From positions 256,001 to 320,000 of the forward strand of contig CAWGAA010000002.1 in NCBI GenBank assembly GCA_963820525.1: a stretch of 64,000 nucleotides of DNA, read 5' to 3'. A model generated the notes under the pieces. It saw only the letters and a list, made by a program, of their open reading frames with translations. It was not told the origin of the DNA and ran no database searches. Below, in pieces: positions 1 to 64,000 of this stretch. How positions within the stretch are numbered: the stretch's first letter is position 1; every line of letters starts with the position of its first letter. The stretch is from an uncultured Spirochaetota bacterium. GTDB lineage: Bacteria > Spirochaetota > Spirochaetia > SZUA-6 > Fen-1364. A program made the position numbers and the translations under genes.

Positions 1-855
1 GACGATATCGTCCGCTGCATCGAACGGCATGAGGAGGGCACCTGGGACGAAGTGAAGTACGGGGCGGACAAGACGCTGAAGATAAGCACCTTTCCCTTCA
101 AGGACGAGGAGGACAAGTTCCTGGGAACCATCGTGTTGATGGAGGATATTTCCAAGAGCCTGCTGTTCAACGAGTACCTCCGGCGCGCGGAGAAGATCGC
201 CTCGACGGCGGAGCTGGCCGCCGGGGTGGCCCACGAGATCAACAATCCGCTGGGCATCGTCCTCAACTACACCACCATCATCAGGCGGAAAGCCCTTGCG
301 AACGCGGACGGCATGGAGAAGGTGCGGATCATTGAGAACGAGCTTCTGCGCATCAAGGAGATCATCAGCAGCCTGCTCTCCTTCTCGCGCATCGAGAGCT
401 CGGAGATGGCCACCGTGGACATCGTGGAGATCCTCCACGAGGTGGTCGTGCTGATCAACCACAAGATCCGCGAAAAGGAGATCGAGCTGTGCTTGAGAAA
501 CCGCTGCGGGAGGCCGATGGTGCACGGGAACGCCAACAGGCTGAAGCAGGTCTTTATCAACCTCTTGATGAACGGCATCGAAGCCGTGGCCAGACGGGGA
601 CGGATCGCAATTGCGATCCGCACGGACGGACATCCTCCATCCGTGGAGATCCGCTTCAGGGACAACGGCTGCGGCATTGCGGATTCCATCAAGGACCGGA
701 TCTTCGATCCCTTCTTCAGCACGAAGCTCGACAACAAGAACACCGGATTGGGGCTGTCCATCTCCCAGCACATTATTGAGACCCACAACGGCGTCATCGA
801 AGTGAGCACCGAGGGCGATACCGAGTTCACCGTTCGCCTCCCGTTGCTGAAATAA
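1..855 (+). CDS. Two-component sensor histidine kinase, NtrB-like (5' end outside window)
   Basis: Frame open from base 1; H-box AHEINNPL, N-box QVFINLLMNGIEA, G1 DNGCGI, F-box IFDPFFSTK, G2 GLGLSIS; PAS-like C-terminal remnant before the H-box. Confidence 0.92.
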   Translation, partial: DDIVRCIERHEEGTWDEVKYGADKTLKISTFPFKDEEDKFLGTIVLMEDISKSLLFNEYLRRAEKIASTAELAAGVAHEINNPLGIVLNYTTIIRRKALANADGMEKVRIIENELLRIKEIISSLLSFSRIESSEMATVDIVEILHEVVVLINHKIREKEIELCLRNRCGRPMVHGNANRLKQVFINLLMNGIEAVARRGRIAIAIRTDGHPPSVEIRFRDNGCGIADSIKDRIFDPFFSTKLDNKNTGLGLSISQHIIETHNGVIEVSTEGDTEFTVRLPLLK

Positions 856-893
856 CGCCGGGACTTTTTCTCCACAAGATTCAGGCGAGATTC

Positions 894-909
894 GGGAAAA
901 ATATTTCCC
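894..909. promoter_or_regulatory. Imperfect palindrome GGGAAA-aata-TTTCCC, candidate upstream activator site
   Basis: Inverted repeat ~140 bp upstream of the sigma-54 motif; a related sequence GGGACTTTTTCTCC lies at 860-873. Confidence 0.4.
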
Positions 910-1046
910 TATGCCTGCACAATCCCGCCGAATCCAGAGACCGCAGCCCGCGTTTGGCGCGCGCTTGATCCACTAACTATTGCCGGCGCAAGGCAATAGA
1001 GAGAGTCTCCCGTGTCCTGGATCATCCGGCCGCCGAGCGGAGAGTC

Positions 1047-1062
1047 TGGCACGGAGCTTGCT
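1047..1062 (+). promoter_or_regulatory. Sigma-54 (-24/-12) promoter
   Basis: TGGCAC-GGAGC-TTGCT exactly matches TGGCAC-N5-TTGCW, 40 nt upstream of the xylF ATG. Confidence 0.8.
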
Positions 1063-1102
1063 TCTCTGATGCAGGTATTTCATACTCTCAAGGAGGTTGT
1101 TG

Positions 1103-2158
1103 ATGAAGAAAAGGATTTTTTTGATCGTCGTCGTCTGCCTGATCATGTGCGTCGGGACGACGTCCTTTGCCGCGCCCATAAAGATCGGCCTCTCTTTCGC
1201 CGAGTTCGAGGTCGAAAGGTGGGCCAGGGAAAAGGACAGGATGACGGAGCTCGCCACGAAGGCGGGGGCCAAGGAAGTCGTCTACCAGGTGGCCAACAAT
1301 GACGCGAATCTCCAGAACTCCCAGATCGAAAACATGGTCGCACAGGGCGTGAACGTGATCATCATCGTGGCCGTGGACGGCGAGGCCTGCGCCACGGCGG
1401 TCGAGCAGGCTGCCAAGGCCGGCGTGGCCTGCATCGCCTATGACCGCCTGATCAAGACGAACAAGCTCGCGGCCTACATCACCTTCGACAACGTCGAGGT
1501 GGGCAGGCAGGAGGCGCTCGGCGTTCTGGACGTGGTCAAGAAGGGACGGTTCGCGCTGCTGGGCGGAAGCCCGACGGACAACAATGCCCATCTGGTTCGC
1601 CGCGGACAGATGCTGGTTCTCCAGCCCCTGATCGACAAGAAGACCATTCAGATCGTCGGAGACCAGTTCGTCGAAGGCTGGAGCCAGGAGAAGGCGCTGG
1701 CGATCATGGAGAACATGCTGACCGCCAACCAGAACAAGATCGATGCCGTCGTCGCCTCCAATGACAGCACGGGGCTCGGCGCCGTGGAGGCGCTATCCGC
1801 CCAGGGCTTGGCCGGAAAAGTGCCCGTATCCGGGCAGGACGCGACGGCCGCCGCATGCAAGGCGATAGCGGAGGGAAAGTTCACCGTGACCGTGTTCAAG
1901 GACATCAACCTCCTCTCGCCAATGGCCGTGGATATCGCCATGAAGCTCGCCAAAGGCCAGTCCACGGGATTGAAAACCCGCAGCCTCGCCGATCTCACCG
2001 GAGACAACGCCATGACCGGAAACATCCCGTGCGCTTTCCTGCCGGTGGTCCGGGTGACCAAGGCCAACCTCTACAACGTGGTCATCAAGAGCAAGTTCCA
2101 GCCCTACGACGAGGTGTACAAGGACGTTCCCGTGGGCAAGCGCCCAGCCAGGCCGTAA
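1103..2158 (+). CDS. xylF: D-xylose-type sugar ABC transporter substrate-binding protein
   Basis: Signal peptide; ERW..D, IAYDRLI, GGSPTDNNA, VVASND, VSGQDA motifs of XylF/ChvE family; RBS AAGGAGG. Confidence 0.85.
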   Translation: MKKRIFLIVVVCLIMCVGTTSFAAPIKIGLSFAEFEVERWAREKDRMTELATKAGAKEVVYQVANNDANLQNSQIENMVAQGVNVIIIVAVDGEACATAVEQAAKAGVACIAYDRLIKTNKLAAYITFDNVEVGRQEALGVLDVVKKGRFALLGGSPTDNNAHLVRRGQMLVLQPLIDKKTIQIVGDQFVEGWSQEKALAIMENMLTANQNKIDAVVASNDSTGLGAVEALSAQGLAGKVPVSGQDATAAACKAIAEGKFTVTVFKDINLLSPMAVDIAMKLAKGQSTGLKTRSLADLTGDNAMTGNIPCAFLPVVRVTKANLYNVVIKSKFQPYDEVYKDVPVGKRPARP

Positions 2159-2178
2159 GCGTCGATCAGCCCAAAGAG

Positions 2179-2219
2179 CACCGGCCGAAGGCCACAAAGC
2201 CGACGGCCGGTGTATTTTT
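2179..2219 (+). terminator. Stem-loop with T-run between xylF and xylG (partial terminator or mRNA stabiliser)
   Basis: CACCGGCCG (2179-2187) pairs with CGGCCGGTG (2204-2212), followed by TATTTTT. Confidence 0.6.
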
Positions 2220-2266
2220 CATACGCGAGGGATAGACCTCCAGGGGTCTCGAGCGATACAGGTGCA

Positions 2267-3811
2267 ATGAGCGAGTACATACTTCAGTTCGACCAGGTCA
2301 CAAAGGATTTTCCCGGCGTCCGCGCGCTTTCCAGCGTCACCTTCAATGTGAAGAGCGGTGAGGTCCACGGCCTGTGCGGCGAGAACGGGGCGGGGAAATC
2401 GACCCTCGTGAAGATTCTCGCGGGCGTCTATCCCCACGGCTCATACCAGGGACGGGTTCTCTTCAACGACACGGAGCTCGCCTTCGGCGGCTCGTCGATC
2501 CGCCAGGCGATCGAGAGGGGCATCGCCATCGTGTATCAGGAGTTCGCGCTCGTGCCCCAGCTCACCGTCGGGGAGAACATCCACCTGGGGAGAGAGCCGG
2601 AGACGATGGGCGTCATCAACTGGCACAAGCTGTACGCGGAGACCAAGCAGATCCTCGACTCCTACCACCTTCGCATCCCGTTCGCGGAGAAGGTCGTGAA
2701 CCTGGGCGTCGGCCAGCGGCAGATGGTGGAGATCGCCAAGGCACTGAGCGAGAACGCCAGGCTCCTGATCCTCGACGAGCCCACCTCCGCGCTGACAGAG
2801 CAGGAAGTGGAGGCTCTGCACGAGATCCTCCGGAAGCTCCGCGCCCGGGGGGTGACGTGCATCTACATCTCCCATAAATTGGAGGAGTTTTTCAGGATCG
2901 CCGACACGCTCACGGTCCTCAGGGATGGCGAGGTCATCGACACCCTCCCCATCCTGGAGACGAACACGGAAGACGTGATCAGGATGATGGTGGGCCGCGA
3001 GATGAAGGAGCGATTCCCGAAGAGCCGGCACGAGATCGGCCCGGTGGTCCTGGAAGTGAAGGACCTGTCTTCTGCGGCCGCTGGGGGCACCAACAAGAGA
3101 TCGCTCGTGGGAATCTCTTTCGACCTGCGGCAGGGGGAGATCCTCGGAGTGGCCGGGCTCATGGGCTCGGGGAGGACCGAGCTGTTGACCGCGATCTTCG
3201 GAGCGGCCGAAGGGCGCACACAGGGCGAGATCAGGATCGATGGCAAGCCGGCGCGGATCGACAGCGCCAAGGACGCCTTGAATCACGGCGTCAGCTACGT
3301 GCCGGAGGATCGAAAGGGGCAGGGCCTCGTCTTGAACGAATCGATCCTCCGGAACATGACGCTGCCAAACCTGGACCAGTTCGCATCCTTCATGATCATC
3401 AACAAGCCGAAGGAGCTCCAGGCGTGCCAGCTCTTCTTCGAGTCGCTCAAGATCAAGGCCACCTCCGTCATGGCGCCGGTGGAATCGCTCTCCGGCGGCA
3501 ACCAGCAAAAAGTGGTGATTGCCAAATGGCTCATGTCGCGCCCCCGGTTCCTTTTCCTCGATGAGCCCACCCGCGGCATCGATGTCGGGGCGAAGTACGA
3601 AATCTACAAGCTCATCAGCCAGCTGGCCTCGGAAGAGGTCGCCATCGTGATGGTCAGCTCGGAGCTGCCCGAGCTCCTGGGGATGTGCGACCGCATCCTC
3701 GTGATGCACGACGGCAGGGCAATGGGGATCCTGCCGGTGGAAGAGGCGGACCAGGAGAAGATCATGACGTTGGCCACGGGGCTGACGAAAAACTCAAAGG
3801 GGCTAGGATGA
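2267..3811 (+). CDS. xylG: Sugar ABC transporter ATP-binding protein (two NBDs)
   Basis: GENGAGKST Walker A, LILDEPT, YVPEDRK, LSGGNQQKV, DEPTRGIDVGAK; GVYPHGSY motif typical of XylG. Confidence 0.9.
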   Translation: MSEYILQFDQVTKDFPGVRALSSVTFNVKSGEVHGLCGENGAGKSTLVKILAGVYPHGSYQGRVLFNDTELAFGGSSIRQAIERGIAIVYQEFALVPQLTVGENIHLGREPETMGVINWHKLYAETKQILDSYHLRIPFAEKVVNLGVGQRQMVEIAKALSENARLLILDEPTSALTEQEVEALHEILRKLRARGVTCIYISHKLEEFFRIADTLTVLRDGEVIDTLPILETNTEDVIRMMVGREMKERFPKSRHEIGPVVLEVKDLSSAAAGGTNKRSLVGISFDLRQGEILGVAGLMGSGRTELLTAIFGAAEGRTQGEIRIDGKPARIDSAKDALNHGVSYVPEDRKGQGLVLNESILRNMTLPNLDQFASFMIINKPKELQACQLFFESLKIKATSVMAPVESLSGGNQQKVVIAKWLMSRPRFLFLDEPTRGIDVGAKYEIYKLISQLASEEVAIVMVSSELPELLGMCDRILVMHDGRAMGILPVEEADQEKIMTLATGLTKNSKGLG

Positions 3812-5004
3812 AGAACCTGAAGCTGATCGACCAGATACGGTTGAACCTCAAGACGTATACGATGATTTTCGCCCTGCTTGCGATCTGGCTCCTCTTCGGG
3901 ACCCTGACTAATTGGATCTTCTTCTCCCCCCGAAACCTCTCCAACCTGTTCCGCCAGATGACCATCATCTCGTTCCTGGCCATCGGGATGGTCATCGTCA
4001 TCGTCACCGGCAATATCGACCTGTCGGTGGGCTCGGTCACCGGGTTCGTCGGCGTGATCGCCGCGTACCTGCAGGCCATCGTGTTCGCGAAGATCCTGCC
4101 CGGCCTGATGCCCCACGCCTCCCTCCTGGAGGTCGCCATCGTCTCCACCGCGCTCACGGTCGTTCTCTGCCTTGTGGTGGGCAGCGCGATCGGGATGCTG
4201 CAGGGCGCCGTGGTCGCCTTCATGAACGTGCCTGCGTTCATCGTAACCCTCGGCGGGCTCCTGATCTTTCGCGGCGGCATCCTGGGCATCACCCAGGGAA
4301 AGACGATCGTGCCGATCGAAGAGCCGTTCAAGCAGATAGCGCAGGGCTATCTCTCCGGCCCGGTCGGTCTTATCCTGGCCGGCGTCGTCATCGTCATCAT
4401 CTTCGCCTTCACCTTCTGGAACCGACGGCAGAGGAGAAACTACGGTTTTGTCCTGCAGCATCTGTACCTCGACCTGCTGAAGGCCGGGCTCTTTTCCCTG
4501 GCGGTTCTGCTCTACGTCGTCATCATGAACATGTACCAGGGGGTGCAGAACCCCGTGCTGCTGATGGCTGTTGCGGCGGTCTTCTTCAGCTACGTCACCA
4601 ACAATACGCGCTTCGGCAGGTACGCGTATGCCATCGGCGGCAACAAGGAGGCGACGAAGCTCTCCGGCATCAACATCCAGCTCAATGTCTTCAAGGTGTT
4701 CATCCTCATGGGTTTCCTCTGCGCCGTGGCGGGGATCGTCCTCACCGCCCGGGTCGCCGCCGGAACGATTTCCGGCGGCCAGAACTACGAGCTGTCCGCC
4801 ATAGCGGCCTGCGTCATCGGCGGCACGAGCCTGATGGGCGGGGAGGGCACCATATTCGGCGCCATCGTCGGCTCGCTGATCATGGCCAGCCTGGAGAACG
4901 GCATGAGCGTGATGAACATGGACATCTTCTGGCAGTACATCATCCGTGGGCTCGTTCTCATCTTCGCAGTTTACGTGGACGTCGCCTCCAAGAAGAAGCG
5001 ATAG
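3808..5004 (+). CDS. xylH: Sugar ABC transporter permease
   Basis: IDLSVGS, VPAFIVTLGG, TRFGRYAYAIGGN, YELSAIAACVIGG; ATGA overlap with xylG stop. Confidence 0.9.
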   Translation: MKNLKLIDQIRLNLKTYTMIFALLAIWLLFGTLTNWIFFSPRNLSNLFRQMTIISFLAIGMVIVIVTGNIDLSVGSVTGFVGVIAAYLQAIVFAKILPGLMPHASLLEVAIVSTALTVVLCLVVGSAIGMLQGAVVAFMNVPAFIVTLGGLLIFRGGILGITQGKTIVPIEEPFKQIAQGYLSGPVGLILAGVVIVIIFAFTFWNRRQRRNYGFVLQHLYLDLLKAGLFSLAVLLYVVIMNMYQGVQNPVLLMAVAAVFFSYVTNNTRFGRYAYAIGGNKEATKLSGINIQLNVFKVFILMGFLCAVAGIVLTARVAAGTISGGQNYELSAIAACVIGGTSLMGGEGTIFGAIVGSLIMASLENGMSVMNMDIFWQYIIRGLVLIFAVYVDVASKKKR

Positions 5005-5091
5005 CTCTGGACGGCGGATCCGAAAGCTTGGCAAGGCCGACGATGTCATCGCAAAGCGGAAAGGTGTACGATGACGGGGCGGCGAGCGGTC

Positions 5092-5841
5092 ATGAAAGAG
5101 AACGAGTATGCGTGGCAGAGCGGATCCGGCCCCGCTGCCATTTCGGCCTCGGAGATCCATCTCTGGCGGATTTCCCTGGAACAGAGTCAGGACCGTATCC
5201 TGATCCTCCGCGGAACCCTCTCCCCTGACGAGAGACGGATGGCAGAGGCCTTCCGCGCCGAGAAGGACAGATCTTCCTTCTGCCTCTGCCGCGGCTTTCT
5301 TCGGATGCTTCTCGGCCGCTATAGCGACGCGGCCCCTGCGGAGGTTCGATTTCGCCGGGGGGAGTACGGAAAGCTTTCTCTGGATCCGCTTTTTCACCAG
5401 GAAGACATAGAGTTCAATCTCTCCCACTCGGGGTGCGTGGCCTTTTTTGCTCTAGCGAGGGAACGGCGGCTCGGTGTGGACGTGGAGAAGATCCGCACGA
5501 CCGCCGGAATCGGCGACATATCCCGCGGTTTTTTTTCACCGGAAGAGGACGGGGCGATCCGTGCCCTGCCGGAGGGAATGAAGGCCGATGCGTTCTACGC
5601 CTGTTGGACGCGAAAAGAGGCGGTGGTCAAAGCGCTCGGCGGAAGCATCGCGAAGCTCTCGGGCAAAGTCATCGTCTCTACGTCTCCCGGCCAGCCCGCG
5701 AGGCTTCTCCGGATGCCCTGTGGGCGTGGAAAAAACAGCGAGTGGCGCCTTCATGACCTGCCTGCGGGTGAGAGATACGCGGCCGCCTTGTGCTACGAAG
5801 GTCCGCAGGCCGCGGTTTTTCTATGGGAACCGGACGAGTGA
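5092..5841 (+). CDS. Sfp/HetI-type 4'-phosphopantetheinyl transferase
   Basis: LSPDERR, GEYGKL, FNLSHSG, LGVDVEK, FYACWTRKEAVVKALG motifs. Confidence 0.92.
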   Translation: MKENEYAWQSGSGPAAISASEIHLWRISLEQSQDRILILRGTLSPDERRMAEAFRAEKDRSSFCLCRGFLRMLLGRYSDAAPAEVRFRRGEYGKLSLDPLFHQEDIEFNLSHSGCVAFFALARERRLGVDVEKIRTTAGIGDISRGFFSPEEDGAIRALPEGMKADAFYACWTRKEAVVKALGGSIAKLSGKVIVSTSPGQPARLLRMPCGRGKNSEWRLHDLPAGERYAAALCYEGPQAAVFLWEPDE

Positions 5842-5875
5842 TCCATGAGAGTGGCTCATCCTTCCGGGGACGCAG

Positions 5876-6154
5876 TCACGAGGCCGTCGGCGGGGGCGAC
5901 GTATTGAGACCAGCGTGGCGGGAGTAGAGCCGGTAGGCATCGCCCACCGTCTTCACGTTCCAGGCTTCTTCGAAAGGGATGCCGATGCCTTCCTCCCCCA
6001 AATGCAGCAGCATCTCCACCAGCCGGATCGAATCAACGGACAAGTCTTGGACAAAGGAGGCTTCAGGTACGACTTGGCTCTCCTCCACCTGCAGCTCCCG
6101 GGCAATCAAACGCCGGAACTCTTCAAAGGGGATGGGGTCACCGGGGTTTTTCAC
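5876..6154 (-). CDS. Acyl carrier protein
   Basis: Small acidic protein with PEASFVQDLSVDSIRLVEM (Ppant serine in DS) and VKTVGDA; GTG start overlapping the ligase stop. Confidence 0.88.
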   Translation of the reverse strand: MKNPGDPIPFEEFRRLIARELQVEESQVVPEASFVQDLSVDSIRLVEMLLHLGEEGIGIPFEEAWNVKTVGDAYRLYSRHAGLNTSPPPTAS

Positions 6155-7776
6155 GTCGTGCCTCCTTTCAAATCCTGGAGTGCCATGGCGCGCATCTTGA
6201 ACTTTTGCGATTTGCCCATTTCCGCCTGGGGAAACTCACTCATGAAGCGCACCTGGCTGGGGATCTTGTAGGGCTCCAGAGATCTCCGGCAATAGTCCAG
6301 AACTTCCTGGACCGTCATCTCTGCGCCTTCCTTCAACCGGAGAAAAGCCCATACACTCTCCCCTCCCACCGCCGCCGGCACGCCCACCACCGCCGCCTCT
6401 CCAATCTTGGGGTGGGCAGCCAGGAAGCTCTCGATCTCCGTCGGATAGATATTCTGCCCGCCGCGTATGATGAGATCCTTCTTGCGCCCCACGATGCGCA
6501 GGTAGCCCTTCTCATCGATCGTGGCAAGGTCTCCCGTATAAAGCCAGCCTCCTTCATCGATTACCTCGGCGGTCAGCTCGGGGGCCTGGTAGTAGCCAAG
6601 CATCACACCATCGCCGCGGATGGCCAATTCCCCCACCTGACCAGGCGGAAGGTCGCGTCGGCTCTCATCCACGATTCTGACCTCGATCCCGGCCATCGGA
6701 CGGCCTACTGTCTCGGCCTGTTGGGCGTCGGAATCGGCCAGACTGCCGCAGGCGATCCCTCCCGCGGCCTCGGTCATGCCGAAACCGATATAGACGGCGC
6801 AGTTGAAGCGCTGCTGGATCTCCCGAGCCAGAGAAGGCGGGCACGGCGCGGCCCCGGTTCCACAGACGAGCAGGGATGAGGTGTCAAAGCGGTCCAGGTC
6901 CGGCAGCCCCAGCATAGCCTGATATGCCGTCGGTACCGCCACCAGGACCGTCACCCGCTCTTGTTCCACGAGTGCCAACGCCTCTTGTGGATGGAACTGG
7001 GGCATGGCTACCAGACGGTCGCCCATCAGCAGTCCCTGGAGCATGACATGCAGCCCGGTGATGGAATGCCAGCCAACGGTGGAAAGGAAGGTCTGCGGCC
7101 GGCCGATAGAGCGGAGCAGGCGGGTCCGATAGCGGGCAAGGGCCTTCGCCACCTCCACCACTTTCCTCAGGCTGGAGGGGCGCGACCACAGCTCACGCAC
7201 CTTGAGACTCGCCACAACGGGCGCGATCAGGCTGCTGTGGGTGTGCATTGTCGCCTTGGGCTTGCCGGTGGTCCCCGAAGTGTAGAGGAGGGCCAGGAGG
7301 TCGCCCGGCGCCACCGCGACTGGAGGCAGGATGGTGGGGCCCGCGTTCATGAGCGCAGCCAGCGTGAGACCGCTGCGCTCCTCGCCTGCCAGGATGACGT
7401 GGCGAAGGCCGGCAGCCTGCCGCAGTACCTCACCTTCGACGGAACGCGTCGTCACGAGCGCCAGAGGCTCGGCGTCGCTCAATATATCGCTCAACCCGCG
7501 CTCGCGCAGCTGGGGATTGAGAGGGACGATGACCGCGCCCAATGTGGCCACGGCGAAGAACAGGTAGACGAACTCGGGCCCCGGCGGCAGAAGGGCCACG
7601 ACCTTGTCCGCTTTCCGTATGCCGAGTCCGACAAGGCCGCGGGCCAGAGCGTTGATCCGCTCAAGCAACTGCCCGTTGGTGAGCCGCGTCGGGCCGCAGA
7701 CCAGCACTTCCTGGTCGGGGCGGGCCTCACTGATCAGCCGAATCGCTTCGCCCATCGTCAGCTTGGCGTTCAGCAT
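6151..7776 (-). CDS. AMP-forming acyl-CoA/acyl-ACP ligase
   Basis: YTSGTTGKPK, GFGMTE, GWLYTGDL, GRKKDLIIRGGQNIYP, C-terminal MGKSQK; RBS GGAGG. Confidence 0.92.
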   Translation of the reverse strand: MLNAKLTMGEAIRLISEARPDQEVLVCGPTRLTNGQLLERINALARGLVGLGIRKADKVVALLPPGPEFVYLFFAVATLGAVIVPLNPQLRERGLSDILSDAEPLALVTTRSVEGEVLRQAAGLRHVILAGEERSGLTLAALMNAGPTILPPVAVAPGDLLALLYTSGTTGKPKATMHTHSSLIAPVVASLKVRELWSRPSSLRKVVEVAKALARYRTRLLRSIGRPQTFLSTVGWHSITGLHVMLQGLLMGDRLVAMPQFHPQEALALVEQERVTVLVAVPTAYQAMLGLPDLDRFDTSSLLVCGTGAAPCPPSLAREIQQRFNCAVYIGFGMTEAAGGIACGSLADSDAQQAETVGRPMAGIEVRIVDESRRDLPPGQVGELAIRGDGVMLGYYQAPELTAEVIDEGGWLYTGDLATIDEKGYLRIVGRKKDLIIRGGQNIYPTEIESFLAAHPKIGEAAVVGVPAAVGGESVWAFLRLKEGAEMTVQEVLDYCRRSLEPYKIPSQVRFMSEFPQAEMGKSQKFKMRAMALQDLKGGTT

Positions 7777-7786
7777 GGCGGCCTCC

Positions 7787-8927
7787 TCACAGCTTCATCC
7801 GGTATAAACGGTAGTGTTTATAAAGCTCGGCACCCCGGCCCCGGGCGATGAGGTTGATCGTGGGGTTCAACTCGGAAGTAAGGGAACCATCGAGCCATTT
7901 ATAGCCCTTCCCCTTGGCCGTTCTCAGCGCTTGCAAGCAGAGCAGAGCATCGATGCCCCGCCGGCGGTATTCCTCCAGGACGCCCATCAGCTTGAACGAG
8001 ACGACGTCGACCTCGCGGATGTAGCGTTTGATCTTGAGCCAGTTGAAGGGAAAGAGCTGCCCGTCGAGGCGGATGAGCACGCGATTGGTGTCGGGGATGA
8101 GGACGCAGAAGCCCACCGCTTTGCCCTCTATCTCGGCGATGAGCGCCAGGTCCTGGTCCAGGAAAGGCCGCATCTGATCGGCAAGGCGCCGGAACTCGGC
8201 CTCGCTGAGCGGGACAGCGTCGGGAATCTGGCTCATCTGTGGCATTGAAGAGGCAGCGTATGATGGATACCTCACGATCCCAGTCCCCCATACGTATCCT
8301 GCGGATGGTGGTATTGCCCACCCGTTGGGCGACATCGGCCGCGCGGGTAATGCCGGATGGACCGCCTTTGAGCTCGTTGCCGACCTGCTCGAAAGTGGCC
8401 CGCCAGGCGTAGAGGTCATGGTCCTTTTCCATCCCATAGCGTTCCAGGAAATCCTTATAGTAGGCCGGCGTGTGGGCTTCCAGCATCGCGGGCGGGTAAT
8501 CGGTGCCCGCGATCAGCACGCCGGGGCAATCGTTGTCACCGAAGCTGGTCGGGCCACGCAGCGACGTCATGCCGTGGGCGCGCAACCATTCGCGGCAGAC
8601 GTCCAGCAGCTGCCTGGCAACTTCGAACTCATTGACGACCTCGAAGAAGCCGAAGCCGCCCTCCGCCAGGCACATGTTCGCGACGCGGGAGTGGTCGACA
8701 AAGGCGGCAATGGTCCCCAGCTCTTCCCGGCCCCGCCGGGCCATGAAGAGGGCGACGTCAGCCTGTTTGTAGAAAAGGCCCCTGGACGGATCGAGGTATT
8801 CGAGGCGCTCGGAGATTAAAGGAGGTACCCAGTTGCGGTCACCCTTGTAGACCCGCCACGGGAATCTGATAAAGGCTTTCCGGTCACGTTGAGTGGTGAC
8901 GAGGTGGATCTCAACGGATTCGCTCAC
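7787..8927 (-). CDS. YghO-like GNAT-fold N-acyltransferase (bacterial ceramide synthase-like); one-base frameshift at ~8238
   Basis: N-half FPWRVYKGDRNWVPPL, GFGFFE, LRGP, PAYYKDFLERYGMEKDHDL and C-half GFCVLIPDTN, LFPFNWLK, MGVLEEYRRRGIDALL, YKHYRLY join if one base is removed at ...aat gcc aca G atg agc cag...; GTG start after GGGGAG. Confidence 0.8.
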
Positions 8928-9093
8928 TGCCGCTCCCCATTTTCGCTCACCATCCTCACTATGGCCCATGCTAACCGGAAAATGCAATCCTGAAAAGCAA
9001 GCGTCGTTGCCGTCATACTCGGCACTCTCTGACGGCCCGCCGTCGTCACGGTACAATTGCCTACGCGCGGGCTCTGTCAGGAGGCGTTCCATA

Positions 9094-9690
9094 GTGAAAG
9101 AGCCTGGTTCTTCCCTCTTCGCTTTCTTCTCCCTCCCCGCCGTGACAGCCAATCGCGGCGGCATGGTCACATCCTGGAATCGAGCGGCAGAGAGTTTGTG
9201 GAGCCTTCCGGCGGAGAAAGCCCTCGGGCGGCCTCTCGAGGAGCTGATCCAGGTCGGGCCGGGAATCGCGCTTTCCCAGATCATCCAGGCGGTCGGAGAG
9301 CGAGGGTCATGGATGGGGGAGTGCACGCTGGGCGCCCCAGGGGGCCGCTCGGTCAGGGGGATATTGGCCGCCGGTTCCTTCGGTCCTCGCGGACACAGTG
9401 GGCGGGGAATTGCCCTTTTCTTTCTTGAAAACGGTGGATTCAGTGGCGCCGCGGAGGCGCCCGGGGAGGGCGAAAACCGATACCGAAGCATTTTCAGGCT
9501 TCCCGGCGTATCAATTTGGGAAGAGGACATCTCGGAGCTTCAGGGGGCGCTGAGAGAGCTGAAGGAGCAGGGGGTGCGGGATCTGAGAAGGTACCTGGAC
9601 GAGCACCCCGAGTTCATCGAAAACGCCGCCGGCATGATCAAAGTAATCGACGTCAATGACCACACGCTCCAGCTCTTCGAGGCGCGGAGC
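9094..9690 (+). pseudogene. Truncated multi-PAS sensor protein (5' fragment)
   Basis: RBS AGGAGG; PAS motifs VTSWNRAAESLW and RYRSIF..PGVSIWEEDIS...IKVIDVND; breaks off mid-domain, stop at 9717 lies inside unrelated sequence. Confidence 0.7.
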
Positions 9691-10148
9691 AATTGTACGA
9701 TACAGTCGCGACCGTAGTACATTGGATCGAAGATCCGACGACGGACGCCACATGGGAAAATACTCTGGTCATCGTTATGGCGGATCACGAAACCGGCTGC
9801 CTTTCCGCCGCCCCCGGAGCTTTCCCCGATGCGCCGCTGGGGGAGGTGAGCCCGCGCACACTGACCCTTGAGAAGCCGTTGGACACGGGGCGGAGAGCGA
9901 GCTGGGAAGATGCGGACGGCAACGGCGCGATCGACGCGGGAGAGGCGGTTTATTGGGCGTGGAACACCTCCGGCCATTCCAACTCCCTGATCCCCTTGTA
10001 CGCGAAAGGCGCCGGTGCCTCTTTGTTCCAACAGTACGCGAATCGGAACGATCCGCGGCGAGGCGCATACATTGACAACACGGATGTATTTAAAGTGATG
10101 AACGCTGTGACCCACGGTTGGGGTGAACCCTCGGGCCTCACCGATTGA
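9687..10148 (+). pseudogene. Alkaline phosphatase C-terminal fragment
   Basis: TLVIVMADHETG metal-binding motif, TSGHSNSLIPLYAKG, IDNTDVF; N-terminal catalytic half absent. Confidence 0.75.
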
Positions 10149-12348
10149 AGTAGAACCACACGATCATGGATGCAATGAAGAAACGGTAGCGGGAAGACGC
10201 GGCCAGGCGGTGGTTCGCGATCGTGCCGGAGAATACTCGAGAGAGCTCGACTCCGTCGCAGCGTATTGCCAGCCGTCCGAGGACATCCGCCGCCTGGTCA
10301 GTGAACTCGTCTCCCCGCCGGGCGGCGTTTGAAGCCAGCTCCTTCAAGGGCGAGTAATCCCTCCGCGATTCCCTCTCCCTTTCTGCGATGAAGTCGAGAA
10401 GGCGCGCCGTTCCGCCTGAGGGCGCCTCGAGAAACTCGGAGAAAAGCGGATAGAACCACTCTCCCATCCCCAGGATGCCCGCGATGGAGAGGATGAGCTC
10501 CTCTCTCAGGTGCTGGGAAAGGCGTCCGCTCGCCTTCTGGAGAAGCACCTCTACGGATGAGGCGTCGCGGAAGATTTCCATGGCCGCGGCCCCATGGATG
10601 ATGAGGCGCGGATTGTCGGTCCTCTGCACGATCCCGCGGATGGCGGCGAGGCTGTCGCGATCCGCCAGCCGGGCGAGGGAAACCATGCATTTTCCTGCCA
10701 GGAAGTAGTCCCGGGACGCGAGGCCCTGGCGGAGGGCTTTCAGGCTGTCGCGGACCGCTTTTTCCCCCAGGATCTCGGCAGCGATATAGGCGGTCGTGAA
10801 TGGGTGGTCCCGCACCTCGGCGATGAGCGCCCTGTTCACGCGCTTATCCACCGGAAGGGCCCTCAAGGCGTTGAGCGCGGCGGTCCGGATGATGAAGCGG
10901 GGAGAGGCGAGCTTTCCCAACAGCTGCCCGATGGAGACCTCCGACTGCGATTGGGCCAGCGCGTCGATGACGCTCTGCTCCTCGCGGATGCTCTGCGATC
11001 GTCCCAACCGCCGAAGGAGGGACAGCGCCCGCATGTCGCGGGGGGAAAAGATGATTCCGATGGAATCCCTGATCGAGTAGCTTCCGATATTCTCGAGGCT
11101 CGAGACCAGGAGGAAGGTGGCCGTGCTCAAGGCAACCACGAAAGCGAAAAACAGGCGATACAGCTCGGCGGGGTGCCACGAGGTGATTTTCTGAAGCCAT
11201 TCGAGGAATGCCCCGCCGGCCAGGGCGCCCGCGGCGCCCGACACCCCCGCGACGATCTGGTAGAGGATGCCGAGGTTGAGGTTCTCCCGCGAGCTGACGA
11301 TGGAGAAGAAATAGGTCTGGGCGGCGTTTCCCGCGCCCGATGCCCCAAGGGAGAAGAGGAAGAACACTCCCGCGGCCAGCAGCCACCACAGAAAGGGGGA
11401 AGGAAGGGGAGGAGAGGCGATCAAGGGGACCAGGCCGATCGTGGCGGCGACCATGAAAAAGAAGAAGAGGGGCTTCGAGCCGAGCCTGTCTATCGTGAGG
11501 CCGCTGGCCAGTGCCATTGCGATGGCGCCCAGCCCGCCGATCACGGTGAGGATCATGGCCTGGGAATCGCTTGCCCCGTAGACCTCTTTCATGGCAACGA
11601 TGAGGAAGGGGCCCGCCATGGATGTCACGAAGACGACGGCGAACAAGGAAGCGATGAAGCGGGTGAAGCTGCCGCTCACGAAGGCCTTCCGCGTTGTTGC
11701 GAGCACCCCTTCGGATCCTCGCGTCGAAAACTCCCGAGGCTCGGGGAGCTTGAAGACGAGGTACGCCGCATACAAACCGGAGAGGATTCCCACCGCGAAG
11801 AATGCGGCGTACATGCCCAGGGGGGCGGTTTCCCCCAGAAGCAGGGCCATGGCAACGCCGACCAGCGGCGCGGAGATGTTCACCAGCAGTTGGATGAAGG
11901 AGATGTACTCTCCGCGGTCCTTGTGTCCCGCAAGCTCCGCGAGGATGGGGTTGAAGGTAGTGACGGCGATGCCCCGGGCGACATTGAATCCCAGCACTCC
12001 GATTACGAGCAGGTCCATGGACAAGCGATGGAAGCCGGTAAGCGCCAGGGGAGGGGAGAAGAGCAGGGGGAGCATCAGCACGTAGCGAAGCACCCAGAAG
12101 ACCCCCATGAGGGTCGTCGCCTTCATGCGGGGCACGAGAGGCCGTCCCAGGAGCACCATGACGGGAGAAAGGCTGGTGAACGCGGAAAGCGCGCCGATGA
12201 GGAAGCTCCCCGCGCCCAGGCGAAGGGCGTACAGCGTGATGATGTTCCCGCTCAGGAGCTGAAAAGAGGCGGTGTTGAGGACATTGAAGAGCGAAAACAG
12301 CTTCCTGCCGTTCGCGATCTCCGCGGGCGACAATCGCTTTACGCGCAT
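10138..12348 (-). CDS. MFS transporter fused to C-terminal HEAT-repeat domain
   Basis: ~12 hydrophobic segments with G..IDRLGSKP motif, followed by ~300 aa helical region with HEAT-like repeats (IRTAALNAL, AAEILGEK, KCMVSLARL). Confidence 0.75.
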   Translation of the reverse strand: MRVKRLSPAEIANGRKLFSLFNVLNTASFQLLSGNIITLYALRLGAGSFLIGALSAFTSLSPVMVLLGRPLVPRMKATTLMGVFWVLRYVLMLPLLFSPPLALTGFHRLSMDLLVIGVLGFNVARGIAVTTFNPILAELAGHKDRGEYISFIQLLVNISAPLVGVAMALLLGETAPLGMYAAFFAVGILSGLYAAYLVFKLPEPREFSTRGSEGVLATTRKAFVSGSFTRFIASLFAVVFVTSMAGPFLIVAMKEVYGASDSQAMILTVIGGLGAIAMALASGLTIDRLGSKPLFFFFMVAATIGLVPLIASPPLPSPFLWWLLAAGVFFLFSLGASGAGNAAQTYFFSIVSSRENLNLGILYQIVAGVSGAAGALAGGAFLEWLQKITSWHPAELYRLFFAFVVALSTATFLLVSSLENIGSYSIRDSIGIIFSPRDMRALSLLRRLGRSQSIREEQSVIDALAQSQSEVSIGQLLGKLASPRFIIRTAALNALRALPVDKRVNRALIAEVRDHPFTTAYIAAEILGEKAVRDSLKALRQGLASRDYFLAGKCMVSLARLADRDSLAAIRGIVQRTDNPRLIIHGAAAMEIFRDASSVEVLLQKASGRLSQHLREELILSIAGILGMGEWFYPLFSEFLEAPSGGTARLLDFIAERERESRRDYSPLKELASNAARRGDEFTDQAADVLGRLAIRCDGVELSRVFSGTIANHRLAASSRYRFFIASMIVWFYFNR

Positions 12349-12372
12349 TGCTTTCCGGATCAAAGCTCGCGG

Positions 12373-13646
12373 TCAGAAGTCCGTCTCGACAACTCCATCG
12401 ACAACGCGGCACTCGTGGACCGCGAAGGCGTCACGGTAGGCGGGGTAGCTTCGGGGATAGGCGGTCTCTACCGCGCTTCGAAGCGCCAGGATCGCCTCGG
12501 CCTTGACCAGCGCGCCTGACGCCCCCTTGTCTCCGCCGCCGAGCATCCGCTCGCCAAGGACCCCGGCACCGTGCGGGCGATGTCGCACATCGTCTCCATC
12601 TCCGGCCCCGAGATCCGATACTTGTCGCGCAGGCCGATCCCGTCGGCGCGGAAGATCGTTCCAACGGATTCGATGTCCCCCGCTCTCCACGCTTCGAGCA
12701 TCCGCGAGAAGCGCTCCTGCGCCTCGAAGATGTAGGTGAGCCGATCGCACAGATCGGGGTGGGAAGCCTGGAACCTTTCCAGAATGGCGCGATACTGGGC
12801 TTCCGATTTGACGTCGGCGAGCATCCGGATGCCGAACTCCGGGGCAGCCATGCGGGCGAGCTCCTCGCATTCGGCCCTGCGCAGCCGGTAGGTCGATTTC
12901 TCCAGCCCCGGGCGCACGGTGCCCGTGTCCAGGCTCACGATCCGAAAGTCGATCGCGCCCTTGCCCAGGGGAACATGCCTGATGGTGCGCGTTGCGGGGG
13001 TGTAATGGGTTCCCATTCCCGCCCTGGCGAAATAGATCATGATCTGGTCGAGCTGACCGCAGGGAGACCCGATGTAGTCGTTTTCCACCGCCTGTGCAAG
13101 GTCGATGATCCGCATCTGGTCTCCGCCAAGCTCGAGGCCGTTGGCCTCCAGGGCTGTGAGCATGAGATTTATCGTGAGGGAGGCGGAGCGCGACATGCCG
13201 CCGCCGGGGATGTTGCCGATAAGCGCCGCGTCGAACCCCTTTTCAGGCCGCAGTCCCTCGCGGCGCAGGATGAAGTCCACTCCAAAGGGGAACCGGGCCC
13301 ATGTGTCGGCGATCTCGGGCGAGCGCGGCGTCGGCGTCTGTCCGGAGCTGAACTCCACGATCCCTTCGCTCATGAAGTTCCCGCTTGCAAGGCGTATCAG
13401 TTCCGTACCATTGGGCTTCCACGCCATCCAGATGAAACGGTCCGTGCCGACGCCGAACAGCTCCGTGCCATTGTAGTCTCCATGCTCCACTCCCAGGCAG
13501 AAGCGGGAGGATGTGCGGCGAAGCCGGCCGCCCTCCACGTCCAGGCCGGATTGTTTCGCCAGGCGGCGGAGCGCCGCCCGTGCTTCGGCATCGTCCCGTG
13601 GTACCCGCGGGCTCGGGGAAGAAGATGGTGAGTGTGATTCGCTCAT
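12373..13646 (-). CDS. galK: Divergent galactokinase-like GHMP kinase; frameshift in a G-run at 12561-12564
   Basis: RFCLGVEHGDYNG (cf. RVNLIGEHTDYN), GGMSRSAS (cf. GLSSSA), CGQLDQ, and after restoring one G: TVPGVLGERMLGGGDKG. Confidence 0.7.
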
Positions 13647-13774
13647 ATCGATCCTCATCGCTTATATCCCGGCTTTCATCATACGTCAAGGATGCGGCGG
13701 GATTGACGTTGACAGCACGATGGCGTTGCATCTATACTGGCTGAAACGTTCGTCATTTCCTTGGGAGGGGAACA

Positions 13775-15526
13775 ATGGCCGAACAGCTCATCGTCAAGAA
13801 TCTGCCCTTTATACGGATCCTCCCGTCCTGGGCGCAGGAACTGTCTTACAAGTATTGCTCCAAGACCGCCAATCTTTACATCCTCTCGGGCAATATCCGG
13901 GACTTTCTCCCCCACAAGATGCAGGAGGGGGAGTTCAATTTCGTGAAGATCCAGGATTACGTCTCCGAGGTCCTCTTCGGAAACCGGGACATCATCGCGT
14001 TCTACGATCGCTCCTCGGGGGTGAGTTTCTGTAAGCCCGATATGAAGCGAGACTACCTGGCCAAGATGAAGCAGCTGGTGTCCAAAGCCTCCCCGGCCAG
14101 CCTCCTGTCGAGAAACCCGATCAAGGCGTTCACCCACCTGGAGAGATACTTCACTGCCAACATCCCGCACAACCGCAGGATCGTCCTCATCATCGACTAC
14201 TCGGAGACGGTGGTGCCCAATACGGACATCTCCCGTTACACCGACGAGGACCGCTTCTGCCTCGTCACCCTGAACCGCTGGGCCAACGACCCGATATTCA
14301 CCCAGGGCGACGTTTCCATCATCCTCCTCACCGAGAACCTGGCGGACCTCAACGCCGCCATTGTGCGCTCGCCCAGCGCGATCAAGGTCAACATCCCCAT
14401 CCCTGACGCGAAGGTCCGTGAAAGCTTCCTCGCCTTCCTCGACAGAAACGAGAAGCTGCTCATGGAGGAAGCTCTCACCGTCGCCGAGTTCGCCAAGATG
14501 ACGGGAGGCCTCAACCTGGTGAACCTCAACCAGCTTGCCGCGGAGAGCTTCCAGGAGGACAAGGAGATCGGCCTCGCGTACCTGAAGGAAAGGAAGAAAC
14601 AGATCATCGAGGCGGAAGCGGTGGGGCTGCTCGAGTTCATCGAGAGCGAGCACGACTTGAACGCCGTCTCGGGACACGACTTCGTGAAGAAGCGCTTCCG
14701 AAGCGCGGCCAAGGCGATACGCGAGGCGCGCTTCGACGTGCTTCCCATGGGCTATCTCATTGCCGGGCCGGTGGGCACCGGCAAGAGCTTCATGGTGAGC
14801 GCCTTCACCGGAGAGATCGGCATTCCCATGGTCATGTTCAGGAACTTCCGCTCCAAGTGGCAGGGGGTCACCGAATCCAACCTGGAAAAGATCCTCAACA
14901 TCCTGAAGGCCATGGCGCCGGTGGGCGTCATGATCGACGAGGCGGATGCCTTCCTCGGGGACAGGAACCAGGAGGGGGATTCGGGCACCAGCAACCGGAT
15001 CTTCGCCCAGATCGCCTCCTTCATGGGCAACACCGAGTATCGGGGAAAGATCATCTGGTTTCTCATCACCTGCCGGCCGGACCTCCTGCCCATCGACCTG
15101 AAGCGCCAGGGCAGGGCCGAGGAGCACCTCGCCCTCTTCTATCCCGAGACCATGGAGGAGAAGGAGAACCTCTTCGACACTCTGGTGAAGAAGCTCTCCC
15201 TGCGGATCCAGAAGGTCAACATCGTGGAGCTCTTCAAGCGATACAAGTACGAGTTTTCGGGCGCAGACCTCGAATCCGTCTTGATCCGCGCCAAGTTTCT
15301 CTCCGCCATGAACGGCCATGTTTTCGTGACCCGGGGAGACCTGGAGGAAACCCTCCAGGATTTCATGCCTCCCGCCTATCCCTACGAGATCGAGCTGCAG
15401 AACCTGGTCGCGGTGCTCGAGTGCACAAGCCGGGAGATGGTTCCCAAGCGTTTCCAGGACATGAGCCGCGACAGGCTCGTCACCGAGATCAAGCAGCTGA
15501 AGATCCTCCTGCACGAGCGGGAGTAG
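13775..15526 (+). CDS. AAA+ ATPase with degenerate N-terminal AAA-like domain
   Basis: Walker A GPVGTGKS, Walker B VMIDEAD, SRH TCRPDLLPIDLKRQGR; RBS GGAGGGG; TTGACA-N18-TATACT upstream. Confidence 0.85.
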   Translation: MAEQLIVKNLPFIRILPSWAQELSYKYCSKTANLYILSGNIRDFLPHKMQEGEFNFVKIQDYVSEVLFGNRDIIAFYDRSSGVSFCKPDMKRDYLAKMKQLVSKASPASLLSRNPIKAFTHLERYFTANIPHNRRIVLIIDYSETVVPNTDISRYTDEDRFCLVTLNRWANDPIFTQGDVSIILLTENLADLNAAIVRSPSAIKVNIPIPDAKVRESFLAFLDRNEKLLMEEALTVAEFAKMTGGLNLVNLNQLAAESFQEDKEIGLAYLKERKKQIIEAEAVGLLEFIESEHDLNAVSGHDFVKKRFRSAAKAIREARFDVLPMGYLIAGPVGTGKSFMVSAFTGEIGIPMVMFRNFRSKWQGVTESNLEKILNILKAMAPVGVMIDEADAFLGDRNQEGDSGTSNRIFAQIASFMGNTEYRGKIIWFLITCRPDLLPIDLKRQGRAEEHLALFYPETMEEKENLFDTLVKKLSLRIQKVNIVELFKRYKYEFSGADLESVLIRAKFLSAMNGHVFVTRGDLEETLQDFMPPAYPYEIELQNLVAVLECTSREMVPKRFQDMSRDRLVTEIKQLKILLHERE

Positions 15527-15604
15527 GCCGGCGGCGGCGCGCCTTTCCGCACGCGCCTGTCCACAGGTTGAAGCGCGAAGATTCTTGCCGTACAATACTC
15601 CATC

Positions 15605-18175
15605 ATGCGCGGCCGCACGACGGACACGGTGCGCTCGGCGATCGCACTCCGTTACAGGGTAGGGGTGAAGCTCGTCCTGGTGACAACCATGCTCCTGACG
15701 ATTGCCGTCGGCGCGACCGCCGCTTTCGTGAGCCGCCTGGCGGCCATGGAGATCAGGCGCAACGTCGCGCAGCGCAATGTCCAGCTCGCCAAGAGGGCGG
15801 CCGAGGAGATCAACTTCTTCGTCGCGAGCGCCCGGCGAAACCTCATCCAGCTCGCCCGGGTTCTGGAGATCCTCGACAACCGGCCGCGCGTTCGGGACAT
15901 GATCCTCGAAAACTACGTCATCACCACGGGGGACTTCCAGCGGATCATCCTGGTGGACGACTCGGGCCGGATACTCTCGGACAGCATGCAGCAGCCGGTC
16001 TCCATATCGGACTTCGACTCCCAGGCCGTGCGCAATGCCGCCGCCGGGGAGATCTCCACCTCCGTCGCGAGGACCGCTTCCGGGCGCGTACCGAGGATGA
16101 CGCTCGTTTACCCCCTGATGCCTTCCGGCGGGAAAACGGCGTCCCTCGTGGCGGAGCTGCATCTCGGCAAGGTCGAGTCCATCATCAACGACATCACGAT
16201 CGGCTCGAAGAGCATCGCCTCCGTCATAGCGGCTGACGGCCTGCCCATCGCAGCGACCGACTCCGACGGAGCAGCGACGGAGCGTGCGACGGCGGCGGCC
16301 TTTGGGGAGGAGCTGCGGGTGGAGAGCTCCATCAGCTCGACCGGCTGGACCGTGATCATCGATCAGCCCTCTTCGGAGGCGTTTCTCCCCGTTTCCCTGC
16401 TCCTGCGCAGGTCATTCGTGCTCGTGCTCATCATGCTCGTGGTGGTCACGTATCTCGCGTTTTTCTCCGTGCGCATGATCTCGCGGCCCCTGGATGCGCT
16501 CTTGCGCGGCACCATTGTCATAAGAGGAGGCGCGACGGACTACCGCATCTCGGAAGAGTCCCGCGACGAGTTCGGAATCCTTTCGCGCTCGTTCAACTCG
16601 ATGGTGGACAGCATCAGGGAGCGCACGCTCGCGCTGGAGGACTCCGAGCGGAAATACCGCATCGTCACGGAGAGCGTCAATGACATCATTTTCTCACTCG
16701 ACTCCCAGGGGCGGTTTATCTTCCTGAACCGCAGGGTCGAGCAGGTCCTCGGCTACCGCCTCCAGGAGATGATCGGGCGGCTCTTCGTCGATTTCGTCTC
16801 CTCGGAGGAGAAGGCGAACCAGGCCCTCGGATTCCTGGAGGGGCTTGCAGACCGCTCCCGGCGCCTGATGCCCGCGGAGCTGACCCTCATCGCGAAATCC
16901 GGCGAGGAGGTGATCCTCGAATGCGAAGCGGTTCCCATCCACGAACCCACCGGAGAAGTACGGATCCACGGCGTGGCGCGCGACATCACGGAGCGAAAGC
17001 GGCTGGAGGAGAAGCTTCGGCGGACGCAGAAGCTCTCCGCCCTGGGGGAAGTGGTTTCCGGCGTCGCCCATGAGCTTCGAAACGCCGTTTCCGGGATCAC
17101 GGCATCCATGGAGCTGATGAAATCGCGCGAGGGAAACGGAATCGGCAAGGACCTCGACAGGGTGCTCGCAGAGGCGTTGTGCGCCCAGCGCATCGTTCAC
17201 AACTTGCTCGATTTTTCAAAGGACCAGGCGCCGGCGTTCCGGGCCTGCGATCTCAATGCCGTCCTCGATGACGCCCTGGAGCTGTGCAGGGGAGTCGTGG
17301 AGCACGGCGGAATCGAGATCGTGAAGAACCTGGAAGCGAAGCTTCCCAATGTCCTGGCCAACGCGGAACAGCTGCGGCAGGTCTTCCTCAACCTCATCAT
17401 GAACGCCGTCCACGCCATGCAGCGCCGCATTCCCGCCGAGCCGGGGTCGGAGGCGCCTTTCGCGGGGACCGCTGGCCGTCGGGTGCTCACTGTGGCCACC
17501 CGCTCGCAGGACGGTGCCGTCGTTGCCACCGTGTCCGATACGGGCTCCGGGATACCGAAGAGGATCATGGCGCACATCTTCGATCCCTTCTTCACGACCA
17601 AGAGGCAGGGAGAGGGAACCGGGCTCGGTCTGTCGGTCTCCCTGGGAATCGTTCAGGCTCACGGGGGGGAGATCCGCGTACAGAGCGCTGAAGGCAAGGG
17701 GGCCAGCTTCTCCGTGGAGCTTCCCGCCGCCGCAGCCCTGCGAAGCGACAGTACCGGGACGGCGCCGCCCGAGCGCTTCGACCTCACGGGAAGAAGGATC
17801 CTCGTTGTGGAGGACGAGGATTCGATCCGCGAGTTTATCCGCAATTTTCTGGAGAGCTACGGCTGCTCGGTGACCAGCGCCCGAAGCGTCCGGGAGGCCG
17901 TATCGATTCTCTCCAGCCCCGGGGTCACGCAGCTGGTGATCTCGGATTTCAGGATGCCCGAAATCGATGGCCAGGGTCTGTACGAATGGATCCGTTCCAA
18001 CAAGCCCATGCTCCTCTCCCGTCTCATGTACATCACCGGCGACAGCCTCAATCCGATGACGCGCGCTTTTCTGCGGAGAACCGGAGTGCCATACCTGCTG
18101 AAGCCCGTGAGCTCCATGGCCCTCGTGAGGGCCGTCTGGCCGATGCTGACGGGCGAGAAAACGACGTCGGGATAA
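15605..18175 (+). CDS. Hybrid sensor histidine kinase (TM-Cache-TM-HAMP-PAS-HisKA-HATPase-REC)
   Basis: HAMP DEFGILSRSFN, PAS IFSLDSQGRFIFLN, VAHELRN, QVFLNLIMNA, FFTTK, GTGLGLS, receiver ILVVEDE...ISDFRMP. Confidence 0.92.
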   Translation: MRGRTTDTVRSAIALRYRVGVKLVLVTTMLLTIAVGATAAFVSRLAAMEIRRNVAQRNVQLAKRAAEEINFFVASARRNLIQLARVLEILDNRPRVRDMILENYVITTGDFQRIILVDDSGRILSDSMQQPVSISDFDSQAVRNAAAGEISTSVARTASGRVPRMTLVYPLMPSGGKTASLVAELHLGKVESIINDITIGSKSIASVIAADGLPIAATDSDGAATERATAAAFGEELRVESSISSTGWTVIIDQPSSEAFLPVSLLLRRSFVLVLIMLVVVTYLAFFSVRMISRPLDALLRGTIVIRGGATDYRISEESRDEFGILSRSFNSMVDSIRERTLALEDSERKYRIVTESVNDIIFSLDSQGRFIFLNRRVEQVLGYRLQEMIGRLFVDFVSSEEKANQALGFLEGLADRSRRLMPAELTLIAKSGEEVILECEAVPIHEPTGEVRIHGVARDITERKRLEEKLRRTQKLSALGEVVSGVAHELRNAVSGITASMELMKSREGNGIGKDLDRVLAEALCAQRIVHNLLDFSKDQAPAFRACDLNAVLDDALELCRGVVEHGGIEIVKNLEAKLPNVLANAEQLRQVFLNLIMNAVHAMQRRIPAEPGSEAPFAGTAGRRVLTVATRSQDGAVVATVSDTGSGIPKRIMAHIFDPFFTTKRQGEGTGLGLSVSLGIVQAHGGEIRVQSAEGKGASFSVELPAAAALRSDSTGTAPPERFDLTGRRILVVEDEDSIREFIRNFLESYGCSVTSARSVREAVSILSSPGVTQLVISDFRMPEIDGQGLYEWIRSNKPMLLSRLMYITGDSLNPMTRAFLRRTGVPYLLKPVSSMALVRAVWPMLTGEKTTSG

Positions 18176-18313
18176 CGTCTCTGCTGCCGGCTGCCGGCTT
18201 GAAATAATCCCGAGGGTTGATCTTTTTTCCCCTTCGAGCTACACTGTTTTCCCGGCGGCCCCGCAGCCGATACGTACATCGTCCGATACAGAATGAGAGA
18301 GGCTTTGAAAAGA

Positions 18314-18898
18314 GTGTCGTCGCGTTCAGCGCACGTGAAAAGAGCCACCAAGGAAACCGATCTTACCCTCACCCTGGACCTGGAGCGAAGTGACCCCGTG
18401 GAGGTGAAGACGGGGCTCGGCTTTTTCGATCACCTCCTTTCCAGCATGGCCTTCCACGGCCGGTTCTCGCTTGCCCTGTCGGGCAAGGGCGATCTGGAAG
18501 TCGATGGACACCATCTCGTGGAAGATACCGGGCTGGTTCTCGGAGAGGCGCTTTCCGAGGTATTCGCGAAGTCGGGCAAGGTCGAGCGCTTCGCGCATGC
18601 CGTGATTCCCATGGATGAAGCCCTCGCCGAGGTCTCCATCGACGTCTGCGGCAGGCCGACTCTCGTCTACAGCGCGCAATTCCCGCAGGACCGGGTCGGG
18701 GACTTCGATACCGCGCTTCTCAAGGAATTCTTCTCGGGACTTGCGGCCCAGGCGCGGATCAGCCTCCATGCGGAGGTGCGCCGCGGGGAGAACAGCCATC
18801 ATGCTGCGGAAGCGCTCTTCAAGGCGCTTGGCAAGGCTATCGAAGCGGCCTACGGACCGAGCGACCGGGAAATGTCATCGAAAGGGAGGATCGGGTAA
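18314..18898 (+). CDS. hisB: Imidazoleglycerol-phosphate dehydratase
   Basis: TGLGFFDHLL, GDLEVDGHHLVED, PMDEAL, GENSHHAAEALFKA; exact start uncertain (18293 or 18314). Confidence 0.95.
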   Translation: MSSRSAHVKRATKETDLTLTLDLERSDPVEVKTGLGFFDHLLSSMAFHGRFSLALSGKGDLEVDGHHLVEDTGLVLGEALSEVFAKSGKVERFAHAVIPMDEALAEVSIDVCGRPTLVYSAQFPQDRVGDFDTALLKEFFSGLAAQARISLHAEVRRGENSHHAAEALFKALGKAIEAAYGPSDREMSSKGRIG

Positions 18899-18966
18899 GG
18901 TCGGTTCCTGTTTACTTTCATTTTTCGGTACTGTATCTTGAACTTGGTGGGAATCGACACAGCTTA

Positions 18967-19320
18967 ATGAGTGCTCAAGACATCCTGAAAAAGTTGCCCA
19001 GGAGTGGTTTTCTAAAGCTCACCAATGAAAATCACGGACCCCTGACGCAGGAGAAGAGAGCGGCACTCATTCGGAAGGGCAATGAGCTGTTCAATTCGGG
19101 GAATTACGATCTTGCAAGAAGAATTTTCATTACGACGAAGTACACAGATGGGCTTATCAGGCTGGGGGACCATTACTACAAGAAAAGGAAGCATATCCTG
19201 GCCCTTCAGCTATATTGGCTTGCTCCCTGCCCGCGGAAGGTTTCGGTGCTCGTAGAGCGCATGGCGGCCGTAATGAGCAAGTGGCTTATGGAAGAGAGGA
19301 ACGGTAAGGACATACCATGA
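18967..19320 (+). CDS. Small TPR-like hypothetical protein
   Basis: LIRKGNELFNSGNYDLARRIF helical-hairpin pattern; overlaps the next gene (ATGA). Confidence 0.7.
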   Translation: MSAQDILKKLPRSGFLKLTNENHGPLTQEKRAALIRKGNELFNSGNYDLARRIFITTKYTDGLIRLGDHYYKKRKHILALQLYWLAPCPRKVSVLVERMAAVMSKWLMEERNGKDIP

Positions 19321-20426
19321 GTGGAGAAGATAAAGTCAGCGGGTCGATGAACCAGATCTCCGTATCGGATCTGTCGAAAAGGGGCTACCAGCTTCTCAAG
19401 GAAGACCGGATCGCCGAGGCGGAAGAGTATTTCAGGAAGATTCTCGAGGTCGAGCCGACGAACAACTATGCGCTTGTCGGCCTGGGTGACGCGGCGAGGA
19501 AAAGGAAGTCTTTTCAGGAAGCCATCGGCTACTACGAGGAGTGCCTCGTCCATCACATCGGCAACAAGTACGCGCTGGTGGGGCTTGCGGACAGCTATCG
19601 CTCCCTCAAGCAGTTCCACAAGGCGATCGAGATATGGGAGAAATACCTGGCTCAGGGCGACAGCGACGTGACCGTGCTGACGCGCATCGCCGATGCGTAC
19701 CGCAAGGTGCTGGATTTTGCCCGCTCCAAGGAGATCTACCACAAGATTCTCGAGATCGACCCGGGAAACCCCTATGCGCTGACGGGATTGGGCTACCTGC
19801 ACTTCGATCTCAAGGAGTACAGGGAAGCTCTCACCTATTGGGAGAGGATGCACGACAAGGATCCGAAGAACATCTGGGTCCTCACCTCGATCGGCAACTG
19901 CTACCGCAAGCTGAAGACGTACGAGAAGGGCATTCCCTACTTCAAGAAGGCGCTGGAGATACAGTCCAACAACTTCTACGCGCTCTTCGGACTCGCCGAC
20001 TGCTACCGGGGGATGAACGACCCCCAGGAGTCGCTGTTCTATTGGCAGAAGATCCTCGCCTCGGACCCCGAGAACAAGGTGATCCTGACGCGCATCGGAG
20101 ACTCGTATCGCGCCATGGGCGAGCTGGATACTGCCAAGGAATACTACAGCAAGGCCTTGAACATCGAGTTCGACAGCTACGCCGTGCTCGGGCTTGCCCT
20201 GATCAACAAGGAGAAGGGCAACCACCTGGAGGCCATCGAGAGCCTCTCCGGGCTTTTGGCCAACGATCCGAAGAACCCCCGGCTCTACCTGGAGATCGCC
20301 CAGTCTTACCTCGCGCTCGAGAAGCGGGATAAAGCGCTGGAAGTGCTCACCAGGGCCGTGCGTCTGGGCGTCAAGAGCCTCGGCGTCGTAGAGCTTCTGG
20401 AGAAGCTGCAGAAGCAGCAGGCCTAG
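19317..20426 (+). CDS. Tetratricopeptide repeat protein
   Basis: Multiple tandem ~34-aa repeats (N.YAL.GLAD.YR....A...W.K.L). Confidence 0.92.
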   Translation: MSGEDKVSGSMNQISVSDLSKRGYQLLKEDRIAEAEEYFRKILEVEPTNNYALVGLGDAARKRKSFQEAIGYYEECLVHHIGNKYALVGLADSYRSLKQFHKAIEIWEKYLAQGDSDVTVLTRIADAYRKVLDFARSKEIYHKILEIDPGNPYALTGLGYLHFDLKEYREALTYWERMHDKDPKNIWVLTSIGNCYRKLKTYEKGIPYFKKALEIQSNNFYALFGLADCYRGMNDPQESLFYWQKILASDPENKVILTRIGDSYRAMGELDTAKEYYSKALNIEFDSYAVLGLALINKEKGNHLEAIESLSGLLANDPKNPRLYLEIAQSYLALEKRDKALEVLTRAVRLGVKSLGVVELLEKLQKQQA

Positions 20427-20494
20427 CCAGGGAGGGCGGAGGGGCGCGGAGCCAGGGATGGCGGCAGCGCCGCCGTGTGCTCGAAGCGCGCGTG

Positions 20495-22289
20495 CTATGA
20501 GCTTTCCAGAACCGCGCGGATTCGGCGGACTCCGGATGAAGACGACTGCTCTTTCTGGATCTTGAAACGCCCAAGGACGCCGGTCCTCTCGACGTGCGGG
20601 CCTCCGCAGACCTCTTTCGAGAAATCTCCGATGGAGTAGACCTTCACCTTCTCCTCGTACTTCTCGCCGAATAGGGCGATGGCTCCCCCTGACCTGGCTT
20701 CCTCCAGGGTCATGACGTCCATCCGCACGGGAAGGTCCCGAGAGATCTGCTCGTTCACGATCTCCTCCACGCGCTTGATCTCCTCCTCCGTCATCGGCTG
20801 CGGGTGAGAGAAGTCGAAGCGAAGGCGTTCCGTGGTGATGTTGGAGCCTTTCTGGGCCACGTGGGCGCCCAGCACGGTGCGAAGCGCCTGGTGAAGGAGG
20901 TGCGTCGCCGTGTGGAGGCGCGTCGTCATCTCGGAGTTGTCGGCAAGGCCGCCCTTGAAGGTCTTCTCGGCGCCTGCCTTGGAGAGCTCCTGGTGCTTCT
21001 CGAAGGCCTCGTCGAAGCCCTTCCTGTCCACGCCGAGCCCGTGTTCCCGGGCGAGCTCCTCCGTGATCTCCACGGGAAACCCGTAGGTATCGTAGAGCCT
21101 GAATGCAACCCTCCCCGGAATGACCTTGTGGGGATTCTTCAAGAGATTGGGGACGAGCTTCTCGAACTCGTGCTCGCCCTTTTTCAGCGTCTCGGAGAAC
21201 CTCTCCTCTTCGAGGCCCAGCTCGGAGGTGATGAGCTCGCTGCGGACGGCAAGCTCGGGGTAGACGTCCTTGTAGATGGCGATCACATCGCGGGCCAGAG
21301 CTTCCCAGGAAGGCCCCTTCCAGGGAGAGCTTGCGGCCGTGACGGATGCTGCGCCGGATGAGCCTGCGCAGGATGTAGCCCTGGCCCAGGTTCGACGGCT
21401 TCACCCCGCGGTCATCACCGAGGATGAAGGTGGCCGAGCGCACGTGATCCGTGATGATGCGGAAAGACGCGTCGGTCTCCCCGTCTTTTCCATACGACTT
21501 GCCGCAGATGTTCTGGAGGGCAGCGACGACGGGCTTGAAAAGCTCGGTCTCGAACACGGTCGCCTTGCCCTGCATCATGGCAATGGTCCGTTCGACCCCC
21601 ATGCCCGTGTCTACGGTCTTCTGCTCCAGAGGAAGGTACTTGCCTTCCGCGGTCTTGTTGTACTGCATGAAAACGTCATTCCAGACCTCGAAGTATTTCC
21701 CGCAGTTGCAGCCCGGTCTGCAGTCAGGACCGCAGGGCGGTTTGCCCGTATCGATGAACATCTCCGTGTCAGGGCCGCAGGGGCCGGTCTGCCCGGCCGG
21801 TCCCCACCAGTTGTCTTTTCGGGGAAGGAAGTAGATGCGGCTTTCAGGAATGCCGAGGGACTTCCAGATCTCGGCCGCCTCCGCGTCCGCGGGAACTTCC
21901 GAGTCTCCCGCAAAGACGGTGACGCTCAGCACGCCGGGGGAGAATCCGAGCCACGAGGGGGAGGTGAGAAACTCGTAGCTGAAAGCGATGGCTTCCTTCT
22001 TGAAGTAGTCTCCCAGAGACCAGTTGCCCAGCATCTCGAAAAAGGTGAGATGGGCAGTGTCGCCCACCTCCTCGATGTCGTCGGTGCGCATGCACTTCTG
22101 GCAATCCACCAGCCGCTTGCCCGCGGGATGCGGCTCGCCGAGGATATACGGCACCAGGGGATGCATGCCTGCCGTTGTGAAGAGGACGGTCGGGTCGTTT
22201 TCGGGGATCAAGGACTTTCCCGAGATCTCCGCGTGGCCCTTGGCCTTGAAGAATTCGATGTATTTGCGCCGAAGCTCGTTTCCCGTCAT
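20495..22289 (-). CDS. alaS: Alanine--tRNA ligase, short form without C-Ala; one-base frameshift at ~21300
   Basis: DPTVLFTTAGMHP, TFFEMLGNWS, DTGMGVER, DHVRSA, GYILRRLIRR; second frame F.LYDTYGFP, HTATHLL, EVCGGPHV, GVRRIRA. Confidence 0.93.
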
Positions 22290-22466
22290 GGCAGCTAAAG
22301 TACGTGCAGCGCACGAGAGTGTCAATCCAAGCCATGGACGGCGGAGCCCCGCGGAGACAGGGAGGTCGGAAGCGGGGGCCAAGCGTGGCTCACGAGAATG
22401 TGGCATCCAGCCTGAGGAAGTCCGCCGCCGTTTGCCTCGCCGGCCTTGAATATGGTACAAACCTGC

Positions 22467-23393
22467 ATGAAGAAGCAGACCCTCCTCATCCTCGCGAGCT
22501 ACCTCACGATCTATATCGTATGGGGCTCCACGTACTTCTTCATCAAACGCTCCGTGGAGACCATTCCGCCTTTCTACGTTCTGGCGGGACGCTGGACCGT
22601 GGGAGGCGCCCTGCTGCTCGGCTTCGGCTTTGTCCGCGGCGGTTTCACCTCCCTGCCGTCCCTGAAGGAAATCCTGTCAGCCCTGCTCCTGGGCTCGCTC
22701 CTCCTTCTGGCCGGAAACGGCTTGATAACGATCTGCGAGCAGAGGATCGACAGCTACATCGCCGCGCTCCTCGCCTCCGGCACCCCCATTCTGGTGGCTC
22801 TCTTCGACCGCGTCCTCGTTCGCCGGCGCCTGACGCTCGTTCGGATTCTCGGCGTCGCCGCCGGCTTTGCCGGAGTGGCGCTTCTTCTCTATGATGGGCG
22901 CTCCCTGGCCTCGAGCCTCAATCCGCCGGTGCTCGTCGGCCTCGCGGGCGTGCTCTCCTGGAGCCTCGCCACCAGCCTGGGCCACCGGTTTCCCACGGCC
23001 TCCGACAACACGATTCACAGCGGGATACAGATGCTTTTCGTCGGCCTCGTTTCCCTGGCGGGGAGTCTCCTCTTCGATGTGCATCCGCGGGAGTTTCTCG
23101 CCCACGTGTCGACGTCATCGCTCATCGGCGTGACATATCTGGCCATCATCGGGTCTCTCGCCTTTACCGCATACACGTATCTCATTTCCCATGAGCCGGC
23201 CGAGCGGGTCGTGAGCTATGCCGTGGTCAACCCTCTTATCGCGCTCTTCCTCGGCCTCGCGCTGGGAAGCGAATCTCCGACTCCGTTTCTCCCCTTCGGC
23301 GTGGCCTGTATCCTTCTGGGCCTTGCCTTCATGCTCTATGGGGAACGTATCCTGGCATGGATACGCAACAGAAGCGGGAAGAAGGGGGCATGA
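22467..23393 (+). CDS. EamA/DMT family transporter
   Basis: IYIVWGSTY, ~10 TM segments, GSLAFTAY, SYAVVNP. Confidence 0.88.
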   Translation: MKKQTLLILASYLTIYIVWGSTYFFIKRSVETIPPFYVLAGRWTVGGALLLGFGFVRGGFTSLPSLKEILSALLLGSLLLLAGNGLITICEQRIDSYIAALLASGTPILVALFDRVLVRRRLTLVRILGVAAGFAGVALLLYDGRSLASSLNPPVLVGLAGVLSWSLATSLGHRFPTASDNTIHSGIQMLFVGLVSLAGSLLFDVHPREFLAHVSTSSLIGVTYLAIIGSLAFTAYTYLISHEPAERVVSYAVVNPLIALFLGLALGSESPTPFLPFGVACILLGLAFMLYGERILAWIRNRSGKKGA

Positions 23394-23477
23394 CGGCTTT
23401 CACGACGGGCGCGCCGAAGCTCGCGTGAGCTTTCGCGATACCGGCCGCAGGCGGCGGCGCGGCTCCTCCGGCTCCTC

Positions 23478-23524
23478 TTGCCACAGGCATCTTTTTCCGC
23501 TATATTTCGTTAGTTCGCGAAATA
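23478..23524 (+). promoter_or_regulatory. Sigma-70 promoter with overlapping ArsR-type operator
   Basis: TTGCCA-N17-TATATT; inverted repeat TATTTCG-N8-CGAAATA (23503-23524) overlaps the -10 box. Confidence 0.7.
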
Positions 23525-23540
23525 AAGAAATAGGGGAGCT

Positions 23541-23846
23541 ATGATCGGCGAGGTTTTTCATGCGCTGAGCGATTCGACGCGCCGGGAGATTCTCCGGCTG
23601 CTGCGCTCCGATGACAAGACCGCGGGGGAGATCGCGGCGCGCTTTCGCCTCGCCAAGTCGACCCTCTCGGGGCATTTCAATGTGCTCAAGGCGGCCGGGC
23701 TGGTGCTGACGGAACGGCGAGGAACGACGATCGTCTACAGCCTCAATGTGTCGGCTGCCGAGGAGGTATTGACGGTGGTGATGGAGCTCCTGGGCGCCCG
23801 GGAAAAAGCGAAAGGAGAAAAAGTGAAGAAAGAGGCCGGTATATGA
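23541..23846 (+). CDS. sdpR: ArsR/SdpR family transcriptional repressor
   Basis: FHALSDSTRREILRLL, TAGEIA, TLSGHFNVLKAAGLV, IVYSLN; directly upstream of an SdpI-family gene. Confidence 0.82.
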   Translation: MIGEVFHALSDSTRREILRLLRSDDKTAGEIAARFRLAKSTLSGHFNVLKAAGLVLTERRGTTIVYSLNVSAAEEVLTVVMELLGAREKAKGEKVKKEAGI

Positions 23847-24508
23847 AGGTTTCGTGGAGGAGCGAGATCGCGCTGTTGGCCATCATCCTGGCAATGTTCG
23901 TCCTGGCGATCGCCGGCTGGTCTTCGGCACCCGAGCGCATCCCCATTCACTGGAACATCCAGGGACAGGTGGATCGCTACGCCGGCAAGGCCGTCGGCCT
24001 GCTCATGCCGCCTGCCGTCGCCCTGGCTCTCTATCTGCTTTTTCTCATCGTCCCCAGAATCGATCCATTCAAGGCGAGCTATCCTTCATTCACAGGGGCA
24101 TACAATGCGGTGCGCCTGTCGGTAATCTCCCTACTGGCGGTTCTCTCCGGCGTGACCCACCTCTGGGTCCACGGCCGCCCTATAGCGATGTCGACCGTCT
24201 TCCCCCTGCTCTTCGGAGGGTTGTTCATTATCATGGGAAACTATCTGGGCAAGCTGAGGCCCAACTGGTTCATCGGAATCCGCACGCCGTGGACCCTCAC
24301 CAGCCGGACCGCCTGGGCGAAAACTCATCGGCTGGGGGGCTGGCTTTTCATTGCGACCGGCCTGATCTCGATCCTGGCCGATGTCCTTTTCAACAGATGG
24401 GCCTACTACTTTCTGCTCGCGTCCGTGACAGCGAGCGCGATTGTGAGCTTTCTCTACTCGTATCTTGTCTGGAGGAAAGCGCCTGACAGGAAGGCTCGGG
24501 ATGCCTGA
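23843..24508 (+). CDS. sdpI: SdpI family immunity membrane protein (DUF1648 + SdpI)
   Basis: PERIPIHWNIQGQVD and PNWFIGIRTPWTL....W.KTHRLGG. Confidence 0.88.
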   Translation: MKVSWRSEIALLAIILAMFVLAIAGWSSAPERIPIHWNIQGQVDRYAGKAVGLLMPPAVALALYLLFLIVPRIDPFKASYPSFTGAYNAVRLSVISLLAVLSGVTHLWVHGRPIAMSTVFPLLFGGLFIIMGNYLGKLRPNWFIGIRTPWTLTSRTAWAKTHRLGGWLFIATGLISILADVLFNRWAYYFLLASVTASAIVSFLYSYLVWRKAPDRKARDA

Positions 24509-24803
24509 CCAATTCTACACCGTCCGCGAACGGGACATCCTCCTGCGCGTGAAGGCGAAGCCGGGAGCCCGCGAAGACAGGGTGGTGGGCGTTCGAGCGG
24601 GTGAGCTTCTGGTGAGCGTTCGCGCCGTGGCGGAGAAGGGCAAGGCAAATGAAGCTCTCCTTCGGGTTCTCTCCCGTTTCCTTGGAGTTTCGAAAAACGA
24701 TGTGGTCTTGAAAACGGGGGTGGGCTCATCGCGGAAGCTCTTCACGACGCCCCTTTCAACGCAGGGAGTCTTGAAAGGGTTCGATAGGGAGGCGAGGGGA
24801 TGA
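24501..24803 (+). CDS. yggU: DUF167/YggU family protein
   Basis: LRVKAKPGARE, AEKGKANEALL, G..SRK. Confidence 0.8.
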   Translation: MPDQFYTVRERDILLRVKAKPGAREDRVVGVRAGELLVSVRAVAEKGKANEALLRVLSRFLGVSKNDVVLKTGVGSSRKLFTTPLSTQGVLKGFDREARG

Positions 24804-25543
24804 TTCGGCTGGAGAAGCTGTCGAAAAGCTACAACAAGGGTCAGCTCAAGGCGGTCAAAGATCTCACCCTGGAGGTGGGGAAAGGGGAGCTTTTCGGATT
24901 CCTGGGGCCAAACGGCGCCGGAAAGACCACGACCATCAAGATGCTGGTGGGGCTTCTCAAGCCGGACGCGGGACGGGCGCTTATCGGCGGGATCGACGTC
25001 CGCCGTGACCCCCTGTCCGCCAAGCGAATCATGGGCTACTGCCCGGATGAGCCGGCCCTGTACGAGAAGATGACGGGTGCCCGCTTCCTCTCTTTCATTG
25101 CCGATGTGTTCGGCATGACCGAGGCCGAGCGGTCTTCCGCAATTGAAAGCCTTTCTGAGACTTTCGAGATGAAGGAGGGGCTGCGGGAAGTGGTGTCCAC
25201 CTACTCCCATGGCATGCGTCAGAAGCTCTCTCTCATTGCCGCCTTGATGCATGGCCCCCAGGTGCTCGTCCTCGACGAGCCGATCGTCGGGCTGGATCCG
25301 CGCGCCGCATTTGCCCTCAAGGAGAGGATGAAGGAGTTCTGCAGGAGCGGGGGGACCGTCTTTTTCTCCACGCATATCATGGAGATCGCGGAAAGGCTCT
25401 GCGATCGGGTGGGCATCATCGCCCGCGGCGAGCTCGTTGCGGCGGCTCCGCTGGAGGAGCTCCGCGAAAGAGCGGGAGAGTCCGCTGCCACCCTCGAGAA
25501 GCTGTTCCTGGAGATGACGGATGAAAGCGTTCACTCTCGCTAG
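24800..25543 (+). CDS. ABC-2 type exporter ATP-binding protein
   Basis: GPNGAGKTT, YSHGMRQK, LDEPIVGLDP, STHIMEIAE. Confidence 0.92.
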   Translation: MIRLEKLSKSYNKGQLKAVKDLTLEVGKGELFGFLGPNGAGKTTTIKMLVGLLKPDAGRALIGGIDVRRDPLSAKRIMGYCPDEPALYEKMTGARFLSFIADVFGMTEAERSSAIESLSETFEMKEGLREVVSTYSHGMRQKLSLIAALMHGPQVLVLDEPIVGLDPRAAFALKERMKEFCRSGGTVFFSTHIMEIAERLCDRVGIIARGELVAAAPLEELRERAGESAATLEKLFLEMTDESVHSR

Positions 25544-27185
25544 GGCCGCCGTCCGGGGCACCACGTGGCTTTCCACCGAAGGCGTTCGGGAGCTTACCCG
25601 AAGGGGGAGAGTGTGGGTTCTGCTCCTGGCGGCATTCGGGATTCTTATCGGCCTCGGGATATTCCTGGCTTTCATCGTCACCTCTTACAGCGGGCTTTTT
25701 TCCCTCGGGATTTCGAGCGGGCATCCCGAGCTGCTCTTTTTCTACGCGGTCTTTGCAAGCTGGATACTCCTCTTTTTAAGCGCGCTCCCCCTGGCCTTGT
25801 CCCTTCTCTACTACTCGCAGGATACACGGCTTCTGCTGACTCTTCCCCTGCGGCCGCGCCGGATCATCGCTGCCAAGGCGGCGATCCTGTATCTCTCCTG
25901 CCTGCCGGTCAACCTCCTGCTGCTCGCTCCGGCCCTGTGCATCTACGCGCTTCGCTTCGGTCTTTCGGCTCCCGTCGTCTCCGCGGGCATCATTCACCTC
26001 TTCTTCTCCCCGCTCTTTCCCCTCGCCCTGGCAGGCATGGTGGTCCTGGTCCTGATGAAGCTCGTCAACCTCTCCCGATACCGTCTCGCCCTCGAGGTGG
26101 CAGGCATGGCTGTGAGTGTCGTGCTCGTGATCGGCATCCAGGTCTTCATATCGCGCACAATGTCCGGCGCGCTCATGCACGGAACCTTCGACAGCCTTCG
26201 ATCCCTGCCGGATTTCTACTCCCCGCTTGCGCGGGCCCTTCCGCCCGTGGCGTGGGCGGCGGAGGGATTCCTCCACGGCGGGCTGTGGCGCGACCTTCTT
26301 TCCCTCGTCACGACGTCAGCCGCATCGGGTGCGGTCTTACTTCTTGCCCCCATCAACTTCGTGAGCGACGTTTCACAAAGGGGCGAGGCAGGGGGCCCGA
26401 GGAGGTTCGCGGGGGAGGCCGACATCGGCAGGATGGTCCGCCGCCGCTCCGTCCGGCGGAGCCTGGTCCGCCGGGAATGGGCGGTCCTCGCTTCCCATTC
26501 GAGCTTTCTCTTCGAGGCGGCAGCCGAGCTTCTCGTGCTCCCGCTCCTTCTCGCCGTATACGGCCTCGTCTTGCCCAAGGAACTCCTCGGGCAGGCCCTG
26601 GCCTTCATCAATGCCTCCCCGTTGATGGGTCTCATTCTCATGGGGGTGCTCGCCCTCATGACCAACCTCACGGCGCTCTCCTCGACGAGCATTTCGCGTG
26701 AAGGCAGGCTCTTTTCCCTCAGTCTCACGATCCCTGTTTCCGGCCGTGAGCAGCTCAAGGCGAAGCTCGCGCTCCACCTGATGATGTTCCTTCCCGCATA
26801 CCTTCTCGATCTGGCGATCGTCTTCATCCTTTTCCACCTGCAGCCGCGAATGCTTCTCTTCCTGATCCCGGCGGGGCCGATTTTCCAGCTCTTCGGCTTC
26901 TCCTCCTGCATTTTCTTCGATCTGAAAAGGCCCCACCTGAAGTGGGCGCACCCCAGACAGGCGATGAAACAGAACCTGAACGGCGCGGCGGGGATGATCG
27001 GAACCGCCGGCCTGATCGCGGCCCTCGCCATGCCCACCGCAGTGCTCTTGATTCGCGGGGTGGATCCTTTCCTTGTTGGCTGCCTGATGCCCATTGTTCC
27101 GCTGGCCCTGGATGTGATCCTCATCCCCCGCCTGTTTGCCTTCGCAGACAGGCAGTATGGCGGGGGCCTGGAGCTGGAAGCATGA
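25521..27185 (+). CDS. ABC-2 type exporter permease
   Basis: Many TM segments; LLLTLPL...I..AK, SISREG, P.LKW..P.QAMKQN motifs. Confidence 0.82.
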   Translation: MKAFTLARAAVRGTTWLSTEGVRELTRRGRVWVLLLAAFGILIGLGIFLAFIVTSYSGLFSLGISSGHPELLFFYAVFASWILLFLSALPLALSLLYYSQDTRLLLTLPLRPRRIIAAKAAILYLSCLPVNLLLLAPALCIYALRFGLSAPVVSAGIIHLFFSPLFPLALAGMVVLVLMKLVNLSRYRLALEVAGMAVSVVLVIGIQVFISRTMSGALMHGTFDSLRSLPDFYSPLARALPPVAWAAEGFLHGGLWRDLLSLVTTSAASGAVLLLAPINFVSDVSQRGEAGGPRRFAGEADIGRMVRRRSVRRSLVRREWAVLASHSSFLFEAAAELLVLPLLLAVYGLVLPKELLGQALAFINASPLMGLILMGVLALMTNLTALSSTSISREGRLFSLSLTIPVSGREQLKAKLALHLMMFLPAYLLDLAIVFILFHLQPRMLLFLIPAGPIFQLFGFSSCIFFDLKRPHLKWAHPRQAMKQNLNGAAGMIGTAGLIAALAMPTAVLLIRGVDPFLVGCLMPIVPLALDVILIPRLFAFADRQYGGGLELEA

Positions 27186-28753
27186 GCGCTCCGCGCGAGG
27201 AATGTCCCAGGATCGAGGATTCCTCGGAAATCCGCTCCGCCTACGGGAGGTATCTCAGGGACGAGTCGAGCCTCAGCGGCGGACTGCCGCAAAGGATCTA
27301 CCTGCCTGATTCGATCGGACAGCTTCTGGCCGCGGTGCGGGAAGTCCGCCGGAGGGGCGAGCGGCTCACGGTGAGCGGGGCGCGAACCGGCATCGTGGGA
27401 GGCGCGGTCCCCCAGGACGGAGACAACCTCCTGACGATGGAGAAGATGCGGGGCGAGCCGAAGGTGATGTGGTCGGAGGCCTGCAAACGATGGTCGATCA
27501 CGGTCCCCCCTTCGCTGACCCTGGAGGGACTGAAGGCCGTCCTGGAAACGCGGAGGTATTCCAGCATTGGAGATCCTCCCCGGGACCTTTTCTATCCCGT
27601 GGATCCCACTGAATCGGCAGCGAGCCTTGGCGGGAATGTCGCTACCAATGCCAGCGGAGCCCGAAGCCTTTACTATGGGCCGACCCGCCGCTGGGTAGGC
27701 GGCCTCACGGTGGTGCTCGCCGATGGGGCGGTGGCTCGGCTGCGCCGAGGCGAAGGGGGAGCGAGCGCCGGGCTGCTGACGTTCGAAGCTAGAGACGATG
27801 AAAGCTCCGGCCCGGTCGGCGTCAGGCTGCCCCGGGTCACGCTTCCCATGACCAAGCACGCCGCGGGCTATCATGTAAGCCCGGGCATGGAACCCGTGGA
27901 TCTTTTCATCGGGGCAGAAGGTACGCTGGGCATCGTTGCCGAAATCGAGATTGCGCTGGCCCGAATGCCCGGCGTCACGATCGGGGTGTGCGCTTTTCTG
28001 CACGAGGCGGAGACCTTTCTCGACCTTTTGGCGCATGTGAAGGAGATCCGCGATCTTCGTCCGACGGCGCTTGAGTACATGGATGGAAACTCCCTGCGGC
28101 TCCTGGCCGACTATCGCGGGGAAGCGGGAGAGTCCAGCGGCGTACCGAACTTCCCGCAGGGCAAGGAGGCCATGCTGTACGTCGAGGCAGGATGCGCGGA
28201 TGAGAAGGAGGCCGACTCCGTTCTGGAGCGGGTGTCGCATGTTCTGGAAAGCCTCGGCATTCCCGAGGACTGCACCTGGGCGGGCGTGAGCCCCGAGGAT
28301 CTGGAGAGGATGCGGAAGTTCCGCCATGCCCTGCCGGAGCGGGTCAACTCAATCGTCGCAGGGAGCGCGGCAGCGGTCACGGGCCTTGCCAAGCTCGCCA
28401 CCGATCTCGCGGTTCCCGAGGCGGCCTTGGCCGTCATGATGGGGGAGTACAGAAGAGAGCTGGGAGAAAGCATGCTTCCGCACGTGATGTTCGGTCACGT
28501 CGGCGACTCCCATATCCATATGAACATCCTTCCCCGTACGCTCGAGGACATGGAGCGGGGGCGGAAGATGTGCGTCAGCCTCGCTCGGCGGGCGGTCGAG
28601 CTTGGCGGAAGCGTTTCAGCCGAGCATGGCATCGGCAAGCTGAAAAAGCACCTCCTGGAAATCCAGTTCCCGCCCGCCGAGCTCGAGGGCTTGAAGTCGA
28701 TCAAGAGGCAGCTGGATCCGCACGGAGTCCTCAATCCCGGAGTCATGTGGTAG
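27182..28753 (+). CDS. FAD-binding oxidoreductase (GlcD/D-lactate dehydrogenase family)
   Basis: SGARTGIVGGAVP, ASLGGNVATNASGA, LFIGAEGTLG, FGHVGDSHIH, SAEHGIGK, LDPHGVLNPG. Confidence 0.88.
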   Translation: MSAPREECPRIEDSSEIRSAYGRYLRDESSLSGGLPQRIYLPDSIGQLLAAVREVRRRGERLTVSGARTGIVGGAVPQDGDNLLTMEKMRGEPKVMWSEACKRWSITVPPSLTLEGLKAVLETRRYSSIGDPPRDLFYPVDPTESAASLGGNVATNASGARSLYYGPTRRWVGGLTVVLADGAVARLRRGEGGASAGLLTFEARDDESSGPVGVRLPRVTLPMTKHAAGYHVSPGMEPVDLFIGAEGTLGIVAEIEIALARMPGVTIGVCAFLHEAETFLDLLAHVKEIRDLRPTALEYMDGNSLRLLADYRGEAGESSGVPNFPQGKEAMLYVEAGCADEKEADSVLERVSHVLESLGIPEDCTWAGVSPEDLERMRKFRHALPERVNSIVAGSAAAVTGLAKLATDLAVPEAALAVMMGEYRRELGESMLPHVMFGHVGDSHIHMNILPRTLEDMERGRKMCVSLARRAVELGGSVSAEHGIGKLKKHLLEIQFPPAELEGLKSIKRQLDPHGVLNPGVMW

Positions 28754-28865
28754 GGCAAATGCCTGGTTTTTTGCTAAACTTGTTTTTTTTCATTTCTATG
28801 ATATAATCCTGGAAGATACGGCAGAAGGTTTTTCATTCATCAACCTATTCAGAAGGAGGAAGTCT

Positions 28866-29702
28866 ATGAAGAAGATTATATGTCTTCTAATGCTTGCCGC
28901 AGCGCTTCTTTTTGTTTTTTCGTGCCAACCGGTGAATGAACCCGATCCCTACGCAGCACCGGAGGTCAAGACCGCGGCCGATCTTCCTGATAGTGGCGCA
29001 ACGAGCAGTCCTTCGGGTCCTACGGCTGAAGCCGATGCGATAGCGCTTTATTCTTCGGCACTTCAAGCGTTTGGCAGCGCTATGATGGCACAGTCCGGCG
29101 TTTCAGGGAATGTTAAAGGCACAACGCCTATCCCGGACCTCCCTGGAGACATTAGCTGGATCGGTGAATATGGCGGCGGCACAATCAGTGTCACAGGAAA
29201 TATAAGCGGAACCATGACTTCACCCGACTCCCCTCCTACTGTTCCTGGAACATATGATGATCTCTACAGTATGGTAATGCATATGCTGGTGAACGGAACT
29301 ATCACCGGCGTTACATTTGACGGAGTCGAACCTGATAAGCATACTTATAAAATCAGCGGTGACGTGTATGAGAAGATAGACATGGATTGTGGCGTGAATG
29401 TGACCATTACTACTTCATCCGCCTCTATGACCTTGGATCTTTCTATTGGCATGGCTTACGGAGTCGCACTCTCCATTTATAGGGACGACGATTTTGGAGC
29501 AAAGTTTGTGATCACCTTCGGTGGGACAATAGACGCCAATAACCTTTCCCTGGATGACATTGCGGCCCTCATGACAACACTTGGAGACCAATTGAAGAAC
29601 AAAGAAGCCACTCTGAAGGTGTATGGCGATGATGACAAGCTGATCTGCTCCGCAACCCTCACTCTGGATCAGTTGGTGGGACAGATCGGGGGTGGAATGT
29701 AG
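28866..29702 (+). CDS. Hypothetical lipoprotein
   Basis: MKK-hydrophobic-FVFS|C lipobox; RBS AAGGAGG; extended -10 TGaTATAAT at 28799-28807; visibly lower GC than neighbours. Confidence 0.8.
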   Translation: MKKIICLLMLAAALLFVFSCQPVNEPDPYAAPEVKTAADLPDSGATSSPSGPTAEADAIALYSSALQAFGSAMMAQSGVSGNVKGTTPIPDLPGDISWIGEYGGGTISVTGNISGTMTSPDSPPTVPGTYDDLYSMVMHMLVNGTITGVTFDGVEPDKHTYKISGDVYEKIDMDCGVNVTITTSSASMTLDLSIGMAYGVALSIYRDDDFGAKFVITFGGTIDANNLSLDDIAALMTTLGDQLKNKEATLKVYGDDDKLICSATLTLDQLVGQIGGGM

Positions 29703-29734
29703 TCCAAGCGGCGCTTATCAAGCCGTATCCGTGA

Positions 29735-29760
29735 AGAAGCCCCGGCTCGCCGGGGCTTCT
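29735..29760. terminator. Intrinsic terminator hairpin between convergent genes
   Basis: AGAAGCCCCGGC-tc-GCCGGGGCTTCT perfect 12-bp inverted repeat. Confidence 0.75.
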
Positions 29761-29800
29761 CTATTCTCCACCCTTTGCGTTGCCGGCGTCACGCCGGCTT

Positions 29801-32407
<2,607 letters not shown>

Positions 32408-32565
32408 ATCTAGGGTAAGATACCCTGCGGGCAGTCCGCCGTCAAATACGCTGCCGGCGGCATCGTATCGATCGGCTGCTTGCCCGCGGGGAACCGCCGC
32501 TTGCGCTGCTGCGCCCGCGTCGTCAATTTCGGCGGGATCGGACTCCGGCGGGGGAAGCTCGACTC

Positions 32566-32826
32566 CTACGGTTCAGAATAATCCGGATACAGCTTTCGAG
32601 CGCAATCGGGGCACAGCCCATGAGTGAACTCCGCCTGGGAGTGGGCCGAGACGTATGCCTCGATCTGCTGCCAGTAGCCCGCGTCGTTTCTGATCTTCTT
32701 GCAGCTCGCGCAGATCGGAAGCAGTCCGCTCAAGGTCTTTACCTGCGAAAGGGCGCGGGAAAGGGCCTCCTCCCGCGCCTTTAAATCCCGGAAGAGAAGC
32801 CTTCCGGGGAAAGTCGCGGATGACAT
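32566..32826 (-). CDS. Small stand-alone Cys-rich putative zinc-binding signalling domain protein
   Basis: [27 protein letters not shown]....[20 protein letters not shown]; own TTGCGC-N16-TATACT promoter. Confidence 0.75.
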
Positions 32827-32893
32827 GTCCCCTCCTCGTGCCCAGTATAGCCCGATTTGACAGACGCGCAAGCGTTCTCCTATACTGCACACG

Positions 32894-34258
32894 ATGGCTT
32901 CGGAGTTGTTTCCCGAGGGATTCCTCTGGGGCGCCGCCACCTCCGCGTATCAGGTGGAAGGCGCGGTTCGCGAAGGCGGGCGGGGCGAGTCGATCTGGGA
33001 CCGCTTCTGCGCCATCCCGGGAAAGATCGAGAATGGGGACACGGGGGAAGTAGCCGCCGATCACTACCATCGCTGGCGCGATGACGTCGAGAACATGAGG
33101 GACCTCGGGCTCGCCGCCTACCGCTTCTCCGTGGCATGGCCGCGGATCTTTCCCGATGGCAAGGGCAAGCTCAACAGGAAGGGCCTGGACTTCTACGCGA
33201 CCCTTGTGGACGCACTGCTTGCCGCCGGTATCGCTCCCGCCATCACCCTCTACCACTGGGACCTGCCGCAGGCGCTCCAGGACAGGGGCGGCTGGACCAA
33301 CCGGGACACGGCGCTGTACTTCTCGGATTACGCCGAAGCCCTCTTCCAGGCCCTGGGGGATCGCGTTTCTTCTTGGGTCACGGTCAACGAGCCGCAGGTG
33401 GCATCCTTTGTCGGTCATGCCTTCGGGGGGCATGCGCCGGGACTCACCGACTTCGCCGCGGCCGTGGCGGTCTCGGAGGAGCTGCTGAGGGCGCACGCGC
33501 TCGCCGTCGAGGCATATCGAGAGACGAGCCCCGCGAAGGGAAAGATCGGCATCAGCCTCAACCTCAATCCCGTCTATCCCTTTACGGACTCCTTAGAGGA
33601 CGCCGCCGCCGCCCGCCTTGCCGACGGCTTTCACAATCGGTGGTATCTCGATCCGGTTCTCCTGGGCATCTATCCCCAAGACATGCTTGACCACTATCGG
33701 CAGAAGCGTGTCGCCCCGAGGAGCGACGCAAAAGACCTGGAGGCTCTGAAACGGAACAAGCCGGACTTCCTCGGGATCAACTACTATTTCCCGCTTCGCA
33801 TCCAGAGGGTGGAGCCCCACCATCCGATGCTGGGGTTCGCCGGCGCCTCCATCCCCGGCTGCAGGAAGACCGAGATGGGATGGGAGGTGTATCCCGAGGG
33901 GCTCTTCGATCTCCTTCTCCGCGTGACCCGCGACTACGGGGAGATTCCGATCCGGATCACCGAGAACGGCGCCGCTTTTCGGGACGAGCCCGTGTCCCAG
34001 GGCCAGATCCAGGATGACGAGCGGATCGACTACCTGCGCTCCCACCTGCTGGAAGCCAGGCGCGCGATTGACGCCGGGGTGAAGCTGGAGGGCTATTACG
34101 TCTGGAGCCTCATGGACAACTTCGAGTGGTCCCACGGGTTTTCAAAGCGGTTCGGGCTCACCTTTACGGACTTCAGGACGCAGAACAGGACCTGGAAAAA
34201 AAGCGCGAACTGGTACCAGAAGGTTATCTCTACCCGGGGCGCATCCCTGAACGAGTAG
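32894..34258 (+). CDS. Glycoside hydrolase family 1 beta-glucosidase
   Basis: FLWGAATSAYQVEG, TLYHWDLP, catalytic TVNEP and ITENG, WSLMDNFEW. Confidence 0.96.
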   Translation: MASELFPEGFLWGAATSAYQVEGAVREGGRGESIWDRFCAIPGKIENGDTGEVAADHYHRWRDDVENMRDLGLAAYRFSVAWPRIFPDGKGKLNRKGLDFYATLVDALLAAGIAPAITLYHWDLPQALQDRGGWTNRDTALYFSDYAEALFQALGDRVSSWVTVNEPQVASFVGHAFGGHAPGLTDFAAAVAVSEELLRAHALAVEAYRETSPAKGKIGISLNLNPVYPFTDSLEDAAAARLADGFHNRWYLDPVLLGIYPQDMLDHYRQKRVAPRSDAKDLEALKRNKPDFLGINYYFPLRIQRVEPHHPMLGFAGASIPGCRKTEMGWEVYPEGLFDLLLRVTRDYGEIPIRITENGAAFRDEPVSQGQIQDDERIDYLRSHLLEARRAIDAGVKLEGYYVWSLMDNFEWSHGFSKRFGLTFTDFRTQNRTWKKSANWYQKVISTRGASLNE

Positions 34259-34350
34259 GGGCGGCCGGACGCCGCGAGCCGTGGGCCTGATCCCGCGCCC
34301 CTCGCTCGTGCCCGCCGAAAAGCACCCGCGCCCGCCGGAGCATGCCGACT

Positions 34351-35073
34351 TCAGAAGTGCCGTGCGCCGAAGGCGCGCAGAAGATCGTCGATCTCGACGA
34401 GGCCCTGTATCTTGAAAGGCTCGCCAAAGCGTTTTCCTATCAGCCTTCCGAAGTGCGCGGCCCTCGCCTGGAGGAGCTCCCAGAAGTGCTTGCTGGAAAT
34501 GTAGGTCTCGGCTTCGCCGCCCTTGTACGATTCACTGTAGACCTGGCTCTCGTAGCAGCGGATGGCCCGCTCTTTCTCCTCAATGAAATCTGAGATGTCC
34601 ACGACGAAGCTCGGCTCGAACTCCCAGGTGTGCATGTAAAAGACAAGCTCGGAGGGACGGTGCGGCTCCTGGCCCGTGTCCAGTCTGGTCAACCCGGCCA
34701 GGAACGCGGCTTCCTGCACGATGCGGGAGGCGGCGACATGATCCGGGTGGCGGTCTTCCCGCCAGTGGGAGAGCACGATCGTGGGGCGAAGCTCGCGGAT
34801 CTCGCGCACGACCGCCAGCCGGGAAGCTTCATCGTCGGCGAGGCGCCCGTCCGGAAGCGAAAGCATCTTGTGACGCAAGAGGCCCATGAGATCGGCGGCC
34901 CTGTCGAACTCAAGCGCCCTCTGCTCGACGGATCCCCGGGTGCCCATCTCGCCCCGGGTCAGGGTGACCACCGCCGTGGCCGCTCCCCCGCGGGCGGCCC
35001 TGAGAAGCGTTCCGCCGGCGGCAAGCTCGACGTCGTCGGGGTGTGCGCCGAACGCGAGAATGTCGACTTTCAT
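34351..35073 (-). CDS. bshB1: Bacillithiol biosynthesis deacetylase (PIG-L family)
   Basis: MKVDILAFGAHPDDVEL, LTRGEMGTRG, DRHPDH, FLAGL; overlaps bshC. Confidence 0.88.
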   Translation of the reverse strand: MKVDILAFGAHPDDVELAAGGTLLRAARGGAATAVVTLTRGEMGTRGSVEQRALEFDRAADLMGLLRHKMLSLPDGRLADDEASRLAVVREIRELRPTIVLSHWREDRHPDHVAASRIVQEAAFLAGLTRLDTGQEPHRPSELVFYMHTWEFEPSFVVDISDFIEEKERAIRCYESQVYSESYKGGEAETYISSKHFWELLQARAAHFGRLIGKRFGEPFKIQGLVEIDDLLRAFGARHF

Positions 35074-36698
35074 TCGGGCAGCCTCACGGCCCGATGCTCC
35101 GCGGCAAAGGGGTCGATTCGCCGATAGATGGAATCGATCACGGCCTCGCCGTATCGGGCCAGGAATGGGGGGAGGCAGAGGGTCCGCTCCTGAAGCCCGT
35201 TTCTGGGATAGAGGGAGGCGATGATGCGTTCAATCCGCGCGCGAAGCACCTCGTCCTTCCTTTTCGCCGCCTTGATGATCTTCCTCTCCATGAAATCAAA
35301 CTGCTTTCTGCTTCTGCCGGCGGCGTTCCGCGCCGTAGGCCTCAAGGTCTGCTCGAAAGAGCCCACCTCGTCGATCACGCCTCCCCAGATAGCGGCCACC
35401 TCGTCCTTTGCCTGGGAAAGCCGCTGGAAAAGCGATGGAGGGACTTCCTTTCTTGCCAGATCGTCGAGGAGCTTTTCCTTTCGCGATGCCACGTCCGCCA
35501 GGGTGGGGCCGAGCCTGTCGAGGAGCTTCCCCACCTTCGGCTCGATGATAGTGAGGGAAGCCCGCGGGAAGAGAACGGGCATCGGAATGCCTGTCTGCTG
35601 GTACGCTTCGGTGAGCTGGGAGAAGTAGGCGAGCTCCGCGGGCCCCAGGACCACCGCGGCGGTTGGAAAGAGGGTATCCTGGAACAGCGGCCTGAGTGCG
35701 GCATTGGGCGTGAGCTTTTCCGGATGCTCCTCCAGCACGGCCAGCATCTCGGCGCGGGACAAACGCCGCGAGTCGCCCTTGAGCTGGAATCCATCGGGGC
35801 TCACGACGATAGCCTGCCGTGCCGGGTCCTGGTAGAAAAGGGTGAGCATCCCCTCGCGAAGCTCGATCTGCGCCGGGTAGCCGCGCACGGCCAGGCGCTC
35901 CGTCTGCCTGATGACGGCGCGGGCTACGGGCCCGTCTTCCTCGATTTCGCCGCGGAAGAGGCTGGACGCGGCGAGCTTCAGACGCCGGTCCGACGGGTCC
36001 ACCATGGCGATTCCCCGGTCACTCAGGCAATGCTGCATCCATGTCCCGAAGGCGTGCGGGAAGGTGGAGCCGGGCGAGTAGGCCTTTCGAAGCCGGGCCA
36101 TCACCGGAGAGGCGAACTGGGAGCCGGCGAGCGCGGCATCCAGCGCGGCGAGGGCGTCATCGATCCCACCGCCAAGTGCGATCCGCGAGACAGGCAGGTT
36201 TTCGGTCAGCGAGAGCTCGAGAGGAATCTCTTGAAGCCTGCCCCCGGAGTCGAGCGCGAAGGCGCGATTCACTTCGGCGAGATCGCTGTCTTCCGATGCG
36301 ATCCAGAAGACGGGAACCACGGGGCAGTCCAGCGCGGACTCGAGGTGCGCGGCAAGGGCGAGGATCGTGAGCGCCTTGTTCAGGGTATAAAGGGGACCGC
36401 CGAACAGGCCGGCCTGCTGCCCTCCAATCACGACAAGGGATCGGGGATCGGCGAGCCTCTCGATGTTCTGTCGTGTGCGCGGGCCCGCGGAAAACCGCTC
36501 GTTCTGCTCCCTCATCACGGTAACGAGCGTTCCCCGGTCGTATCCCCTGCGGCGCACCAGCTCGGCCTGCTCCTGGAAGGCCCCGGGGTCCTTGAAGTGG
36601 CGGGGAACGAGAGACCGGAAGCTCTCCGCCGCCTCCCAGCAGTCCATGAGGATGCTCCTGCCCGGGTACAGCTCCCGCAGGGGAATGGAATCCGCCAT
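35070..36698 (-). CDS. bshC: Bacillithiol biosynthesis cysteine-adding enzyme
   Basis: GGQQAGLFGGPLYTLNK, FWIASED.D..EVN, PNAALRPLFQD, GPAELAYF, LQER. Confidence 0.92.
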   Translation of the reverse strand: MADSIPLRELYPGRSILMDCWEAAESFRSLVPRHFKDPGAFQEQAELVRRRGYDRGTLVTVMREQNERFSAGPRTRQNIERLADPRSLVVIGGQQAGLFGGPLYTLNKALTILALAAHLESALDCPVVPVFWIASEDSDLAEVNRAFALDSGGRLQEIPLELSLTENLPVSRIALGGGIDDALAALDAALAGSQFASPVMARLRKAYSPGSTFPHAFGTWMQHCLSDRGIAMVDPSDRRLKLAASSLFRGEIEEDGPVARAVIRQTERLAVRGYPAQIELREGMLTLFYQDPARQAIVVSPDGFQLKGDSRRLSRAEMLAVLEEHPEKLTPNAALRPLFQDTLFPTAAVVLGPAELAYFSQLTEAYQQTGIPMPVLFPRASLTIIEPKVGKLLDRLGPTLADVASRKEKLLDDLARKEVPPSLFQRLSQAKDEVAAIWGGVIDEVGSFEQTLRPTARNAAGRSRKQFDFMERKIIKAAKRKDEVLRARIERIIASLYPRNGLQERTLCLPPFLARYGEAVIDSIYRRIDPFAAEHRAVRLPE

Positions 36699-36818
36699 GG
36701 GCCGATCCTACTCGATACGGGATGGGAGCGCAATCTGCGGGATTCGCCTTGAAATGCGGCCGCTCACCGATATACTGATAGGAGATACCGCGCTTCGAGC
36801 GTGGAAGGAAGGTTTCAG

Positions 36819-38492
36819 ATGCGAAAAGCGTTGTCCCTCGCATGCCTGCTTTTCGTCCCCCTGGCCGCCGCGGCCATCGACGTCGATGTCGAGGAGCTGA
36901 AGAGCGCCGGGCAGAAGATCGAGTTCATCAACTATACGGGCCCCCTTTCGATCTTTCAGACCGATCTCGATATCCGGGGCATCGGCAGAAACATGGCCTC
37001 CCAGGTGGAAAGGGGATCGACCATTGCCCGGTTCCTCCTCAAGTACACCGCGATCCATGCCGTCGATTCGGCCGAACCCGACAAGCTCAGCGCCGATATC
37101 ATTTCCATCGACAAGGAGGCGACGGTCGATCACATCGACAACGTGAGGAGAATCGTCTCCGCCTATCTCGGCCGGCTCTACGCGTATCCCCGGAAGGACG
37201 CCGACCTCCTGGCGCTCTTCGTCTCTTACTACAACGCCGTGTATCGGGGAAACATCTCCTACTTCGGCGGCAAGTATAAAACGGTAGTCATGAAGAACCT
37301 GGCGGCAGAGCGGGTGGGCATCTCCACCAAGTACTATGAGTGGCCCGGCGCCACCCAGCTCGTCATCCCCCTCACCGAAAAGCCGGAGCGCGACGTGCTG
37401 GGCGCCTTGAGCACCGGGGAGCTCACCTCCAAGGGCGTCGCGGAGCAGCTCAAAGGCCGGCCTGACAAGGGCGTCGAGGAACGGAAGGCAATGACCGAGC
37501 TGAAGAGCCGCGAGGTTGAGAAGGGGCAGCAGAAGGTCAACGAGCAGGCCCAGGCTCTCGCCGCCGAGAAGGCGAAAACGGCCGAGCAGGAGGCCGCCCT
37601 CCAGCGGGCCAAGGCTGAAGCCGAGAAGAAGAAGGCCGAGGCCGCCGCATCCGTCGGACAGCCCGACGCCGGGCAGAAGGCAGCGGAGGCCAAGGCCGCC
37701 GAGGAAGCCGTGAAGACCCAGGAATCCCAGGTCGCGCAGGCAAAGGCGGAGCAGCAAAAGGAACAGGAGGCGATCGCCTCACAGCAGAAGGTGATTGAGA
37801 CCAAGAAAGAGGAGATCGCGGCGGAGAAGAAGGATATCCAAACGGACCAGAACGCCGTTCGCGCGCAGACCCAACCCGAAACCACGCAGGCGCAGCTGGA
37901 GAAGAAGAGCGCCGAGCTCGCGCAGCGGGAACAGGCCGTGACAAAGCGCGAGGAGGCCGCCCAAAAAGGGGAGACGGACGCATCCATCTACGCGGGCCTT
38001 TTGTACTACCTGAAGATCAAGGAGTACCTGACCGGCGGGCACTACAACAACGAGATCTATTCCATCAATGCGGCTACGGCCAAGATCGTGCAGAAGTCTC
38101 CCGTGGCCAACATCTGCGGCAGGAAGTATGACATCTTCCAGCAGGGCGTCGTGGTGATCACCTATAAGGGCGACCATCGCGCCGGGCATTACCTGGCCCT
38201 CCTGGACTTGAAGACGCTGGAACCCAAGGCGACAGGCTCGGACATGGTCTTCTGGAGGAGCTTCGTTGAGGTGCGGGACAACTTCATCTACGCGATCCTC
38301 AACAGGGACGACGCCTACTACCTGGGCAAGTTCGACTCCGATATGAAGGCGGTTGCCGTTTCCCGGGACAAGGTGGACCCCGATTCGTTCATCAGCTTCT
38401 TCGCCGACACGATCTACATCAACAGTGAGGACAAGAAGATCCTCGTTCTGAACAAAGGAGACCTTTCGACTACCGGAATCATCGAGCCGTGA
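36819..38492 (+). CDS. P83/100 family protein (spirochaetal)
   Basis: Signal peptide; IEFINYTGP, VDHIDNVRRI, YNAVYRG, Y.EWPG.TQ..IP; central K/E/Q/A-rich coiled coil. Confidence 0.8.
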   Translation: MRKALSLACLLFVPLAAAAIDVDVEELKSAGQKIEFINYTGPLSIFQTDLDIRGIGRNMASQVERGSTIARFLLKYTAIHAVDSAEPDKLSADIISIDKEATVDHIDNVRRIVSAYLGRLYAYPRKDADLLALFVSYYNAVYRGNISYFGGKYKTVVMKNLAAERVGISTKYYEWPGATQLVIPLTEKPERDVLGALSTGELTSKGVAEQLKGRPDKGVEERKAMTELKSREVEKGQQKVNEQAQALAAEKAKTAEQEAALQRAKAEAEKKKAEAAASVGQPDAGQKAAEAKAAEEAVKTQESQVAQAKAEQQKEQEAIASQQKVIETKKEEIAAEKKDIQTDQNAVRAQTQPETTQAQLEKKSAELAQREQAVTKREEAAQKGETDASIYAGLLYYLKIKEYLTGGHYNNEIYSINAATAKIVQKSPVANICGRKYDIFQQGVVVITYKGDHRAGHYLALLDLKTLEPKATGSDMVFWRSFVEVRDNFIYAILNRDDAYYLGKFDSDMKAVAVSRDKVDPDSFISFFADTIYINSEDKKILVLNKGDLSTTGIIEP

Positions 38493-38569
38493 TAGGTCAT
38501 CGAAGCCTGACCCGCCGCGGGGGCGCTTCCGCACTACCATCGGTGCGGCGCTTCTGTTAGATTGACTTC

Positions 38570-39133
38570 ATGCCCGAAATTCCTGTCTCCGACAGGCCGT
38601 CCGCGACAATTCCATCCCTGTTCTGGACCTTCCTGGTCATCTCCGGCCTGACGATCGGAGGAAGCTATGCGATGATCCCGATCATGGCGACGCGGATCAC
38701 CCGTCGGGGCTGGATGGATGAGCGATCCTTCTACGACCTCTTCGCCCTCGCGCAGGCCGTTCCCGGACCTACGACACTCACCACGGCCGTGCTCGTCGGG
38801 CAGCGGCTCCGTCGATTCCCCGGAGCGGCGGCGGCTTTCCTCGGCATCATGCTTCCCCCCGTGGCGGCAATCATCCTCGTCAGCCTGCTCTACCGCGCGG
38901 TGGCCCACAACCGAATCGTCCACGGTTTTCTCGAGGGCTCGTACGGAACGGTCCTCGGGCTGGTCGCTGCGCTGCTCATTCGGATGGTCAGGGGCCGCAG
39001 GTGGAGGATCCACGAGATCGTGCTGTCCCTGCTCTGCTTTGCGGCGCTCCTGGCGTTCAAGGCGTGGGCTCTGCCGATCGTGGTCGCCACGGTCGTCCTC
39101 GTACGGCTGGGAGCCGCCGTATGGAAATCCTGA
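38570..39133 (+). CDS. chrA: Short-chain chromate transporter subunit
   Basis: TIGGSYAMIP, AQAVPGP. Confidence 0.85.
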   Translation: MPEIPVSDRPSATIPSLFWTFLVISGLTIGGSYAMIPIMATRITRRGWMDERSFYDLFALAQAVPGPTTLTTAVLVGQRLRRFPGAAAAFLGIMLPPVAAIILVSLLYRAVAHNRIVHGFLEGSYGTVLGLVAALLIRMVRGRRWRIHEIVLSLLCFAALLAFKAWALPIVVATVVLVRLGAAVWKS

Positions 39134-39642
39134 CCCTCGCCTGGGCTTTCTTCAAGATCGGAGTCATCTCCTTCGGGGGCGGCTGGACGATTGTAGGCAT
39201 CATCCAGCGTGAGGTTGTGGAGCGGGGCTGGCTGTCTCCGAAGACGTTCGCGGATGTGATCGCAATCGCCCAGGTGACTCCCGGCCCGGTAGCGTTGAAC
39301 ACGGCGACGATGGTCGGGTTCCGCGTGTCCGGGCTCATTGGCGCTCTGGTGGCCTCCATAGCGGTCGTCACCTTCCCGATGCTTGCTGTCGCGCTCCTGG
39401 CCGTCCTGATACGCCGCGCGCGCATTGACGAGAAGAAGCTGAGCGATTCCTTCTGGGTAGCGACAGTCCCCCTGATAGCGACGACCCTTGTGACGCTGGG
39501 AATGGCGCCCTCCCTGGGCTGGCACATCTGGGTCATCGCTGCGGCAAGCTGCGCGCTCTCTCTGTTTACGAAGCTCGACCCCATTCTCATGATCCTTGGC
39601 TCGGGAGCCGTTGGGGCGATCATCGCCGCAGTGCGTCTCTGA
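39121..39642 (+). CDS. chrA: Short-chain chromate transporter subunit
   Basis: FFKIG..SFGGG, AQVTPGPVALNTAT.VG. Confidence 0.87.
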   Translation: MEILTLAWAFFKIGVISFGGGWTIVGIIQREVVERGWLSPKTFADVIAIAQVTPGPVALNTATMVGFRVSGLIGALVASIAVVTFPMLAVALLAVLIRRARIDEKKLSDSFWVATVPLIATTLVTLGMAPSLGWHIWVIAAASCALSLFTKLDPILMILGSGAVGAIIAAVRL

Positions 39643-39655
39643 ATGAACGGACTTC

Positions 39656-39798
39656 CGGCGGCCTCGCCTTCGGCGATCCCCAGGGCTCCCGGCGTCTCGC
39701 TTCGCTGCGCCGGCCTCTCGCAGGTTGCTGCGCAACCTGCTGCCGGCCTAGGCCTGCCGCCCTGGGGCCCCTGCCGTGGTTCGCCTCCGGCGAACCAC
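39656..39798. other. Highly structured multi-hairpin intergenic element
   Basis: Outer stem CCCCAGGGC/GCCCTGGGG encloses hairpins CCGGCG/CGCCGG and GCAGGTTGC/GCAACCTGC; flanked by TCGCC/GGCGA and a perfect 10-bp GTGGTTCGCC/GGCGAACCAC hairpin. Confidence 0.55.
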
Positions 39799-40991
39799 TA
39801 GAACTGCATATGACAGTTGATCAGCGCGAGGTCGGATTTGGCGAGCTTGTGGATCGATGAGACGAAGTAGATGCCGAGGTCCTTGCAGGCGTCCTTGAGG
39901 TAGGAAAGATAGTTGAGCCCCAGCTCCGTGTTGATCTGGTCGGTCTGGGAAGTCGACATGAAGTCGTGGAGGTTCAGCTCGACGATGTTGCTCGCCGTCT
40001 TTCTGGAGAGCTCGTCGAAGACCTTGTTGTAGCCGAACCCCTTGTTGAAGATCGAGACATTGAGCTTGTGCTTGGCCGCCGGGGTATTCGGGTTGTAGTT
40101 TATCCCCCAGATGAGGTAGGTCTGCTCGTCCTCCTTCTCCATCTCGCCGATGAGGCGCATGCGGAGGGCGGGGTTCTTCAGGAGCTGCCCCACGGTGATG
40201 TTCTTCTCGTAGCGGGCAGCCACGAACTGCAGCATGTTGAGGTTGCCGATATAGGCGATGAGCTCGATCAGCATCAGCGCCAGATACTCCGCGATGGGGG
40301 ATTTCTTGACGAAGGTGTCGAGCATCTCGCTGATGGCCAGGAGGAACTCCTTCTCCCGGCTCTTGGAGTAGACGAAGGAGACGAGAGACCAGGTATTGTG
40401 GTGGACGCTCTCCAGGTAGCGCAGGCACAGCTCCTTGCGCTCCGTCTTGTCCTCCTTCTCGATGGCGCGCGAAAGGTCGATCTGCTTGAACAGCGGCTCG
40501 AGAATGAAATTCTTGATCAGCTGGAACTCCTGCCCCGTCTTCACCGAGTCCGTCACGACCGCCGGCAGCTTCAGCATCGAGGTCTCGTTGATCTGATTTG
40601 TCGGGTTGCTCCGGTTCCACTGCTTGACGGTGTTCGTCCGCAGGATGGAGTCGAGCAGCTCCTTGTCGAAGCGGAAGAACAGGAGGTTCTGGGCGAGGAA
40701 TTTCGTGAGGTCGATGATCTCGGAGCGGTAGGAGAGGAGGTCGGGATTGGCCACTTCCATGCGCGAGATGTAGCCCAGCTTGAGCATCGCCCGCATGTTC
40801 TGGAGGCTGATCCCCTCCACCTTCAGGCCGTACTCCTCCTCCGCCTCCGCCAGGCGGATCTTGCCCAGCTTCTTGTTGCTCATGAGGAAGTAGCGCACGG
40901 CCACTTCCGTGAACGCGATCTTCAGGGGCATTCTCAGCACGCGGTCGACGTGTGCTGTGGGGCGCGAAGAGGGTATACTGTCCGCGGCCAT
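39798..40991 (-). CDS. Hypothetical protein, last gene of the partner-switching operon
   Basis: 397-aa ORF with host-like codon usage 12 nt downstream of the RsbW-like gene; C-terminal LMLIELI and ELGLNYL segments resemble degenerate HATPase boxes. Confidence 0.75.
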   Translation of the reverse strand: MAADSIPSSRPTAHVDRVLRMPLKIAFTEVAVRYFLMSNKKLGKIRLAEAEEEYGLKVEGISLQNMRAMLKLGYISRMEVANPDLLSYRSEIIDLTKFLAQNLLFFRFDKELLDSILRTNTVKQWNRSNPTNQINETSMLKLPAVVTDSVKTGQEFQLIKNFILEPLFKQIDLSRAIEKEDKTERKELCLRYLESVHHNTWSLVSFVYSKSREKEFLLAISEMLDTFVKKSPIAEYLALMLIELIAYIGNLNMLQFVAARYEKNITVGQLLKNPALRMRLIGEMEKEDEQTYLIWGINYNPNTPAAKHKLNVSIFNKGFGYNKVFDELSRKTASNIVELNLHDFMSTSQTDQINTELGLNYLSYLKDACKDLGIYFVSSIHKLAKSDLALINCHMQF

Positions 40992-41003
40992 CGAGGCGAC
41001 CTT

Positions 41004-41567
41004 CTAGTTTTCCTTCCCGTTTTCCGCGATGTCCATCCCTCGCTGCTTGTGGGGGAATATCTTCGAGAGGGCGATGCTGTTCCTCTTCTTGTTGAACACG
41101 ACCCCGCCGTCCCAGTATTCGACGGCGGCGAAGAGCGCGTTTCCCCCGTCGTGGTCGTCGCTCTTGATGGTGCGGAAAGAGATGTACTTCTCCATCTTCT
41201 CGAAATCCTGCTCCAGGAAGCAGCGGGTCCTCATTTTGTGGAACTCGTTCCACTTCTCAAGGTCCTTGAAGCCCTCCCCCTCGTCCTTCGCGATGAGGTG
41301 GGCGCTGGCGGCGTCGAAGAAGAACCAGACCCTCACCTTCTTGTTCATGTCGCATTTGTTGCCGTGCTTGATGGCGTTCTTGAGGATCTCGCTCACCTGC
41401 TGCTCCAGGAGGTTTATCTCACGGATCTCCGGCGGCGCTTTCTGGACAATGAGCAGGGTGAAGTAGCGGATCTGGCGGAAGTCGCTGGGGAACTCCTTGT
41501 AGAACATCCCCTTCGTGTTGAACAGGGGGCTCGATTCGTCGATCCGGATCTCTCTGATCTCTTCCAT
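41004..41567 (-). CDS. RsbW/SpoIIAB-like anti-sigma factor kinase (HATPase_c_2)
   Basis: SEILKNAIKHGNK, KDEGEGF, VVFNKKRN. Confidence 0.82.
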   Translation of the reverse strand: MEEIREIRIDESSPLFNTKGMFYKEFPSDFRQIRYFTLLIVQKAPPEIREINLLEQQVSEILKNAIKHGNKCDMNKKVRVWFFFDAASAHLIAKDEGEGFKDLEKWNEFHKMRTRCFLEQDFEKMEKYISFRTIKSDDHDGGNALFAAVEYWDGGVVFNKKRNSIALSKIFPHKQRGMDIAENGKEN

Positions 41568-41581
41568 GTGCAGATTCCCTT

Positions 41582-41926
41582 TCACTTGCGCGCGCCGATC
41601 AGGTTGAGCGCTTCTTGCTGGTTTTCCACGATGGGGAGAAAGCCGATGAGCTTCGTGAGCTCGATAACGCGGCGCACCGAGCCGTGGACGTCGGTGAGGA
41701 AGAAAGCGATCTTGTTGTTCTTGCACAGGGCGTAGCTGTAGATGATGGAGCCGATCCCGCTTGAGTCGATGTACTTGGTCTCCGCCAGGTTGATGATGAT
41801 GCCCCGCACAACCCTGCTCACGAGCTTCATCGTGAGCTCCTTCAACTTGAAGGCATTGTAGAGGTCGAGCTCCCCTTCGACCGCGATGATCGAACAGCCG
41901 TTTTCTTCCGTTATCTTGAGTTCCAT
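41582..41926 (-). CDS. STAS anti-sigma factor antagonist (RsbV/SpoIIAA-like)
   Basis: GELDLYNA, YIDSSGIG phosphorylation motif, VIELTKL. Confidence 0.92.
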   Translation of the reverse strand: MELKITEENGCSIIAVEGELDLYNAFKLKELTMKLVSRVVRGIIINLAETKYIDSSGIGSIIYSYALCKNNKIAFFLTDVHGSVRRVIELTKLIGFLPIVENQQEALNLIGARK

Positions 41927-41938
41927 CTCAACTCCCCT

Positions 41939-43852
41939 CTAGCTGGCTTTCAAGATGACGAGCGTCTGATCGTCATGCTGTTTCGCCGCGCCGGTGAATT
42001 CGTCAAGGTCCTTCTGAATCTCTTTTTTCAGCTCTTCGGCCTTCTTTGCGCTGTTGGAGCTCAAGACCGCCGAGAGACGTTCCAGGGTATACTGCTCGCC
42101 GTCCTTGTTCATCGCCTCCGTGATGCCGTCGGTGTAGAGGACCGCGATGTCACCCGGGCCGAGGGCGAGGCTCTTCATTTTGTATGCCGATGACCTGTCG
42201 ATGCCGATGGGCAGCCCTTCCGTGTCCACCTGCTCGATGGTCTTCGCGCCGGCGCGATAGACGAGCAGAGGGTGGTGCGCCGCGTTGGAGTACTGGATGC
42301 AGCGGGTCGCCTCGTCGTAGCAGAGGATGCTCAGGGTTGCATAGCGGTCGATGTCGACCTGGCCGATGAGGCCCCGGTTGATCCAGGTCAGCGTCGTGGC
42401 GATGTCCCTCTTGGGAGAGGCGATGAGATGGAAGATCGAGTGGATCATCACCATAACCAGGGCGGCGGGAATCCCCTTGCCGGCCACATCTCCGACGAGC
42501 ACGATCAGCTTCGAGGTGTCCAGGCGGAACACGTCGAAGTAGTCCCCGCTCACTCCGCGGGCGGGGAGGCTGTACACGGCAAGCTCGGTCTTCGAGAGCT
42601 GCGGGAGCTTGCGGGGCACGAGCTTCTTCTGGATCTCCGCCGCGATGCCCAGCTCGCGCTCGATCTGCTTCTTCTCCAGCACCTCGAGGTAGGTGAGGTG
42701 CATGTCGATGGAAAGCGAGGCGTAGTCCGCGAACGCCTTGAGGTGCTCGAAGTCTTCCTTCGAGAAGAACTGCCCCCACGCCTGCTTGGATACCGTGATG
42801 ACCCCCAGGATCCTCTTGGACACGAGGAGCGGAACGACGATCAACGAGCTCAGCGCCGTCTGCCCCTCCTTCTGTCTCGCCGAGAGACGCTCGTCCCTCT
42901 GGGTGTTCTGGATGTAGACGGCCTCGGCGTGCTGGAAGCTCTCCCCCAGGAGCGTCTGGCCGATCTCGATGTTCAGCGAGTAGAGGTACTCCTCGATGCG
43001 CTCCGCCTTGATCTTGACGATATCGGGCATTTCGAAGGGGGGGGCATAGGTGCCCACGATCGCCCGGTACTTGAGGGCTTTCTGGAACTCGTCGAGCATC
43101 AGGATGGCGCCGCCGTCCGCCCCCGTGTTCTTGATGGCGGAGCTCACCACGATGGACAGGATCTTGTCGATCTCGATCTTCTCGCTCACCGCGGCGGAGA
43201 GCTTCTGCATGAAGTCGAACACGTTCTCGCGGCTGGTCATCAGGGAGGCGATCGATACGTCCTTCCTCCCGATCTCGGCGAGCGTGAGCCTGTAGACGAT
43301 CGCCGCGTGGGCGATATACATCAGGGGGTAGACGAACAGCTGCGTGGTCCAGAACCCGTATCCGAGGAACAGGATGGGGAGGTTGCTCAACACGAACAGG
43401 TAGGTGATCGCTCTCCTGTTTTGAATGACGTCAACGGGGTTGGACGTGTTGAACTGCGTCACCTGGAACATCTGGACGGCCAGGTAGATGACGAGGGGGA
43501 AGATCCAGACGCTTCTGTAGAAGATGAATACGGGAAGGGAGCCGAAGAGGTACTGTTCGAGGGACCCGAGAATGGCGACGGCGGCGAACGCGAGGGCGAA
43601 CCAATCCGACTTTTTCTCTCCCCGTATCCTGCGCAGCCAGTAGAGGTAGCACAGGATCGCGCCGACATCGGCTGCCAGCGAGATGAAGTTCTCGGGGAAG
43701 ATCGCGAAGAGTATGTCCCGGACGAGGTATATGGCAAAGAGGAGGAAGAACGGCCTGAAGGAGACGGTGACGCGGCGAGAAAAAGAGAGCAGGAATGAGA
43801 ATGAGGTCAGCAGCACAAAGAACTTTGGCAAATTCAAAGCCCAATCGTTCAT
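41939..43852 (-). CDS. Membrane-anchored GAF + PP2C (SpoIIE/RsbU-like) serine phosphatase
   Basis: N-terminal TM block, GAF domain, VSGDYFD, GDVAGKG, YTDGITEA, DDQT. Confidence 0.92.
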   Translation of the reverse strand: MNDWALNLPKFFVLLTSFSFLLSFSRRVTVSFRPFFLLFAIYLVRDILFAIFPENFISLAADVGAILCYLYWLRRIRGEKKSDWFALAFAAVAILGSLEQYLFGSLPVFIFYRSVWIFPLVIYLAVQMFQVTQFNTSNPVDVIQNRRAITYLFVLSNLPILFLGYGFWTTQLFVYPLMYIAHAAIVYRLTLAEIGRKDVSIASLMTSRENVFDFMQKLSAAVSEKIEIDKILSIVVSSAIKNTGADGGAILMLDEFQKALKYRAIVGTYAPPFEMPDIVKIKAERIEEYLYSLNIEIGQTLLGESFQHAEAVYIQNTQRDERLSARQKEGQTALSSLIVVPLLVSKRILGVITVSKQAWGQFFSKEDFEHLKAFADYASLSIDMHLTYLEVLEKKQIERELGIAAEIQKKLVPRKLPQLSKTELAVYSLPARGVSGDYFDVFRLDTSKLIVLVGDVAGKGIPAALVMVMIHSIFHLIASPKRDIATTLTWINRGLIGQVDIDRYATLSILCYDEATRCIQYSNAAHHPLLVYRAGAKTIEQVDTEGLPIGIDRSSAYKMKSLALGPGDIAVLYTDGITEAMNKDGEQYTLERLSAVLSSNSAKKAEELKKEIQKDLDEFTGAAKQHDDQTLVILKAS

Positions 43853-43954
43853 GCAACTCCTCTAATGCCCGTGTGCACTTTGCAGTATGATTTTTGCTTT
43901 CATAGCATGGTGGATTGGTGCTCGTATGTGCACGATTTCGAGTATCTATCAATG

Positions 43955-43983
43955 GTTATAGGAGAATGGCCTTTATTTGTCAA
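43955..43983 (-). promoter_or_regulatory. Sigma-70 promoter of the partner-switching operon
   Basis: TTGACA-N17-TATAAC on the minus strand. Confidence 0.7.
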
Positions 43984-44073
43984 GGGTCGGGAGGTTCCCG
44001 AGCCTTCCTGCGCGACACGCGGAGTGACGCGAAGGCTTGTTTTTCCTCCCGCCGCCGCCTTACAATCGCAGTC

Positions 44074-45150
44074 ATGCTCGTTAATGGCACTTACTACCGG
44101 ACGGTCTGGATGGAGGGCGGCACGGTGCGGCTGATAGATCAGCTCGCCCTTCCGTTCCGGTTCACGATATTCGATTGTCCCGATCATGCAAGCACGGCGC
44201 GAGCCATCACCGAGATGGTGGTGCGCGGCGCAGGCGCTATAGGCGCCGCGGCGGCTTACGGGATGGCTCAGGCGGCGCTGGAGGCGCCCGCGGGAGGCTT
44301 CACGGAGTTCGTGACGGCGGCGGCGGCCTTGCTCCGGTCCACCCGGCCCACGGCGAGGAATCTCTTCTATGCGGTGGACCGGGTGCTGGCAAAAGCGGGG
44401 GAAATGCTCGGCAATGGCGGTGCAGGGGCCGAGGAGTCCGCCCGCCGGGCCGCCTGCCGTGAGGCGGAGGCCGTGGCGGATGAGGACATCAAGGCCTGCA
44501 AGGCCATCGCCCGGGCGGGGGCGGCGCTGCTTCGGGACGGCTGCCGAGTTCTTACCCACTGCAACGCCGGCTGGCTGGGCTTTGCGGATTGGGGAACAGC
44601 GCTTTCTCCCCTGTACTGGGCCCGAAGGGAAGGGAAGCGGCTCTTCGCGTGGGTGGACGAGACGCGGCCGCGCCTGCAGGGCGCCCGTCTCACGGCCTGG
44701 GAGCTTGCCCAGGAAGGGATCGACTTCCGTCTCATCGCCGACAATGCCGCGGGATTCTTCATGCGCCGGGGCGAGGTGGACATGGCGATCGTGGGGGCGG
44801 ACCGCATCGCGGCCAATGGAGACGTGGCAAACAAGATCGGCACCTATGAGAAGGCGCTTCTCGCCCGCGAACACCACGTTCCTTTCTACGTTGCCGCGCC
44901 GACCTCCACGATCGACTTCGCCTGCCCCGACGGGGAGGCGATTCCTATCGAGGAGCGCGCGGAGGATGAGCTTCTCACGGCGAACGGGATCGACGAGGAA
45001 GGGCGCGTGCGCACCGTAAGGATTACGATCCCCCAGGCGGCGGCGCGAAATCCCGCCTTCGATGTGACTCCGAGCGGGCTTGTCACCGGCATCATCACGG
45101 AGATGGGGATAGTCGAGCCGCGTCGCCTGGGCGAGCTTGAGCCGGGATAG
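44074..45150 (+). CDS. mtnA: S-methyl-5-thioribose-1-phosphate isomerase
   Basis: MVVRGAGAIG, STRPTA, LTHCNAG, DETRPRLQGARLTAWEL, GDVANKIGTY, NPAFDVTP. Confidence 0.95.
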   Translation: MLVNGTYYRTVWMEGGTVRLIDQLALPFRFTIFDCPDHASTARAITEMVVRGAGAIGAAAAYGMAQAALEAPAGGFTEFVTAAAALLRSTRPTARNLFYAVDRVLAKAGEMLGNGGAGAEESARRAACREAEAVADEDIKACKAIARAGAALLRDGCRVLTHCNAGWLGFADWGTALSPLYWARREGKRLFAWVDETRPRLQGARLTAWELAQEGIDFRLIADNAAGFFMRRGEVDMAIVGADRIAANGDVANKIGTYEKALLAREHHVPFYVAAPTSTIDFACPDGEAIPIEERAEDELLTANGIDEEGRVRTVRITIPQAAARNPAFDVTPSGLVTGIITEMGIVEPRRLGELEPG

Positions 45151-45205
45151 GCCGCCGGGCGCTTCGCCGCCGGGCACCGTGCCGCCGGCCAGCCGGCGGC
45201 GTCTC

Positions 45206-47122
45206 TCATTTCGCGAAAAGCTCCTCGATATCTTTTTGATGTCTCTGGTTGATCACATCCCGCTTCATCTTCAGCGATGCGGTGAGCTCCACGCCCTCCT
45301 CGAAGTGCTTGAGCAGGATCTTGAAGCGGAACACCCTCTCGAATCCACGGAACCCCCGCTTTGCACAGACGCGGGAGTTGATCTCGTCGGAGATGAGCTC
45401 GTAGATCAGGGCGTTTTCAAGCAGGTCCTCACTGGTCACGGAGGAGATCTGTTTCTCCTCGGCGAATTTTTCTACGGCCTCCCCGTTGACGACAACCAGG
45501 GCGGCCAGGAATTTCTTGTCCTGGCCGAGCACCATCACCTGGTCGATGAACTCGCTCTCCAGGATCGTGTCCTCGATCGGAACCGGCTCCACGTTCTCGC
45601 CGCCCAGGAGTACGATCGTTTCCTTGACCCTGCCGATGATCCTGATCTCGCCCTTGTGGGTCATGATCCCAAGATCCCCCGTGTTGAGCCAGCCGTCGGG
45701 CGAGAGGACTTCTGCGGTCTTGTCCGGCCGCTTGTAGTAGCCCTTCATGATGTTGGGCCCCTTCAGGTAGATGACCCCCTTGCGGCCGGGAGGCACGGGC
45801 ATGCCGGATTCGGGGTCCAGGAGCCGGATCTCCATCTCCCGAAGCACGGGGCCTATGGTCCCGATCACGGGCCGTTTCTCCAGCCGGACCGAAGCCACCG
45901 GCGCCGTCTCGGTGAGGCCGTAGCCTTCCAGGAGCAGGATGCCGACGGCCTGGAAGAACCTGTCCACGTGCGGGGGAAGCGCGCCGCCTCCCGAGACGGT
46001 GAAGCGGAACTTGCCTCCCAGCCGCGCCCTGACCTTGGAGAACACGAGGAGGCTTCCCAGCGCGCGAAACGGCGCAAGCAGGAGGAAGGGCAGGATGCCG
46101 AGCAGGAAATCCAGCACGCGGAAGCGGCGCACGTATTGAGGGTAGAGCCCCTTGACCAGTGCCGTTGCCGTCGTGTGCGCCTCTCCTACCCAGACGAAGA
46201 AGTGGAAGAGGGCCCTCTTGATGCCGCCCTCCTCGTTCGCGTTGCGGTAGACGGCCGTCCGCACGAGCTCCCAGAGCCGCGGGATCGATGCCATGACGGT
46301 GGGCTTCACCGCGGCCATGTCGGCGAGCATGATCTTTCCCACGCGCTTGGAGTATGCCATCCCGCAGCCGTTTCGAAGCACGATGTATTCGACGGTTCGC
46401 TCGAAGGAGTGCCAGACCGGAAGCACGGAGAGGAAGAGGTCTCGGTTGTCGATGTAGATACAGTAGGGAACCGTTGTGCGCAGGTTGTGAAGGAAGTTGC
46501 CATGGGTCAGCATCACTCCCTTCGGCTCTCCCGTCGTGCCGGAGGTGTAGATAAGAGTTGCGAGGTCATCCGCCTTGCCCATCTCCACCTCGCGCTGATA
46601 CGCATGGGGGTCTTTGGCAAGCCGGGAAGCGCCCATTTCCATGATCTGGCTATAGGTGAGAAATCGAAGGCCTGCGGCCGAAGCGGAGATCCCTTCGGGC
46701 TTGAAATCCTCATCCATCACGATGATCGAGGAGAGCGCCGGCAGCTCGCTCTTTCGCGAGAGGATCTTCTTCACCTGCTCTTCGTTTTCGGCGAGCGTGA
46801 CGGTGCAGTCGGCGTGGTTGAGGATATAGCGCATCTCGTCGGGCATCGTGTCCGAACCCCGGGGGACGTCGGCCGCTCCGATTCCGAGGATGCCGAGATC
46901 AGCGATGATCCATTCCTTCTGGTTGTCCGAGATGATGCCGACGTGGTCTCCCCGCTTCACCCCGAACTCCAGGAGCCCCGCGCCGAAGCGTTCGAAGAGC
47001 GATGCAAGCTCGCTGTACGAGATGGACTGCCAGTCGCCGGCCTTGTCCTTGTACATCAATGCGACGCTCGCCGGCTGTCTTTGCGCGACAGACTGGACGA
47101 CCTTTACCACGGTGTTGTCCAT
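45206..47122 (-). CDS. fadD: Long-chain fatty acid--CoA ligase
   Basis: YTSGTTGEPKGVMLTH, LPVWHSFER, EGYGLTET, GWLNTGDLG, GRVKETIVL.GGENVEP. Confidence 0.9.
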   Translation of the reverse strand: MDNTVVKVVQSVAQRQPASVALMYKDKAGDWQSISYSELASLFERFGAGLLEFGVKRGDHVGIISDNQKEWIIADLGILGIGAADVPRGSDTMPDEMRYILNHADCTVTLAENEEQVKKILSRKSELPALSSIIVMDEDFKPEGISASAAGLRFLTYSQIMEMGASRLAKDPHAYQREVEMGKADDLATLIYTSGTTGEPKGVMLTHGNFLHNLRTTVPYCIYIDNRDLFLSVLPVWHSFERTVEYIVLRNGCGMAYSKRVGKIMLADMAAVKPTVMASIPRLWELVRTAVYRNANEEGGIKRALFHFFVWVGEAHTTATALVKGLYPQYVRRFRVLDFLLGILPFLLLAPFRALGSLLVFSKVRARLGGKFRFTVSGGGALPPHVDRFFQAVGILLLEGYGLTETAPVASVRLEKRPVIGTIGPVLREMEIRLLDPESGMPVPPGRKGVIYLKGPNIMKGYYKRPDKTAEVLSPDGWLNTGDLGIMTHKGEIRIIGRVKETIVLLGGENVEPVPIEDTILESEFIDQVMVLGQDKKFLAALVVVNGEAVEKFAEEKQISSVTSEDLLENALIYELISDEINSRVCAKRGFRGFERVFRFKILLKHFEEGVELTASLKMKRDVINQRHQKDIEELFAK

Positions 47123-47314
47123 GGCTCCTCCCTTATCCGCGCGCAATCCAGCGCGGAATTTCGCTTCGGGCCGATTAGCGAAAAAGCGAACTCTCGGAAT
47201 GAGGTCGAATCATGGCAAGAGTACCATGGCAGGAGTGTGCGGTCAAGAAAATCCGGGTGAGCGGTGATTGCCCCGCCGAGGATTCCGCGCGCGCTTCCAG
47301 GCCCCGCGGGGGCG

Positions 47315-48508
47315 TCACGAGATGACGCCGAGCTCCTTTCCCACCTTCGCGAAGGCCCGCACGGCGCGCTCGAGGTCCTGCTGCTGGTGGAGGGCGGAGA
47401 TCTGCACGCGGATCCGCGCCTGGCCCTTCGGCACCACAGGGTAGCTGAACCCCACGACGAAGATCCCCTCGGCAAGGAGGCGGCTCGCCATCTCGGCGGC
47501 AAGCTTCTCGTCGGAGAGCATGATCGCAGCGATCGGATGGCTGCCCGGCTTGAGGGTGAAGCCCGCTTCGGCAATGGCCTTTCTGAAGAAGCGGGCGTTG
47601 CGTTCCAGCCTATCCCGCAGCGTCGTGCTCGCGATGAGGATGTCGAGCACTGCGATGGTGGTGGCGGCCACCACCGGGGCGAGGGTATTGGAAAAAAGGT
47701 ACGGCCTCGACTTCTGGCGGAGGAGCTCGACGATCTGCCGGCGTCCTGAAAGGCAGCCGCCCGTGGCCCCGCCAAGGGCCTTGCCGAAGGTCGTGCTGAT
47801 CGCATCCACCCGATCCATGACGCCGTGGTATTCCGCGGTCCCCCTTCCCGTTTTCCCGATGAATCCCGTCGCGTGGCTGTCGTCAACCATCACCAGGGCC
47901 CCGTGCCGCTCGGCAAGGTCGCAGATCTCGGGAAGCTTCGCCATGTCGCCGTCCATGGAGAACACGCCGTCGGTCGCGATCATGCGGATGCGGGCCGCCT
48001 CTGATTCCTTCAACCTCTGCTCCAGGGCCCCCATATCAGAGTGCTCGTAGATGAGCCTTTGGGCCTTCGCCAGCCGGGCGCCGTCTATGATGGAAGCATG
48101 GTTGAGCTGATCCGTGATCAGGGCGCAGTCCTTGTCCAGGAGGGGCTCGAAGACACCTGCGTTGGCGTCGAAGCAGGAGGAGAAGATGATCGTGTCCTCG
48201 GTGCCGAGGAAGGCCGACAGCCTCCGCTCCAGCGCCTTGTGCACCTCCTGGGTTCCGGCGATGAACCTCACCGAGGCCATTCCGTAGCCCCACCGCTCCA
48301 GGGCGCGCTTGGCGGCCTTCACGACGCGGGGATCCGAGGCGAGGCCGAGGTAGTTGTTCGCGCAGAAGTTGAGGGCTTCGCGTCCCCCCACGCGGATGTT
48401 CACGCCCTGAGGGGTCTCGATGACCCTCTCCTCCTTGAAGAGCCCGGCCGCATGGATCTCCTCCAGCCGTGCCTCCAGCTCCTTCTTCAGTCCCTCATTC
48501 ATCGTCAT
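47315..48508 (-). CDS. kbl: 2-amino-3-ketobutyrate CoA ligase (glycine C-acetyltransferase)
   Basis: [45 protein letters not shown]; adjacent to tdh. Confidence 0.95.
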
Positions 48509-49532
48509 CCTCCGCGATCTCGAGGATCACCTTGCCGCAGTTTCCGGACAGCATCGTATCGAAGCCCTTCTGGAACTCGTCGAAGGGGAAGCTGTGGGTC
48601 AGCACCGGCCGCACATCGAGGCCGCTCTGGAGCATTGTCTGCATCTTGTACCAGGTCTCGAAGATCTCCCGTCCGTAGATCCCCTTGATCGTCAAGCCCT
48701 TGAAGATCACCTGGTCCCACCGGATCCCCGTCTCGTTGGCCAGGATGCCCAAAAGCGCGATCCGCCCGCCATGGTACATGCTCTCCAGCATCGTCTCGAA
48801 GGCGCCGCCGTTGCCCGACATCTCCAGTCCCACGTCGAATCCGATGATTCCCAGCCCCTTCATCGCCTCGGCGATGGAGCTCTTCGATACGTTCACCGCC
48901 AGGGTGGCCCCCATCTTTCGGGCAAGCTCCAGGCGATAGTCGTTCACGTCGGTCACCACGATGCGCTGCGCGCCGCAGTGGCGCGAGATGGCGCACGCCA
49001 TGACCCCGATGGGTCCCGCCCCCGTGATGAGAACGTCTTCCCCCACGAGGTCGAAGGAGAGGGCCGAGTGGGTGGCATTGCCCAGAGGATCGAGGAAGCA
49101 GGCGATCCGCGAGGGGATGGCCGGATGGACATGCCAGGCGTTGCCCGCCGGCAGGGAGAGGTACTCGGCAAAGCAGCCGTCCCTCTGCACCCCGATTCCC
49201 TTGGAGTTTGTGCAGAGGTGGCGGCGGCCGGCGCGGCAGCTCCTGCATACCCCGCAGACGATGTGCCCTTCCCCCGAGACCCTGTCCCCGATCTTGTACC
49301 CGCTGACGTTGGCGCCCATGTCCACGACCCTGCCGACGAACTCGTGTCCGACGATGAGGGGGGGATGAATGGTCAGCTTCGACCATTCGTCCCACGAGTA
49401 TATATGAAGGTCAGTTCCGCATATGGCGGCCTTGGTCACCTTGATCAGAAGATCGTTTCCGCCGATCTCGGGAACCGGCGCTTCCTCCATCCAGATCCCG
49501 CGTTCAGGCCGCTTCTTCATCAAAGCCTTCAT
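48495..49532 (-). CDS. tdh: L-threonine 3-dehydrogenase
   Basis: [47 protein letters not shown]. Confidence 0.96.
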
Positions 49533-49633
49533 GGGCCCATTATAAACCGCCTTCAGGCGGCGGCAAGGGAAGGCCAGGCGGTTGCCCAAAGTGCGCTTTC
49601 CTGATACCAGTACATCTTTGCGGAGGTAGCGCA

Positions 49634-50731
49634 GTGGCGACTGAGATTCTTTTTGCCGATTACAGGCCCGTGAACCTCGAGCCGAAGAATACGATCGGAG
49701 CCAAATGGGAACGGCTCCTCGACAGGCTGGACATCGCGAGCGCCGTCAAGGACAAACGGACGGCCATCAAGGCACACCTCGGCGGCGGCTTCGGTTTCAC
49801 CTCCATTCATCCCTATTTCCTCAGAAAGCTGGTGGAGAGGGTGAAGGCGGCGGGCGCCAAGGAGGTCTTCGTCACCGACGTGAACTGGTCCGTCAAGACG
49901 GCGGCCGAGCGCGGCTACACGGCGGAGGTCCTCGGGTGCCAGCTCCTCCCCATAGCGGGCTCCGACGACCGCTACGTGTACGCGCGGCCCGTGAGCCCGC
50001 CGTTTCGAAGCCTCACGGAGCTCAATCTCTGCGGGGAGATCGTGAACGCCGAGGCGCTCGTCAACCTCGCGCACGTGAAGGGGCACGGCGCCTGCGGGTT
50101 CGGAGGCCTCACCAAGAACCTCTCCATGGGATGCGTGGACAGCAAGACGAAGGCCGCCCTGCACTCCCTCGAGGGGGGCCTGGAATGGGACGGGGAGAAG
50201 TGCACCCTGTGCAAGAGCTGCCAGGAGAACTGCCCCAACTCCGCCATCTCCTTCGATGGGGAGGACAGGTTCACCGTCTTCTACCACGCCTGCAAGTTCT
50301 GCCGGCACTGCGTGCTGATCTGCCCCGAAAAGGCCATCACCATGGCGGGCGGGGCGTTCAAGGACTTCCAGAAGGGTTTGGCGATCTCCGCCTCCCACGT
50401 CCTCTCAACCTTCCCCCGGGAGAACACCCTGTGCATCAGCATGCTCATGGACATAACGGTCTTCTGCGACTGCTGGGGCATGACCACCCCGGCCCTGGTT
50501 CCCGACATCGGCATCCTGGCGGGCAGGGACCTGGTGGCGATGGAACAGGCCTCTCTCGATCTTATCAGGACGGAGAACCTCATCCCCGGAAGCCTCCCCA
50601 AGGGATGGGAGCTGGGCTCGGGCAATCACCTCTTCGAGAAAGTGCACGGCAAGGACCCCTCCGTGGTGGTTGAATATATGGAGGAGATGGGCTGGGGGAA
50701 CAGGGGGTACAGCCTCACCGAGGTGGTGTAG
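49634..50731 (+). CDS. DUF362 family protein with 2x[4Fe-4S] ferredoxin domain
   Basis: [36 protein letters not shown] and [28 protein letters not shown]. Confidence 0.85.
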
Positions 50732-50808
50732 CGGCCGGACCGGGAAACATCGCGGGCCGGTTGGGGCGGCCGCACACCCGCGGGCGCGGCCCCCGGGAGG
50801 GATCGCGC

Positions 50809-51624
50809 TTATGCCTTTTCGTCGAACATCTGGTTGACGATGGAATCCACGATGCCCTGCGGGAGGTGCCGTATGAGAAACGCGTTCAGCTCGGCCCCCT
50901 TGCCGACGGGGTAGAAGAACCGGGGCTTCACGCTTTCGAGCACTTGAAGGACCTTGCCCGCCACGACACGCGGGCTCGGGGCCGCCTCCATCTGCCTGTC
51001 GCGCGAATCCTTGACCCTCCGCACCCTCTCGCTGTAAGGGGATTTGTCGAGGTATTGCCTGAGCTGGGGGATGGTCGTTCTGATGTGGAACGGCGCCACC
51101 ACCGTGACGTTGATCCCGAACTCCTTCACCTCCTGGCGGAGGGTTCGCGCCACGGCTCGGAGCGCCGCTTTGGAGGCCGCGTACATCGAGGAGAACAGGA
51201 CGGCCGTCTCTCCGGCCATGGAGCCGATGAAGATGACGGCGCCTTTCCTTCTCTCCCGCATCGGCCCCAGAAAGCCCTGCGTGAGGGCGAGCTGTCCGAA
51301 GAGGTTGAGCTGGAAAAGCTCCCGGGCCGCCTCCATCTTGATCTCCTCCACGGGGCCGATCATGCTGGTGCCCGCATTGTTCACCAGAAGATCCACCTGC
51401 TTGACCCGTCGCACCAGGGCATCGATGCTCTTGGGGCTGGTGAGATCCAGGGGGAGGTAGCTCACGCCTTCCGCAATGTCGTCCTTTTTCAGCTTGCGCG
51501 GATCCCGGCAGGTGCCCACCACCTCGTAGCCCCTGCGGACGAGAGCCTCCGAGATGGCCTTGCCTATCCCGCGTGAAGCCCCCGTGACCAGCGCCCTGCC
51601 CCTGGATTTTGCCTTGATTTTCAT
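50809..51624 (-). CDS. Short-chain dehydrogenase/reductase
   Basis: TGASRGIG, VNNAG, YAASK. Confidence 0.92.
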   Translation of the reverse strand: MKIKAKSRGRALVTGASRGIGKAISEALVRRGYEVVGTCRDPRKLKKDDIAEGVSYLPLDLTSPKSIDALVRRVKQVDLLVNNAGTSMIGPVEEIKMEAARELFQLNLFGQLALTQGFLGPMRERRKGAVIFIGSMAGETAVLFSSMYAASKAALRAVARTLRQEVKEFGINVTVVAPFHIRTTIPQLRQYLDKSPYSERVRRVKDSRDRQMEAAPSPRVVAGKVLQVLESVKPRFFYPVGKGAELNAFLIRHLPQGIVDSIVNQMFDEKA

Positions 51625-51637
51625 TTCCTTCCCCTTG

Positions 51638-53044
51638 CTACTGGAGCGCGTCCACAAGCGCCTCATAGGCGCCGACGGCCTTGTCGTTGTCCCGCACCGT
51701 GTGGCTGGAGCTGATCATGTCGCGGCCCATGCGGGAGAGAACCCCGCGCTCCATGACGATGATCGAGTAGTCTGACAGGATATGCCTGCGGTAGATCACC
51801 TCCTGGAGCTTTTCCGCGGAGGTGAGGGCAACGGCGTGCGGGGCCGTCATCTCTATGCGGATGATCCCGCCGTAGTTGTAGGCGAAGAAGCCGGTCGTCG
51901 TGGAGGCGAAGAGGGCGTTGAGCTTGTCGACGTAGTCCGCCGCGGCGGCGAACACTCGTTCGACGGTTCCGGGCTTCTCGAGCTCCACGAAGGTGTAGTA
52001 CGCGGCCGCCGCGGAGAGCGTGTTTCCGGCCAGGGTGCCGACAACGTAGGCGTAGGGCCGCTCGTCGGGCAGGCCCGTGGAGGCGGTTTCCATGATCTCG
52101 GCCTTTCCTCCGACCGCCCCGCAGGAGGGGTAGCCGCTCATGAGGGCCTTGCCCAGGGTGGTGAGGTCCGGCATTACACCGAACGCCGCCTGGGCCCCGC
52201 CGAGGCCCATGCGAAGGCCCGTGACCACCTCATCGAAAACGTACAGGGCTCCGTGGCGATGCGCCACCTCGATCGCGGCTGTGTGGAAGCCCTCGGCGAA
52301 CGGGACGAGCCCGCTTTCGCCTCCCACCGGCTCGGTGAACACGGCGGCCACCCCCCCGCTTTTCTCATGCTCGGCGAGCGCCCTCTCCAGCGCCTCCAGG
52401 TCATTGGGCGGCACGAGGACCGTGAGGTCGAGAATCTCGGCGGGCACCCCGTGCGCGATGAACCGTCCGCTGCCGGGCACTTCCATGTCGGTCATGAACT
52501 GGTCCGCCCATCCATGGTAGTGGCCCATGAACTTGACGACCTTCTTCTTTCCCGTGTACGAGCGCGCGATTCGAAGCGCGGCCGCGTTCGCCTCCGCTCC
52601 GGATGACGTGAATCGCACCTTCTCGATGGAGGGGAAGTGGCGGACGATTTTCTCCGCCGCGCGAAGCTCCATCTCGTCGAAGAAGCCGTGGAAGTGGGTC
52701 CTCCCCCGCTCGAGCTCCGCCATGTCGCGGCGGAGCCCCTCGTGATTGTGTCCCAGGAGAACCACGCCGCCGGAAAGGATGTAGTCGAGGTACTCGTTTC
52801 CATCCACGTCCCAGACCCGGGAGCCCTGGCCGTGATCCATGAACAGAGGGTAGGGGGCGGCGGGCGGGAGGGAGTGCTCGCTTCCCCGCGGGAGAAGCCG
52901 GGAGGCCTGCTCCGCGAGGCGGGCTGAAGTGGGTGTGCGCGCGCTGAACTCCCGGATGGCCCGCTGGAGCGCCTGCTCCTTGAGGGGGCGAACGGGTTTT
53001 TCAGCAAGCGCCCGGGCTCGCTCCACGATATCCTGATACTTCAC
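51638..53044 (-). CDS. Class III PLP aminotransferase (glutamate-1-semialdehyde aminomutase-like)
   Basis: WDVDGNEYLD, RFTSSGAEA, GHYHG, FDEVVTG.R, DLTTLGK. Confidence 0.87.
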   Translation of the reverse strand: MKYQDIVERARALAEKPVRPLKEQALQRAIREFSARTPTSARLAEQASRLLPRGSEHSLPPAAPYPLFMDHGQGSRVWDVDGNEYLDYILSGGVVLLGHNHEGLRRDMAELERGRTHFHGFFDEMELRAAEKIVRHFPSIEKVRFTSSGAEANAAALRIARSYTGKKKVVKFMGHYHGWADQFMTDMEVPGSGRFIAHGVPAEILDLTVLVPPNDLEALERALAEHEKSGGVAAVFTEPVGGESGLVPFAEGFHTAAIEVAHRHGALYVFDEVVTGLRMGLGGAQAAFGVMPDLTTLGKALMSGYPSCGAVGGKAEIMETASTGLPDERPYAYVVGTLAGNTLSAAAAYYTFVELEKPGTVERVFAAAADYVDKLNALFASTTTGFFAYNYGGIIRIEMTAPHAVALTSAEKLQEVIYRRHILSDYSIIVMERGVLSRMGRDMISSSHTVRDNDKAVGAYEALVDALQ

Positions 53045-53083
53045 GATCGTTCTCCTTTGAAAGCGCCGGGGAAGCTCACGGGC

Positions 53084-54241
53084 CTACATCCCCAGGGGCA
53101 AGAGTACATAGCTGAATGCGATGCCGATGTAGGTGCCGATCACCCAGCCGATGATTCCCGTGACGACTCCGGGAAGAATCATGTCGCGGTTTTTCAGGGC
53201 CGAGGATACCATCGGCACGAAGGGAGGCGAGCAGATCCCCGCCACGGAGGTGATGATCATCGTGTCCGTGTCGATGCGGAAGATCGCGCACAGCGCGATA
53301 TGCAGCGCCATGGATCCGAAGATCGCCAGGGTCACGTAGCCGATCACGGAGGGCAGCGCCGTGGCAAGGCTTCGGAGGTCCGCCATCGAGCCGATTGCCA
53401 GACAGAACACGAGGATGAAGTAGTTGCCCAGCTGATAGGTCTTTCTGATCCGCCGAAGCGGCCGGATGAAGGACGCCGCGATGGCAAGCGTGGTGATGGC
53501 GAGGATGGCCCCGATGGCAGACCACCCCGAGGGGAGAAAGATCGTGAGCGAAGCGCCGGCTGCCGCGATGAGAAGGGCGATCCCGAAAGCGCCGAGAAGC
53601 GGCGGGAGGGTTTCTCGCGAGAAAAAACCGGAATAGGAACCGTAATCGTCAGCCGAGACGTCCCGGGCGCCCTCTCCCGTCCCGCTGTAGGGCTTGAGAA
53701 ACATCCCGATGACCTTCTGGCCGATGGTGACGAGGAAAAGGAGGTAGATCGCCGAGATCACGATGTCCGAGGCGTTTGCCGCGACATAGAGGGCGGGGCT
53801 GGTCTGCAGGGCGATTCCGATTGCCGCGAGGTTGATGGTTCCGCCGGTGTAGACCCCGATGAGCATCCCGGCGAGCTTATTCGCCTCGGCTCCAATTACT
53901 CCCTTGAAGATAAAGAAGCCGACCGCGGATGCCGCGATCACGGCGAAGGTCTCCAGCCCGAACGAGAGGATCGCCTTTCCCCCCGTCCTGGTCCATCTGC
54001 CGATGTCGAGGGAGAAGAAAATCAGCGGAAGCGCGATGGGTATCGCGGCGTTGGTGGTGATGGTTTGGACCGTCGCCGCCCCTGCCGGCAGGATGCCGCT
54101 GTTTCCCAGGATCAGCCCGGCTGCATAGCAGACGACAACCGCGCCGATCCTGTCCACCAGAAGGACACGCTTGGCCCCGAGGTACAAGGCCAAGGCCGGG
54201 AAGCCCAGGAAGAAGAGCACCAGGAGAACTGTTGGGATCAT
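53084..54241 (-). CDS. DUF819 family membrane protein (putative transporter)
   Basis: ~11 TM segments; GVYTGGTINLAAI, ITSVAGICSPPFVP. Confidence 0.8.
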   Translation of the reverse strand: MIPTVLLVLFFLGFPALALYLGAKRVLLVDRIGAVVVCYAAGLILGNSGILPAGAATVQTITTNAAIPIALPLIFFSLDIGRWTRTGGKAILSFGLETFAVIAASAVGFFIFKGVIGAEANKLAGMLIGVYTGGTINLAAIGIALQTSPALYVAANASDIVISAIYLLFLVTIGQKVIGMFLKPYSGTGEGARDVSADDYGSYSGFFSRETLPPLLGAFGIALLIAAAGASLTIFLPSGWSAIGAILAITTLAIAASFIRPLRRIRKTYQLGNYFILVFCLAIGSMADLRSLATALPSVIGYVTLAIFGSMALHIALCAIFRIDTDTMIITSVAGICSPPFVPMVSSALKNRDMILPGVVTGIIGWVIGTYIGIAFSYVLLPLGM

Positions 54242-54363
54242 CGGGAGGGCAGTATAGAGAAACGACGGCCTTGATTCCAGCCCCTTTCTCCAAAATCGCC
54301 GCCGTAGTCCTCGCCCTCATGCCCGATCCTTGACTTGCGTCCGCGCGGTGGCATACTACGGGC

Positions 54364-54951
54364 ATGGAAAAGAGAGCTCGCGGATTTGCGTTGGCGCTGA
54401 TTGTCATCGCGGCTGCAGCCGCCGGCGCCCAGACGGGAGCGAAGGCCGCCAAGCCCCTTGGCACCGTCACGGTGAGCTATGACGTGCAGCGGATCGGCGG
54501 GATCGCCTCCAACCAGTTGGCGGTATGGATCGAAGATGCAGCAGGGGCGTATGTGAAAACGCTGTTTGCCACGGACTTCATGGCTCGTCGGAAGGGCTTT
54601 GAAAGAAAAACGCAGGTATGCCCGGAATGGGTAAAGGCCTCCGGCATCGCGGCCATGAGTGCCGCCCAGATCGACGCGCTCTCCGGCGCCACGCAGAAGG
54701 CGGGAAGGATCTCGCTCGTGTGGGACTGCACCGACGCGGCGGGAAAGCCGCTCCCCGCCGGCACCTATGCCTATAAAGTAGAGGGCAACCTCCGCTGGGA
54801 GAAGAGGGTGCTCTGGACGGGCAAGATTGAAGTAGGGAGCAAGGCCGTCACATCCGCGGCGATCGCAAGCTTCCTCCCCGATGAGTCGAGCAAGGAAGCC
54901 GGAGTCCTGGTCACCGAGGTCGCAGCCGCTTTTTCCCCAGCCGCCCGCTGA
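54364..54951 (+). CDS. DUF2271 domain secreted protein
   Basis: Signal peptide; SNQLAVWIED..G.YVKTL, IDALSGAT, WDCTD..GK.LPAGTY. Confidence 0.8.
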   Translation: MEKRARGFALALIVIAAAAAGAQTGAKAAKPLGTVTVSYDVQRIGGIASNQLAVWIEDAAGAYVKTLFATDFMARRKGFERKTQVCPEWVKASGIAAMSAAQIDALSGATQKAGRISLVWDCTDAAGKPLPAGTYAYKVEGNLRWEKRVLWTGKIEVGSKAVTSAAIASFLPDESSKEAGVLVTEVAAAFSPAAR

Positions 54952-55055
54952 CTTCCAGAAGGCACGGCCGGTTTTTCATCCGGTTGTCATGCCCACGTGA
55001 ATTTGGTAGTATCGGCTATACTAACCACCTTTTTGACGAAAGAAGGAACAAGCAA

Positions 55056-58000
55056 ATGGCACGAAAGATGATAACGATAGATGGCAATACCGCCGCGGGC
55101 ACGGTAGCCCATGCCACGAATGAAGTGATCGCGATCTATCCCATCACCCCCTCCTCCACGATGGGAGAGCTCGCCGACGAGCTTTCCGCGGACGGCAAGA
55201 AGAACATCTGGGGCACGGTGCCCTCGGTTGTCGAGATGCAATCCGAGGCAGGAGCCGCCGGCGCGGTCCACGGCGCCCTCACGACGGGCGCCCTCACCAC
55301 GACCTTTACGGCGTCCCAGGGGCTTCTCCTCATGATCCCCAACATGTTCAAGATAGCGGGGGAGCTCACGTCGACGGTTTTCCATATCGCCGCGCGAGCA
55401 GTGGCAACGCACGCCCTGTCGATTTTCGGAGACCACTCCGACGTCATGGCCTGCCGCACTACGGGCTGGGCCATGCTGTGCTCCAACAACCAGCAGGAGA
55501 TCATGGACTGCGCCCTGATCGCCCAGGCAGCCACGCTGGAGGCCCGGATTCCCTTCCTCCACTTCTTCGACGGCTTCCGCGCCTACGTGGAGGTGCAGAA
55601 GATCGAGGAGCTCGCCGCCGAAGACATGCACGCGATGGTCACCGACGAGCTGGTGGCCGCCCACAGGGCCCGCGCCCTGAACCCCGAGCGCCCGGTCATC
55701 CGCGGCACTTCGCAGAATCCCGATGTGTACTTCGCGGGCCGCGAGGCGGTGAACAAGTACTACCTGGCCGTGCCCGCCATCGTGCAGAAGGCCATGGACA
55801 AGCTGGCCAAGATCGTGGGCCGCCAGTACCGGCTCTTCGACTACGTGGGGGCCAAGGACGCCGACCGCATCGTCATCATGATGGGAAACGGCGCGGAGAC
55901 CGCGGAAGAGGTGGCGGGCTCTCTCAACGCAAAGGGCGAGAAGGTGGGCGTGCTCAAGGTCAGGCTTTTCCGGCCCTTCAGCATCGAGCACTTCGTCAAG
56001 GCGCTCCCTTCCACGGTGAAGGCGATCGCGGTGCTTGACCGCACCAAGGAGCCCGGCGCCCTGGGCGAGCCGCTCTACGAGGACGTGCGCACCGCCATCG
56101 GAGAGGGCATGGCGAGCGGCGCGCTCAAGATGAAGGACTACCCCGTCATCGTCGGCGGCCGCTACGGGCTGGGCTCCTACGAGTTCACCGGCGCCATGGC
56201 CAAGGCCGTCTTCGACAACCTGAAGGCCAAGCAGCCCAAGAACCACTTCACGGTCGGGATCAACGACGACGTGACCAATTCGAGCCTTTCCTTCGACGAG
56301 AGCTTCACCTCCGAGCCCGCCGGCGTTCACAGCGCCCTGTTCTACGGGCTGGGCGCGGACGGAACCGTCGGGGCCAACAAGAACTCGATCAAGATCATCG
56401 GCAAGGCCACGGACAACTTCTGCCAGGGCTACTTCGTCTTCGACTCCAAGAAGTCGGGCTCGATCACGATTTCGCATCTCAGGTTCGGAAAGCAGCCGAT
56501 CAAGAGCGCCTACCTCGTCACCAAGGCGAGCTTCGTGGCCTGCCACAAGTTCAGCTTCCTGGAAAAGTACGACATGCTCTCCCAGGCCAACGACGGCGCC
56601 GTGTTCCTCCTGAACTCCCCCTTCGGCAAGGAGGAGGTCTGGCAGAACATCCCCGTGGAGGTGCAGAAGCAGATCATCGACAAGAAGCTGAGGTTCTACG
56701 TGATCGACGCCACGAAGATCGCCGACAGCGTGGGGCTCAAGGGCAGGATCAACGTCACCATGCAGACCGCGTTCTTCCTCATCTCCGGCGTCGTTCCCGA
56801 GGCAAAGGCCCTGGAGCTGATCAAGAGCTCCATCGAGGACACCTACGGCAACAAGGGCAAGGACATCGTCGAGATGAACATGAAGGCGGTCGAGGCCGCC
56901 CGGACCAGCATCCAGCAGGTGGGCTATCCCGCCAAGACCGCGGGAAGCATCCATATGAAGTCTCCCGTTCCCGCCGAAGCCCCCGCGTTCGTGAAGTCGG
57001 TGACCGCGGAGATCATCGCGGGCCGCGGAGAAAAGCTGGCCGTTTCCATGCTTCCCGATGACGGCACCTGGCCTTCAGCCACCACCCAGTGGGAGAAGAG
57101 GAACATCGCTGAAGAGACCCCCGTGTGGGACCCCGAGACCTGCATCCAGTGCGGAGAGTGCTCCCTGGTGTGTCCCCATGCCGTCATCCGCATGAAGGTC
57201 TACGACGCGGCAAAGCTCGCGGGCGCACCCGCCGCCTTCAAATCCATCGACGCCAAGGGCTCCGAGTTCAAGGGCATGAAGTACACGGTCCAGGTCTCGT
57301 CCCTGGACTGCACGGGCTGCGGGGTGTGCGTGAGCACATGCCCCGCCTACAAGAAGGTGGACGGCCAGAAGACGGACAAGAAGGCCATCAACATGGCCCC
57401 GCAGCTTCCCATCAGGGACCAGGAGGCAGCAAACTTCGCCTTCTTCCTCACCCTGCCGGAGGTGGACACAAAGCTGATCAAGCGCAACTCCATCAAGGGC
57501 TCGCAGCTCATCAGGCCTTTGTTCGAGTTCTCGGGGGCCTGCGGCGGCTGCGGTGAAACCCCGTATCTCAAGCTGATGAGCCAGCTCTACGGCGACCGTG
57601 CCGTCATCGCCAACGCAACGGGCTGCTCGTCGATCTACGGCGGCAACCTCCCAACAACCCCTTACGCGGTGCGCGCCGACGGCCGGGGACCCGCATGGTC
57701 CAACTCTCTTTTCGAGGACGCGGCGGAGTTCGGCTACGGCATGAGGCTCACGGCGGACAAGATGTCCGAGTTCGCCAAGGAGATCGTCGAGCGGCTCATC
57801 TCCGGCGGCTCCGTCGTGTCGAAGGATCTCCTCCAGCAGATCGGCTCAGCGGACCAGTCCACGCAGGAGGGGATAGAAGCCCAGCGCCAGAGGGTGGGCG
57901 AGCTCAAGAAGGCGCTTGCCAAGGCGAAGACCGACGAAGAGAAGCGGCTCCTCGCGGCTGCGGACTACCTGATCAAGAAATCGGTGTGGATCGTTGGCGG

Positions 58001-58646
58001 CGACGGCTGGGCGTACGACATCGGCTACGGCGGCCTGGACCACGTGATCGCCTCCAACAGGAACGTGAACATCCTGGTCCTCGACACCGAGGTGTACTCC
58101 AACACGGGAGGCCAGATGTCGAAGTCAACCCCCGTCGGCGCGATCGCCAAGTTCGCTGCGGCCGGAAAGCCCCTGGGCAAGAAAGACCTCGGCCTCTTGG
58201 CAATGGCATATGGCACGGCATACGTGGCCCGCGTGGCCCTGGGCGCCAACAAGCTCCAGACCATCCGCGCCTTCGATGAGGCTGACGCGCACAACGGACC
58301 GTCCATCATCATCGCGTACTGCCACTGTATCAACCAGGGCATCGATCTGAAAAAGGGCCTCTCCCAGCAGAAGCTGGCGGTGGAGTCCGGCGCCTGGACC
58401 CTGTTCCGCTACAATCCCAAGCTCCGTGCCGAGGGCAAAAACCCGCTCATCCTGGACTCGCGTGAGCCCACGGCGGACATCGGGGAGTACATGTACAACG
58501 AGATCCGTTTCCGCGCCCTCAAGCAGATCAGCCCCGAGCGCGCGTCCACCTTCCTGGCCCAGGCCAAGCTCGACGCCAAGGAGCGCTACGCGTACTACAA
58601 GTACCTGGCCGACCGCGGTCAGGCGCCCGCACCCTCCGCTTCCTGA
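55056..58646 (+). CDS. nifJ: Pyruvate:ferredoxin (flavodoxin) oxidoreductase
   Basis: IYPITPSS, EMQSEAGAAG, two CxxCxxCxxxCP motifs, FEFSGACGGCGETPY, GGDGWAYDIG. Confidence 0.97.
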   Translation: MARKMITIDGNTAAGTVAHATNEVIAIYPITPSSTMGELADELSADGKKNIWGTVPSVVEMQSEAGAAGAVHGALTTGALTTTFTASQGLLLMIPNMFKIAGELTSTVFHIAARAVATHALSIFGDHSDVMACRTTGWAMLCSNNQQEIMDCALIAQAATLEARIPFLHFFDGFRAYVEVQKIEELAAEDMHAMVTDELVAAHRARALNPERPVIRGTSQNPDVYFAGREAVNKYYLAVPAIVQKAMDKLAKIVGRQYRLFDYVGAKDADRIVIMMGNGAETAEEVAGSLNAKGEKVGVLKVRLFRPFSIEHFVKALPSTVKAIAVLDRTKEPGALGEPLYEDVRTAIGEGMASGALKMKDYPVIVGGRYGLGSYEFTGAMAKAVFDNLKAKQPKNHFTVGINDDVTNSSLSFDESFTSEPAGVHSALFYGLGADGTVGANKNSIKIIGKATDNFCQGYFVFDSKKSGSITISHLRFGKQPIKSAYLVTKASFVACHKFSFLEKYDMLSQANDGAVFLLNSPFGKEEVWQNIPVEVQKQIIDKKLRFYVIDATKIADSVGLKGRINVTMQTAFFLISGVVPEAKALELIKSSIEDTYGNKGKDIVEMNMKAVEAARTSIQQVGYPAKTAGSIHMKSPVPAEAPAFVKSVTAEIIAGRGEKLAVSMLPDDGTWPSATTQWEKRNIAEETPVWDPETCIQCGECSLVCPHAVIRMKVYDAAKLAGAPAAFKSIDAKGSEFKGMKYTVQVSSLDCTGCGVCVSTCPAYKKVDGQKTDKKAINMAPQLPIRDQEAANFAFFLTLPEVDTKLIKRNSIKGSQLIRPLFEFSGACGGCGETPYLKLMSQLYGDRAVIANATGCSSIYGGNLPTTPYAVRADGRGPAWSNSLFEDAAEFGYGMRLTADKMSEFAKEIVERLISGGSVVSKDLLQQIGSADQSTQEGIEAQRQRVGELKKALAKAKTDEEKRLLAAADYLIKKSVWIVGGDGWAYDIGYGGLDHVIASNRNVNILVLDTEVYSNTGGQMSKSTPVGAIAKFAAAGKPLGKKDLGLLAMAYGTAYVARVALGANKLQTIRAFDEADAHNGPSIIIAYCHCINQGIDLKKGLSQQKLAVESGAWTLFRYNPKLRAEGKNPLILDSREPTADIGEYMYNEIRFRALKQISPERASTFLAQAKLDAKERYAYYKYLADRGQAPAPSAS

Positions 58647-58670
58647 AATAGTCTCATACAAAGCACAACG

Positions 58671-58708
58671 AGCCGCCCGCGGCCCGACAGGCTGTGGGCG
58701 GCTTTTTT
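58671..58708 (+). terminator. Intrinsic terminator after PFOR
   Basis: AGCCGCCCGCGGCC...GGCTGTGGGCGGCT stem followed by a T-run. Confidence 0.8.
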
Positions 58709-58782
58709 ATTGGCTCTCCAGTTTCGCAAGCACACACGAGGGCGGGAGCCCGGCGCGTCCAGCCGGCGGCGAGGTCGCGCAG

Positions 58783-60333
58783 CTACGCTTGAGGCTTCAT
58801 CTCCGGCGCGCCGAGAAGCCGGATATGCTTCTCCATGTGCTTTTCAACCACGGAGTAGTGAAGCTCCTCCTCCTGGATAAGGGTCCTGAAAAAAGGCCCG
58901 CGGATTTCCGGGTCCTTCAGGAGCCCGCCGTACGTTATGTGGAGGAGCTGGCGGGAATCTTTCGATTCCAGATACCGCTCGAGAGCTGAGTCCTTTACAG
59001 TATCCGGATCGGGAATCGCCGCCAGATTTGTGGTGACGTGATAGAGCTTTGAAGCGTCGGGGAAATGGGTGAACGCCCTGGCCAGCATCGCCCGAAAGAG
59101 GGCTGGATTCGATCTGGCGACCACCCGCACAGCCTCAAGCCAGCTCGTGCCGGCTGTCTTCAGGTGGAGACGAAGCCCGGTGAGCCTTCCGATTGCCGGG
59201 TAGACGGAGAACTTGTCGCTTCCCGAGTGGACGGATATCTTGTAGCCTCCGAACTCGCGGGCGATGCGGCAGTGCGCGGCCAGCTGGCTCTCGAACTCCC
59301 TCACGTCTCCTATGTAATCGATTCCCTTCTGAAACTCCCCGATGAAGCGGGGCGCGAGAGAGGTGACCGCCACGCCGCGAAGGCGAAGCTCGCTGGCCAT
59401 GAAGAGGTGGTGCGCGGGAAGCGTCGGCGCCGTGGTCTCGTCGATGCTGATCTCCAGGTCGTACTCTTGCCCACGCTTCTCCTGCAGATGCAGGTCCACC
59501 TCCCGTGTGAAGTCCAGGGCGCGCCAGTACATCAGGGCGCATCGCTTTGCCTCGACCGCATCGAGCGTGATGATAGATCCTGAAAGATCGAACGTTTTTC
59601 CCGCGTATTTTTCCAGGACATGCCTCTTCGTTTCCGTTTCAAGCTTTTCGAACTCGGAGTCCACCCGCGCGGGGCTCCACGAAGCGGGAAGTGGGGACAT
59701 CGTTTCGGTGAGGTCGAGGGTTATCATGGGCATCTTGGCGTTCAGCGCCGTATCGATGTCCCGTATCGTTTTCAGGTGGTCGCCGTCCGCTCCGTATCCC
59801 CGCTCGTATCCTTCCTGGAAGACCAGGAAGGTCGCGTCACTGACGACGCCGGGGTAGTCGCGGCCGGTAAGGGTGAGCTCGCGCATGGATTGCTGGGCGA
59901 GCACGGGCGAGACGGCGAACTTGGCGGCCGCGCGCACATGTCCGGGAGTTGCGAGGCCCAGGCGGTCGCCGCAGCCTATGGTGGTTTCCCTGTCCCGAAG
60001 CGAGATTGGAGCCGTGAAGGGGAACGCTTCATGGAGGCGCCCGGCGTTTTCAGCCGAAAGCTCCGCTCTTGCCAGATCGAGCCCTCCGATGCGCTGCTTT
60101 GTGCCCGCGAAAAGTGAGTTGAAAGTCTTGCCGGATACAACATAAAGGCTTTTGTGCCCATCCATGGACGCGATGAAGTAGAGAAGCCCATCGCGCAGGT
60201 GGAGGGAGCGCCGGTAGATCCGGGCGTTTCCCGCAGCTATCCAGGGGGCGTCGCCGCTCTTGAGCCGCTCCAGAGCGGCCTGGTCGGCTCCGGCAAGCCC
60301 GGATTCTGCTACGACGCGTGCTAGTGTTTCCAT
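58783..60333 (-). CDS. uxaE: Tagaturonate/fructuronate epimerase
   Basis: G.GDRLGLATPGH, AQQSMREL..TGR, GADGDHLK, E.SIDET, LAPRFIGEFQKGIDY, S.HSGSDKFS, HLKTAGTSWLEA. Confidence 0.93.
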   Translation of the reverse strand: METLARVVAESGLAGADQAALERLKSGDAPWIAAGNARIYRRSLHLRDGLLYFIASMDGHKSLYVVSGKTFNSLFAGTKQRIGGLDLARAELSAENAGRLHEAFPFTAPISLRDRETTIGCGDRLGLATPGHVRAAAKFAVSPVLAQQSMRELTLTGRDYPGVVSDATFLVFQEGYERGYGADGDHLKTIRDIDTALNAKMPMITLDLTETMSPLPASWSPARVDSEFEKLETETKRHVLEKYAGKTFDLSGSIITLDAVEAKRCALMYWRALDFTREVDLHLQEKRGQEYDLEISIDETTAPTLPAHHLFMASELRLRGVAVTSLAPRFIGEFQKGIDYIGDVREFESQLAAHCRIAREFGGYKISVHSGSDKFSVYPAIGRLTGLRLHLKTAGTSWLEAVRVVARSNPALFRAMLARAFTHFPDASKLYHVTTNLAAIPDPDTVKDSALERYLESKDSRQLLHITYGGLLKDPEIRGPFFRTLIQEEELHYSVVEKHMEKHIRLLGAPEMKPQA

Positions 60334-60387
60334 CTTTTCTCTTGGATCGGCCGCGATTGATGGTGATGCGCGCCCGCGGCCCTTCGC

Positions 60388-60430
60388 GTGACATCGCTTT
60401 CGCTATTTCGTATTATATCGTAAAACGATA
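60388..60430 (+). promoter_or_regulatory. Promoter plus palindromic operator in the uxaE / LarA-family divergent region
   Basis: GTGACA-N17-TATTAT followed by inverted repeat TATCGT-aaa-ACGATA (60416-60430). Confidence 0.55.
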
Positions 60431-60495
60431 CCGAAGGGAAAGAAAATGGCTGAGGATTGCGAACGGCGGAGCACGCGCTCCGGGGCGGTGGCGCG

Positions 60496-61767
60496 GTGAC
60501 GTACTTCGCGCGAGGCTCGAAGCACGATGTCATCTCGGACAATGACCTTCGCTCGGGTCTCTTCGAGGCATTCGGGAAGCTGGGAAAGAGAGGGAGGATC
60601 CTGGTTGTTCCCCCCGACATAACCCGCCTTCCCTCACGGGCCGGACGAATTACCGAGCTTGCCTGGCAATTCTTCGGGGAAGCGATAACCGACGTGCTTC
60701 CGGCAACGGGCACGCACTTCGCCATGAGCGAGGCGGAGATGAGCGAGATGTTCGGCGGGGTGCCTCATCGGCTCTTTCGGGCTCACATGTGGAAGGAAAA
60801 CCTCGATACCCTGGGCCGGGTGCCGTCTGAGTTCATCGCCGAGGTATCCGAAGGGCTTCTTTCCTACGACTGGCCCGCCCAGGTGGACCATCTCCTGGCC
60901 GCCGGAGGCCATGACCTGATTCTCTCCATCGGGCAGGTGGTGCCTCACGAGGTGGTGGGGATGGCGGGATACAACAAGAACATCCTCATCGGCGCGGGCG
61001 GCCGCGAGGCCATTCACAAAAGCCATTATCTGGGCGCCGTATACGGCATGGAGCGGATGATGGGCCGCTCCGACACGCCGGTGCGAAAGGTGCTCGACTA
61101 CGCGACCGGGCGGTTTGCCCGCGGGCTTCCCATCGTCTACGTGCACACGGTCGTTGCCCGCGAAGCCGACGGCAGCCTTGCGCTCAAGGGGCTGTTTGTC
61201 GGCGATGACGCGGAGCTCTTCTCCCGCGCCGCCGCGTTGTCCCTCGAGGTGAACCTCACGATGGTGGAACAGCCGCTGGAGAAGGTTGTGGTGTATCTCG
61301 ATGCGGCGGAGTACAAGAGCACCTGGCTGGGAAACAAGGCGATCTACCGCACGCGCATGGCAATCGCCGACGGCGGCGAGCTCATCGTGCTGGCCCCCGG
61401 AGTGCGCAGCTTCGGTGAGGACCCCGGCATCGACGCCCTCATCCGCCGCTACGGCTACCTCACCACGCCGCGAGTCCTCAAGGCCGTGGAGGAGAGCAAG
61501 GACCTGCAGGAGAACCTCGCCGTGGCCGCGCACCTGATCCACGGCTCCTCCGAGGAGCGTTTCACGGTCACCTACTGCCCCGGAGGCCTTTCCCGGGAAG
61601 AGGTGGAGAAGGCCAACTTCCGCTATGGGGAGCTTGCCGCCATCATGAATCGATACGACCCCGGACGCCTGCGTGAGGGGCGGAACGAGCTTCCCGGAGG
61701 GGAGCGGATCTACTTCATCTCGAAGCCCGCGATCGGCCTGTGGGCCCACCGGGGCAGGTTTACTTAA
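60496..61767 (+). CDS. LarA-family (lactate racemase N-domain) epimerase, candidate mannonate/gluconate epimerase
   Basis: VPPDITR, PATGTH, QVVPHEVVGMAGYNKN, WLGNKAIYR, GGELIVLAPG; start uncertain (60457 or 60496). Confidence 0.8.
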   Translation: MTYFARGSKHDVISDNDLRSGLFEAFGKLGKRGRILVVPPDITRLPSRAGRITELAWQFFGEAITDVLPATGTHFAMSEAEMSEMFGGVPHRLFRAHMWKENLDTLGRVPSEFIAEVSEGLLSYDWPAQVDHLLAAGGHDLILSIGQVVPHEVVGMAGYNKNILIGAGGREAIHKSHYLGAVYGMERMMGRSDTPVRKVLDYATGRFARGLPIVYVHTVVAREADGSLALKGLFVGDDAELFSRAAALSLEVNLTMVEQPLEKVVVYLDAAEYKSTWLGNKAIYRTRMAIADGGELIVLAPGVRSFGEDPGIDALIRRYGYLTTPRVLKAVEESKDLQENLAVAAHLIHGSSEERFTVTYCPGGLSREEVEKANFRYGELAAIMNRYDPGRLREGRNELPGGERIYFISKPAIGLWAHRGRFT

Positions 61768-61816
61768 TTGAGGCGCGGCGCATATCCACCCGCCTTCATC
61801 CGTCAAGGAGCGTGCC

Positions 61817-63253
61817 ATGGAACCTCGTGCTGATTTCGGTCTCATCGGCCTGGCCGTCATGGGAGAGAACCTGGTCCTCAACATCAACGACAAGGGATAC
61901 TCGGTTGCGGTCTTCAACAGGACCGTATCCAGGGTGGACGAGTTCCTCCGTCAGAAGGCGCACGGCCGCGCCACGATAATCGGCACGCGCTCGATAGGGG
62001 AACTGGCGGCCGCCGTCAAGCGGCCGCGCAGGATCATGCTCATGGTAAAGGCGGGAGAAGCGGTGGATGAAACGATCGAGCTTCTCATCCCTCACATGGA
62101 GGCGGGTGACCTCATCATAGACGGCGGAAACTCGCACTTCTCCGACACCACCCGGCGCACGAGATACCTCGCGGGCAAGGGGCTTCTCTTCATCGGCACG
62201 GGGGTATCCGGCGGGGAGGAGGGGGCGCGCCATGGTCCTTCCATAATGCCCGGCGGAAACCCCCAGGGCTGGCCCCTGGTGAAGGAGATATTCCAAGCCA
62301 TCGCGGCGAAGGCCGACGGCGCGCCCTGCTGCGACTGGGTGGGGGAGGATGGGGCCGGTCATTACGTGAAGATGGTCCACAACGGCATCGAGTACGGGGA
62401 CATGCAGCTGATATCCGAGGCGTATCAGCTGCTCAAGGAAGGCCTGGGCATGAGCGCCGACGAGATGCAGGGAGTCTTTGCGCAATGGAACGGGGGAGAG
62501 CTTGACAGCTATCTCATCCAGATCACCGCGGAGATCCTCGCGTTCAAGGACGAGGATGGCGAGCCGCTCCTGGACAACATCCTGGATGCTGCCGGTCAGA
62601 AGGGAACGGGCAAGTGGACGAGCGTCAACGCCCTGGACCTCGGAATCCCGGTCACGCTGATAGGGGAGGCCGTTTTCGCCCGCTGCCTGTCCGCATTGAA
62701 GGACGAGAGGGTGGCGGCCTCGAAGGCGCTGAAAGGTCCTGACGCCCGCTTCTCCGGCGACAGAAAGGCATTCATCGAGGATGTGAGAAAAGCCCTCCTT
62801 GCCTCCAAGATCGTGTCCTATGCCCAAGGCTACATGCTGTTTCGAGAAGCGGCCAGGGAATACGGCTGGAACCTGAACTACGGCGGGATCGCGCTCTTGT
62901 GGCGCGGCGGCTGCATCATCAGAAGCTCTTTCCTGGGGAAGATCAAGGAGGCTTTCGACCGCAATCCCGGCCTGGCCAATCTTCTCCTGGATCCGTATTT
63001 TACGTCGCTCATCGAAAGCTCCCAGGCTTCATGGCGGCGGACGGTCTCGAAGGCCGTGGAGCTGGGAATTCCCGTCCCCGCTTTTTCAACGGCCCTGTGC
63101 TTCTACGATGGGTATCGGAGCGCCCGGCTGCCGGCCAATCTCCTCCAGGCTCAGCGGGACTTCTTCGGCGCGCACACCTACGAGCGGGTGGACAGGCCGC
63201 GGGGCCAATTTTTCCACACGAACTGGACCGGAGCGGGGATGGAGGGGCTCTAA
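61817..63253 (+). CDS. gnd: 6-phosphogluconate dehydrogenase (decarboxylating)
   Basis: GLAVMG, LMVKAG, GVSGGEEGA, KMVHNGIEY, QKGTGKW, QAQRDFFGAH. Confidence 0.97.
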   Translation: MEPRADFGLIGLAVMGENLVLNINDKGYSVAVFNRTVSRVDEFLRQKAHGRATIIGTRSIGELAAAVKRPRRIMLMVKAGEAVDETIELLIPHMEAGDLIIDGGNSHFSDTTRRTRYLAGKGLLFIGTGVSGGEEGARHGPSIMPGGNPQGWPLVKEIFQAIAAKADGAPCCDWVGEDGAGHYVKMVHNGIEYGDMQLISEAYQLLKEGLGMSADEMQGVFAQWNGGELDSYLIQITAEILAFKDEDGEPLLDNILDAAGQKGTGKWTSVNALDLGIPVTLIGEAVFARCLSALKDERVAASKALKGPDARFSGDRKAFIEDVRKALLASKIVSYAQGYMLFREAAREYGWNLNYGGIALLWRGGCIIRSSFLGKIKEAFDRNPGLANLLLDPYFTSLIESSQASWRRTVSKAVELGIPVPAFSTALCFYDGYRSARLPANLLQAQRDFFGAHTYERVDRPRGQFFHTNWTGAGMEGL

Positions 63254-63308
63254 GGCCGGCCGCGCCGCTATCCCCGGCTCCCCCGAGGTGATACATTGCC
63301 GTACAGCT

Positions 63309-64000
63309 ATGAAAATCTACCTGATGACCGACATGGAGGGGGTCTGCGGGGTCCAGGACTACGAGGGCTGGGCCCTTCCATCATCGCCGCATTTCGAGAA
63401 GGGCAGGCGCCTCCTCACCCTGGAGGTGAACGCGGCGGTGGATGGGTTCTACTCTGCGGGCGCCTCCTCCATTCTGGTGGTCGATGGCCACGGCGCCGGC
63501 GGGATCGACCACGAGATTCTCGACAGGCGGACCCTCCTCTTGAGGGGATTCCCCGGCCCGTATCCGATGGGTCTGGACCGCGGCTTCGATGCGATGGCGT
63601 GGGTGGGCCAGCACGCCAAGGCTGGAGCGGAGCACGCTCACCTTCCCCACACGGGAAGCTTCCAGGTGCTCGACTTTCAGGTGAACGGCGTGTCGGTTGG
63701 CGAGTTCGGCATCATGGCCATGTGCGGCGCCTTCATCGGCGTTCCGGCCATCTTTGCTTCGGGAGACGAGGCGCTGTGCAAGGAGGCCAGGGAGCTGGTC
63801 CCTGAGATCGAGACTGCATCAGTGAAGCGGGGGCTCATGTCGGGAAGCGGAGACGAGCTGGACAGAGATGCATACCGCGCGCGTAACTCGCCCGCCCTCC
63901 ACCTCCATCCGGAGAAGGCGCGGGAGCTGATCAGGAACGGGGCGGCGGGCGCGCTTGCCCGATTGAGGGAGAACCGCGAGGCTTTCCCGCTGGTGAAAAT
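63309..64000 (+). CDS. M55 family metallopeptidase (DppA-like D-aminopeptidase), runs off the window
   Basis: Translated by hand (absent from ORF track because no stop): MKIYLMTDMEGVCGV...EVNAAV...VVDGHG...VGQHAKAG...HT...VGEFG...SGD. Confidence 0.88.
   Translation, partial: MKIYLMTDMEGVCGVQDYEGWALPSSPHFEKGRRLLTLEVNAAVDGFYSAGASSILVVDGHGAGGIDHEILDRRTLLLRGFPGPYPMGLDRGFDAMAWVGQHAKAGAEHAHLPHTGSFQVLDFQVNGVSVGEFGIMAMCGAFIGVPAIFASGDEALCKEARELVPEIETASVKRGLMSGSGDELDRDAYRARNSPALHLHPEKARELIRNGAAGALARLRENREAFPLVK

Follow-up and report, generated by a model that had tools for sequence, protein, structure and literature searches.

How bacteria make ceramides has been elucidated only in recent years, in Proteobacteria. 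An uncultured wetland spirochaete is host to a cassette in which a GNAT resembling the bacterial ceramide synthase (bCerS) family is encoded beside a ligase, an acyl carrier protein (ACP) as well as a PPTase. The locus raises the question of whether such a GNAT is an ordinary ceramide synthase or serves another branch of lipid synthesis. Here, we analyze the cassette within a 64,000-nucleotide stretch of DNA (the window), for which a sequence-only reading had proposed an N-acylation pathway that might bypass sphingoid bases. Our analysis points to a cassette that probably makes an extra amide-linked membrane lipid, for which we regard it as a candidate.

Organization of the cassette

Open reading frames (ORFs) and family scans bore out the four genes of the sequence-only reading, the features of which are collected in Table 1. 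The junctions are also as it had described them: besides the 10-nt spacer, the ligase stop overlaps the GTG start of the ACP by 4 nt, and the stops of the PPTase and ACP genes converge across a gap of 34 nt. The start of the PPTase, which had been placed at 5092, moves to the first ATG of the ORF. The reported absence of KS, NRPS and FAS domains held for the 49 window ORFs compared with Pfam and for the 5 ORFs of the first family scan.

Table 1 Features of the cassette, in window coordinates
Feature	Position	Strand	Basis
PPTase, Sfp/HetI-type 4'-phosphopantetheinyl transferase	5071..5841	+	ORF call, Pfam ACPS and AASDHPPT_N; converges on ACP
ACP, dedicated, 92 aa	5876..6154	-	PP-binding domain
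Ligase, FadD-like adenylate-forming, presumed ACP loader	6151..7776	-	AMP-binding and AMP-binding_C
Spacer of 10 nt with GGAGG, GNAT stop to ligase ATG	7777..7786	-	Sequence reading
GNAT C-terminal part, second GNAT domain, frame after extra base	7787..8239	-	Pfam Acetyltransf_1, 24.4 bits
Extra base splitting the GNAT frame in the assembly	8237..8237	-	Covering contigs of runs X1 and X3
GNAT N-terminal part, with the degenerate first domain	8240..8927	-	Homologue alignment; GTG start at 8927 agrees with homologue N-termini

The GNAT and the YghO family

The N-terminal part of the GNAT matches no Pfam or NCBIfam model, and we found no curated model in either collection for the YghO/bCerS family. 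The proposed kinship with this family was nevertheless confirmed by direct alignment. The N-terminal part aligns with residues 25–234 of E. coli YghO (30% identity, E 1e-28) and the C-terminal part with residues 243–390 (35% identity, E 7e-23), so that both pieces are colinear with YghO. An intact homologue, P0001, is 79% identical to the N-terminal part over its residues 3–232 and 85% identical to the C-terminal part over residues 230–379; it aligns with YghO over its full length with 32% identity across 379 aa (E 9e-57). Judged by these alignments, the window GNAT is a tandem-GNAT of the YghO/bCerS family. YghO has been named as a homologue of the Caulobacter N-acyltransferase CC_1154 (PMC9386255), and the functionally annotated sequence relatives of the GNAT are lipid N-acyltransferases only.

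An AlphaFold2 model of P0001 (pLDDT 89.0, pTM 0.87) predicts a tandem GNAT fold of about 380 residues. The top Foldseek matches to this model are all tandem GNATs and include glucosamine N-acetyltransferase (5kf1), MAB_4324 (7q3a), MshD (1ozp) and the clavulanate tandem GNAT (2wpw), with E values of 1e-13 to 1e-10 and TM scores of 0.5–0.6 on the query. These proteins share the two-GNAT-domain fold, but their sequence identity is 9–15%, and a sequence-level search of the PDB returned no relative (best E 0.011). The four solved enzymes use acetyl-CoA and small polar acceptors, which are sugars or thiols and not lipids.

Conservation of the GNAT-ligase-ACP triad

We examined 80 loci for the module formed by GNAT, ligase and ACP, hereafter the triad, which is found in 47 genomes. 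GNAT, ligase and ACP follow one another on a single strand in 46 loci, GNAT and ACP do so in 13, and the GNAT stands alone with room downstream in one; the remaining loci are ended by contig ends or are less than 50% identical. Of the 60 loci that extend far enough to be judged, 59 thereby keep GNAT-(ligase)-ACP, with the ACP coming after the GNAT or the ligase; they belong to Spirochaetia and Chloroflexota. When the ligase is non-adjacent, an orthologue with 55–57% identity lies elsewhere in the genome (5 of 5 genomes checked). The conservation expected of the four-gene neighborhood thus extends to GNAT, ligase and ACP but not to the PPTase, which is linked in 4 of the 80 loci. Its orthologues converge on the ACP in L009, L012, L013 and L016 only, and this linkage is confined to the closest Spirochaetia.

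A clade separate from YghO and Spt-linked GNATs

The sequence-only reading had expected the GNAT to group with bCerS and YghO. Phylogenetic analysis placed it elsewhere. In a tree of 28 rows, for which E. coli YghO was the sole named bCerS-family reference and the Caulobacter and Bacteroides enzymes were left out, a branch with support of 100/99 splits the clade of triad GNATs from YghO; a second tree of 27 rows recovered the same branch with an SH-aLRT of 100. YghO lies on the opposite side of this branch together with all 8 Spt-adjacent or Spt-near GNATs examined. Members on the triad side include L037, L078 and a paralogue from the genome of the window itself, C1:2981800, which adjoins an MFS sugar transporter. 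The position of the window GNAT outside the clade of YghO and every Spt-linked GNAT sampled suggests that it is probably not an ordinary ceramide synthase and that its product is probably undescribed, which speaks for the sequence-only reading on this point.

All 47 triad genomes carry at least two members of the YghO family. Genome G322 contains a cluster of SDR, GNAT paralogue, epimerase and Spt-like gene in addition to the triad. A further paralogue in the genome of the window, C1:441054, is sister to the GNATs of GNAT-SDR-Spt operons (99/97).

A distant Spt-like gene

From the lack of an adjacent Spt gene, the sequence-only reading had argued that the acceptor may not be a sphingoid base. 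This argument fails. The search of the rest of the genome that it had recommended revealed an Spt-like oxoamine synthase on the same contig, about 415 kb from the cassette (G000:C2:678934-680083), the genome also holds a cysteate synthase/oxoamine synthase pair, and the module is almost confined to genomes with an Spt-like gene. The Spt-like gene of this genome is split by a frameshift. Six intact orthologues have the Spt model NF047600 as their top NCBIfam match with 501–591 bits, which exceeds the scores of the BioF and Kbl models by 120–150 bits and is below the curated cut-off of 640 bits. We considered and rejected an assignment as BioF: the Spt model scores best, and bioB, bioD and bioA have no match above cut-off in this genome. 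In other genomes, the neighbors of the Spt-like gene are SDR, epimerase and YghO-family GNAT genes.

An Spt-like orthologue (at least 52% identity) occurs in 46 of the 47 triad genomes and in none of three genomes with a lone or divergent GNAT; no Spt-like match was found in G340, a triad genome, or in G434, which has a triad-type GNAT. Within a sample of the class Anaerolineae, the Spt-like gene is present in 14 of 15 triad genomes versus 103 of 186 non-triad genomes (Fisher one-sided p 0.003, with no correction for kinship). These raw counts overstate the association, because the Spt-like gene is frequent in the Anaerolineae sample as a whole (117/201) and related genomes are not independent. 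Among other Spirochaetota, 67 of 300 genomes carry the Spt-like gene without the triad. The two are rarely neighbors: the Spt-like gene lies within about 7 kb of the triad in a single locus of the 80 (L018), and the other 79 have no Spt gene up to a distance of 8 kb. Across this survey, the ACP adjoins the GNAT and never the Spt-like gene.

The cassette appears to be accessory and not core because its GNAT forms a separate clade, every triad genome has at least two family members, G322 combines an Spt cluster with the triad, and the Spt-like gene occurs without the triad. These observations bear directly on an alternative in which the pathway is that of ordinary ceramides with a changed gene order, the GNAT acting as ceramide synthase. 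The distant Spt-like enzyme would then receive acyl-ACP from the ligase and ACP, serving as functional equivalents of AasR and AcpR. Membership of the GNAT in the YghO family, the near-constant presence of the Spt-like gene in triad genomes and the position of yghO in E. coli BL21, where it adjoins aasR-epi-acpR-spt, are all consistent with this alternative, as is the report that aasR may be far from acpR-spt in Sphingomonadaceae (PMC9386255). We nevertheless consider it unlikely. In addition to the separate clade, another paralogue is available in 47 of 47 triad genomes and sits inside the Spt cluster in G322, C1:441054 is the closer relative of GNATs in Spt operons, many Anaerolineae and Spirochaetota have the Spt-like gene and no triad, the ACP keeps company with the GNAT, and the ligase is a distant, heavily gapped match to AasR.

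A second alternative, which we judge to be quite unlikely, holds that the cassette is independent of sphingolipids and transfers its acyl group to some other amine, such as an amino acid, a polyamine, an amino sugar or a different small molecule; shared ancestry and habitat would then account for the co-occurrence with the Spt-like gene. The separate clade, the absence of an Spt link for the nearest relatives L078 and C1:2981800, the distance between triad and Spt genes and the high base rate in Anaerolineae all favor it, as does the nature of the closest solved folds, which are those of glucosamine N-acetyltransferase, of mycothiol synthase and of the clavulanate tandem GNAT. Those sugar and thiol acetyltransferases are, however, remote in sequence, whereas the sequence kin of the GNAT is an N-acyltransferase acting on long-chain bases. 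Moreover, the triad is nested among Spt-bearing genomes in two phyla.

Ligase, carrier and PPTase

Both Pfam domains of the ligase, AMP-binding (272.4 bits) and AMP-binding_C (67.8 bits), score above their cut-offs, and by these domains the protein is an ANL adenylate-forming ligase. It reaches the cut-off of no NCBIfam model; the best of them, the long-chain-fatty-acid--CoA ligase model PRK06187, gives 401.9 bits against a cut-off of 476. Among solved chains, fatty-acyl/feruloyl-CoA synthetases (8weu/8wev) are closest together with 4-coumarate ligase and FadD13, and the top relatives also include malonyl-CoA synthetase and salicylate-AMP ligase. A fatty acid substrate is not assured, because aryl-acid ligases (feruloyl, 4-coumarate, salicylate) are among these nearest solved relatives. 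We also tried the ligase as an orthologue of AasR, a fatty acyl-AMP ligase type. This assignment was not upheld: identity to the BL21 enzyme is 28% over 468 columns with 18% gaps, and the best models are FadD-like CoA ligases.

The range of ligase relatives leaves room for a non-lipid product, in which the ligase activates an aromatic or short carboxylic acid that the GNAT passes to a metabolite or protein; the sub-threshold scores with every NCBIfam model agree with this notion. We find it highly unlikely, given that the best-scoring model describes a long-chain fatty-acid ligase subfamily, that the annotated relatives of the GNAT act on lipids, and that genes for aromatic acids or secondary metabolites are not among the conserved neighbors of the module.

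The ACP matches PP-binding PF00550 with 37.4 bits (cut-off 20.8), and all 25 relatives in an alignment (25/25) keep the Asp-Ser attachment site (D41, S42) unchanged; with generic ACP models, every score falls below its cut-off. The PPTase matches Pfam ACPS PF01648 with 58.7 bits and AASDHPPT_N PF22624 with 26.2 bits, just below the cut-off of 27. Its top NCBIfam model is HetI, which aligns with residues 13–253 of 256 and scores 164.6 bits, below the equivalog cut-off of 370. From this domain content, the enzyme is classed as an Sfp-type PPTase with an N-terminal PPTase domain preceding the ACPS domain. Whole-genome scans yielded 3 PP-binding proteins, including the cassette ACP, and 2 PPTases, the second being of the AcpS type with 125 aa; carriers of PKS or NRPS systems were not found in these scans. 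Because the genome has no such carriers, the ligase and ACP are regarded as private, as the sequence-only reading had proposed.

Proposed role and relation to known systems

At about even confidence, we favor a model in which the cassette does not encode the core ceramide synthase but adds to a sphingolipid-type pathway an accessory branch of N-acylation that is fed by the ACP, with the acyl group, the acceptor and the use of the ACP presumed. The Sfp-type PPTase would convert the private ACP to its holo form, for which it may be specific. The FadD-like ligase would adenylate a carboxylic acid and load it onto the ACP; the acid is most likely a fatty acid. The tandem-GNAT, as a paralogue of bacterial ceramide synthase, would then take the acyl group off its thioester with the ACP and pass it to an amine, with acyl-ACP rather than acyl-CoA as the presumed donor. 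The acceptor would most likely be a long-chain base, either as such or in derivatized form, supplied by the distant Spt-like oxoamine synthase; in this lineage, a capnine-like base from the cysteate synthase/oxoamine synthase pair may take its place. The cassette would thus give a second N-acyl lipid class beside the products of the other YghO-family paralogues.

The GNAT resembles members of the bCerS family (E. coli YghO, ECD_02850; Caulobacter CC_1154, 'aca') in being a soluble tandem-GNAT of about 380 aa with full-length homology, and in both cases an Spt-type enzyme is encoded in the genome. A ligase and an ACP also adjoin yghO in E. coli BL21. The triad GNAT differs in that its operon partners are a ligase and an ACP of its own and not spt and cerR, and in that it belongs to a separate clade, and has further family members in the same genomes. 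Its presumed acyl-ACP donor contrasts with the description of bCerS as an 'acyl-CoA N-acyltransferase' (PMC9386255). In the AasR-AcpR-Spt system of Rhodobacteria, as here by presumption, lipid synthesis has a small ACP of its own, which is loaded by an adenylate-forming ligase dedicated to it (PMC9386255). However, the triad ACP is tied to an N-acyltransferase and not to Spt, with no operon of the acpR-spt type, and it aligns with AcpR over 44 residues only (32% identity). The triad ligase is FadD/4CL-like and distant from the BL21 fatty acyl-AMP ligase, and the Spt-like gene is widespread without the ligase/ACP pair. The PPTase is like Sfp/HetI-type enzymes in its two domains, its length of about 250 aa and its location next to a carrier that it presumably primes, but it scores below the HetI equivalog cut-off and belongs to a genome that lacks carriers of the PKS or NRPS kind.

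Spt-like proteins are encoded in many MAGs of Chloroflexota, and unusual ceramides of anoxic waters track Anaerolineae, with the acylating enzymes unassigned (PMC11334938). In the literature, where papers on bCerS and acyl carrier proteins were represented by their abstracts, we found no account of a ceramide-synthase-family GNAT paired with its own ligase and ACP. Somewhat short of even confidence, we tentatively propose a second, carrier-fed route of N-acylation for bacterial sphingolipid-type, perhaps sulfonolipid-type, lipids. A ceramide-synthase paralogue would be fed by a private ligase-loaded ACP, not by acyl-CoA, in a cassette that would have moved horizontally between Chloroflexota and wetland Spirochaetia and that, in abundant uncultured anaerobes, would endow lipids with either a second amide bond or an N-acyl chain of an unusual kind. 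If true, this would document an ACP-dependent member of the bacterial ceramide synthase family. The cassette is a concrete candidate, small enough to be cloned, for the means by which such organisms select or vary their N-acyl chains.

Integrity of the GNAT gene

The frameshift noted in the GNAT is present in the assembly and absent from contigs of other runs. Site 8237 is covered by the public runs X1 and X3 and lies outside the coverage of X4 and X5. A 943-nt contig from X1 leaves out one base at 8237 (depth 5.36 of 5.36) and is otherwise identical over 924 bases; a 6063-nt contig from X3, which represents a roughly 4% divergent strain, leaves out the same base (depth 11.8 of 11.8). Because the contigs of both covering runs (2/2) lack the extra base, the GNAT gene is most likely intact.

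That the gene is a true pseudogene of this strain, in a decaying cassette, is scarcely credible even though the assembly frameshift sits outside any homopolymer and the Spt-like gene is likewise split, since both covering contigs lack the extra base, the GNAT has no other lesion and is close to its intact homologues, and the break in the Spt-like gene falls in short homopolymer runs, where assembly errors often occur. The frame break of the GNAT falls between homologue residues 230 and 232, and the joined frames agree with the intact homologues.

Organization of the locus

The sequence-only reading had described four genes at this locus, encoding a PPTase, an ACP, a ligase, and a GNAT, and all four were borne out (see table). 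The GNAT stop codon is separated from the ligase ATG by 10 nt that include a GGAGG, the ligase stop and the GTG start of the ACP overlap by 4 nt, and the convergent PPTase and ACP stops lie 34 nt apart. The window (G000:C2:256001-320000), which belongs to a 5.05-Mb genome assembled in 4 contigs, has ordinary base composition. A scan of positions 4900-10300 for promoters and terminators returned nothing over shuffled expectation.

Coordinates of the genes and clusters discussed (window positions unless a locus, L, or a contig, C, of the window's own genome, G000, is named)
Feature	Location	Strand	Basis
Sfp/HetI-type PPTase	5071-5841	+	ORF listing, Pfam/NCBIfam scans
ACP, 92 aa	5876-6154	-	ORF listing, Pfam/NCBIfam scans
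AMP-binding ligase	6151-7776	-	ORF listing, Pfam/NCBIfam scans
GNAT, two frames	8240-8927 + 7787-8239	-	ORF listing, Pfam/NCBIfam scans
PAS-domain fragment (presumed)	8893-9717	+	by-eye reading
Alkaline-phosphatase C-terminal fragment (presumed)	9693-10148	+	by-eye reading
BshC and PIG-L deacetylase genes	34354-36698		
Second AMP-binding ligase, 646 aa, with kbl-tdh	45209-49589	-	
Spt-like gene	G000:C2:678934-680083 (L104:6935-8084)		
Cysteate synthase and oxoamine synthase	G000:C1:2310520-2313065 (L105:6521-9066)		
Spt-like cluster of G322	L128:4028-8249		
Candidate glycosyl-ceramide clusters	L120:5427-13366; L121:2100-10928		

The ligase is FadD-like. Its top NCBIfam model is PRK06187 (401.9 bits vs a cut-off of 476), and its nearest solved chains are fatty-acyl- and feruloyl-CoA synthetases, 4-coumarate ligase, and FadD13. 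Orthology to AasR was ruled out, the two sharing 28% identity with 18% gaps. All 25 aligned relatives of the ACP share its Asp-Ser site. The entire genome encodes three PP-binding proteins and two PPTases, one AcpS-type and the Sfp-type enzyme of the locus; the module therefore stands outside PKS and NRPS systems, and the neighboring ACP is a plausible substrate of the Sfp-type PPTase. A predicted complex of GNAT and ACP gave a median of 0.26, with the mark at 0.32, a value that counts neither for nor against an interaction.

The GNAT is a YghO-family protein and most likely intact

Intact homologues of the GNAT are 378-387 amino acids long. When aligned with one of them, P0001, the two window pieces cover residues 3-232 at 79% identity and 230-379 at 85%, which places the break between the pieces. 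The sequence-only reading had left it to raw reads to decide whether the frameshift is real. Logan contigs of four public runs were placed on window positions 5000-9100, and position 8237 lies outside the contig coverage of two of them (X4 and X5). Both runs that cover the position (X1 and X3) omit one base there. The X1 contig (943 nt) is otherwise identical over 924 bases, and this run may derive from the sample behind the genome assembly. The X3 contig (6063 nt) carries 44 other differences over 1118 bases and thus represents a related strain from another study. Because both covering runs lack the base, the GNAT is most likely intact and the extra base an error of the assembly. In all four runs, depth spikes at positions 7192-7328, within the ligase gene, with many loose ends; this probably reflects conserved sequence that draws in contigs from unrelated organisms rather than a feature of the locus.

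The proposed kinship of the GNAT with YghO and bacterial ceramide synthases holds. P0001 is homologous to E. coli YghO over its full length (32% identity, E 9e-57), and the window's own pieces align as well. Pfam and NCBIfam models gave only a weak Acetyltransf_1 match in the C part, and a search of PDB sequences found no relative (best E 0.011). The AlphaFold2 model of P0001 is a tandem GNAT (pLDDT 89.0, pTM 0.87) whose best Foldseek matches, at only 9-15% identity, are glucosamine N-acetyltransferase, MAB_4324, MshD, and a clavulanate tandem GNAT. An excerpt of PMC9386255 gives yghO (ECD_02850) as a homologue of Caulobacter CC_1154, an N-acyltransferase needed for dihydroceramide, and an excerpt of PMC11087976 describes the bacterial ceramide synthase as a cytoplasmic peripheral membrane acyltransferase. 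In the BL21 record, yghO lies beside genes for a fatty acyl-AMP ligase, an epimerase, an ACP, and spt.

Conservation of the GNAT-ligase-ACP module

Scanning a single genome of each species yielded 80 loci of 98 confirmed relatives, which were sorted by tblastn with the window proteins. GNAT, ligase, and ACP genes follow one another on one strand at 46 of the 80 loci, and at another 13, of a Thermoflexales type, GNAT and ACP adjoin with no ligase between them. The notion of these genes as a unit is upheld by these counts. The other loci comprise GNAT and ligase followed by a contig end (6/80), a GNAT at a contig end (3/80), a lone GNAT with room downstream (L037; 1/80), GNATs less than 50% identical to the window's (6/80), and truncated GNATs (5/80). 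All five Thermoflexales-type genomes checked encode the ligase orthologue elsewhere, at 55-57% identity, with the next best match at 38-43%. The PPTase is linked at only 4 of the 80 loci, all from close Spirochaetia. When flanking ORFs of 81 loci were clustered all-against-all, GNAT, ligase, ACP, and PPTase (5 loci) were the only conserved neighbors; the remaining large clusters consisted of generic families or of antisense shadow ORFs. Two diverged triads occur in a single Spirochaetia MAG, on separate contigs (L009 and L023), with GNATs 77% and 65% identical to P0001 and a PPTase beside only one of them.

The module occurs in Spirochaetia and in Chloroflexota (Anaerolineae, Chloroflexia, Thermoflexia, and Caldilineae). 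In trees rooted on the sister group of the GNAT clade, Spirochaetia sequences nest within those of Chloroflexota, which, given that root, suggests that the whole cassette was transferred between the groups.

Oxoamine synthases and the distribution of the module

The only oxoamine synthase in the window is a true Kbl (560.6 bits, above cut-off), from which, with no spt adjacent, it had been argued that the acceptor may not be a sphingoid base. That argument fails at the level of the genome, which encodes two more oxoamine synthases. One is an Spt-like gene on the same contig, ~415 kb from the module, whose best model is NCBIfam NF047600 (serine palmitoyltransferase). It is split into two frames at short A and C homopolymer runs (near C2:679,115), likely another assembly indel. 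Six intact orthologues reach 501-591 bits on NF047600, whose cut-off is 640, and this is 120-150 bits more than on the BioF and Kbl models. This margin, together with the lack of any bioB, bioD, or bioA over cut-off in the genome (96.67% complete), rules out BioF. Companions of the Spt-like gene in other genomes are SDR, epimerase, and YghO-family GNAT genes.

Immediately ahead of the other oxoamine synthase (C1:2311950) is a cysteate synthase, which exceeds the TIGR03844 cut-off with 514.7 bits. We take this pair to resemble the two enzymes that initiate capnine sulfonolipid synthesis, a pathway otherwise known from Bacteroidota. The loci led to 50 genomes, and cysteate synthase was found in only six of them, all Spirochaetia and always with an adjacent oxoamine synthase; it is thereby ruled out as an explanation of the module's distribution.

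Among the same 50 genomes, 47 have the triad of GNAT, ligase, and ACP, and 46 of these 47 have an Spt-like orthologue (at least 52% identity), present only as fragments in two; the exception is G340. The other three genomes, whose GNATs stand alone or are divergent, have none. Of 201 Anaerolineae sampled, 15 encode a GNAT of the triad type (identity 52% or higher; adjacency checked in 8 of the 15, and 8 of the 15 shared with the 50-genome count). Spt-like genes occur in 14 of these 15 vs 103 of the 186 others (Fisher one-sided p 0.003, uncorrected for kinship). Across 300 other Spirochaetota, no orthologue of the triad GNAT was found (best 35% identity), so within the phylum this sample offers no contrast for the module itself; YghO-family members occur in 110 and an Spt-like gene (E 1e-75 or better) in 67. 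Thus, the module is nearly confined to genomes with an Spt-like gene, while the Spt-like gene can do without the module. An excerpt of PMC11334938 reports Spt-like proteins in 218 Chloroflexota MAGs, along with ceramides tracking Anaerolineae.

Core ceramide synthase or accessory branch

At least two YghO-family members are present in all 47 triad genomes. The window's own genome has six copies of this tandem-GNAT family, and the five paralogues have no ligase or ACP nearby. Of the 301 Spirochaetota sampled, 111 have members of this family at E 1e-30 or better, for the most part with no curated model to annotate them.

Two maximum-likelihood trees were built, of 28 and 27 rows; the second omits the long-branched L087 and the own paralogue C3:444291 and adds the GNAT from the Spt cluster of G322, a Chloroflexota genome. 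E. coli YghO is the one named ceramide-synthase-family reference in them. In both trees, a branch (support 100/99 in the first, SH-aLRT 100 in the second) separates the triad clade, along with L037, L078, and the own paralogue C1:2981800, from E. coli YghO and all eight Spt-adjacent or Spt-near GNATs. A further own paralogue, C1:441054, groups as sister (99/97) with the GNATs encoded in GNAT-SDR-Spt operons. Forcing triad and Spt-linked rows into one clade of the second tree was rejected by the AU test (p 3e-9), but the group was chosen after the tree and omitted the interspersed own paralogues, so this rejection is uninformative and was given no weight. In G322, SDR, YghO-family GNAT, NAD-epimerase, and Spt-like genes form a compact cluster that looks like a full ceramide-type set, and the triad lies on another contig.

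The triad GNAT thus placed probably differs from an ordinary ceramide synthase. Because it forms a separate clade, because paralogues accompany it in 47 of 47 triad genomes, and because G322 has both sets, we give even odds to the triad being an accessory, ACP-fed N-acylation branch and not the core ceramide synthase. The ligase would load the ACP, and the acyl-ACP would be the donor for N-acylation by the GNAT; this donor is proposed because GNAT and ACP stay adjacent even where the ligase has moved. We found no description in the literature searched of a ceramide-synthase relative paired with its own ACP.

Other features

Two other Spirochaetota loci (L120 and L121) encode LPG_synthase_TM, GT4 glycosyltransferase, PMT_2, YghO-family GNAT, SDR, Spt-like, and MacB/FtsX permease proteins in that order within one operon, a candidate glycosyl-ceramide cluster with exporter in low-GC spirochaetes. 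In the window, the ~1.2 kb between the GNAT and an MFS gene (8930-10140) has no Pfam match at 1e-7; against this region, contigs of other runs show a 2-base gap at 8940 and one base inserted behind 9030. The window also encodes a Borrelia_P83/100-family protein. Immediately upstream of kbl-tdh is a second AMP-binding ligase that also has AMP-binding_C_3, and BshC adjoins a PIG-L deacetylase; these two are genes for bacillithiol-type thiol synthesis, here in a spirochaete.
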